Part shown: positions 1-39,443 of the stretch, one piece after another | How positions within the stretch are numbered: position 1 is the first letter of the stretch | Layout: each line of letters starts with the position of its first letter | IMG/VR virus record: IMGVR_UViG_3300009183_000020 | Span: 1 to 39,443 of that record | Strand: one strand, 5' to 3' | Source: a virus | Taxonomy: Duplodnaviria; Caudoviricetes | DNA length: 39,443 bases | Program-made: the position numbers and the translations under genes | The notes under the pieces: model-generated | What the model was told of the DNA's origin: nothing | Seen by the model: only the letters and a program-made list of their open reading frames with translations | Database searches by the model: none

Positions 1-104
1 GTGAGAATAACCGTCATTCCAAAACTGATAAATACTATTTGTGGAATAGTCATTTACACTAAATGGCATGGCATAACCTTCTTCTGGACCTTCTGGCAAG
101 AGCA
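1..104. repeat. Terminal direct repeat (assembly circularisation overlap), copy 1
   Basis: Bases 1-104 (GTGAGAATAACC...TGGCAAGAGCA) are identical to 39340-39443, and a reading frame runs continuously through the join. Confidence 0.97.
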
Positions 105-546
105 TTGCAAAATGGAAACTAGTATTCGTTATATCCAATGCACCCAAATTAGTGTTGGTGTTCATCCTGCCATTTGAACCCGTGACAATACCTTTGGTCG
201 CGTGAGTAACTGATCCAACAAACGTGCCACTGGTTAGTGACTTCATGCAGATCGCGTTTGCCGCTGCAAGTTGCCAGACTGGGAAGTAGAGACGCTTGTG
301 CTTATCCCAACGTCCTGCCGCAATCTCGCCAGAGATGAAGGACGATATGGCCGCTTGCTTTGGTGCGGTAACGGTAGCACCTGCGGCTGTTAGGGCAGCA
401 ATGTAGGCGGCATCGGGACTAACGGCGGCAGTAGTTGTGTAAAGACCAGGAATCCTTCCGGGATGCAACCCTCCAATAACGCCTGTGCCGATTAAGGCAT
501 TAGCACGGGGTTGCCAAGGGTTAAGCATTCCTTTACCGAATAACAT
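1..546 (-). CDS. 5' part of a ~291-aa tail/receptor-binding-like protein spanning the circular junction
   Basis: Not in the ORF track. ATG at 546-544 overlaps the upstream TAA. It reads MLFGKGMLNPW...SPDAAYIAALTAAGA...FAMLLPEGPEEGYAMPF with no stop and continues into ORF 39010..39438. It lies between the tail adaptor and the lysis genes. Function is inferred. Confidence 0.8.
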   Translation of the reverse strand, partial: MLFGKGMLNPWQPRANALIGTGVIGGLHPGRIPGLYTTTAAVSPDAAYIAALTAAGATVTAPKQAAISSFISGEIAAGRWDKHKRLYFPVWQLAAANAICMKSLTSGTFVGSVTHATKGIVTGSNGRMNTNTNLGALDITNTSFHFAMLLPEGPEEGYAMPFSVNDYSTNSIYQFWNDGYSH

Positions 547-830
547 TAGGAGATTGGGACAAAGTTTGCGCGAATTTCAGTAGTACCAGAAGCGTTAGTA
601 ACAGTAAGACGGACTAAAGATCCAGATGGAATTAACGTTTGTTCTGTATGTGTGGTCCACGATCCACCAGTAACACTGTCAAATTCGTTAACTATGTCAC
701 TTTTTACAGTCATAGCAACTGTTGCCCCACCAAAAGTATGTTTAAGGGTAAACAGCAAGGCTTTTCCAGGTTTAACAATGATGTCATAATCACCGTTAGC
801 AGTCATTGGATTGTTCGTATTTAGATTCAT
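546..830 (-). CDS. Small beta-rich putative virion/tail-associated protein (94 aa)
   Basis: Translationally coupled to both neighbours in the tail module; no recognisable motif. Confidence 0.6.
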   Translation of the reverse strand: MNLNTNNPMTANGDYDIIVKPGKALLFTLKHTFGGATVAMTVKSDIVNEFDSVTGGSWTTHTEQTLIPSGSLVRLTVTNASGTTEIRANFVPIS

Positions 831-1351
831 AATATAATAGCAGCGATTAGGGTTGCAAGATCGTTAACAGACAAGAGGGTCATCTCACCTGTTGAGGCAT
901 TAAAATAAACAAGTTTGTTTTTCCGATTAAATGCTGTGGGCAATGTGGTTGAATTGCTAAGGGGTTCAGTTACTGGAAACTTTAAAGAGTTAGATTGTGC
1001 AGCTAGTTGCTGCGTCATCTGAACTATAAGGTCCATTCGTATCTCATGAGCCTCTGAATCGAAGGCGTCATTATTGATATAATTAGTAAGTTGCTGGTAT
1101 GGAACTATGCGAGCAATAGTCAGGGTCTTGGTGGATGGGAGAGCCACAGTAAGGGTTGCTGTTCCACCAGCAGGGTTGTTAAGGCCGGCAAGTGTGTAGT
1201 CTGTTCCAAGAGTTAAAGTTACCTGAACGCCTGCAGTGTCTACAGTGTAAAGATAAATATGGGAGTTAGAATAAAATGGAAAAGAAATAGCAAATACCGT
1301 AGCAACATTGTTGCCGACATACTGTGCTACTCTTACTGTGTTGCTTATCAT
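827..1351 (-). CDS. Tail-fibre N-terminal anchor/adaptor protein (T7 gp17 N-terminus-like)
   Basis: YVGNNVATVFAISFPF...LGTDYTL...LTIARIVPYQQLTNY...F..EAHE..MD...QMTQQL pattern typical of podovirus fibre anchor domains; only 174 aa. Confidence 0.8.
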   Translation of the reverse strand: MISNTVRVAQYVGNNVATVFAISFPFYSNSHIYLYTVDTAGVQVTLTLGTDYTLAGLNNPAGGTATLTVALPSTKTLTIARIVPYQQLTNYINNDAFDSEAHEIRMDLIVQMTQQLAAQSNSLKFPVTEPLSNSTTLPTAFNRKNKLVYFNASTGEMTLLSVNDLATLIAAIIL

Positions 1352-3894
1352 TTTACTGCGTCTCTTGGATCGATAATAAATTCTTGCCCTTGTTCTTCAA
1401 CTGATTCTGCCATGCGATCGACGAAACCTTCGCTCATCATTTCCTGCATGTTCCAGAGGATAAAATAATCAATGACAGGACGGATGTAAAACAAATTTAT
1501 AAAAGGAGTATTGTTTGTTACGACGTTCGATATATCCCTAGTTGGATCTTCTCCACGAATTGCTTTGGCAAACCCTGACGTGATTGGATCTAACTGTCCA
1601 AATACAGGTCCAGCCATAGCACCAGTAAACGTGTTATAGTTCTGGTCGTATTCTGTAAATAAGAAATCGCCGAGGATACCAGCACCACCACCACGTAGGA
1701 AAGCATCGTTTACCGTATCCCAGTTAATACCACCATCCATAACTAATGGTTTCGGTGTGCGTCCTTTAACAGTGTCTCTTAGTATGCCTGATAGGTATCC
1801 ACCGATTGTAGTCATGGCAATAAGTTGGGCCAAAGCAAATTTACCTTTGTGGTCGTTCATAAGCCAGTCGCTTATTGTATTTGATCCACGACCATAGACT
1901 TCACGTCCAATGACTTTTCTTAGAACAGTTACTGGAAACGACTTAAACATACTAAGCATGCGCATGGTTTCACCTAATGGTGTACCAGCCTGTGTACCAA
2001 AAGTAAGGTACTTCCGTTCTGCAGCACCGGGAGTAGGAACAGCCAAGTCAATGCGGTCTGTAAAGTAAGTCCTTAGTTTTTGCTCAAGCTGATCAAGCGC
2101 CCTTGTCCTTGCTTGGGGTGTCACCTTCCAGCCTTTTGCGTTAACGAGGTTATCCACGACATTTAACGGGAGACTTTGAATGGATGATGGTGTGACATAA
2201 AATTCCCCGTTAGGTGCCTTTTCCGTACTCTTACGTAAAGCTTCCCATTCTACATCACCAATGTCGTACAGGGACAGGGTTCTGGAAAGGTCTGGATCAA
2301 GATCTTTGAACGCCTTATTTGTATTACGACCAAGGTTATTTGCCATCAATTCGCCTGCAGTAGACTTGTGAACATCGTTCCACCAGTTCATGAAGTTAAG
2401 GCTATAAAATTTCTGCTGGACCTTGTTTAGCGCTCCCATTCCTTGAGAGTGAATCGTATATCGAGAAAGAGTGTTGCCGATCATGGAGTCAAGACCGATA
2501 CCCATTTGATGAAGAATTTCTTTTTGCTGTGGAGAACGAGCAAACATACCCGTAATGTTCTTGCCAAACGTTTCCATTTGAGAAAGTCCTTGGAATGACA
2601 TCTCAGATTGTAAGAATGCTTTATCGCCCATAGAGCTAAGAACGACTCCACCCATTTTAGATAGTTGAGTTACAATCCTTATACTACTAGAAATTTTATC
2701 TAGCGTAATGTTGGCAGGATATTCATTCTCACCAGATACTTCAGACCATGCTGCTTTAACACGCCAGTCGTCTATGCGCTTAACTTGCTCAGCGGCGTCC
2801 TCACGAGTGCGCGCCTCCTTGCGAAGATCGTTAACAATCTCTTGATATGTTTGCTTAGGGTTCGGTCCAAACGTTTCCATCATCGTGATGTTACGTGAAC
2901 GGAACAGCATATCGTTTAGAAGACCATCAGAGAAGTTTTTAGAACCAAACATCTGATTGTACTCAAACGAAGCATTGGCATCTTTAAAGTGTAAGACCCT
3001 GCTTGCGGAAGCTGAACGGGCCATAGATCCATGAGCAAAGAACTCAGCAATCTCGGCTTCACCAGATGGGGCTCCATGAACTCCAGTGTAAAGACTTTCG
3101 TGAACTTTTTCCATGAAGTCTTTAGGTGGAAGTCCTCTGAAGGTTGCTTGATGGTCAAGTAGCGGAAGCACAACTTGATACCACTTTTTAAAGGATTCAG
3201 CTTTGCTTAACTTGCCATTGGCATCTCTACCTAATTTCTGAATTTCTCCAGTGTCATGACTCTGACGCATGATATAACCGTCAAGATCACGAATGTATGC
3301 ACCAGCTCTGTTCTGACGTGACACCATTTCTTTGCGGACACGATTGTATGAACTAGCAATCTTAAGAGCAGAATCATTTTTAGATATGCCTGGTGTTCCA
3401 CCTTTCTTATTAAGCTCTGAAATTTCCTGATAAATCTCACGATCAAGTTTACCTGATCTGAACTCTCTCATTATTCCAAGCTGTTCAATCTCTGCAATAA
3501 ACGATCCGAAATACTGATTGTACATCGCACGCGCTTTGTAGTCTACGCTGAGTCGTGCACCTGGCTTAGATAAGTTTCCCCCTTCAAGAAGAGACTGAAG
3601 TCCCTCGCCCCACGTATCAAATTTCTTAACTGCTTCTTTTACCTCACGTTTTGCGTTAATAGTCAACAACCGATTACGCTCATTAACCTTGGCTTCAAAC
3701 TTTACTGAATTTATGATTTCGCCTTCAATTTCCTTAAGGGCGTCTTCAAGTTTCATTTTGGTTTTAACCACGCGATTATTGGCAAGATTATTGATGCGTA
3801 CTACAAGCTCGTCGGCTTGGACGTCGGTCATTTTCTTATCACGGACAAGGGACTTGATCCCTTTGGTACAATCAGATACGGATTTACGGGCCAT
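1348..3894 (-). CDS. Large internal virion (DNA ejection) protein, BPP-1/epsilon15-like
   Basis: 848 aa, helical; GAYI...GY..RQSHD, FKSFP, RGGGAGILGDFLF and C-terminal TPFINLFY motifs as remembered for this family; last of the ejection-gene block. Confidence 0.75.
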   Translation of the reverse strand: MARKSVSDCTKGIKSLVRDKKMTDVQADELVVRINNLANNRVVKTKMKLEDALKEIEGEIINSVKFEAKVNERNRLLTINAKREVKEAVKKFDTWGEGLQSLLEGGNLSKPGARLSVDYKARAMYNQYFGSFIAEIEQLGIMREFRSGKLDREIYQEISELNKKGGTPGISKNDSALKIASSYNRVRKEMVSRQNRAGAYIRDLDGYIMRQSHDTGEIQKLGRDANGKLSKAESFKKWYQVVLPLLDHQATFRGLPPKDFMEKVHESLYTGVHGAPSGEAEIAEFFAHGSMARSASASRVLHFKDANASFEYNQMFGSKNFSDGLLNDMLFRSRNITMMETFGPNPKQTYQEIVNDLRKEARTREDAAEQVKRIDDWRVKAAWSEVSGENEYPANITLDKISSSIRIVTQLSKMGGVVLSSMGDKAFLQSEMSFQGLSQMETFGKNITGMFARSPQQKEILHQMGIGLDSMIGNTLSRYTIHSQGMGALNKVQQKFYSLNFMNWWNDVHKSTAGELMANNLGRNTNKAFKDLDPDLSRTLSLYDIGDVEWEALRKSTEKAPNGEFYVTPSSIQSLPLNVVDNLVNAKGWKVTPQARTRALDQLEQKLRTYFTDRIDLAVPTPGAAERKYLTFGTQAGTPLGETMRMLSMFKSFPVTVLRKVIGREVYGRGSNTISDWLMNDHKGKFALAQLIAMTTIGGYLSGILRDTVKGRTPKPLVMDGGINWDTVNDAFLRGGGAGILGDFLFTEYDQNYNTFTGAMAGPVFGQLDPITSGFAKAIRGEDPTRDISNVVTNNTPFINLFYIRPVIDYFILWNMQEMMSEGFVDRMAESVEEQGQEFIIDPRDAVK

Positions 3895-6800
3895 TATAGT
3901 AGTAAGCAGTTAGAGACTTTTTGAAGGAGCGGTGCGTTTACATCAGCAGAAGACATTTTCTGAACAGATTTAAGATAGTCAGTAGGTTTGCGGATACCTT
4001 GTTTAACCATTTCAGAATAATCTTGAAGGACTTCGTCTAAAAGAGTAGTCGTTCCTTTTTGACCTTCCCAGGTTGTTTTCATAAAAAAGAACTCTCTGAA
4101 AGTATCGACAAAGGATTCAAGTAAGGTTTTAGGAGAACCCTTAACTGCAGGAATTGATTGTAAGAAAAGTTGGAATGTTCGATTTGTTAATCCTTCTGCA
4201 ATAAATTCGTCAAAGTTAAGTAGTCCGTAAAAAGGTACTTCAAGTTCGTTAAAGAAAACTTCGTCATTACCGTTAAGATATTTTCGAAGATTACCATCAT
4301 AATCAGTTTCAAACTTTTTAACCGCTAACTCATAGGCTTGTACAAGTTTTGCCATAGGTTTATTCTTGGTTTTCTTGCTGTAATCAATCAGCGACTTTAG
4401 GTAGTTATCTCCTTTTAGAACCGTGGTCCTAACAGATCCCATTGTAGAGGAAAGATCTTTACGGAAACGGCGAACCGCTGAACCATGAACTAATTCATGC
4501 AAAAATGTTTTTGGGGAAGAAGATCCGTTCAGGGTTATAGTATCAATTGAGGCATCGTACAAACCCCAAGCGTTCTCATTTGTCATAAGATCTTTGTTAA
4601 ACCGTACAGGAATTTCGTTAAGAGTCGGGTCAATTTCAAGAAGTGTATCAAACGCTTTTGCAATATCCGGCATGTACAACCGAAAACCCTCAACAAGTAA
4701 GTCAGTACTAGTTTCATATTTTCCACCAAAAAGTGGTGTGTTAGTAAGTTTATGCCACTGGTCGAAAGTAAGATCGTTAGTAAACATTCTAAGTTTTTCT
4801 GCTCGTGAGTCCCACTCACTTTTAGTAGGTTGTTTAGAGGGGAAGGTGTCTTTCGGAACAAACTGAATTTGTTTTGGATCAGTAGCAATCCAGAAACCCG
4901 TGTCAATAGTATAGGCCCCATCATAACCTTGAGCAACCAATTCATCAAGAGTAAGATAGTTAGCTTCTTCTTGGCCTATTTTTTTAGGGTTAGTTATGTT
5001 TACATATACCTCATAAATTTCTCCTTCAGGATAATTTAACGCATAGGTTGAGGCATAACTAGACATGAACTCATCTTCCTGCACACCTTTTTCGCCTTTA
5101 TTTGGGGTAAACCATATCCCTTCTGAATGAAGAGAATTTTGCTTGTATGCAGAACCAGGTCTCTTTAATTGATCAAACGATGTAATTCCTTTTTCCCCAC
5201 CATGATATAGTTTTATAAGGTTACCGGAGTTATCTCTAACTTTGCTATCTGGCATTAACTCATCAGTAAATTCACTTTTAGTAGGTGGTTTAGAACCTGT
5301 ATCAGCCATCCGACCAGTCATCTTATTCCAGTCTTCTTCTTCAAGATCTAGTCCGCGGAGGAAGTCTAGTTCTTCATCCATAGCAGCAAACTCTGCTTCG
5401 TCAGGTTGATCACGATGCGGTTTAATTTGTTCTTGTGGAACCATCTTTCCGTCATCGATTTCTTTCTGAAGTATCTGTGCTCGGGCCTGAGCTTTCTTTT
5501 CTTCACGTGCTTTATAGTCAGCAATCGCTTGCTGATTGCTGGCTACTTTATTATTAGCCTCTCTAACAATACGATATTCGTAAGCAGACTTAATACTATT
5601 TTGATCGAATGCAACATAAATATCGTCAAGTGGTCCACCGTCAAAAGTGTTCCTAATAACTACACCGTCGTGACCAGCAGCCTTTGCTTCAGCAATAACT
5701 TGCTTGTAAGTTTGTGGACGATGAAACTCACCATTAAAGTCAACGATTTTTGGATTCTTCATTGACACCATAAACGCACTTACATTGCCACCTTCACGGA
5801 AAACAGAGTCCACACCTAGGCGGTCAGCAGCTTCATTACCAAGTGCTTTGATCTCAGACTTAAGAATTTCATTTGCTTCATTTGGATTCTCTCTAAGTTC
5901 TTTTTGTATCGCATCCATTTTATCCATAATGTCAGAGACACGTGGATCATTCTGAAATTCCGATTTAAGAATATAGTACTGAGAAGTTTTCGGACTACCA
6001 GCAAAGAAAAATCCTTCTTTTGCACTGCTAGCGCCCGTGTTTTTACCAAGAGTTGTAGGATCGAATTGATCGCCCTGCCAAGTACGGCCATGGTATACAA
6101 TTACCGGTAAACCATTACCATCAACAAGCTTGTTGCCTTTATTAAACTCGTACAGATCTTTTTGCTTTGGTGAAAGAGTAGCGTAGTTTTCCTTAAATTT
6201 GGCATCAGCGGCATCATAATCTCTGACTGTGTTGGTCAGGGTCTTGTTCATACCTACCTCATCATCTAAGTCAACATACCTACCTGGATCAATATCTCGT
6301 CCACGCAAAAAGTCATCCTGTGCACCAGCCATCATGTTCTCTTGGGTCTCAGGTGTAAGACGTCGTTGCATATTAAGTATCCCGTTAACGCCAAGTCGAA
6401 GTGTGTTTATGCCTGCACCAAAGACACCAGCAAGAGCGATGTTAGTAACAAAGTCACTTCCTGTGTAGTCAATCTTGCTTTGCTGATTTGAAATCATTAG
6501 CGGAATTTCAGTGATTGCTTGACCAACTGTTCCTTCAATAATAGCAGCTGTATAGCCTTTCATGGCTAATCCACGAGCGGCAAGAACTTCCTCTGTAACT
6601 AGTCCACGAGCAACGATTCGTGAAACTGCACTTGTTGCTTGAGCAGCTTTGGCCCCAGACCCCACAATGGGTAAAAACATAAGTGGAAGATCGACTGGGT
6701 TTAAAATCGATCCAAGAAACTGAACTCCCATACTACCAGCAATACGACCGCCACCAGTTGTACCAGCTGCAAGAATAGCCTGACGATCATTCTCTTCTCT

Positions 6801-7088
6801 CTTTCTTTCAACAAGCAGACTCATTTCATCGCTAGTAGGATCGTAATCGAAATTTATGTTAACTCCTTCATTTTTTGCCCAGTCAATAGCTTCTTTACGA
6901 GGAATATATGGGTTAAGTTCTGGATCGTATTCTTTTGCTAGACTGTACTCTGACATGCGATACAGAGAAGTTAGCATTGACTCTTTCATACCCTGCTCGA
7001 ATGCAGTAGAATAGAAAGTGCTTGATGGAATGTCTGACTTTGCGCTAGGCAAAGCCGATCCGTTTACTGTAGAAAAAAGCATGCTCAT
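3894..7088 (-). CDS. Internal virion/ejection protein fused to two ADP-ribosyltransferase-like (ART-PolyVal-type) domains and a zincin metallopeptidase (polyvalent protein)
   Basis: Hydrophobic Gly/Ala-rich N-terminus; domain 1 VDGNGLPVIVYHG..GFFF..MKNP..GHDGVV..IYVAF..IKS; domain 2 VRDNSGNLIKLYHG..GIWFT..ITNP..GYDG..PKQI; C-terminal GLYD..ITL..HELVH..EFIAE. Confidence 0.8.
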   Translation of the reverse strand: MSMLFSTVNGSALPSAKSDIPSSTFYSTAFEQGMKESMLTSLYRMSEYSLAKEYDPELNPYIPRKEAIDWAKNEGVNINFDYDPTSDEMSLLVERKREENDRQAILAAGTTGGGRIAGSMGVQFLGSILNPVDLPLMFLPIVGSGAKAAQATSAVSRIVARGLVTEEVLAARGLAMKGYTAAIIEGTVGQAITEIPLMISNQQSKIDYTGSDFVTNIALAGVFGAGINTLRLGVNGILNMQRRLTPETQENMMAGAQDDFLRGRDIDPGRYVDLDDEVGMNKTLTNTVRDYDAADAKFKENYATLSPKQKDLYEFNKGNKLVDGNGLPVIVYHGRTWQGDQFDPTTLGKNTGASSAKEGFFFAGSPKTSQYYILKSEFQNDPRVSDIMDKMDAIQKELRENPNEANEILKSEIKALGNEAADRLGVDSVFREGGNVSAFMVSMKNPKIVDFNGEFHRPQTYKQVIAEAKAAGHDGVVIRNTFDGGPLDDIYVAFDQNSIKSAYEYRIVREANNKVASNQQAIADYKAREEKKAQARAQILQKEIDDGKMVPQEQIKPHRDQPDEAEFAAMDEELDFLRGLDLEEEDWNKMTGRMADTGSKPPTKSEFTDELMPDSKVRDNSGNLIKLYHGGEKGITSFDQLKRPGSAYKQNSLHSEGIWFTPNKGEKGVQEDEFMSSYASTYALNYPEGEIYEVYVNITNPKKIGQEEANYLTLDELVAQGYDGAYTIDTGFWIATDPKQIQFVPKDTFPSKQPTKSEWDSRAEKLRMFTNDLTFDQWHKLTNTPLFGGKYETSTDLLVEGFRLYMPDIAKAFDTLLEIDPTLNEIPVRFNKDLMTNENAWGLYDASIDTITLNGSSSPKTFLHELVHGSAVRRFRKDLSSTMGSVRTTVLKGDNYLKSLIDYSKKTKNKPMAKLVQAYELAVKKFETDYDGNLRKYLNGNDEVFFNELEVPFYGLLNFDEFIAEGLTNRTFQLFLQSIPAVKGSPKTLLESFVDTFREFFFMKTTWEGQKGTTTLLDEVLQDYSEMVKQGIRKPTDYLKSVQKMSSADVNAPLLQKVSNCLLL

Positions 7089-9589
7089 CGTGTAAATTGC
7101 CAGAAGGCTCCGGTTTTAGGGTAAGTTTTTTTCCAATTATTTATGGGTGTAGGTTGTTCACCTCCTTCAGGATAGTCTACAAAGGTCTCGGTTTCTTTCC
7201 AAGACCAGGTATCTGGAGTAAATCCTTTCATTTCCAGACCTTCCATAAATAAACCTTTTCTTTTATATGCAGGAACGTTTTTAAGAGGAAGTCGAAAGAA
7301 CCTGCCTTCTTTATCTCGTAAATCCACACGTTGACCGGAATCACTTTCAACAGTGACACGCCAATAGGCTCCTCCGGGTTCTGGGTAGTAAGATCCGGTT
7401 TTTACAATCTTGTTGTAAATAAGTTCCTGTTGCTTTGTTTTGTCTTCAGTTTGTTCAAAGTTAGGGAACTGGGAAACATCAATATCATCGGGGTGGATAT
7501 TGGCAAGAGCGACACCCATACGTTGTCCGTAATTATCAATCTCTGTTTGGTTAAGTTTTCTAGAAAATCCTTCTGGTTGTACTGGAATCCAAATCTGTGG
7601 TTTTTTATTGCCCCACATATCCCAATTGATTTGACCAGGGGGACCGTCATTCATACCTGGAAGAGCCAATTTTGTAGGTTTCATCGTTGAGGCAAGGATA
7701 CGGTTAATGGAAATATCTACGGCGTCTTCAATCTTCTTACCTTTAGCTACCATTACTTTTACGTCAGTTTCAATGGCGTTAAAGTATCCTTTAACTTCGT
7801 CAGCACGTTGGTCCTGTGGTCCGATAATAGTATTTTTAAAGGAGTTCCATAAACCATTAGAAGAGATCGAAGTTTTTACTTTAGAAGCATCTACTTTATT
7901 CATCTCAGTTAATGAATCAAGTGAGCGAAGGTTACCAATAAACTCTGGAAGCCATGGTTGATCACGATTCTGAAACACAATAGCATACTCAGCTTTAATC
8001 TTGTTCTGAGGTATTGTCATCAGATCAGATATTGCTTGAGCTCTTAAATCATCTGAAGGATACTTGGACAGAATAGAATCTACCACCTGAATGACATTGT
8101 CAATATCGGCACCGTTAATCTGGGCAGATGCATTGTCAGCCTCGTTTTTAGTCATGATACGCCACTCACTGCGTGGGCGGTTCATGTAACGTGTAGGATC
8201 CTCACCTTCACCAGCAGCACCCTGGGATCTAAGAATAGCGCGATAATACTGCTCTCTAGAAGCAACAGCTTGATCCATAGTTGGAACTTGCTTTATGCCA
8301 GCAACATCTGTTTTGACCGAACCGTCTAGAGAAATAGGGGCTTCACCAACACCTGTTCCTCTTTCAGTACCAGGCATAGGAAGTATACCCGGTTGACCCT
8401 CGTCAGTTTCATTAAACTGTAAAGTCTCCATATCAGTCCCGATGGTCTGAACAGTTGGATTATTTTCTATTTGCCAAGCTACTGGATCTTCATTATACAA
8501 GCGAGAATCTTCAATTAAAGCTGGCGAAACAATAGAGGCAAAAGCCCGAAGTTCTTTTTCAGTTTTACGGGTATCCTCAAACTCTTTAGCAAGCCTTAAC
8601 TTTTCAGCAGGGATCATGCTTTTTGTTTCAGCAATAAACCCGTGAGAATCTAAAGAAGCCTGCGCAGTCTGGTCATCACGCTGTTTCATTAGTTGTGCTT
8701 CCTCACCAGGATAAATCATTTGATAATCCTCGATAGGTAGCGATTTGTAGTTCCCGGTTCGTTCTGCAGCAATCAGTGATTTTTCACGAACAGTGTTAAA
8801 GTCTTCTTTAAGAAGTAGTGAACCTGTTGCTTTCTTAGTTTCTATTTTATTTAGCAACGTCTGGCGCGTTTGCTGATCAATGTAGACACCGTTGTTATCA
8901 ATAAGCCATTTTGCCTTATCTGGAGATTTTTCTATAAGAGCAAGAGTAGTATCTACTATTCTACGGGTAACCATTGCTTTTGCTTCATTAGGAGCAATTT
9001 CTCCATATAATTCAAGAACATGGTCTGTAGCAGTCTGAAGTCCGGTGAAAAGATCGTTGGCCGCACTGTCAGGGTCTATGGGTGCAAATGATTGGTAAGA
9101 TTGCATCGTCAATCCCCAGGACTGATCAATAGCGATTATGTCGGCTTGCATCTCATTGTTGGCACCAAGAGCAGCAGAACGTCCATAACGCTGATCTACT
9201 ATCTCTCGAGCTTTTTCTTGGAATGCATCGTAAGATTCGGCAGATGGTGCTCCTTCCATGTAGCCAGAAGCGGTGTTATCTGCGTTAGCCAGGAATGAGG
9301 GAAGATAGTCGACACGACTTCTGTTTTCAGGGTTGGTTTCAAAATCAGTAATCTTTCTCTGATACTCAGAAAGAGATCTGTTAAGCCACTGTGCTTCTTC
9401 TTTTTTACGATCTTCTTCTTCGATCTTATCACGTGTCTTTTTATTGATTACAATAGAACGACCAAGTCCGCTAATAGCCGCACCAAGGGAGGACATGTCT
9501 GCACCAAAAGCTCCTTGCGGTGCTTGAGTAGAAAAGTTAGTTCCTCCAAGGATGCTTGCGTTTGAAAATGTTCTAGGAATGTCGGGCAT
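7085..9589 (-). CDS. Internal virion (ejection) protein
   Basis: 834 aa, predicted helical, MPDIP.. N-terminus with Gly/Ala/Ser-rich amphipathic segment; position between small and large core proteins. Confidence 0.65.
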   Translation of the reverse strand: MPDIPRTFSNASILGGTNFSTQAPQGAFGADMSSLGAAISGLGRSIVINKKTRDKIEEEDRKKEEAQWLNRSLSEYQRKITDFETNPENRSRVDYLPSFLANADNTASGYMEGAPSAESYDAFQEKAREIVDQRYGRSAALGANNEMQADIIAIDQSWGLTMQSYQSFAPIDPDSAANDLFTGLQTATDHVLELYGEIAPNEAKAMVTRRIVDTTLALIEKSPDKAKWLIDNNGVYIDQQTRQTLLNKIETKKATGSLLLKEDFNTVREKSLIAAERTGNYKSLPIEDYQMIYPGEEAQLMKQRDDQTAQASLDSHGFIAETKSMIPAEKLRLAKEFEDTRKTEKELRAFASIVSPALIEDSRLYNEDPVAWQIENNPTVQTIGTDMETLQFNETDEGQPGILPMPGTERGTGVGEAPISLDGSVKTDVAGIKQVPTMDQAVASREQYYRAILRSQGAAGEGEDPTRYMNRPRSEWRIMTKNEADNASAQINGADIDNVIQVVDSILSKYPSDDLRAQAISDLMTIPQNKIKAEYAIVFQNRDQPWLPEFIGNLRSLDSLTEMNKVDASKVKTSISSNGLWNSFKNTIIGPQDQRADEVKGYFNAIETDVKVMVAKGKKIEDAVDISINRILASTMKPTKLALPGMNDGPPGQINWDMWGNKKPQIWIPVQPEGFSRKLNQTEIDNYGQRMGVALANIHPDDIDVSQFPNFEQTEDKTKQQELIYNKIVKTGSYYPEPGGAYWRVTVESDSGQRVDLRDKEGRFFRLPLKNVPAYKRKGLFMEGLEMKGFTPDTWSWKETETFVDYPEGGEQPTPINNWKKTYPKTGAFWQFTR

Positions 9590-9590
9590 A

Positions 9591-10058
9591 TTATTGAATA
9601 GTTGGCCAGTTAGCAGTTACATCAGAAACACCACCAATGAGTGATGAAGCTACACCGATCTTGCCTTCTTTACGGGCATTCTTACCTTGACTAATAAACA
9701 GATCAGATTTAAATTTCTCACCAAGTATAGCTTGCTTCCCTTTGTAGAGAACAGACATAACGTCAAGATCTTCTTGAACATTTGTTTCTGCCATAAGATC
9801 GCCAGTAGATCCGTCAATTGATATACCCGCCTTAGTAGCAGAAGCAATCTGTGACCCACGAAGTCTGCGATATTTTTCGCGGATACGAGTAGCCTCGTAA
9901 TCAGACTCCTCACCCATAGCTTTCGCATTGAGTAGGGCGGTTTGAGATTGATACTTTGCTTGTTCGTCAGCAGCTTTACCTTGCTGATAAGAGCTGTATG
10001 CTCCAACACCAGCACTAGCAATAGCTGAAGCTAAGAAAACCCATTCGATACCTGTCAT
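9591..10058 (-). CDS. Small internal virion protein (T7 gp14-like)
   Basis: Hydrophobic Ala/Gly-rich N-terminus, Q..A..AGI..DGS motif, synteny after the GNAT-like gene. Confidence 0.75.
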   Translation of the reverse strand: MTGIEWVFLASAIASAGVGAYSSYQQGKAADEQAKYQSQTALLNAKAMGEESDYEATRIREKYRRLRGSQIASATKAGISIDGSTGDLMAETNVQEDLDVMSVLYKGKQAILGEKFKSDLFISQGKNARKEGKIGVASSLIGGVSDVTANWPTIQ

Positions 10059-10492
10059 TTTATTTTAGAGTAGACCGCGTGGTCGATTGCAGTTGTTGAG
10101 TGTTTACGTAAAACTCCTTCGAATTCAAATCCTAAAATCTGTGCAAAGCGATGATAATCTAACCTTGTGTTTTCTACAAACATTTGAACGCGGTGCAGTC
10201 CACGGTTAAGAACTTCGTTAGTAATGTTTTTAAATTGTTTGACCATCCAGATAGGGTAACGATTAAGTTTATCTGTGCTAAACAACCAACATTCGCCAAC
10301 CCCGTTGTAGGCTATATTTATTCCGAATGCACCAATCGATCGGCCATCCTCCAGGACAATATAACCCATTGATCTATCATGGATATATCCCTGGTAAAAT
10401 TCTGGATTATCCATCTTTGCGCTAAAATAGTGCCTAGAAATAAATTCTAGGAAATTTTCCTTGTCTAAACGTTCTAGCGTAAGGTTACTCAT
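10055..10492 (-). CDS. GNAT-fold protein (T7 gp13-like internal virion protein A / acetyltransferase)
   Basis: GVGECWL..LHRVQMFV..RFAQILGFEFEGVLRK GNAT signature; lies directly after the tail nozzle. Confidence 0.8.
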   Translation of the reverse strand: MSNLTLERLDKENFLEFISRHYFSAKMDNPEFYQGYIHDRSMGYIVLEDGRSIGAFGINIAYNGVGECWLFSTDKLNRYPIWMVKQFKNITNEVLNRGLHRVQMFVENTRLDYHRFAQILGFEFEGVLRKHSTTAIDHAVYSKIK

Positions 10493-12986
10493 TGACTTTA
10501 ATGATTGGCATCAAGGAGAGTATAGTACATGGGTAAGGTTGATCTTGTACAATAAAATATTGCCCATCTCTATTAAAAGAACTTTCATCAGTCAGTTGGA
10601 TAATTCCAGTAAACAGATCAGGCGACTGACCCATAACCCCGTTAGTTTCACGGAAACTTCTTGGTATCTCCATCTGATTTAGATCGCGACCGTATTTAAT
10701 ACCGATTGTATTAAGCAACTGGCAATCGACGCGATGAACCTTTTTCAGTTTACCGTGAGAAGTACCGAACTGGGAACCATCATCGGTAGGCAGGGTCTGC
10801 ACTCTAGATTCGTAGGTATATCCAACTAAGACGTCAGTAGCACTATATTCGAGTTGTATTTGACCTGAAACTACTGTTCTATCAGGATGAATAGCGTTGT
10901 TTGCTACCACACTAACCAGTTCTCCTTCAAGGTGACTAAGACCAGTAACAGTTGTAATTGCAGCACCTTTATAGTGGTAAGAGCAATCCAGATAATTCAT
11001 ACCATCTTTATCCGTAGGACTAGAAGGATTAAACTCATCGTCAAACCGCTCAATATAGCGTTTGGTAACTCCGTTAATCGTCCTTCGGACAATCATGTGC
11101 AATCGATCCTGCATACCTACTTCTGAAGGAATAGAAGCGATTGATTCGACAAAAGCGTTACCACCTAGTTCATGATTTGTCCAGGCATAAACTTCTTGGT
11201 CTTTCTCGTAAGTAAGAGAAATTAGTTTACCATCAGCGCCAAGAAACCAGAGTACTGAGTTTGGTGTCTGGGTGTAAGCCATATCAACCGCTGAAAGGTG
11301 TTTACGGAAAATGTGTTCAGATATAACAGTTGTATCAGATGCTACAAAAGAATCAATCTCAAAGTTGTACATTAACTCACGTAAACGCTGTCCATGATTT
11401 TGTACAAACAATGTGGAAGGACCAATCTTAACAGGTCGAATGTTTGACTCTGACCCGTATGGAGTTTGAACTGTTACGTTAATGTTAGTTGACGTAAGTG
11501 CTTCACTTATAGAGGTAGGTTTAACCTGGAACTCTTCTCCATTAGTGCCGACAAGAAGTACTGGTCCAGATTGAGCCCATAGAATAGTGTTTACTTCGCC
11601 AGATACAATACCTATATTGATTCCGTTATCATCAAGAACTTCTCCTAATAAGTTAGTAGTAGCAAAAGATACATAATCATCAGCCTTACTAAACCAGATT
11701 CTATTCTGTTCTAGCTTTGTTCCTGCATAAATTAAGCGACCTTGGTGGAATGTAACAACACGCGGGTAATTTCCAGTAAACCACGAACCAAGTCTCCAAT
11801 CTGTTGTTTCAGCATTGTTTATATAAAGATTTGAATCAAGCGAATCTTTAGGAACCATATTTCCAAGTGATACGTTAACCTGAGTTGTACTAGTAATGGA
11901 AGTGATTGTTCCCCAAACTATCTTACCACTAAAGTTAAGTCGGAACTGACGACCTATATCATCAGGGGTTAGAAATAAAGGAGTGGAAGAACGTAATATA
12001 GCTGTAATAGTTTCGTCACTAAAAGAACGCTTACCTACAGCCCCAACAGCTGCATGCATTTGAGGGTAACCAGCATCAGAATTCATAACATCCGCAGCAT
12101 AACTATTTGGTGAAGTACCTATAACTACTGGAATTGGACTGTGTGTAGTCATTTTAACCCACCCAGCACCAGCACTAGGATTACGAATATACGACTGTTC
12201 TGTTTCAGTTGACCATATAGTTCTAGAAGCATACACTTTGGTCTGAAGCGTATCAAATGTAATAACTGCAGAATTATCTAACTGTTTTAAATCAACTACT
12301 CTTGCCACTGGTTCTATTGTAACGTTATTAGTAACTCCTATAATAGAACTACGTATAAATGCTAAAAGCAAGGATCCATCTTTCCAATACTCTACACCTT
12401 TATTAAGTGAAAGTGGACCAAACTCATTTGTGGTTGAAGTAAGTTTAGCTCTATGCACTATATCTGTCAGCCATAAAGTAATTGAAGAATCCCCTGGTTG
12501 AGGAGATTGGTAAGGACCGTCTTCTGTAGTAGCAAGTTCTATCGCCCAGTCATCAACATCGTAACTTAAAACCCGTTTAGGAGCATGATCTGGGTGGGCA
12601 ACATACAAAACATCTGCTGACTGAGTATAGTATATCTCGGTTAATTGTGCAGATGAGTATGTAGTTACTAAGTTTATTGGAACTCCTGTGTTAAGCACTA
12701 CAGCATCGTTATTTATTATTCGAATGCTGTTATTTCCAAACTCAAGAATATAGGCTTCCTGAATAGACGGTCTAAATGGAACTAACTTGTGTACCTTAGT
12801 GGAATCTTTTACTTCAGTAATAAACTTAGTTCCCATTCGGCGAACTAATCCACCCTGTGGTTGCACAACGAAATTAGTAATTTCTGCTGCACCATTCTTA
12901 AACCGAGCGGTATCAAGACGACCTCCCATTGCTGGAGATACCTCACCAGCAGAAAAGTTTGTCTTATGTAAGTTTGCCTTTTGCAT
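10485..12986 (-). CDS. Tail tubular protein B / nozzle (T7 gp12-like)
   Basis: NFSAGEVSP..GR.D...NF.V.PQGGL.RR.GT N-terminus, TQSADVLY, YP..V.FHQGRL, GLSHLEGE.V, Q.QP.P.TIL C-terminus. Confidence 0.92.
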   Translation of the reverse strand: MQKANLHKTNFSAGEVSPAMGGRLDTARFKNGAAEITNFVVQPQGGLVRRMGTKFITEVKDSTKVHKLVPFRPSIQEAYILEFGNNSIRIINNDAVVLNTGVPINLVTTYSSAQLTEIYYTQSADVLYVAHPDHAPKRVLSYDVDDWAIELATTEDGPYQSPQPGDSSITLWLTDIVHRAKLTSTTNEFGPLSLNKGVEYWKDGSLLLAFIRSSIIGVTNNVTIEPVARVVDLKQLDNSAVITFDTLQTKVYASRTIWSTETEQSYIRNPSAGAGWVKMTTHSPIPVVIGTSPNSYAADVMNSDAGYPQMHAAVGAVGKRSFSDETITAILRSSTPLFLTPDDIGRQFRLNFSGKIVWGTITSITSTTQVNVSLGNMVPKDSLDSNLYINNAETTDWRLGSWFTGNYPRVVTFHQGRLIYAGTKLEQNRIWFSKADDYVSFATTNLLGEVLDDNGINIGIVSGEVNTILWAQSGPVLLVGTNGEEFQVKPTSISEALTSTNINVTVQTPYGSESNIRPVKIGPSTLFVQNHGQRLRELMYNFEIDSFVASDTTVISEHIFRKHLSAVDMAYTQTPNSVLWFLGADGKLISLTYEKDQEVYAWTNHELGGNAFVESIASIPSEVGMQDRLHMIVRRTINGVTKRYIERFDDEFNPSSPTDKDGMNYLDCSYHYKGAAITTVTGLSHLEGELVSVVANNAIHPDRTVVSGQIQLEYSATDVLVGYTYESRVQTLPTDDGSQFGTSHGKLKKVHRVDCQLLNTIGIKYGRDLNQMEIPRSFRETNGVMGQSPDLFTGIIQLTDESSFNRDGQYFIVQDQPYPCTILSLMPIIKVNE

Positions 12987-12987
12987 A

Positions 12988-13578
12988 TTAGTTAGTCCCT
13001 GGATCTCTTACAAAGCGTGAACCTCGGCGAGCTTCAAGAAGATCGTATGAGTCGAAACTTAATTGAGAACCCTCTGTCGACTGAACAAACTTTGCCATTG
13101 GCATGAGGTTTTTAAACCCCCGTAGAGCTTCTTCGCGAACGGTTTCGGATTCAGTAAGGTAACGAGCAATTTCATAGGCAAGATACCACTCAAAGCAATC
13201 AATAAATAAAGCGTCGACGTTGGTAAAATCCTCGAGGTTGCGGATATATTTAAGCGATACTGAGTCAATGTTGCAAAGCAACCAAGAACCCTCAACCTTC
13301 CATTCGCCGTCATAATCATATAGATCTGTAATACGGAGATAGTCAGAAGGGAGAGCAAACTTGTACTCATATTCGAAAGCAGGTGGAACAGGGTCTGGGG
13401 CCAGCATGACTCGTTCAGCAGCAAATGCCCAGGGATAGAGACGCAGAACGGTACGGCGTACTTTGTCATATTCAGACTGACAAGTTCTAGCCTCCTTGCT
13501 CTGTTCATCAAGGGACATGATTCGTGCTATGCCGATCTTTTGAAGGGCACCATTACATATTGATAGGGCGTTGTACAT
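12988..13578 (-). CDS. Tail tubular protein A / adaptor (T7 gp11-like)
   Basis: ICNGALQKIG..I.SL.E.S.EAR.C...Y..VR..VLR.YPW.FA and LPSDYLRI motifs. Confidence 0.92.
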   Translation of the reverse strand: MYNALSICNGALQKIGIARIMSLDEQSKEARTCQSEYDKVRRTVLRLYPWAFAAERVMLAPDPVPPAFEYEYKFALPSDYLRITDLYDYDGEWKVEGSWLLCNIDSVSLKYIRNLEDFTNVDALFIDCFEWYLAYEIARYLTESETVREEALRGFKNLMPMAKFVQSTEGSQLSFDSYDLLEARRGSRFVRDPGTN

Positions 13579-13584
13579 AATTAA

Positions 13585-13629
13585 GGAAGAAGTAAGAGCC
13601 CGACGGTAGTTAAACCGCCGAGCTCTTAC
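13585..13629 (-). terminator. Hairpin/probable intrinsic terminator after the capsid genes
   Basis: GTAAGAGC (13592-99) / GCTCTTAC (13622-29) stem with an inner imperfect stem, followed on the minus strand by TTCTTCCTT; classic post-capsid position. Confidence 0.7.
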
Positions 13630-13650
13630 AGGTTATCGCAACTAAGGAGA

Positions 13651-14142
13651 TTAGTCCACTACGTAGAAGATAACACCGGAGATCTCGACGTTATCCGCAG
13701 GATTAGCTCCTTTGAATGTAGCGTAGAGTTCAACCTCTTTATCCGTTAGGTAAAAGAGACCAGCGGGTTCTTCGAATAGTTCTACTGGAGCAGTAGAAGC
13801 AGTAGCAATTGCAATGGAAGTTGCAAGGTAATCTGGATCATCTGCTAGCGTTCCCGCCAGATTGTAATATCCAGAGTTATCCAGACCACGGAGACCGAGG
13901 TCAAGAGTAACGCTTGCACCAAATGCGCCATGCTTAAACGCACCATAAACAAGACGTGCTTGAGCAGGTAGTTGAAGAAGTCGCACAGTATCGTTCTGGG
14001 CGATCACTCCACCTACTGCATCACGATCAGCTTGGAACTGGAAGTACGCAACGCGTACCCGTCCATGAAGTTCGTTTGGCATTAGGGGACCGTGTCCCAG
14101 TGCTTCCCATTGCTTGATTTGTTTTGAATCGAATTGAGCCAT
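13651..14142 (-). CDS. Putative capsid decoration/cement protein
   Basis: 163 aa, beta-rich (GRVRVAY..D.V.L..LP..AR), directly after the major capsid gene and before the terminator; AAGGA RBS upstream. Confidence 0.6.
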   Translation of the reverse strand: MAQFDSKQIKQWEALGHGPLMPNELHGRVRVAYFQFQADRDAVGGVIAQNDTVRLLQLPAQARLVYGAFKHGAFGASVTLDLGLRGLDNSGYYNLAGTLADDPDYLATSIAIATASTAPVELFEEPAGLFYLTDKEVELYATFKGANPADNVEISGVIFYVVD

Positions 14143-14172
14143 AGTATTAGTTCCTTTCTGTTATGTCAGGGA

Positions 14173-15075
14173 TTACTTGGTTTCATCGGCGAGGACCTTC
14201 ACAACCTGCTCTTCCCACATCCGAGTAGCTCCAAAGGAACCGCAGACATAGACTTGAACGGAGTTGCGCTTGTCACGACGAGGTCCGATATCAGTGTTCA
14301 CTTCATCCGCAACACCGAGGAGGATACCCTGACGGGTCCAAACGGGGCAGGAACGAATATCTCCCGACTTCGGAAGAATAGAGGGGTGAACACGGATAAA
14401 CTTGATACCCATGAAGGTGTCGATCTTACCATTGACAAGTGCTTTAATAGCAGCGTAGTCGATGTTGTTGATCTCATCCTCACGGAGAAGAGAGTTAATC
14501 TGCCAGGCAGTAACTGCCATGTAGAGTTCCTCAGCAGCATCCCAGTCAACGGCTTCCTCAAGGTCGAACATGAGGCGGATTTTCCGCAACTTGTCGATCG
14601 TAAGGTTGGTGTTACCAGAACCACCGGAATCAGTGTAGTTAACCGCAATTTCCTGAGTAGCAGGGAATGAGATTGAGGTTTGGCCAGTCTTACCGGAGAA
14701 AGAAGCACCAAACGCTGCACGTACGATTTCGATGTCCATGGCACGACCAAGCGCGTAAACGGCGTTGGTGTTGTAGGACGAGGTGGGATCAGCAAGCATA
14801 CGCAGGCGATCTTTACGGTCAATCAAATCCGCCCAGTCATAATCCTCAGTCGCGTTGCGCCTGCGGTCATGTGGGGTGGAAATGAGGGGAGTGTCGCTGT
14901 GGCGGTTTTTCACTTTAACAGCGGCGGTGGGGCCAATTCGGTCGAAGAAATCAAATTCCGAATTTTGGGATTCCATCCTCACATAAGGGCGAAGACGGGA
15001 TCCTTTTTGTTGGAACTTGATTTGGATATTCGAGTGGTACGAATTAACCAAAGCAGTATCTACTTGGAAGGACAT
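14173..15075 (-). CDS. Major capsid protein
   Basis: FQQKGSRLRPYV..FDRIG..RHSDTP..PHDRR..ADLID..D..RML.DP.S.Y..A.ALGR.MD and ALV.G.IDTFMG.KF motifs; GC-richer, strongly biased codons. Confidence 0.95.
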   Translation of the reverse strand: MSFQVDTALVNSYHSNIQIKFQQKGSRLRPYVRMESQNSEFDFFDRIGPTAAVKVKNRHSDTPLISTPHDRRRNATEDYDWADLIDRKDRLRMLADPTSSYNTNAVYALGRAMDIEIVRAAFGASFSGKTGQTSISFPATQEIAVNYTDSGGSGNTNLTIDKLRKIRLMFDLEEAVDWDAAEELYMAVTAWQINSLLREDEINNIDYAAIKALVNGKIDTFMGIKFIRVHPSILPKSGDIRSCPVWTRQGILLGVADEVNTDIGPRRDKRNSVQVYVCGSFGATRMWEEQVVKVLADETK

Positions 15076-15215
15076 ATTTGTTTATTGGTTGGTTGGATTG
15101 TGAGTTCCGGTTCCAATAGTCCGCGAATGCGGGTCTTCACCTTATGCTTAACGGTGCATCACGTGTGGGTTACCACAATGATCAGGTTCCGAAGAGTAGT
15201 CTGATCTCAGGTATC

Positions 15216-15244
15216 ATGATAACCCAACTGTTATCTGCTGTAAA
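15216..15244 (-). promoter_or_regulatory. Sigma70-type promoter for the capsid gene
   Basis: Minus strand TTTACA-N17-TATCAT with an A-tract upstream. Confidence 0.6.
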
Positions 15245-15268
15245 TACTTTTTTTAAAAAAGATTACGA

Positions 15269-16174
15269 TCAATCTTCTGACTTACCTGGGAAAGCAGTGC
15301 GGTGAAGTGCAAGCCACTTATCTACTGCTTCTTTATGTCCAGGTGCTTGAGCATCGCCCCAGACACGCATGAACTCAGGGTCAGTCTTCAGGCGGCCAAT
15401 CTCAGCAGAGGCACCTTCGATTGAACCAGCAAACTGATTATTTCCACCGCCAATAGCTGCATCATCAAGCAACTTTGTTCCAGCGTTGTGCAGGAACTTA
15501 ATGATTTGTGGATTGTCTGCTAGACCAGCACCTTCGAGAACCTCAAAGAGTTCTTGACCACCAAGTTCACGAACTGCAAGTTGTGCAGTCTTAACATTGG
15601 CATCGTAGTTTTGACCCCACTCCCCTTTAAGAGTAGTCATTGCTTGTTCACGTTGAGTAACAAGGTTATCGTTATGAGCAGTAAATCCGCCGTTAAGCAC
15701 GCCATAATACTCGTCAAGAATTGCTTGACCTTGTTGACTGGTAAGACCGAGTTCATGGAACTTCTTGGTCATTTGTTCGTTGACAGCAGAATCGACAACA
15801 CCTTCGACTGGAGCAACAGTGGGCTTGTAACCAGTGTGGTCAGAAGGACGACCAAGTTTATTGTAGAATTCTGAACGTTCTTCAGGAGTAGCTTTCTCAC
15901 CTGGAAGACGGATAGTGTTGGCACCAACCATCGACTTAGTATCGATAGCGGATTTAACAAATCCTGCAAGGTCTTTCGACTGTGTAACGTATGGGTTAAC
16001 TTTAAACTCATCAGGAAGTGTGCCGTACCATGTTTCAGTACCGCCTCCTCCAGTTTGGAGAATAGATCCTGGGGCTGGTGGAGTTGGTGGTGGTGGTGGA
16101 GTACCTCCTCCGCCGCCTCCGTCGCCTCCGCCGTCTTCGTTAAATAGTAGTCTTAGTTGTCCGAATCGTGTCAT
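15269..16174 (-). CDS. Capsid scaffolding protein
   Basis: Gly/Pro low-complexity N-terminus, FYNKLGRP, GLT.QQ.Q, LK.EWG.NYD, GL.DNP.IIK motifs; lies between portal and capsid. Confidence 0.88.
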   Translation of the reverse strand: MTRFGQLRLLFNEDGGGDGGGGGGTPPPPPTPPAPGSILQTGGGGTETWYGTLPDEFKVNPYVTQSKDLAGFVKSAIDTKSMVGANTIRLPGEKATPEERSEFYNKLGRPSDHTGYKPTVAPVEGVVDSAVNEQMTKKFHELGLTSQQGQAILDEYYGVLNGGFTAHNDNLVTQREQAMTTLKGEWGQNYDANVKTAQLAVRELGGQELFEVLEGAGLADNPQIIKFLHNAGTKLLDDAAIGGGNNQFAGSIEGASAEIGRLKTDPEFMRVWGDAQAPGHKEAVDKWLALHRTAFPGKSED

Positions 16175-16431
16175 AATTGTTCTTCTTCGAGTTGTTGTTC
16201 TAGTTCTGTTTCGTTGCGATATGTCGCCTTAAGAAGAGACAGCACTAGGCGCTGCATCCCCTCATTGCGCAAAGATTCATCACGATCTACGCAGGCTACT
16301 GCAGTCGTGACACACCCCTTTTTCATAAGATACGAAAGAATCCTTCGTCCTTGTGGTGTGGTAAAAATTTCCCTGCAGTCCCTTTTGAACTGCAGGTATG
16401 TGGATACTTCTTTAACTATTCCTCGGATCAC
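16171..16431 (-). CDS. Small conserved head-module protein (BPP-1 Bbp19-like)
   Basis: IF.TPQGRRIL.YL....NEG.QR.VL.L pattern directly after the portal. Confidence 0.75.
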   Translation of the reverse strand: MIRGIVKEVSTYLQFKRDCREIFTTPQGRRILSYLMKKGCVTTAVACVDRDESLRNEGMQRLVLSLLKATYRNETELEQQLEEEQL

Positions 16432-18023
16432 ATCATACCTCCAAGGTTAATCCCAGAATCGCTAAGATTTTTAATAGCCTTGGAAGCAGGTTCAGCCATT
16501 TGAACCATGGCTTGCTGCTGTTCAGCCTCCGCTTTCTGGGAGTTAATGGCTTCCATTTCTTCAGGCGAATAAAGTATCTTCTCGCTTGTTCCCATAGCCA
16601 GCGCCATCTCTCTTGAGTAACCTGCCCAGTTGACACTGGCGAAGACCTCTGGGTTAATCTGCGCAGCGGGAATAAGACGCTGGATGTACCTGTCCAGACC
16701 CACAGCACGAAGGCTTGTCTGAGCGCGGGCAGCAGGAGAAGAGTACTCGATTTTCAAACCACCTTGTATTTCGAATGGTGGAGGATCGATTGCACCGTGC
16801 CTGGTGCAAAGAAGGTAGGACAGGGTCAATTGGGGACCAAGTAGTTCCATATTGAGTCGTCCTGTCATAGGCGCAATCTTACGAAGTTTTTCTTCGCGAC
16901 GATCTTGTGCTTCGTACGCAGTCATCTCTACGTTCTCTTTTTCCAGACGGAAGACATCGTTGTAGAAGTACTTGCGGATTGCCTCACGCTTTTGTTCTGC
17001 TTTGTTTTCCGGAATTGAGAAGTTAACAGGTGGAAGAGATTCAATCGGATCAGATCCGGGTTCCTTGTAATTAACCGCACCAGGGTGGGTCTTAAGTGGA
17101 ACAAGGAACGCCTCAGAAGGAACAATCAACGGAGGATCAGTTGCTTTCGAGTAACCTTTAAGAAGTTGAAACTCAAGGCGGTTAAGCATCTTAATATCAG
17201 GCATTGCCTTAAGTGCAGGACTGCGACCATACACTTCCGTCGACATCTTTAACCAGCGCGGAGTATGGAAAGGGAACCATTGAAAACCATCGATTTTCAA
17301 GGTCTCTTTAGTATCCATACACACCCAAATAGAAGCAAAGTTTTTAGCGGGCTTGATGTGCTGTAAGAAGCGAGTATCAGACCTAGGGATAACCAGGTGG
17401 ATAACAGTAAGAGGGGTATCAGGTTTTTCGCGTGTCTTTTCATTGAGTTTTGGTGGCATCTTGCCAAACTCTTGCATAACCTGACGCGCTGTCCAGTTAA
17501 TCTCTCTTACGAGGGTGTCTACAAATCCATCGGAATTTTCTTTAATCCAGCAATCAGCTAGTGCAAACGTCTTGAAGTGCAGTCCGTCTTTCCAGTATTG
17601 ATACTGTACAGAGGTACCGAACGAACCAATGTCAAGGAATGTTTCAGACATCGAACCAGTATACCCTGAATTAGCTGCAGAGTAGTAATGGTAGATTGTA
17701 TCTGTAACATGCTCACACCAGAGTTTTACCCGACGATCATTAGCGTACCGAGGGTTAGTAGAACGAAAATCAAAATAACGATCAGTAGGGTTGGCAACAT
17801 AAGAATGAATCGACGTAGCAAATTCTTCCAATGCATCAACTGCAGTGGCATCATAAATCTGATCGGTGTTACTCTGACCTGGACTCTTCTTACCAGTAAA
17901 GCTATCAGCGTTGGGACGACAATAATCGACTACCTCCTGAAAACGTGAGTTCCAGACTGATCGCTGATTCTTGGCACCAGCCAAGATCAACATGGTTTCC
18001 ATTGCGATATTGTCGTCCGACAT
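16428..18023 (-). CDS. Portal (head-to-tail connector) protein
   Basis: 531 aa; IYDATA, D...FGT, G.VDT..R, PRW....EVYGRSPA..A.PDIK.LN, MTAYE...R.EEK motifs. Confidence 0.95.
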   Translation of the reverse strand: MSDDNIAMETMLILAGAKNQRSVWNSRFQEVVDYCRPNADSFTGKKSPGQSNTDQIYDATAVDALEEFATSIHSYVANPTDRYFDFRSTNPRYANDRRVKLWCEHVTDTIYHYYSAANSGYTGSMSETFLDIGSFGTSVQYQYWKDGLHFKTFALADCWIKENSDGFVDTLVREINWTARQVMQEFGKMPPKLNEKTREKPDTPLTVIHLVIPRSDTRFLQHIKPAKNFASIWVCMDTKETLKIDGFQWFPFHTPRWLKMSTEVYGRSPALKAMPDIKMLNRLEFQLLKGYSKATDPPLIVPSEAFLVPLKTHPGAVNYKEPGSDPIESLPPVNFSIPENKAEQKREAIRKYFYNDVFRLEKENVEMTAYEAQDRREEKLRKIAPMTGRLNMELLGPQLTLSYLLCTRHGAIDPPPFEIQGGLKIEYSSPAARAQTSLRAVGLDRYIQRLIPAAQINPEVFASVNWAGYSREMALAMGTSEKILYSPEEMEAINSQKAEAEQQQAMVQMAEPASKAIKNLSDSGINLGGMM

Positions 18024-18024
18024 A

Positions 18025-18282
18025 TTAACCCCCTAGAATAGATGCGCCTCTTTTGTCGTCAGACATAGAACTACTAAGGATAGTAGATCCAAATCCGCGC
18101 ATCCTACGACGTGCAGGGTCTCGTTCTGCATTTGTTGCTACAGTCTTAGCAGCTTCAGCAGGCCGTGCTGGCGTGTTTGGAAGTTGAGGAGGTTTTGCAG
18201 AAGATCCTCCTTTGTGTAGGCGTGCAAGGCGTCCGTTCATAAATAAGGTTTCATCCCAGTGTGGTCCATCGTTGAAGTCCAT
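18025..18282 (-). CDS. Small virion-associated protein upstream of the portal
   Basis: KGGSS.KPP.LP..P..., RRR.RGF.STIL..., ILGG C-terminus typical of pre-portal small proteins; start uncertain (18282 or 18240). Confidence 0.65.
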   Translation of the reverse strand: MDFNDGPHWDETLFMNGRLARLHKGGSSAKPPQLPNTPARPAEAAKTVATNAERDPARRRMRGFGSTILSSSMSDDKRGASILGG

Positions 18283-18632
18283 TGTTTTACTTTATTGAGG
18301 TTATAGAATCGTGGTTTATTTTTCCTTTCCCAACCGATACGATCAAATCGATTAGGAAGTAAGCTAACAAGAAAAGGCACGTCGCCAACGAGCATATAAA
18401 CCCACCAAGCATTTGGCTCAGGTGAGATGTATCCTGGGTAGGTAAGATTTTCGTAAGGATCGTGTTCATTTACAGGTCTAACAAGTGCTAGGTTGTTTTC
18501 ATCTTTGAAGACAATACATCCCTGGGTATGCAGATGTAAATATAAATCTTCCTCAAAGCTGCGGGCACAATCTTCATTCCTGTAAACCTCCTCTGCAGCT
18601 AGTATTACTTTATCCAAGGTAGTTGTACTCAT
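18237..18632 (-). CDS. Hypothetical protein (possibly degenerate GNAT-like)
   Basis: 131 aa, coupled to the terminase stop; AWWVY.LVG..IGWER motif. Confidence 0.6.
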   Translation of the reverse strand: MSTTTLDKVILAAEEVYRNEDCARSFEEDLYLHLHTQGCIVFKDENNLALVRPVNEHDPYENLTYPGYISPEPNAWWVYMLVGDVPFLVSLLPNRFDRIGWERKNKPRFYNLNKVKQWTSTMDHTGMKPYL

Positions 18633-19917
18633 CTACTGTAGAACTTTTAGGTTTACCTTTTCTCTGTCTTGCGAGATCCTTAGACCGCCATGCGAACATA
18701 CGAAACGCATCAGCACCGTGGGAAGCCCAATCGTGTACCGGTGTTGTAGAGTAGGTCTTCATCATCTCGTTCCATTCTTTACGATAGGATTTTAAGCACT
18801 GGATTCCCGTATCACACTTTGTCTCGTCGAAATAACAGCGCGGCAGGATGTTACGTGTCTGCTCGATACCATCTGACAGATCGTGTTTTGCTACAATCTG
18901 AAACGTAATACCCAGACCTTTGGCCGTCTCATAACGCGATTTGCCAGACGAGAATTCGCGCACCTTAATATCATGTGGTGCATAGTGACGACCATAAACA
19001 TACTGCTTCGTATTTAATTCTTTAATGTAGTGAGGTAGACCTTCTCCCGAATTTGAGTAGTAGTCTATGAACCTAAATTCATCTGCATACTCCTGCATAA
19101 ACCAGATTGTGGTATGGTCGTCAACGCCCAGATCCCAGAAGGTATGTACTGGCAGTAGTGGCTCCCAAGGGCAATTCCGAATCCTTCCCTCTTTTTCCGC
19201 ATTGGTTAACTGGGTAGCATAATATGAACCGACCAGAGGAGCATTGAACGAGCAATAATACTCCTGCTGGATCAACTCCTCAGCCATACCATCCTTACGC
19301 TCGTCCTCGATAGTTTGCTTATCGACTGCACCAGTATCTTCGATGGACAGGGTCTGGGAGAACCATCGATCAGGATTCTTACGCGCCATCTCATGAAGCG
19401 TATACCCATGGTTCTTACCACGCGGAGTAAAGATGAACATTGCCCACCCGCCATTCTCAGCCAAAATCGGTCTAATATAATCCCACGCACTAGGATCCTG
19501 CAGACTATACTCTGAGAAAACCACACCGATAGGATTAGTACCAACAATGCTGTCAACATTGTCCGAACCAACAACACGGTACTTACTCCCGTTAATAAGG
19601 TCAATCTGCAGGTCAACCTCACGCTTCCGTGTAACCAGCTCTTTGGGAAAGGAATCAATGAACGGCGTACCATCGCCTGTCATACCTTCCCAGACAATTT
19701 GCTTACCCTGTTTATATGTAGGCAGTACGTGCCAGTATGTGCCCACGCGCTGGAACGACTTCATGGCGCATATGTTAATTGCAGTTAAGTCTTTCCCTCC
19801 ACGTCGATGCCACACCATTGATGCGCGCAGACCTAACTTGTCCTGCAACATATAGTTCCAGACTGCTTCTTGATAAATACGTGGAGTATAAAATGCGGGT
19901 AATCTAATTTCAGGCAT
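18610..19917 (-). CDS. terL: Terminase large subunit
   Basis: Walker A-like WHRRGGKD, Walker B VVFSE, IFTPRGKNH, QEYYCSF, RNase H-like nuclease WDLG..D.T and HDWASHGADAFR. Confidence 0.96.
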   Translation of the reverse strand: MPEIRLPAFYTPRIYQEAVWNYMLQDKLGLRASMVWHRRGGKDLTAINICAMKSFQRVGTYWHVLPTYKQGKQIVWEGMTGDGTPFIDSFPKELVTRKREVDLQIDLINGSKYRVVGSDNVDSIVGTNPIGVVFSEYSLQDPSAWDYIRPILAENGGWAMFIFTPRGKNHGYTLHEMARKNPDRWFSQTLSIEDTGAVDKQTIEDERKDGMAEELIQQEYYCSFNAPLVGSYYATQLTNAEKEGRIRNCPWEPLLPVHTFWDLGVDDHTTIWFMQEYADEFRFIDYYSNSGEGLPHYIKELNTKQYVYGRHYAPHDIKVREFSSGKSRYETAKGLGITFQIVAKHDLSDGIEQTRNILPRCYFDETKCDTGIQCLKSYRKEWNEMMKTYSTTPVHDWASHGADAFRMFAWRSKDLARQRKGKPKSSTVDEYNYLG

Positions 19918-20437
19918 CGATAACTTTTCCTCTCGATTCTACTTGTTTGTGGCTCTGTGTACCGTCTGGCATATTCAGAATAACCGTAACGGCGTTGTTG
20001 GTCATTCCCTTGTGATCGATCGACTTTAACTGAGGATGTGTATACTTCAGCAGTTCCAACATCAGGTGCCTACGCTCGTTAGGTTTCATAACGAACTTGC
20101 CATAGTCTGGGCTGTTAATGTCTTCCTCGCGCTCGTTATACATGCGTAAGAGTTCCGCAGCAGGATCTAAATCTTGAGAAATAAGTATATCTCCTAGTGA
20201 TGCAGGCTTATCCGGGGACAGGGTCTTGGGCGATTGATCGGTAGCTACTAATCCTACTGGTGGCGTGGATATACGAACGGCCGCACCCATACGTGGTTCG
20301 TTGCTCATGTTCAACGGAGCCTTGATCATTACAGGACCAGTCGCTCCGATAGTCGCAGTGGCCAACTCCTTCTTCCGCCTCTGCAGTTCTTGGATCTCTT
20401 CCACACTTGGGACTCGTTGCTTTTCACGTTTGGCCAT
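19910..20437 (-). CDS. terS: Probable terminase small subunit
   Basis: Directly upstream of and overlapping terL; DP..EL....ELLKY.HPQLKSID motif. Confidence 0.7.
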   Translation of the reverse strand: MAKREKQRVPSVEEIQELQRRKKELATATIGATGPVMIKAPLNMSNEPRMGAAVRISTPPVGLVATDQSPKTLSPDKPASLGDILISQDLDPAAELLRMYNEREEDINSPDYGKFVMKPNERRHLMLELLKYTHPQLKSIDHKGMTNNAVTVILNMPDGTQSHKQVESRGKVIDA

Positions 20438-20534
20438 AGTCTATAGGTGCATATTTAACCAAATTCTGGTTACAAAAGTAAATATAAAAGCTTCGGAGGG
20501 TCAGTGTTCAAGACCCTGTCTGTACACATAATTA

Positions 20535-20770
20535 GAAATGTATTACCGACTATTATTGTGTTATTACGACCAGACCTTTGTAAGTGATTGATAGTCAATG
20601 ACTTATAACTATTATATTACCTATTAGGACTTTTTTATCAATTATTTTTTTATTTTCGATTTTAATCAAAAATGATAATAACCCTAATACTAGCCTACGG
20701 AAGGTCTTGATAGTCAATGACTTATAAATAAACCGATCCAATAACTTACATAATAATCCGTAATATCTTA
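20535..20770. repeat. Left arm of a long imperfect inverted repeat (AT-rich, IHF-like dyads)
   Basis: Blocks ATCAAAAATGATAATA and ATAGTCAATGACTTATAAATAA reverse-complement 21820-21925; TTTGTAAGT..GTCAATGACTTA and TATTACCGA match 22092-22201 in reverse. Confidence 0.85.
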
Positions 20771-20904
20771 TATTATCCCTATATCCTCAAGCTCTGCGGG
20801 TGACGGTTTACGATATCCGAATCATGCGCCAGATTTCCCGGAATTTTTATATGGGTCCGTATCATACTCCGCGCGAAGTGAAAAGGCCCCCCAGGCCGGT
20901 CCAC

Positions 20905-21043
20905 GCCTCAACTCGCACGCGCGCACGCGCCTCAACTCGCGCGCGCACGCGCCTCAACTCGCGCACGTATGCGTTACGCGCGTGCGCCTCAATTCGCGTA
21001 CGCGCCTGCCTCAACTCGCGTACGCACGCACACGCACGCGCGC
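20905..21043 (+). repeat. Five GCCTCAAYTCGC direct repeats separated by alternating purine-pyrimidine tracts
   Basis: Copies start at 20905, 20929, 20951, 20986 and 21008; spacers such as ACGCGCGCACGC, GCGCGCACGC, GTACGCACGCACACGCACGCGCGC. Confidence 0.92.
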
Positions 21044-21153
21044 TTGTCTTCCATGTGCATATTGGTTAAGCTTTCTTAATTAAATAAAAAAAATAAATTT
21101 GGTCGTAAGTAATTGAATATGAATGAGTTACGTTTTGCGTACAAAAATAATTG

Positions 21154-21181
21154 TTTACGAATTCCCATGATTGGGTATAAT
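21154..21181 (+). promoter_or_regulatory. Sigma70-type early promoter
   Basis: TTTACG-N16-TATAAT with an AT-rich UP-like element, about 55 nt before the first early gene. Confidence 0.6.
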
Positions 21182-21237
21182 AAAAACGAGCGGCAAAAAT
21201 GCCTCTCCGTGAGAAAAACATAAATACACACACATAT

Positions 21238-21624
21238 ATGAAGAGACATGAAATCGTATCGGCATTGCAATCAATGACTGCAATGAACAAATCAGAAATG
21301 ACCGCAGCAATCGAAGCATTGATTGCTGACCTAGGTCCGGCAACCACTGCTGATGCAGGCAAGTTGGTTTATTTTGTCACCATCAATGACAAGATTGTTG
21401 ACCCTGCAATGAAGTATCCCAAACAGATGCTCACATGCCATGACATTATTCATGAGAAAGCTGCTGGCAAAACCGTGTCCCGCGCTGAGATTCTCGGCTG
21501 GATCGGCGAGGAGGCTGAAAAGCTGAACACCAAGCAGACACCTGAGCGCATCTACGCCTTCTACCAGAAGCGCATGGAGGACGAGGGTTGGCTGACCCGC
21601 GCCAAAGAGCGCGTAATCGCATAA
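21238..21624 (+). CDS. Early protein, winged-helix-like paralog 1 (probable start MKRHEIV at 21238)
   Basis: C-terminal PKQM..CHDII...VSRAEIL..I...AEKLNTKQTPERIYAFYQKRM..EGWL shared with two other genes; has its own promoter and terminator. Confidence 0.75.
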   Translation: MKRHEIVSALQSMTAMNKSEMTAAIEALIADLGPATTADAGKLVYFVTINDKIVDPAMKYPKQMLTCHDIIHEKAAGKTVSRAEILGWIGEEAEKLNTKQTPERIYAFYQKRMEDEGWLTRAKERVIA

Positions 21625-21638
21625 GGAAACACGAATCG

Positions 21639-21672
21639 AGGCCACTCGGCGCAAGCTGGGTGGCCTTTTTTT
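21639..21672 (+). terminator. Intrinsic terminator
   Basis: AGGCCACTCGGC-GCAA-GCTGGGTGGCCT stem with a GNRA loop, followed by a T-run. Confidence 0.9.
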
Positions 21673-21819
21673 CGTGCAGTTTTGGCTTGGATAGTGAACA
21701 GAGGAGTGTTGCCATCGACCACGGTCCTTCCACCAACTGCCTACTCCGTCATCCGCTGCCAACTGCCCAGCAACAATAATTCACTGCCCATGTAGAAGTG
21801 TTATATTATAAGATAACTC

Positions 21820-22207
21820 ATTGTTATTACGAATTATTATCTGGTTATTAGGATCAAATTATTTATAAGTCATTGACTATTAACTGCTTATAAATAATTA
21901 TATTATGATATTATCATTTTTGATCAATTATTTCAATTTACTCATTCAGGGTCTCTATGAACCACTTAAGTTTACCAATCTCTGGCAACTCCATGGAAGA
22001 AAAATTAAAAAAGTATAATAATGACCCAAAGTCATAATAACCATAATAACTTGCACCCTTACCAGACTGAAAAGTGTATAAGGGAAAACCCTAAGTCATT
22101 GACTCTAAACAACTTACAAAGTTTATCGCTCCCGAAAACGTCTGTCACGCTGGTAATTATCCATAATATAATCGGTAATAACAAGGTAATAATCGGTAAT
22201 ATACATT
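21820..22207. repeat. Right arm of the long imperfect inverted repeat
   Basis: Reverse-complement blocks of 20535-20770, in mirrored order, with a longer internal spacer. Confidence 0.8.
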
Positions 22208-22321
22208 GATAAATATATCCTGGTGTGTACCTTTTTAATGTACATAGATTCTACATATACTATTATGAGCTCGTTGCCCGTTATTAGACGGGTATCACAA
22301 TCAATAACCAACCGCAATAAC

Positions 22322-22594
22322 ATGAACTCATTAAAAAATCGCTTATACGCAGTAATACAAGAACATCACGATGATAGTCACAAGCTTATCGAGCAGATGA
22401 CAGAATGCCTGTTTAACCATGAATTAGAACTCGACGGTAGATTCGAAATGCTTTCAATCGTACAAATGACCTGTTTAGCAGTAAGTGCAAAATCAGGTAC
22501 AATATCAGTCGTATACTTCCTCGAACAAGTAAACGAGCTTGCTATTAGCCTGTGGGAACACCATTGCAAGACCGTAGGCATTATGTACAACTAA
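22322..22594 (+). CDS. Hypothetical early protein (probable start MNSLKNR)
   Basis: ATG at 22322 after an A/C-rich leader; abuts the next gene. Confidence 0.6.
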   Translation: MNSLKNRLYAVIQEHHDDSHKLIEQMTECLFNHELELDGRFEMLSIVQMTCLAVSAKSGTISVVYFLEQVNELAISLWEHHCKTVGIMYN

Positions 22595-22595
22595 T

Positions 22596-22964
22596 ATGAG
22601 TGCAATTATATACACGCCACTCACAGCGGAAGAACTAAGAGAAAAGTTTAACCGCAAATCCCTGCTACAGGGTGCAAGATCCTATGCTCTTATCAATAAG
22701 CTGCATAATAAAAAAGACGGGCACGCGCATACATGGCTGCTCGTAGGTGTGGACAATGATCCGCGCTACAAATACATCATCTGGGAAGCAAGCCAAGGCA
22801 CTGGTGCAGGCTACTATTTCTTTCCTGAAGAGCAGGAGATGTGGACATCGAATAACACACTAGACGAAATACTTTTATCTATAAGCGAGAATACGTTTTA
22901 TGACGTATTTGAATTTGTAGAATGGGAAACACCAATCAGAGAACAATGGATACAACGCATATGA
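22596..22964 (+). CDS. Hypothetical early protein (122 aa)
   Basis: Tightly packed plus-strand ORF; no motif recognised. Confidence 0.65.
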   Translation: MSAIIYTPLTAEELREKFNRKSLLQGARSYALINKLHNKKDGHAHTWLLVGVDNDPRYKYIIWEASQGTGAGYYFFPEEQEMWTSNNTLDEILLSISENTFYDVFEFVEWETPIREQWIQRI

Positions 22965-23188
22965 TCGAACAATACATAGAACAAATAGTAGCACAGAAAT
23001 ACGGACCGACTGCTGTAGTAAAACAAGACAATACTGTAGATATACCAGACGGTAAACTAATAACCGCAACCATAAATAAAAAGAACACGCTTGTACCAGC
23101 AGTGTTTATGTGCACGAAAGTGCCACGAGGTTACGTCGTACAAATGTTTGAACATACACACCAAGTGTTAGTTCCTACAAAGTTATAG
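22961..23188 (+). CDS. Hypothetical early protein (probable start MIEQYIE)
   Basis: ATGA overlap with the upstream stop. Confidence 0.6.
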   Translation: MIEQYIEQIVAQKYGPTAVVKQDNTVDIPDGKLITATINKKNTLVPAVFMCTKVPRGYVVQMFEHTHQVLVPTKL

Positions 23189-23210
23189 GCAATACTTGTA
23201 CCTACAGAGA

Positions 23211-23263
23211 GACACCAGGGATAAAAAGGATGTATGTGATACATTTAAATTTCCCCTGGTGTC
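23211..23263. promoter_or_regulatory. Nested inverted repeat (hairpin or operator)
   Basis: GACACCAGGG (23211-20) / CCCTGGTGTC (23254-63) enclosing ATGTAT-GTG-ATACAT. Confidence 0.6.
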
Positions 23264-23288
23264 ATTCTAGTTTACACTATATAAATCT

Positions 23289-23438
23289 ATGAACGCACCG
23301 CATAAACCAGACATTGAATCAGAGGACCATAATTGGGACCGTGAATACGAACGTGACTATGAACCAAATAACCGCCCACAGGATGGACGCATCTGCGATT
23401 GTGAAGATGCACCATGCTGTGGTTGTTACACTCTCTAA
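23289..23438 (+). CDS. 49-aa acidic, Cys-rich microprotein ending CDCEDAPCCGC
   Basis: Below the ORF-track cutoff; translated by hand as MNAPHKPDIESEDHNWDREYERDYEPNNRPQDGRICDCEDAPCCGCYTL; its stop is 3 nt before the next ATG. Confidence 0.75.
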   Translation: MNAPHKPDIESEDHNWDREYERDYEPNNRPQDGRICDCEDAPCCGCYTL

Positions 23439-23441
23439 TAT

Positions 23442-23837
23442 ATGACACCACAACAAAACACCGTACTGGACGCTCTCCAGTCTATAGCAAATGCGAATGG
23501 GTTCCGCCTGATCGCATACACACCCGGTCAGGTAATGACCGTCAAAATCGATCCTCACTACATCGATTTACTACAAGACCCTGACCCTGTCGAGCGCAGG
23601 GAGGGAGTCTTGCCACGGCTCGTAGAAGATGCGACCCATGTCTCAGTCCCAAAGCCGTTGGAGCGGACGATCAATCCGGACGATCTTCCACCGAAGCTCC
23701 GCGACTTAGTGTCCGACTCCAATGCAAAGCGTATATGCGGACAGTGTGGCATGCCGCTACAAGGCGGTAGCTGCTTCGAATGTTCCATATCGCCAGCAGG
23801 TAACCCTGAACCCGGAGGTAACTATGGAGAAGACTAA
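23442..23837 (+). CDS. Hypothetical protein with a C-terminal zinc ribbon
   Basis: CGQC-x8-CFEC motif. Confidence 0.65.
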   Translation: MTPQQNTVLDALQSIANANGFRLIAYTPGQVMTVKIDPHYIDLLQDPDPVERREGVLPRLVEDATHVSVPKPLERTINPDDLPPKLRDLVSDSNAKRICGQCGMPLQGGSCFECSISPAGNPEPGGNYGED

Positions 23838-24453
23838 TTCCAGCTACGACTTCCCTATCACTGAGAAGATGCTCGCCGCAGTGTTGGTTAAAAACAACAC
23901 GAACGAATGGTTTCGCTTCGACTTATGGGAAGATCGCATATTCATTATGATGCGTCGTGAAGAGTACCAGAACTGGGAAGACTACGACGACGGCTACAAT
24001 GACGAAGATGTCGAAGAGCTACACAGCATTTACCTTGCTATGTACCAACGACCTGCACTCAAGAATGCTCCTAAGAAGACCCTGACTAAGGCAATCTGGG
24101 GTAAGCTGTATATGCGCGCCAATGATCGCTCTACTACATACCGCACTGGTGCAGTCATTAACGATCATACTGGACAGCGTGAGCGCAAGAGAAGTCTTGA
24201 TCGTCGTGGGTACAGGGCGATCGAAGGTTCTAACGATGTCCACATGCAGAATCAGGCGATTATAGTTCATCGTGCACTTATAGGCTTACATCAGGATTCT
24301 GATAAGGAATTCGTTAGTGAGTCTGACGTGCGCGAGCTTATGGATCGCTTACGCGACAGTGGATTGCTGAAGACAAAGCAAGATCCATTCCGCATCTTTC
24401 AATACTATAGACCCGCTCTTATTAAGGCAGGTAAACTCGAATTTGTAGAATAA
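23824..24453 (+). CDS. Early protein, winged-helix-like paralog 2 (probable start MEKTNSS)
   Basis: C-terminal QNQAIIVHRAL...VSESDVRELM....GLLKTKQDPFRIFQYYRPALIKAGKL; acidic N-terminal domain. Confidence 0.75.
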   Translation: MEKTNSSYDFPITEKMLAAVLVKNNTNEWFRFDLWEDRIFIMMRREEYQNWEDYDDGYNDEDVEELHSIYLAMYQRPALKNAPKKTLTKAIWGKLYMRANDRSTTYRTGAVINDHTGQRERKRSLDRRGYRAIEGSNDVHMQNQAIIVHRALIGLHQDSDKEFVSESDVRELMDRLRDSGLLKTKQDPFRIFQYYRPALIKAGKLEFVE

Positions 24454-24457
24454 TAAT

Positions 24458-24637
24458 ATGAGCTCTATTACGACGACAACCGAAATGATAAAAGCCGGAT
24501 ACATGGACTTAGGTACTAATCCGAACACTACACCACCAGCTACTGATTGGGTACGCGTCCACGTATCTGGATCAGGTAACTACGAAATATGGAAGTCAGA
24601 CGAACTGCATTGCTACTATTCAATAATTTCTGACTGA
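24458..24637 (+). CDS. 59-aa hypothetical protein
   Basis: Below the ORF-track cutoff; MSSITTTTEMIKAGYMDLG...ELHCYYSIISD fills the gap 4 nt after the upstream stop. Confidence 0.6.
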   Translation: MSSITTTTEMIKAGYMDLGTNPNTTPPATDWVRVHVSGSGNYEIWKSDELHCYYSIISD

Positions 24638-24750
24638 AAAATATTTGGAAAGTCTGTTATTTTTAAGTATACAAGCAACTTCTACACACTACTATTACCT
24701 TCTCGCGACTAACTATCGCATTTCACAAACAACAAAAAGAAAATAAGACA

Positions 24751-25158
24751 ATGGCTAAGAAAAATACAACCGCAACTGAGAATACCGCTACACCACCCGC
24801 AGCTCCTGATAAGACTGCAGGTAAGAAAGAAACTGCACCGAAGAAAGTCGGTCGTCCCGCCGGTCAATCGACCAAGGAAAGCGACATCTTTCGCACGGTC
24901 GATCCACAACCTGACGACAAAGACGTCAACAACAAGCTCGCACCACAAGCGCAAGCTATCGCAAACATTGTTAAGGCTGCAGGTCCTGCAGGTCTTACCC
25001 GCAAGGATCTTGTGGCCCAAATGGACGGCGTGGTTACTACCCGCCAACCACAAGGCCGCATCCTGAGCTACTACCAGAAAACGCTGACGGAAAAAGGATT
25101 CGTGACCATTGAGTCCCCTACTAAATCCGAAGTCCCAGCGGAAGCCCCAACGGCATAA
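24751..25158 (+). CDS. DNA-binding protein, winged-helix-like paralog 3 with a basic K/A/P/T tail and AT-hook-like KKVGRP motif
   Basis: APQAQAIANIV...LTRKDLV..M...VTTRQPQGRILSYYQKTL..KGFV; followed by a terminator. Confidence 0.78.
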   Translation: MAKKNTTATENTATPPAAPDKTAGKKETAPKKVGRPAGQSTKESDIFRTVDPQPDDKDVNNKLAPQAQAIANIVKAAGPAGLTRKDLVAQMDGVVTTRQPQGRILSYYQKTLTEKGFVTIESPTKSEVPAEAPTA

Positions 25159-25184
25159 CGTGTAGCTAAACGCAAATAATCGAA

Positions 25185-25218
25185 GACCCCTGCCGGAAAC
25201 GGTGGGGGTTCTTTGTTT
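25185..25218 (+). terminator. Intrinsic terminator
   Basis: GACCCCTGCCG-GAAA-CGGTGGGGGTT stem, then CTTTGTTT. Confidence 0.85.
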
Positions 25219-25238
25219 ACTGAACGGACAAATTTATA

Positions 25239-25267
25239 TTTACTAAGATAAAACGGGGATATACTAT
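25239..25267 (+). promoter_or_regulatory. Sigma70-type promoter for the nucleotide-modification/replication operon
   Basis: TTTACT-N17-TACTAT, 6 nt before the ATG at 25274 (possibly leaderless). Confidence 0.55.
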
Positions 25268-25273
25268 TAAAAC

Positions 25274-25597
25274 ATGACGACACAAGAACGCATGAATCAA
25301 TTGTTTAGCCATAATAAAAGCCTTCAGGCTGCTAACAAGCAAATTCAAACCGCCTATAAAGAACTCCAAGAAGAACTAGTGGCTGCAGAGAAAAGTCTTG
25401 CTTCACAACGCGACTTGTTCTTTGCCATGTGTGCCACCTTCGGTCCTAAAATCACATTGCGCATAGAAAACTTTCTCGATATAATGGAGCATGCAGAATT
25501 CGATGGTAAAATATCCCTAGATAGCGATGGGGTATTTTGCGCGGATATTGAGCTCTATGTTAACGGTAAACCACAAACACAAATAACAGACAACTAA
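25274..25597 (+). CDS. Hypothetical protein with an N-terminal coiled coil
   Basis: Heptad-like first 50 aa; first gene of the operon. Confidence 0.65.
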   Translation: MTTQERMNQLFSHNKSLQAANKQIQTAYKELQEELVAAEKSLASQRDLFFAMCATFGPKITLRIENFLDIMEHAEFDGKISLDSDGVFCADIELYVNGKPQTQITDN

Positions 25598-25598
25598 T

Positions 25599-26474
25599 AT
25601 GGCAAACGAACGAGGCAAATCTGTCGATACTACCTTCCTCAGTATTGATCAGGCCGAAAAGAGAGGATTCCTACACCGCGACTACATTGCTCACTGCTTT
25701 CGATGGTCGCATGTAATGAAGCGAATGATGGAGCAAAAGCGTTATGCTACAGCTCGTATCATGGATATCGGATGTGGACGTGAGCTCCCATTTGCCAAGA
25801 CCCTGTACTCCAGCAAGATGATTCCAAAGCAATACATCGGCATCGACGCTGGTCAAATGCTCCCAGACTCTGTCGAGGCTGCTCGTAAGGGTAAGATGGG
25901 TGAAGTAACTACCTTATATCCGCATACACTATTCTGCAGGGATTTCGTAGACAACCGGTGTCAGGGTCTAGAGGGCAACATTACAGATATTGTTTGCTTT
26001 GAGGTTGCTGAGCACGTTGAGCCGGTAATGCTTAAGGAAATGCTTGACAGTATGCTACGCCTTATCGATCCTAATATGGGCCGCGTGTGGATCTCTACTC
26101 CCTGCTGGGATTATAAGTCCTGTGCTGCTAACCATGTTAACGAGATGACATACGCCGCGTTCGGTGGTATGCTCTGTGAGACTGGCTTCCATATCGAGGA
26201 TGTGCACGGAACATTCGCTTCAATCAGTGATTACAAACCGCACATGTCTCCTCAGTACTTAGAAGTGTTCAACGACCTTCGTGAGTACTACGACACTAAC
26301 GTGCTTTCTACTATCTTTGCTCCTATGTTCCCAGCACAATCACGCAACTGCTTGTGGGAACTGCGGCATCCAAGAGCAAATGAACTTCCACAACTAGATA
26401 ACGGATGGGCACACGTCAAAGACTGCCAGGCGCCTTGGGGCTCATCCGAGCATTGGAAAGATATGTCCCGGTAA
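25599..26474 (+). CDS. Class I SAM-dependent methyltransferase (UbiG/small-molecule-like)
   Basis: Motif I IMDIGCG, motif II YIGID, DIVCFEVAEHV and G.VWISTP...NHVNE; lacks DPPY/NPPY and ENV DNA-methyltransferase motifs. Confidence 0.88.
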   Translation: MANERGKSVDTTFLSIDQAEKRGFLHRDYIAHCFRWSHVMKRMMEQKRYATARIMDIGCGRELPFAKTLYSSKMIPKQYIGIDAGQMLPDSVEAARKGKMGEVTTLYPHTLFCRDFVDNRCQGLEGNITDIVCFEVAEHVEPVMLKEMLDSMLRLIDPNMGRVWISTPCWDYKSCAANHVNEMTYAAFGGMLCETGFHIEDVHGTFASISDYKPHMSPQYLEVFNDLREYYDTNVLSTIFAPMFPAQSRNCLWELRHPRANELPQLDNGWAHVKDCQAPWGSSEHWKDMSR

Positions 26475-26579
26475 ATTTCCATAATGTGTGTGGAAGACCG
26501 AGAGCTGAATCAAGCGGTCTATAATATCCTACACTCAGCGACTTGCCGCCGTTAGCGGCTAATACTCTCCAATAAATAT

Positions 26580-27044
26580 ATGAACGCGTTTAATACAAAT
26601 CAGGAGTTTACTCCATTAACCGATATTGCCCGCTTCCACGAGAAGTTCGGGCTTGAACAGAATAATAGCAAGGTTGCTGTTGCATCTGAGCAACAACCTG
26701 ATGGCGATATGCTTGACAACTGGTTAAGCAAAAATCGCGACAAGATGACCATTGAAGAATGGGAATTACGCCATCTTCGTTTGGCTGATGAAGCCGAAGA
26801 GTACGCGGAAGCTGTAGAAGATGAAGATGACGAGGAAACTCTTGATGCGCTTGTCGACATTATGTACATTGCATTGGGTACTGCATACCGACGCGGCTGG
26901 GACTTTGCTGAAGCCTGGAAGCGTGTACACACTGCTAACATGGAAAAACAACGTGGCAATCCTACTAATTCAAAGTATGGATCTGGCTTCGACATCATTA
27001 AACCCCAAGGCTGGAACGGCCCTGATCATAGCGACCTAGTATGA
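26580..27044 (+). CDS. MazG/PRA-PH-like all-alpha NTP pyrophosphohydrolase
   Basis: I..FH.KFG, R..RL.DEAEE, LDALVD..Y.A.G, AW.RVH.ANM.K, IKP.GW..PD..DL. Confidence 0.9.
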   Translation: MNAFNTNQEFTPLTDIARFHEKFGLEQNNSKVAVASEQQPDGDMLDNWLSKNRDKMTIEEWELRHLRLADEAEEYAEAVEDEDDEETLDALVDIMYIALGTAYRRGWDFAEAWKRVHTANMEKQRGNPTNSKYGSGFDIIKPQGWNGPDHSDLV

Positions 27045-27589
27045 GACCGAAAATCATTATTGTAGAAGGCCCAGACAACTGCGGCAAAACAACCCTGGCT
27101 AAATCTATTGCATACCGCCTTAACGCTACATACTGGCACATGACTGCTGGCAAAGGTTTAGTAGATCACGATGCCATGGCATTGTACCAGCTTAACGCTA
27201 TTCATAATGCGATTGTAAATGTAGAACAAGGTCGCACGATAGTGTTCGACAGATTGTGGCCAAGCGATGTAGTCTATGGCACTGCTCTTCGTGGTCGTCC
27301 TTCAACTCCAGTCGACCAGTTTATAGAACTTCTAAAACCTCATGCCGTGTATATCTTTTGCATGCGTGCTAATGCTATTGAGGAGCATGCTAAGAATCAA
27401 GACCCTGACCACCCATACGACCCTTCTGTGTACGCAAGTATTTACGACGGGTATATGCGACTGCTTAGTAAGTTCGAGAAAGAACATCCCAATGTGCTTA
27501 CTTATTGGTTAGATAACTTTATCTCTAATCAGAAAATCGATCGTTCAGGTCAGGTTAACGCATTTATCTACGGCCTTTCAAATCTATGA
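27041..27589 (+). CDS. Thymidylate-kinase-like (d)NMP kinase
   Basis: P-loop IIVEGPDNCGKTT and VFDR.WPSD.VYG motif. Confidence 0.88.
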   Translation: MRPKIIIVEGPDNCGKTTLAKSIAYRLNATYWHMTAGKGLVDHDAMALYQLNAIHNAIVNVEQGRTIVFDRLWPSDVVYGTALRGRPSTPVDQFIELLKPHAVYIFCMRANAIEEHAKNQDPDHPYDPSVYASIYDGYMRLLSKFEKEHPNVLTYWLDNFISNQKIDRSGQVNAFIYGLSNL

Positions 27590-28446
27590 AGCTATACTCC
27601 TCATTCAATAATTATTGGTTAGAAATGCTCGGAACATTAGTTCGTGTAGGTAATGACGTAGAAGTCCGTGGAAATAAGACTAAGGAACTTCTCGGCGATA
27701 CAGCCTGCTTTCCGATGTCGAAGCCTTTTCTCACGGTTCCTGGACGTAGGATCTCTTATGACTTTATGTTCGCTGAGGCATGGTGGATACTTGCCGGCGA
27801 GAACAGGGTCGATATGCTTCTTGAGTTTGCTCCGTCATATAAGAAATTCTCTGACGACGGCATTCGTTTGACTGGCGCCTACGGTCCTAAGATTATCGAT
27901 CAGATCTGTTATGCAGTAGATTGCTTAATCAATGATCCTTACTCCCGTCAATCTGTTATCAACATCTGGCGCGAGCGTCCTGGCCCTTCAAAAGATATAC
28001 CCTGCACGTTAAGCGTACAATTCATGATTCGTGATGAGCGTATCCAGACATTTGTTACTATGCGCTCTAACGATCTGTGGTTAGGTGCTCCTTACGATGT
28101 AGTTACAATGACTATGCTTACCATTCAGGTTGCAATTGAATTGTATGCCCGTACCGGTAAACTGTATGAGATTGGTTACATGCACCACACCGCTGCATCT
28201 CGCCATATCTACTTTAAGGATCTAGAGAAGGCCAAATCTGTAATTTCTTCAGAGCAGTATACACCTACACCGGATCCAGAGGCGAAGATAAATTTAAAGA
28301 GCCTGTGCACGTCTCTTGGAGATTCCCTGAACTTTCAGAGGGTGCTATATTCAAGGATAGATAAAGCAAATAACGAATTGCTTTATGATACTGGATTCTC
28401 AACACTACACCCCTGGATATTATATGGTCTCACCAATGCTCGCTAA
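27586..28446 (+). CDS. Thymidylate synthase homolog of the dCMP-modifying type (dCMP hydroxymethylase/methylase/hydroxylase-like)
   Basis: AE..WIL.G, GAYGP, SRQ.V, catalytic PC (C140), MRSND, SRHIY; Asp171 (PYD) lies 31 residues after the Cys, as T4 gp42 C148/D179, where ThyA has Asn. Confidence 0.88.
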   Translation: MKLYSSFNNYWLEMLGTLVRVGNDVEVRGNKTKELLGDTACFPMSKPFLTVPGRRISYDFMFAEAWWILAGENRVDMLLEFAPSYKKFSDDGIRLTGAYGPKIIDQICYAVDCLINDPYSRQSVINIWRERPGPSKDIPCTLSVQFMIRDERIQTFVTMRSNDLWLGAPYDVVTMTMLTIQVAIELYARTGKLYEIGYMHHTAASRHIYFKDLEKAKSVISSEQYTPTPDPEAKINLKSLCTSLGDSLNFQRVLYSRIDKANNELLYDTGFSTLHPWILYGLTNAR

Positions 28447-29215
28447 AAAGTACTTACCTGATAAACACAATGTTATCGGTTGGTATGCCTCAGAAAAACT
28501 CGATGGAGTCCGTGCCATCTTCGATGGTAAATCATTTTGGACACGAAACGGAAATCGTCTTGATGCTCCTTACCATTTTACTGCCTCGCTGGAAAAGCTT
28601 CCCTTACACGGAAGGTTCCTGGACGGAGAACTTTATATTAGCCGGGGACGCTTCAACGAGTGCAGTGGAATTGTTCGTCGACACGGTGATGAGTGGTGGG
28701 GTATTGAGTTCCACGTTTTCGATCTCATTTCTGAAAGAGACTCGTTTGCAATTCGCAACGACGATCTTAGGATGATGATTGAAGACGCTGACATCCCGCA
28801 TCTTATTCATGTCGAACAAGACATTGTGAAATGCTTGGACGAACTTAGTAACTGGCATAACGAAATCACTCGCCAAGGTGGTGAAGGTATTATGCTCAAG
28901 AATCCACAGTCCATGTATGAGCAAAAGCGGTCATCGCATCTACTAAAGATGAAAGACTTCCATGAAGCAGAATATACCTGCGTCGGTATCGAAAACGGTA
29001 AAGGCAAGTATAATGGAATGATCGGTGCCTTAGTTCTTGCAGTAGGAGATACTGCTGAGAAGACGTTTACTGCTGGTTCAGGACTTAACGATCATGAGAG
29101 ATCAGTTTCACCGCATTATTTCATAGGCCAGAAAATTACCGTAAAGTATTTCGAGTTATCGAAAGACGGCATACCACGCTTCCCAATCTACAAAGGAATA
29201 CGAACAGATAAATGA
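28424..29215 (+). CDS. lig: ATP-dependent DNA ligase, minimal type (probable start MVSPMLAK)
   Basis: SEKLDGVR (motif I), LDGEL, FHVFD, GGEGIML, LLKMK, GSG, G.PRFP. Confidence 0.95.
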   Translation: MVSPMLAKKYLPDKHNVIGWYASEKLDGVRAIFDGKSFWTRNGNRLDAPYHFTASLEKLPLHGRFLDGELYISRGRFNECSGIVRRHGDEWWGIEFHVFDLISERDSFAIRNDDLRMMIEDADIPHLIHVEQDIVKCLDELSNWHNEITRQGGEGIMLKNPQSMYEQKRSSHLLKMKDFHEAEYTCVGIENGKGKYNGMIGALVLAVGDTAEKTFTAGSGLNDHERSVSPHYFIGQKITVKYFELSKDGIPRFPIYKGIRTDK

Positions 29216-29382
29216 GAATAATCTATTGCCATAAATGTCGTGACTATAAGCGTGCCTATGAAGGTCGTGTAGAATGCATGGACTGTACTAAAGCACGCAG
29301 CAAAGAAAACCACTTTAAAAACCACGTTCATCGGTTACAATATCTAAAAGATTACTACCATCGTAACAAAGCAAATGCGTAA
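29212..29382 (+). CDS. 56-aa basic zinc-finger microprotein
   Basis: Below the ORF-track cutoff; MRIIYCHKCRDYKRAYEGRVECMDCTKARSK...; ATGA overlap with the ligase stop, and its end overlaps the polymerase start. Confidence 0.7.
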   Translation: MRIIYCHKCRDYKRAYEGRVECMDCTKARSKENHFKNHVHRLQYLKDYYHRNKANA

Positions 29383-31285
29383 ACACAAAGACATACCAGG
29401 GCAAATGCCTTTATGGGAACCACCATCAGAATGGCGTTGTCCAAAAGAGTTTCCTAACATTAATAACGTAGATCTAATCGGCTTTGACGTCGAGACTAAG
29501 GATCCACATCTTAAATCTAAGGGTCCAGGCTTCATACGAGGTGATGCCAAGGTGGTCGGGTTCTCCATGTCAACAGGTGATGCCAGCTGGTATTTCCCGT
29601 TTGACCATGAGTATGGCAAGCAACATCAAATGCCTCGCGAATCATGCCTCAAGTTCTTAGAATCTATAGTCGGTGATACCTCCAAGACCCTTGTAGGAGC
29701 CAACACGATGTATGAGCGTGAAGCTATCTGGTCGCTCGGTATTACTTGCAAAGCAAAGATCTTCGACATACAGATTGCTGAGCCACTCATTGACGAAGAA
29801 AAACCTGCGTCACTCGAAGAGATTGCACGACGTCGACTCGGCCAGACTAAAGACGAAGAAAAGCTTAATGAAGCAGCTAAAGACTTCGGTGTAGATCCTA
29901 AAGGCGGATTGTGGATGCTAAGTCCTATCTACGTAGGTGCATACGCCGAATGGGATGCATGGGCACCCGTCCATATCTGGCACCACCAAATGAAAGAGAT
30001 CCGTGAACAGGGTCTTGATGAAGTACTTCAATTGGAACTGGCAATTCAGCCAATACTATGGGAAATGCGACTGCGCGGCATCCCTGTAGATGTAGAAGCA
30101 GCGCGACAATTATCAAAAGAGTATTATGCTAAAGAAAATATTATCACTGAACACCTTGCTGAGGATTACGGCGCCGGTCTCCCGCGCCTCGATATCTGGA
30201 GCGGAGTCTCCCTTAAAATCTATTGCGACCACCACGGATTGCAGTATCCTACCACACCAAAAGGCAATCCTTCATTTACTAAAGAGTTCCTTGAAGGAAG
30301 CAGCTTCCCGTTCCTCAAGAAAGTCCGGGACGCTCGAGAGTATAATCGACTTGCTTCGACATTCATTGACGGTTGGATTGTCGGAAATCAAATCAATGGA
30401 TGGGTTCACCCACAATGGAAGCAGCTGGCTTCTGATGATGGAGGAACTAGGACTGGGCGTATGGCAGCTTCAAATCCAAATCCGCAACAGGTCCCTTCCA
30501 GATCTAAGTCGGGTAAACGTATTAGAGGATTATTCTGTGCTCCTAGTGGATCGTCGTGGGCCAAGCTCGATTACTCGCAGCAGGAGCCTAGAATTCTCAT
30601 CGGTTTTGCTGAGAGAATGGGCTTGCCCGGCGCGGCTGATGCAGCCCAAGTCTACCGAGATAATCCTGACCAGGACTTCTACAATCTTATGGTCCAACTC
30701 GCCTCTGTCGAACGACCTCAGGCAAAAGATCTTTACCTCGGAAGATGCTATGGTATGGGCATCGACAAACTTGCAGCCAAACTCCGCTGTGACCATATCA
30801 AAGCTCGTGCCATCCTTGATCAATTCGACCTGCACGTTCCATTCGTTAAACAACTAGGAGAAAAGTGCGAGCAAGCCGCTCAAAATCGTGGGTTCATTAA
30901 GACCCTGTCTGGTCGTCGTCGACACTTTAACATGTGGGAACCCGCTAACTTCGGTGCTGCATGTAAAGTTGCTGACGATTGCTGGCCAGTAGATACTCGT
31001 GAGTTAGCACTAGAAAAGTGGAAAGGCGTAGCAATACGTCGTGCTGATACACGCAAGGCACTTAACGCACTGATCCAAGGATCTGCGGCAGACATGACTA
31101 AGTTTGCCATGCTTAAAGTGTTTAACGAACTAGGGCATATACCTTATATGCAAGTTCATGACGAGCTTAACTACCCTGTATCAAGCGAGGAAGAAGCGCA
31201 AGCTATTAAACGGTGTATGGAAACCTGCGTTGACATATCTGTTCCTATTAAAGTAGATCTAGATTACGGCACATCATGGAAGTAA
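29375..31285 (+). CDS. polA: Family A DNA polymerase with 3'-5' exonuclease
   Basis: ExoI FDVET, ExoIII YAEWD, TGR.A..NPN.QQ.P, motif A DYSQQEPR, motif B R..AK...LG..YG, motif C VHDEL. Confidence 0.97.
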   Translation: MRKHKDIPGQMPLWEPPSEWRCPKEFPNINNVDLIGFDVETKDPHLKSKGPGFIRGDAKVVGFSMSTGDASWYFPFDHEYGKQHQMPRESCLKFLESIVGDTSKTLVGANTMYEREAIWSLGITCKAKIFDIQIAEPLIDEEKPASLEEIARRRLGQTKDEEKLNEAAKDFGVDPKGGLWMLSPIYVGAYAEWDAWAPVHIWHHQMKEIREQGLDEVLQLELAIQPILWEMRLRGIPVDVEAARQLSKEYYAKENIITEHLAEDYGAGLPRLDIWSGVSLKIYCDHHGLQYPTTPKGNPSFTKEFLEGSSFPFLKKVRDAREYNRLASTFIDGWIVGNQINGWVHPQWKQLASDDGGTRTGRMAASNPNPQQVPSRSKSGKRIRGLFCAPSGSSWAKLDYSQQEPRILIGFAERMGLPGAADAAQVYRDNPDQDFYNLMVQLASVERPQAKDLYLGRCYGMGIDKLAAKLRCDHIKARAILDQFDLHVPFVKQLGEKCEQAAQNRGFIKTLSGRRRHFNMWEPANFGAACKVADDCWPVDTRELALEKWKGVAIRRADTRKALNALIQGSAADMTKFAMLKVFNELGHIPYMQVHDELNYPVSSEEEAQAIKRCMETCVDISVPIKVDLDYGTSWK

Positions 31286-31680
31286 GAGAAACTAAATTCA
31301 GAACATGGCTTAAAAGCCACTTAGCAGTTAAAGGCGCTCATGTAACTAACATTGAGAGTTCTACTAAAAACGGAATCCCTGATACTTATATCCAAATTCC
31401 CAGATGCCAAGGCTTCTGGTTAGAACTAAAGGTTACTACAAAGGTTGATGAACTTCCATTGCTAAGACCTGAGCAAAGGGTGTGGGGTTTAAAACATGTC
31501 AGAGCAAATGGACGAGCTTGGGTGTTAGTCTTCTGTGAAGAGAATCAGATCTGTTCTATTTACAGAAACCCCGTAGAAAAAATTGAGATTGTAGGCGATT
31601 ACTTACGGGTACTTGATTTGCCTATTAAACAATTCTATAAAGGCGAATGTTGGACTATATTAACTAACATGAATCTTTAG
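31276..31680 (+). CDS. PD-(D/E)xK nuclease (VRR-NUC/Holliday junction resolvase-like)
   Basis: E..F, IE...GIPD, FWLELK, LRPEQ..W. Confidence 0.85.
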   Translation: MEVRETKFRTWLKSHLAVKGAHVTNIESSTKNGIPDTYIQIPRCQGFWLELKVTTKVDELPLLRPEQRVWGLKHVRANGRAWVLVFCEENQICSIYRNPVEKIEIVGDYLRVLDLPIKQFYKGECWTILTNMNL

Positions 31681-31717
31681 TATTTACTCTGTTATCACGA
31701 TTGTATATTGTATTATT

Positions 31718-32245
31718 ATGTCGCAACAACTAGACATCGTCGTAAATCCCCTCACGGGCCTTCCTGTAGACGACCAGGAACTTAATTCACTAACTGAGCT
31801 TTGCCTTCGGCAATCTCAATTAGAAGACAGCATCAAGGAAAAAGAGAACCAACTCAAGGAACTCAAGGCAGAACTAGAGCAAGTCTCTACTAAACTTATT
31901 CCAGATAGGATGGACGCACTCGGTATGAAATCACTTACACTCACTAACGGTCGTAAGGTAGAAATCAAACCGTTCTACTACGCTAAAATCCTCGACGGAG
32001 GATTCAAGTGGCTAGATGAAAACGGTCACGGTGGTATCATCAAGACCGAAGCCATCCGCCAGTTCACACGCGATGAGCGTGACTCAGCTCTTGAATTCAT
32101 TCAAGAGAATCCAGGTTTCAGATTATCTGAAAATGTACATCACTCCACGCTTGGCGCATTCGTGCGTGAAGTATATGGCAAGGGTGAAACACTTCCAGAA
32201 GCATTATTCTCCGTATACCAGGGGAGCCGGACAAAGCTCTCCTAA
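31718..32245 (+). CDS. Conserved replication-module protein (coiled coil plus beta domain)
   Basis: IP..M...G.K...L.NG, F.WL.ENGHG.IIK, VH.STL.AFV.E pattern common next to phage PolA genes; function unknown. Confidence 0.7.
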   Translation: MSQQLDIVVNPLTGLPVDDQELNSLTELCLRQSQLEDSIKEKENQLKELKAELEQVSTKLIPDRMDALGMKSLTLTNGRKVEIKPFYYAKILDGGFKWLDENGHGGIIKTEAIRQFTRDERDSALEFIQENPGFRLSENVHHSTLGAFVREVYGKGETLPEALFSVYQGSRTKLS

Positions 32246-32259
32246 CTAAAAACAAAACA

Positions 32260-33042
32260 ATGGCAAAACAAGCAAAACAATCGGACCCTCAAGAGGGTGT
32301 AGCAGCATATAATTGGGAATCCCACGAAGGTCCTAGCGGACTGGAGAATCTTGGTCAACAAGATCTGGGCATTCCAATTCTTACAATCGTACAAAAGGGA
32401 TCTGCTGAATATGATGCAGATCACGTAGACCACGCAAGTAAGGCAATCCCTGGAGTTAAGGTTGGTGACATCATCAACACTGTAACCCGTGAGATCCTAC
32501 ATAGCGAAGGCAAGGACCCTGTACGCGTGACACCTTACTTCTATAAGTTGGTGTATCTCGAATGGCGTCCAAAATCCGCGGGTGGTGGCATCGTCGCTAC
32601 CCATATCAATCCAAACATTCTTAACAGTGCTAAGCGCGATGAGAAGACAGGTAAAGATGTACTGCCTAATGGCAATAACATTGTTACTACTGCTTACTTC
32701 TTTGTTCGTCTTCTGCAAGGTGCAGAATCGATTGGCGATGCACTCATGACTCTTACTAGCACTCAGCTTAAGAAGTCTCGTGTGTGGCTTAACATGATGA
32801 AGACGTTCACTGGTCCTAACGGCAATACGCTTCCCATGTACTCACGCGCTTATTACCTGTCCACTATTCCGGAGTCTAACTCTAAAGGAACGTGGCGTGG
32901 TTGGAAGATTGAGGCTGCTCCACAACCTCATACTGAAGCGAGTCTTATTACAAGTCTCGTTAATGCGGTTCGCGAGACCAATGAGAACTCTAACCTTCTG
33001 ATTGGTAACCAGTCCAATCATATCGAAGAAGACATTCTCTAA
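32260..33042 (+). CDS. Putative single-stranded DNA-binding protein
   Basis: GLEN....DL.IP.L...Q..S, Y.EW.P...GGG, STQLKKSR.W..MM, N.KG.W.GW and acidic C-terminus EEDIL. Confidence 0.65.
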   Translation: MAKQAKQSDPQEGVAAYNWESHEGPSGLENLGQQDLGIPILTIVQKGSAEYDADHVDHASKAIPGVKVGDIINTVTREILHSEGKDPVRVTPYFYKLVYLEWRPKSAGGGIVATHINPNILNSAKRDEKTGKDVLPNGNNIVTTAYFFVRLLQGAESIGDALMTLTSTQLKKSRVWLNMMKTFTGPNGNTLPMYSRAYYLSTIPESNSKGTWRGWKIEAAPQPHTEASLITSLVNAVRETNENSNLLIGNQSNHIEEDIL

Positions 33043-33061
33043 CTAAACCCTTGCTATGCAG

Positions 33062-33096
33062 CCGGCACTGGTGTAATTCGCCAGTGCCGGTTATTA
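33062..33096 (+). terminator. Hairpin/probable terminator
   Basis: Perfect 10-bp stem CCGGCACTGG/CCAGTGCCGG followed by a weak TTATT tail. Confidence 0.7.
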
Positions 33097-33133
33097 GCAC
33101 TCTATATTATTACCGATTATTGTTTATTGTAAT

Positions 33134-34660
33134 ATGCACCCTTACGCTAGCCAGTTTGCTACTATATTCGAAGGATTTGAAAATGCCTATGGCGTTTACA
33201 TGATAAAGAAATCCTCATATGACGAATCAGGTAAAGTTAAGGGCAAGGCTGCTTCATTAGTAGGAGAACCCACTACAGAATTATGGAGCAAACACCTTGA
33301 CGGAGAACAGGGTCTTGGGATAATCCCGATCAACTCCAATAATAAGTGTAGGTTCGGCGCCATTGATGTTGACGACTACGCTGTAACACCCGAGACTATA
33401 GAAGCTCGAGTACGCAAGCACGGCCTACCTCTTGTAGCGTGCAGAACCAAATCAGGTGGTGTACACCTGTACTGTTTTACGACTGATTATATCCCAGCTA
33501 CTATGATGAAGCTGAGGCTCGGAGAATTCGCTTCCATACTCGGTGTGGGCGGATCCGAGATTTTCCCAAAACAATCCGAACTATTAGTAGACCGTGGTGA
33601 TGCCGGTTCATGGATCAACATGCCATACTTTGGTGGATCAAACACTGATCGTTATGCAATTAAAGAAGGTGCGCCTGTCAAAGACATTGGCGAGTTCCTT
33701 AAACTTGTGCAGCACAAGATGGTCGACTCTGAGACCCTAAGTGCCTATGAATCAGCACCTAAAGATCCACTTGGTAAAGACGCTCCTCCATGCTTAAACT
33801 GTTTATGCCATCAAGGATTTCCTGAAGGTACTAGGAATAACGGGTTGATGCAATTAGGTGTTTATGCCATCATGAAAAACCCTGATAAGTGGGCACTCGA
33901 TTTAGATGAGCTTAATAATAAATTCATGGATCCACCTTTGCCTTCTACCGAAGTGCAGGGTGTTATCAAGTCGCTTAAGAAGAAAGAGTACAGATACATG
34001 TGCTCATCGCAACCCATGGCTTCATACTGTAACCGCAACAAGTGTCGCACAGTTAAGTATGGCATTGGACCTTCAACAGGTATGCCGGCTATGGGCACAC
34101 TTACCAAGTACGAGTCCTCTCCACCAGTGTGGTTTATCGACATCGAAGGCGGCGGCCGTATCGAACTAACCACAGATGATCTTCAGAATCCAGTGCGCTT
34201 TCAAAAGGCTTGCATGGATCAAATGAATATCATGCCGCCAGTACTAAAGCGTGAGAACTGGTCTGAGATTGTAGGTTCACTACTTGAGACAGTAAACATC
34301 GTGCACATACCTCATGAGTCCACACCTGCTGGTATGCTTAGATCTTACCTCGAAGACTTCATTAATGTAAAATCATCTGGCCACGGCGAGCGTGATAAAG
34401 ATATTCTTGTTGCTGGTAACGTCTGGATTAACCAAGACTTTGCCCACTTTAGACTACGTGACTTCGTAGATTACCTGACTGTAAGACGCTTTAACGAGTT
34501 CAAGTCTTCTAAGATCGCTGTCATCCTAAAAGATATGAAAGCAGAACACGTGTTCTTTAATATCAAAGGCAAGGGCATTAACTGCTATAAGATCCATGCT
34601 AAAAAATGGATTCAAAAATCTCCTTTCGAAATACCAAAACAGAATGAGTCAATTATCTAA
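33134..34660 (+). CDS. Archaeo-eukaryotic primase (AEP) with PriCT-like domain
   Basis: GAIDVD (DxD), RTKSGGVHLY, EIFPKQ, INMPYF, PPCL...EG.RNN, Cys cluster (YMC..YC...C). Confidence 0.88.
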   Translation: MHPYASQFATIFEGFENAYGVYMIKKSSYDESGKVKGKAASLVGEPTTELWSKHLDGEQGLGIIPINSNNKCRFGAIDVDDYAVTPETIEARVRKHGLPLVACRTKSGGVHLYCFTTDYIPATMMKLRLGEFASILGVGGSEIFPKQSELLVDRGDAGSWINMPYFGGSNTDRYAIKEGAPVKDIGEFLKLVQHKMVDSETLSAYESAPKDPLGKDAPPCLNCLCHQGFPEGTRNNGLMQLGVYAIMKNPDKWALDLDELNNKFMDPPLPSTEVQGVIKSLKKKEYRYMCSSQPMASYCNRNKCRTVKYGIGPSTGMPAMGTLTKYESSPPVWFIDIEGGGRIELTTDDLQNPVRFQKACMDQMNIMPPVLKRENWSEIVGSLLETVNIVHIPHESTPAGMLRSYLEDFINVKSSGHGERDKDILVAGNVWINQDFAHFRLRDFVDYLTVRRFNEFKSSKIAVILKDMKAEHVFFNIKGKGINCYKIHAKKWIQKSPFEIPKQNESII

Positions 34661-36197
34661 TTGGAACCCTAGCAAAGTAAAGCTATTTCTCGGTCCACCT
34701 GGAACAGGTAAGACCACCACCCTGATGCAGCAGTTATCGGACTGCTTGATCTATTATCCTCCTAACAGAATCTGTTTTGTCGCCTTCACAAAGCGTGCAG
34801 CTACTGAAGCAGTCACACGTGCTGCTGAAAAGTTCGGTCTTAGTTCCGAGGATCTTACTTACTTCAGAACTCTACATAGCTTTGCATTCCGCCAGCTCGG
34901 TTACTCTACCAAGATGGTCATGAGTGTAGGCGACTACATTAACATTGCACGTTCTCTAAACTTACATATCTCCTATCGCGGTCTCAAAGACGATGGATCT
35001 TTCCACGGACAGACGAAAGGCGATCGCTTGTTATTCCTTGCTAACCTTGCACGCATCCAGGAAAAGACTATCCAGCAGGTACATGCTGACTGGGTTGACG
35101 AAAACCTAAGTGTGTACGAGATCCAGCAAATGCAGGAAACTATTAACGCCTACAAACTAGAGACAGGCAAGCAGGACTTTACTGACATCATCGAGCAGTT
35201 TATTAAACACGGTAACGTACCACCATTTGACGTTCTATTTGTAGACGAAGCACAGGACTTGTCGCCTATCCAGTGGAGCATGGTTGCTAAATTAGCAGAG
35301 CACACTGGCGAAGTATACGTTGCTGGTGACGATGACCAAGCAATCTTTAAATGGGCTGGTGCAGATGTAAACCAGTTCATCAATCTGCCAGTAGGTAAGA
35401 CTGTAGTTCTTGATCAAAGCTATCGTGTTCCTTCTAAGATAGCAACATGTGCGAATGCAGTCATTAGCCAGGTATCTAACCGCTTGTCTAAAGTGTGGAA
35501 GCCAAGATTAGAACTAGGCGTCGCTAAGTTTATATCAGACATCGACCAACTGGATTTAAGTACAGGGTCTTGGCTATTACTGGCACGTAACTCTTACTTG
35601 CTAAAAACCTATCAAGAGCTTTGTATGCGCAAAGGTTATGTGTTCGAATCTTCTGTCGAGAATCCAATCGACCCTCAACTCCTTGCTGACATCCGTGTAT
35701 GGGAACGCTTACGCAACGGCGGTATAGCTACTGTCTCTCAAGTCTTATCTGTTTATGAGTGGATGACATCACGAGTTGGCGTGCAGTATGGCAAGAAGTC
35801 CAGACTTAAAGAAGCAGATCCAGAGCGTACCATTAACATCCTCGATCTTGAACGTGATTTCGGTTTAATTACTACAGCAATATGGCACGAGGCATTTGAC
35901 CGCATTGACTCTTACCAACGCGAGTATCTACTTACCGCTCTCAAGCGTGGTGAGAAGCTAACTGGCGAGGCGCGCATACGCATTAACACTATCCATGGAG
36001 TTAAAGGCGGCCAGGCAGAAAATGTGGTTGTGTTCATGGACATGGCACAGCGCACCTATCGTGAGTACAAGAATAATCCAGAAGACGAAGCACGTGTCTG
36101 GTATGTAGCACTTACCCGCGCCATCAATGCTCTCTACGTTATACATCCTTCTACGCCTAATCACTATCCCCTAGACACCATCATAAGAGGACACTAG
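34644..36197 (+). CDS. UvrD/Rep-like SF1 helicase (probable start MSQLSN)
   Basis: GPPGTGKTT, AFTKRAA, TLHS, VDEAQD, GDDDQAI, QSYR, TIHGVKGG, YVALTRA. Confidence 0.95.
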   Translation: MSQLSNWNPSKVKLFLGPPGTGKTTTLMQQLSDCLIYYPPNRICFVAFTKRAATEAVTRAAEKFGLSSEDLTYFRTLHSFAFRQLGYSTKMVMSVGDYINIARSLNLHISYRGLKDDGSFHGQTKGDRLLFLANLARIQEKTIQQVHADWVDENLSVYEIQQMQETINAYKLETGKQDFTDIIEQFIKHGNVPPFDVLFVDEAQDLSPIQWSMVAKLAEHTGEVYVAGDDDQAIFKWAGADVNQFINLPVGKTVVLDQSYRVPSKIATCANAVISQVSNRLSKVWKPRLELGVAKFISDIDQLDLSTGSWLLLARNSYLLKTYQELCMRKGYVFESSVENPIDPQLLADIRVWERLRNGGIATVSQVLSVYEWMTSRVGVQYGKKSRLKEADPERTINILDLERDFGLITTAIWHEAFDRIDSYQREYLLTALKRGEKLTGEARIRINTIHGVKGGQAENVVVFMDMAQRTYREYKNNPEDEARVWYVALTRAINALYVIHPSTPNHYPLDTIIRGH

Positions 36198-36288
36198 CGT
36201 CCACGATAAATTATCTATCGTAATCCTAGAGACCACCAGGGATAATATCAATGACATCACACACCCCTTAAATTCCCCGTTAAATACC

Positions 36289-37752
36289 ATGGACCACGTA
36301 TTCCAATACAAGACAACACCGTTTAATCATCAACGCAATATATTCGAACAGACTCGCGATTACCAGTACTATGCTCTCTTCTGGGAGATGGGCACTGGCA
36401 AGTCAAAGGTTGTTATCGATACAGCACAATGGCTATTCGTCAATGAGAAGATCGATTCAATAATCATTACCGCAGAGAAAGGTTACTACCTTAACTGGAT
36501 TCTAAACGAGTTCCCAACCCACTGGCCTGAGCATCTACCTGTGCGCGTAACAGTGTGGAGTTCGTATACTACAAAGGCGAAAAAGGATGAACTAGCTAAT
36601 GGCCTAGTCCCTGTCCCCGGTGTACTCGATATTCTTATCGTTAATATCGAATCACTGTCAGGTAAGAACATGGGTGGCAGTAAGTATACCGAACAGTTTC
36701 GTGATGCTCACAGTTCTACTATGATGGTTGTGGACGAATCTACTACAATCAAGAGTCCTACTGCTGGTCGCACTAAGCAGTGTATTGCTATCGGTAAGCG
36801 TTGCCAGTATCGCCGTATCCTTACTGGTACCCCAATCACACAGTCGCCCATCGACCTGTTTGCTCAGTGTGAGTTCCTAAAGCTGGGTGTTACTGGATTC
36901 AAGAGCTTTACTTCGTTCCGTGCTTACTACTCTATCATGCAACCCATGCAGATCGGTTACAATCGACAGATCATGCAGACAGTAGGTTATCGTGAGCTTG
37001 ATGATTTGGCCAAACGCATTCAGCCATTCTCCTCACGGCTCTTAAAAGCAGACTGTCTTGATTTGCCTGACAAGGTCTATGCTCCAATCTACGTAGAGTC
37101 TACAGACGAGCAGGACCTACATAATAACTTGCTTAAGAAAGCCATGATGACAAACATCGGACAGGGTCTTGTTACTGTAGAAAATGCTTTAAGTGTGCTG
37201 ACTAAAACGCTCCAGATTGCTGGCGGCCACTGCAAGGATGATGAGGGTAACGTTCAACGTGTAAAGTCTAACAAGCCAGAACGCCTTAAGCAACTCATCG
37301 AGGATCTTCCTGCTGGTACCAAGGCTATCGTATGGGGTTACTTCCAAGAGGATATGCAGATCATCCAGGAAACTCTTAAGGGTATCTGCCCGGTGTACGA
37401 GGTATCTGGTCGTGTAGAGGGTGAACAGCGTGAGAGCAACATTAAAAAGTTTAGAGAAATACCTGGGACGTCTGTGTTCCTTGCTTCACCACGTGTAGCC
37501 GGCAAGTCCCTGACCCTTGTCGAAGCTACTGTATCGATTTACTATTCCAACGGCTTTAACCTTGAGCATAGACTCCAATCAGAGGATCGCAACCACCGCA
37601 TTGGTCAGCGTAATAAAGTTACCTATTACGACCTTATATGCCTGAACTCACCCGATGTTAAGGTGGTTCAGGCACTTAAGGCCAAGGAGGTTGTCTCACG
37701 CCAGGTGCTTGATAAGATCGAAGCGTTCTTCGATTACCAAGTTGCGTTATAG
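36289..37752 (+). CDS. SNF2-like SF2 helicase/ATPase
   Basis: EMGTGKS, VVDES, LTGTP, LDLPDK, QSEDR.HRIGQ. Confidence 0.95.
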   Translation: MDHVFQYKTTPFNHQRNIFEQTRDYQYYALFWEMGTGKSKVVIDTAQWLFVNEKIDSIIITAEKGYYLNWILNEFPTHWPEHLPVRVTVWSSYTTKAKKDELANGLVPVPGVLDILIVNIESLSGKNMGGSKYTEQFRDAHSSTMMVVDESTTIKSPTAGRTKQCIAIGKRCQYRRILTGTPITQSPIDLFAQCEFLKLGVTGFKSFTSFRAYYSIMQPMQIGYNRQIMQTVGYRELDDLAKRIQPFSSRLLKADCLDLPDKVYAPIYVESTDEQDLHNNLLKKAMMTNIGQGLVTVENALSVLTKTLQIAGGHCKDDEGNVQRVKSNKPERLKQLIEDLPAGTKAIVWGYFQEDMQIIQETLKGICPVYEVSGRVEGEQRESNIKKFREIPGTSVFLASPRVAGKSLTLVEATVSIYYSNGFNLEHRLQSEDRNHRIGQRNKVTYYDLICLNSPDVKVVQALKAKEVVSRQVLDKIEAFFDYQVAL

Positions 37753-38168
37753 TCGCGTGTGTCAAGATGAACGAAGGTAGGATACTTGCCGATGCCACCG
37801 ACAAACTTACCTTCGTTCCTCCATTTACGTAACACAGCTGATACAGTCGCAGGACTTATACCTGATACTATAAAGTCTACTGCTTTAAACTTAACATGCA
37901 TAGATCCATCTGGCGAACCAATTGCTCTGTTATACGGTAGAGCCCGGTAAGTAGAGGATATTTCTAGGCTCTTACCAAAATGTTCTCGAAGATCATCAAG
38001 TATCTTAATAGTAGGAACGATGTTAATCCACAATTCGCGAGGTGGAGTAGAGTTCTTAACTCCGTTTCTGACCTTGCTAAAATACCAGGTTAACTCATCT
38101 GATTTAAAATGCTTAAAACCCTGACGGTCAAACCATGAGGTAAACGATTCATTAGGTCTTGGTTTCAT
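37734..38168 (-). CDS. Endolysin, peptidase M15 family
   Basis: SSTYR...YN..IG....SMH....AVD and FVHLD zinc-ligand motifs. Confidence 0.9.
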   Translation of the reverse strand: MKPRPNESFTSWFDRQGFKHFKSDELTWYFSKVRNGVKNSTPPRELWINIVPTIKILDDLREHFGKSLEISSTYRALPYNRAIGSPDGSMHVKFKAVDFIVSGISPATVSAVLRKWRNEGKFVGGIGKYPTFVHLDTRDYNATW

Positions 38169-38188
38169 TTGTCAGGGTCTTGGAGTTA

Positions 38189-38356
38189 TTATTTAGTTGC
38201 TGTAACAGTTATAATCTCGGTAGCAGCCGTAACACTGTACTGGTCGATGCCGCACTGTTCAACCACAGTTACCGTACCGTCAGGTAAGGTTGTTGTAGTA
38301 ACAGTCGAGACGCAGGAAGCTAAAGCTAAGATGGCAAAAGCAAGGATGGTTTTCAT
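38189..38356 (-). CDS. Small lipoprotein (possible spanin component); probable start MKTILAF
   Basis: Signal peptide with lipobox LAS-C; lies in the lysis cassette, coupled to the upstream stop. Confidence 0.65.
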   Translation of the reverse strand: MKTILAFAILALASCVSTVTTTTLPDGTVTVVEQCGIDQYSVTAATEIITVTATK

Positions 38357-38514
38357 TATGTGGAAGGGGTAGCGTCTTTTGACAAGTAGCCGAGAACGGC
38401 AAGGCTGACAGGCAAGATCCACGTCTTCCAGTCAGCAATCGAGTTGCCGTCCTGGACAGTGGTCTGAATAGTAGCGGCGATGGCTGCAAGCAGTCCGATT
38501 AGTGTCGTTTTCAT
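38356..38514 (-). CDS. Putative holin (52 aa, two hydrophobic segments); probable start MKTTLIG
   Basis: MKTTLIGLLAAIAA...WILPVSLAVLGYLSKD; ATGA overlap with the upstream gene. Confidence 0.65.
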   Translation of the reverse strand: MKTTLIGLLAAIAATIQTTVQDGNSIADWKTWILPVSLAVLGYLSKDATPST

Positions 38515-38714
38515 AGGTGTCGATTTTTGTAGAGACAGGTTCCGAGTCCGCAACCCTTGCTTAGGCGATCCACATCATCCTGGAGTTTGGTTACAATAGT
38601 GCGAAGTGTAGCAATCTCGGCAGACAACGATTTATAAATGATTGCGGCAAGACTTGAAATAACTGTGGCGAGTGCAAGGAGCACCATTAGTATCCATTCT
38701 GTCGGGACGTTCAT
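38511..38714 (-). CDS. Small membrane protein (TM plus coiled coil), lysis-associated
   Basis: N-terminal hydrophobic helix, heptads, terminal CxxxxC. Confidence 0.6.
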   Translation of the reverse strand: MNVPTEWILMVLLALATVISSLAAIIYKSLSAEIATLRTIVTKLQDDVDRLSKGCGLGTCLYKNRHL

Positions 38715-39013
38715 TGTTCAGGAAGTTTGATTGTTTCGGGATCGAGGTTGATGCGTGCTTCAAGTCCTCCAAGCGTCTCTACGATAACCTGAAACTCAGG
38801 GAAATCCACTGGTGTTTGAGGAGGGTTGCCGATCAGTGGGGTTGAGAGTAGGTCATTATCGCAGGGAATAAAGTGCATTCCTTCGTGTATGCCACTCTGG
38901 ATAGGGATGCTGCCAGCCAGCCAGAACACGGGAAATCCGCGATCCGTCTGCGCTTTTGCAATGGCGGCGTTGATTGCTTCTGCCTGCTCTTGAGTTGTGA
39001 GGTATCCGATCAT
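38711..39013 (-). CDS. Hypothetical protein after the tail gene (probable start MIGYLTT)
   Basis: ATGA overlap with the stop of the junction-spanning gene; 100 aa. Confidence 0.65.
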   Translation of the reverse strand: MIGYLTTQEQAEAINAAIAKAQTDRGFPVFWLAGSIPIQSGIHEGMHFIPCDNDLLSTPLIGNPPQTPVDFPEFQVIVETLGGLEARINLDPETIKLPEQ

Positions 39014-39443
39014 GCTAGTGTAAGGCCAGTAGTTGATTCCCAAAGAGTTTTGAGCGCAGTGGTGTAGGCTGCATCCTGCGCCGATGATAATTCAGTGCTG
39101 GTGCTAAACGCCCCCATTGGCAGGTTCATCCCAATTTCTCCGATGCTTGTTGCTAAAATAAACAAATTAGCGGAGGGAAATGCCGTTGCCACGCTACCAG
39201 CAATAACATCTGATTCCGTAGAACTAGATGTGCGTTCTTTCAAGTAAAGATTATTTGCAGCACTGTCGTTACCAAGACTAACGACACTGGGTTGGAGTGT
39301 CCAAAAATTACTCTCAAATATCCGTTCCATCACGCGAGTGTGAGAATAACCGTCATTCCAAAACTGATAAATACTATTTGTGGAATAGTCATTTACACTA
39401 AATGGCATGGCATAACCTTCTTCTGGACCTTCTGGCAAGAGCA
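39010..39443 (-). CDS. 3' part of the junction-spanning tail/receptor-binding-like protein
   Basis: In frame with 546..1 through the 104-bp overlap; ends LFILA...GAFS....LS..Q.AAY..A..TL. Confidence 0.8.
   Translation of the reverse strand, partial: LLPEGPEEGYAMPFSVNDYSTNSIYQFWNDGYSHTRVMERIFESNFWTLQPSVVSLGNDSAANNLYLKERTSSSTESDVIAGSVATAFPSANLFILATSIGEIGMNLPMGAFSTSTELSSAQDAAYTTALKTLWESTTGLTLA
39340..39443. repeat. Terminal direct repeat (assembly overlap), copy 2
   Basis: Identical to 1-104. Confidence 0.97.

Follow-up and report, generated by a model that had tools for sequence, protein, structure and literature searches.

A candidate phage pathway to 5-methoxymethylcytosine that pairs a predicted dCMP hydroxymethylase with a Hen1-like methyltransferase

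Introduction

Phages are known to cap 5-hydroxymethylcytosine (5hmC) in their DNA with sugars or with a carbamoyl group; a methyl-ether cap would be free of sugar and would create a natural DNA base that is new. What, then, is the role of a SAM-dependent methyltransferase that is encoded in one module with a predicted dCMP hydroxymethylase? The case studied here is a freshwater podophage with a genome of 39.3 kb. The window, that is the whole stretch of 39,443 nucleotides analysed, is the whole genome, a circle whose completeness, already claimed in the original prediction, is borne out by a terminal overlap of 104 nt. We consider the chances somewhat better than even that the DNA of this phage carries 5-methoxymethylcytosine, with 5hmC synthesized as a nucleotide and methylated on its hydroxyl by a Hen1-like enzyme. 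To a broader statement we give an even chance: that this base stands in for all cytosine across a phage family widespread in water and soil, and that it is made by a metal-dependent Hen1-like enzyme which has turned from RNA ribose to a DNA base.

Organization of the locus

The module begins with a class I SAM-dependent methyltransferase of 291 amino acids (25599..26474; PF13489, E 1.7e-7; AlphaFold pLDDT 94). It is followed by a MazG-like NTP pyrophosphohydrolase of the PRA-PH/DR2231 family (154 amino acids, 26580..27044; PF01503, E 1.1e-8; phrog_671), a P-loop dNMP kinase (182 amino acids, 27041..27589; PF02223, E 2.5e-6; phrog_761) and a ThyA-fold synthase, the predicted dCMP hydroxymethylase (286 amino acids, 27586..28446; PF00303, E 2e-21). 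An ATP-dependent DNA ligase (28385..29215, with a likely start at ATG 28436) and the family A DNA polymerase PolA (29375..31285; PF00476) come next. ATGA overlaps couple MazG to the kinase and the kinase to the synthase. ORF calls and Pfam place all of these on the plus strand and agree with the proposal of four consecutive genes upstream of ligase and polA; the four genes that it listed are present, in the reverse of the order given. A search for genomes in which the genes co-occur, also part of that proposal, found the same order in dozens of related phages and in the cultured phage AXL3, and the arrangement is therefore not a product of chance.

PolA, which would incorporate the modified dCTP, lies near the module in most relatives. 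The ligase occupies the position that most relatives give to a dCMP deaminase, and its homologues appear in 14 of 111 related methyltransferase loci. The deaminase is present in 64 of these 111 loci; the window and several of its close relatives do without it, and the methyltransferase therefore does not need deaminated 5hmU as its target. As predicted, no glycosyltransferase is visible: Pfam and PHROGs found none among the 47 ORFs, many of them small and without a family, so that a very divergent one could escape, and a custom profile built on the glycosyltransferase-like family that related phages carry gave no match in a six-frame scan of the window. Neither DHFR nor a Pnkp partner was found among the ORFs by the Pfam and PHROGs scans. 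A promoter scan gave no signal (29 found, 26.6 expected). Palindrome avoidance was considered as a trace of cytosine modification; A/T-only four-letter palindromes are less frequent than those with a C in 31 of 60 long loci, with values of 0.92 versus 0.90 for the window.

A synthase with the residues of hydroxymethylases

The synthase was aligned with ThyA, T4 gp42, RB69 gp48, Xp12 and SPO1-like enzymes. Its catalytic residue is C140 (C146 in E. coli), and D137, T141, D163 and D171 correspond to L143D, H147T, D169 and N177D in E. coli numbering. Both C140 and Asp171 were part of the original prediction and are confirmed by the residue check and the alignment, as is the quoted segment MRSNDLWLGAPYD, which begins at residue 159. 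The proposed replacement of Asn by Asp at ThyA N177 likewise holds, D171 being aligned with this Asn of the E. coli enzyme and with the Asp of T4 gp42. The combination D143/T147/D169/D177 is the signature of the hydroxymethylases T4 gp42 and MilA, and hence 5hm-dCMP is the predicted product. The CMP hydroxymethylase MilA is also the best PDB match by sequence (E 5e-24, 32% identity) and the best match by fold (rmsd 1.5-2.0 in most rows). By analogy with T4 gp42 and MilA, the synthase very probably turns dCMP into 5hm-dCMP. The rules that relate residues to the products of ThyA-fold enzymes (an acidic residue 143 for water access, residue 177, D169N) follow PMC13326640; that for residue 143 is a correlation, and the PYD motif is also found in the Xp12 methylase.

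Three products had been put forward, and only 5-methoxymethyl-C from 5hmC fits. Synthesis of 5-hydroxy-dCMP in the manner of RB69, with later O-methylation to 5-methoxycytosine, would agree with the acidic residue 143 and Asp177 common to RB69 gp48 and the window synthase, and a 5-OH on an aromatic ring is the kind of acceptor that UbiG-like enzymes use. The RB69 enzyme has E143/N169, however, and the diagnostic D169N is missing from the window synthase and from all 93 complete partner synthases of related loci. Because residue 169 is Asp and not Asn, 5-hydroxy-C and hence 5-methoxy-C are disfavoured, and we rate this route as highly improbable. Plain 5-methylcytosine (5mC), as in Xp12, shares with the window synthase Asp177 and the PYD motif, and in a recent preprint five of seven tests of synthases from viromes, with deaminase, PRA-PH and PolA as neighbours, gave 5mdC (bioRxiv 2024.12.05.627091). 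This product is disfavoured because residue 143 is acidic and DHFR was not found: the window has D143/T147 where Xp12 has N143/P147, and its module contains neither DHFR nor deaminase. Plain 5mC would also give the methyltransferase no role, and we hold it to be very improbable. A canonical ThyA was rejected as well, since L143, H147 and N177 are all replaced and every ThyA equivalog score lies far under its cut-off.

The accompanying enzymes are predicted to serve a nucleotide-level pathway to 5hm-dCTP. MazG matches the structural family of DR2231, its nearest structure; DR2231 is a dUTPase, which counts against a role on dCTP. Its acidic metal-motif residues E71, E74 and D93 are invariant in 11 of 11 cases, the same MazG family adjoins the Xp12 synthase, and in one lineage a NUDIX protein replaces it. 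Family and context suggest a dCTPase, possibly also acting on dUTP. The kinase is predicted to phosphorylate 5hm-dCMP; in 46 of the 111 related loci it carries a fused UDG-like domain, which the kinase of the window lacks.

A methyltransferase related to Hen1

The methyltransferase had been labelled as UbiG-like and of the small-molecule type, which is too narrow. With a broad profile, the top matches are HEN1, UbiG and bacterial Hen1, and the best in the PDB is the nucleic-acid O-methyltransferase HEN1 (E 5e-13), metal site included and with the fourth His aligned; a single-sequence PDB search returned only lectin noise. The Hen1-type metal site is formed by E135, E138, H139 and H179, which correspond to the HEN1 ligands (PMC10781085) and are invariant in 112 of 112 family sequences. 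The HEN1 match and the four invariant ligands together indicate methylation of a hydroxyl oxygen, and the enzyme is predicted to be an O-methyltransferase for the 5-hydroxymethyl group. Against this reading counts that UbiG has the ExxEH motif too and that the metal of Hen1 binds a vicinal diol (PMC10781085), which 5hmC, unlike the Hen1 substrate, does not offer. The enzyme falls outside both families proper, scoring 19.5 bits with TIGR04074 for Hen1 (cut-off 340, for a longer, full-length model, and no Pnkp among the scanned ORFs) and 27.7 bits with TIGR01983 for UbiG (cut-off 102.95). Its family has invariant motifs of its own, HRDYxxHxxRW at the N-terminus and APxxP...RNxxW at the C-terminus.

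Fold comparison gives Z 19.3 for CmoM and 16.5 for HEN1, in a nearly flat list where numerous N- and C-methyltransferases score Z 16-18, which also weighs against O-methylation. The several N-methyltransferases at Z 16-17.3 would suit an enzyme whose target in 5hmC is a nitrogen, N4 or N3, with the isobaric N-methyl-5hmC as product, and the co-occurrence data described below fit this too. The four-ligand metal site, however, matches hydroxyl-activating enzymes, and the motif (D/N/S/H)PP(Y/F/W) of DNA amino-methyltransferases (N4mC/N6mA) is found in 0 of the 112 family sequences. Methylation of cytosine at N3 breaks base pairing, as the N3 variant would do here. We regard N-methylation as quite unlikely.

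Coupling of the methyltransferase to hydroxymethylases

In the ESM Atlas nearly all members of the methyltransferase family are viral, and the nearest clusters are 95-100% viral. The family comprises 987 proteins at E <= 0.001 and 324 clusters at 50% identity with E <= 1e-30, and the annotation table of AXL3 gives a Nitrospira homologue at 73% (PMC7504290). Co-occurrence with Asp-type synthases had been chosen beforehand as a point on which the proposal could fail. A synthase is in view at 96 of 111 de-duplicated methyltransferase loci and lies nearby in all 69 that are flanked by 3.5 kb or more on either side, and the association is well supported. All 93 complete partner synthases carry the hydroxymethylase-type motif D/T(S)/D/D (3 more are truncated). 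The synthase tree that had been suggested was built as a quick tree, in which the join of ThyA and Xp12 was flagged as a long-branch pairing; it distributes the partner synthases over four lineages, one being a 99-supported clade that holds T4 gp42. Over the methyltransferase tree the partner changes three times, every time to another hydroxymethylase type.

The methyltransferase is optional. For the converse search in IMG/VR an alignment served as the query, because a single synthase sequence gave 2 loci; 36 of the 81 synthase-first loci have no methyltransferase within 10 kb, and neither do the stretches examined of HTVC200P and HTVC119P contain one. Among these 36 are 17 T7-like hydroxymethylase loci with no modifier in view, which would fit a genome of bare 5hmC and a methyltransferase acting elsewhere, for example on RNA 3' ends as Hen1 does, on a nucleotide by-product or on a protein. 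The sequence match to HEN1, an enzyme that needs a ribose diol, points the same way, as does the ligase adjoining the module. This ligase, however, is a DNA ligase with homologues in the 14 loci mentioned above, Pnkp is missing among the annotated ORFs of the window, and an unrelated target leaves unexplained why the methyltransferase stays with hydroxymethylases over three changes of partner. We consider a bare 5hmC genome unlikely.

The slot of the methyltransferase is taken by a glycosyltransferase-like gene in 9 of the 36 synthase loci without methyltransferase, as opposed to 0 of the 45 that have one. For this contrast a Fisher p of 4e-4 overstates independence, because the 9 loci represent about 5 lineages; among 196 methyltransferase loci, not de-duplicated, the family is found in none. 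Its label derives from Atlas neighbours (0.94-0.95) and GenBank names, a comparison with T4 BGT gave an hhalign probability of 1.9 and a PDB search no match, and the identity as a glycosyltransferase is only a lead. Fusions are known of the methyltransferase with MazG (P0259) and with the glycosyltransferase-like domain (P0271 and P0272, the latter with no IMG/VR locus). The last two show that both activities can coexist, and in those proteins the acceptor could be a sugar. A phage or host enzyme might thus glycosylate 5hmC first and the methyltransferase then O-methylate the sugar, for which the vicinal diols of Hen1 and UbiG substrates and a weak GT8 match near 4 of the 111 methyltransferase loci could also speak. 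Neither the complete window nor AXL3 yielded a glycosyltransferase in our searches, though, and together with the empty count at the 196 loci this makes sugar methylation improbable.

Restriction resistance of phage AXL3

The cultured phage AXL3 carries the cluster, with a methyltransferase 28% identical to that of the window. Of 37 enzymes, only 2, both with A/T-only sites, cut its DNA, which resisted all 35 with G/C in their sites (PMC7504290), while we count 13 KpnI, 14 AhdI and 21 XmnI sites in the genome. By comparison, KpnI fully cuts the 5mC DNA of Xp12 and XmnI partly cuts the 5hmC DNA of T4gt (PMC7653180, supplement). The resistance of AXL3 to KpnI and XmnI/PdmI therefore speaks against plain 5mC and bare 5hmC, respectively, in a comparison that spans two laboratories and different enzyme brands and in which partial cuts were maybe scored as none.

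The papers on AXL3 and PW916 annotate the module as a thymidylate pathway (PMC7504290, PMC9414467). An ordinary thymidylate supply from dUTPase, thymidylate synthase and dTMP kinase would suit the Pfam family names of the genes, a MazG of the DR2231 family and the frequent dCMP deaminase of related loci. It is at odds with the synthase residues and equivalog scores given above, with the separate dTMP sources of relatives (ThyX in AXL3, canonical ThyA in L187 and L197) and with the resistance to 35 of 35 G/C-site enzymes, and we deem it extremely improbable. The replacement of cytosine before replication, as originally proposed, is well supported. In the parts of the literature searched we found no chemical study of AXL3 DNA.

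A proposed pathway

The pathway that we favour leads to 5-methoxymethylcytosine. Judging from family and context, MazG would hydrolyse dCTP to dCMP and so withdraw the normal cytosine donor. The synthase would convert dCMP, methylene-THF and water into 5hm-dCMP, and the kinase followed by the host NDP kinase would provide 5hm-dCTP for the phage PolA. The methyltransferase, using SAM and the divalent metal that its four ligands would hold, may then activate and methylate the hydroxymethyl oxygen, a target that, given the synthase step, appears rather likely from the sequence comparisons. We lean slightly towards finished DNA rather than the nucleotide as the substrate, because of the kinship with Hen1 and the pattern in the glycosyltransferase slot. 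The small methyl cap would keep the resistance to Type II restriction and probably hide the hydroxyl read by 5hmC-specific nucleases.

If this is true, a large unstudied viral enzyme family makes a new base and a Hen1-type metal site acts in DNA chemistry. It would give a reason for the restriction resistance of AXL3, so far without explanation, and the annotation of the module in AXL3 and PW916 would be corrected. Such an enzyme might also serve for one-step labelling of 5hmC with SAM analogues, or as a protection tool for sequencing.

Relation to known systems

The 5hmC supply module of synthase, kinase, PRA-PH MazG and PolA has already been described from viromes, with neighbourhoods of synthase, deaminase, PRA-PH and PolA (bioRxiv 2024.12.05.627091), and so only the methyltransferase step is new. 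No methylated 5hmC in phages was found in the literature searched; the gene neighbourhood may be mentioned in Iyer et al. 2013 (NAR) or in Weigele and Raleigh 2016, both outside this search.

T4, with gp56 dCTPase, gp42, gp1 dNMP kinase and alpha/beta-glucosyltransferases, follows the same logic with the same synthase signature, and the clade of gp42 includes some methyltransferase-partner synthases. The window differs in its MazG-type pyrophosphatase, TMK-like kinase, family A polymerase and a synthase closer to MilA, and it has a SAM methyltransferase in the module where no glucosyltransferase was found. MilA, from mildiomycin biosynthesis, is the closest solved relative of the synthase and likewise has Asp at 143 and 177, but it acts on CMP for an antibiotic, whereas the window synthase sits in a phage DNA replication module. 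The 5mC module of Xp12/PaMx74 (dCMP methylase, 5mC-selective deaminase, DHFR and MazG) has the Asp-type synthase and MazG family in common with the window and achieves full cytosine replacement; the annotation of Xp12, examined over 50 of 63.8 kb, shows no methyltransferase of this kind.

With Hen1 and UbiG the methyltransferase shares the class I fold, DxGxG and ExxEH, and with Hen1 the fourth His ligand as well; its low family scores, terminal motifs and missing Pnkp set it apart. In RB69/DLP3, which make arabinosyl-5-hydroxycytosine, a ThyA-fold enzyme acting on dCMP likewise creates an oxygen handle that is then capped, but the window has neither D169N nor a sugar pathway. The 5-carbamoyloxymethylcytosine found with MetaGPA (PMC8670742) likewise has the hydroxyl of 5hmC capped by a group other than a sugar, and the gene for this step lies near that of a dCMP hydroxymethylase; its cap enzyme is a carbamoyltransferase, and that of the window would be a SAM methyltransferase.

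The phage genome and its module

A 104-nt overlap joins the ends of the window, which is thus one complete phage genome assembled as a single contig. Its structural genes, of podovirus type, occupy the minus strand, and its PolA/primase/helicase module the plus strand. Also on the plus strand, genes for a methyltransferase (25599–26474), a MazG protein (26580–27044), a kinase (27041–27589) and a synthase (27586–28446) precede DNA ligase and PolA. ORF calls, family scans and alignment agreed with the original prediction on the four ORFs, their family assignments, residues C140 and D171 of the synthase (own numbering) and the motif it quoted. Its statement that the genome has no glycosyltransferase also held in scans of the 47 ORFs and six-frame searches with related proteins, which likewise returned no DHFR or dCMP deaminase. 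Close strains are present in three freshwater studies, and one freshwater-study contig spans methyltransferase through ligase in the same gene order. The module is a real feature.

Strong plus-strand terminator-like hairpins occur at 21638–21667 and 25185–25210, the latter directly 5' of the ORF that comes before the module. A 1064-aa protein encoded among the virion genes (3894–7088, minus strand) has two ART-PolyVal (ADP-ribosyltransferase) stretches (E 2e-19) and may be an enzyme ejected for host takeover or counter-defence.

The supply module around the synthase is already known: Asp-type synthases accompanied by deaminase, PRA-PH and PolA are described in accessible parts of an NEB preprint (10.1101/2024.12.05.627091) and of MetaGPA (PMC8670742). 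The methyltransferase is mentioned neither in the MetaGPA main text nor in PMC13326640, and is not described in the accessible part of PMC7824862. In the openly accessible literature searched, neither a Hen1-like partner nor a base with a methoxymethyl group turned up.

Predicted product of the synthase

The accessible part of PMC13326640 gives diagnostic synthase residues (E. coli ThyA numbering): Asp177 for dCMP, an acidic residue 143 for hydroxymethylation and Asn169 for 5-hydroxylation, a rule that is a correlation. Aligned with ThyA, T4 gp42, RB69 gp48, and the Xp12 and SPO1-like enzymes, the window synthase has D143, T147, D169 and D177, identical to the T4 gp42 set; Xp12 has N143/P147 and RB69 gp48 E143/N169. 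Its best solved relative, in both sequence and fold, is MilA CMP hydroxymethylase. 5mC-type methylation consumes folate by oxidation, and Xp12 carries a DHFR, which as a query found no match beyond Xp12 among the loci compared. In relatives dTMP has an enzyme of its own, ThyX in phage AXL3 and canonical ThyA in related loci L187 and L197. Given the residue set, the MilA kinship, the lack of a detected DHFR and these separate enzymes, the product is predicted to be 5hm-dCMP; for the window's exact clade this prediction comes from sequence and fold comparison. We consider a 5hm-dCMP pathway in this phage highly probable.

Coupling of methyltransferase and hydroxymethylase

Two IMG/VR scans with the methyltransferase, from which the top 80 of 99 and the top 80 of 195 relatives were kept, gave 111 loci once 41 repeat fetches of identical contigs were dropped; the window, L086 and two GenBank records are among them. 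AXL3, missed by the ORF filter, is outside this count and treated apart. A synthase is in view at 96 of the 111, and at all 69 whose flanks both reach 3.5 kb or more. All 93 complete motifs read D143, T or S147, D169, D177, three more being cut off, and the proposed pairing with Asp-type synthases is thereby borne out. Many of these loci are near relatives, and independent evidence for coupling comes from phylogeny: in a quick tree the partner synthases fall into four lineages, one of them the T4 gp42 clade (support 99), and the methyltransferase tree requires three partner-type changes. In the reverse direction, 81 loci were collected starting from the synthase (best 80 of 581, plus L087); the methyltransferase is present at 45 of them, and at 25 of the 37 with 5-kb flanks, a share biased upward by a seed of mostly methyltransferase-linked synthases. 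Constant on one side and partial on the other, this association makes the methyltransferase an optional add-on dependent on the hydroxymethylase. Because the deaminase is missing from the window and its close relatives, 5hmU is not the methyltransferase's required target. In the accessible enrichment table of PMC8670742, Methyltransf_23 is not significant after correction (27 versus 1436 contigs), which is expected for a broad family, yet offers no support either.

In one lineage (L185 5558–6235, L235 3944–4585, L237 7592–8224), a second, different class I methyltransferase lies immediately 5' of the family methyltransferase. DUF1599 (nucleotide modification associated domain 1) adjoins the synthase in T4-clade loci (L049–L073 group, L156–L159).

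Kind of methyltransferase

The methyltransferase had been called UbiG-like. UbiG is among the matches of its broad family profile, but HEN1 ranks first (E 5e-13), followed by UbiG, bacterial Hen1 and human HENMT1, and the protein falls below both the Hen1 and UbiG family cut-offs. Fold comparison of its structure model (pLDDT 94) placed CmoM on top, with Z 19.3 and rmsd 3.3 over 217 aligned residues; HEN1 scored Z 16.5, with rmsd 2.8 over 190. Because N- and C-methyltransferases also appear in this almost level ranking, the type cannot be read from fold alone. In the profile, the family's NHVNE aligns with Hen1 DHRFE. HEN1 ligates Mg, which activates a hydroxyl, through Glu796, Glu799, His800 and His860 (accessible part of PMC10781085). 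All 112 methyltransferases compared keep the matching E135, E138, H139 and H179, and none has the amino-methylase PP motif. DNA has no 2'-OH, and the 5hmC hydroxyl is predicted to be the sole new hydroxyl these phages make. Against the analogy, Hen1's metal holds a diol, which 5hmC lacks. Overall, we lean slightly towards O-methylation to 5-methoxymethylcytosine in the window phage; it matters because this would probably be a new DNA base, directly testable in a cultured phage.

Restriction resistance of phage AXL3

A search of 50,697 GenBank phages for the methyltransferase gave only 5 matching records: two of AXL3, one of PW916 and two of environmental genomes. The module is complete in AXL3, where the synthase is D-type. 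In their accessible text, the AXL3 (PMC7504290) and PW916 (PMC9414467) authors interpret these genes as a thymidylate pathway, and the former report that, of 37 enzymes, only TasI and Tru1I cut AXL3 DNA. For 12 of the other 35, the accessible part of PMC7653180 offers a comparison: KpnI cuts 5mC Xp12 DNA completely and AhdI partially; XmnI and XbaI partially cut 5hmC DNA of T4gt (unglucosylated T4), and glucosylated T4 DNA not at all; the remaining 8 leave T4gt DNA uncut and, where it has sites, Xp12 DNA as well. AXL3 has 13 KpnI, 14 AhdI, 21 XmnI and 1 XbaI sites, and no glycosyltransferase was detected in it, including in 17 scanned ORFs. Together these observations argue against plain 5mC, an option of the original prediction, and more weakly against bare 5hmC.

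MazG and kinase

The window MazG, a DR2231/PRA-PH family member, is predicted to act on dCTP. The family namesake DR2231 is a dUTPase, which counts against this role; for it count a same-family MazG adjoining the synthase in Xp12, whose DNA has all C replaced, and a NUDIX protein occupying MazG's place in one lineage. So does an enrichment of PRA-PH (corrected p 1.2e-45) in contigs selected by experiment for modified C (accessible part of PMC8670742).

About 65 nt within MazG (26675–26741) are swapped in strains of two runs; the window and L005 have a longer version of this variable loop than most relatives do. The Xp12 'HAD hydrolase' beside the synthase (L085 46207–46980, minus strand) aligns as a same-family MazG with a C-terminal extension, and its annotation looks wrong on that alignment. 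In 46 of 111 loci, though not in the window as far as seen, the kinase is fused to a UDG-like domain (weak PF03167, E 0.026) that may remove deaminated 5hmC. Sequences of this kind lie at L001 10289–11272, L013 4888–5898 and L002 16211–16699, and visual inspection suggests the domain at the N-terminus of methyltransferase P0146 too; in MW202510 a glycosylase is annotated as a separate protein.

Modules without the methyltransferase

A glycosyltransferase-like gene (phrog_14998) lies upstream of kinase and synthase at 9 of the 36 synthase loci that lack the methyltransferase and at none of the 45 that have it. The nine (L192, L200, L205, L215, L224, L229, L231–L233) represent about five lineages, usually with a C5 DNA methyltransferase; L192 has both fused in a single 870-aa protein. 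The remaining 27 comprise 17 T7-like loci, 8 cut within 1.7 kb upstream, and L087 and L164 without phrog_14998. The glycosyltransferase label draws on two Atlas neighbours, at 0.95 and 0.94 (in the second, 40% of members carry T4-Gluco-transf), on the names given in GenBank and on an adjacent UDP-galactopyranose mutase; profile comparison of the family with T4 BGT did not confirm it. The methyltransferase is fused to the phrog_14998 domain in two proteins and to MazG in one further protein; these fusions tie the methyltransferase to the pathway, and in those genomes its target may be a sugar.

In the Pelagibacter phages HTVC200P (L004 6487–7765) and HTVC119P (L092 8057–9341), their relatives and the 17 T7-like IMG/VR loci, only a kinase and a dCMP-hydroxymethylase-type synthase, annotated as thymidylate synthase, are in view; these phages likely carry bare 5hmC. 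The cultured actinophages DSL-LC01 (Actinomycetia phage, L161) and Gordonia phages combine kinase, synthase, deaminase, PolA, glycosyltransferase, UDP-galactopyranose mutase, MazG and two other methyltransferases, and probably have a galactofuranosyl base modification.
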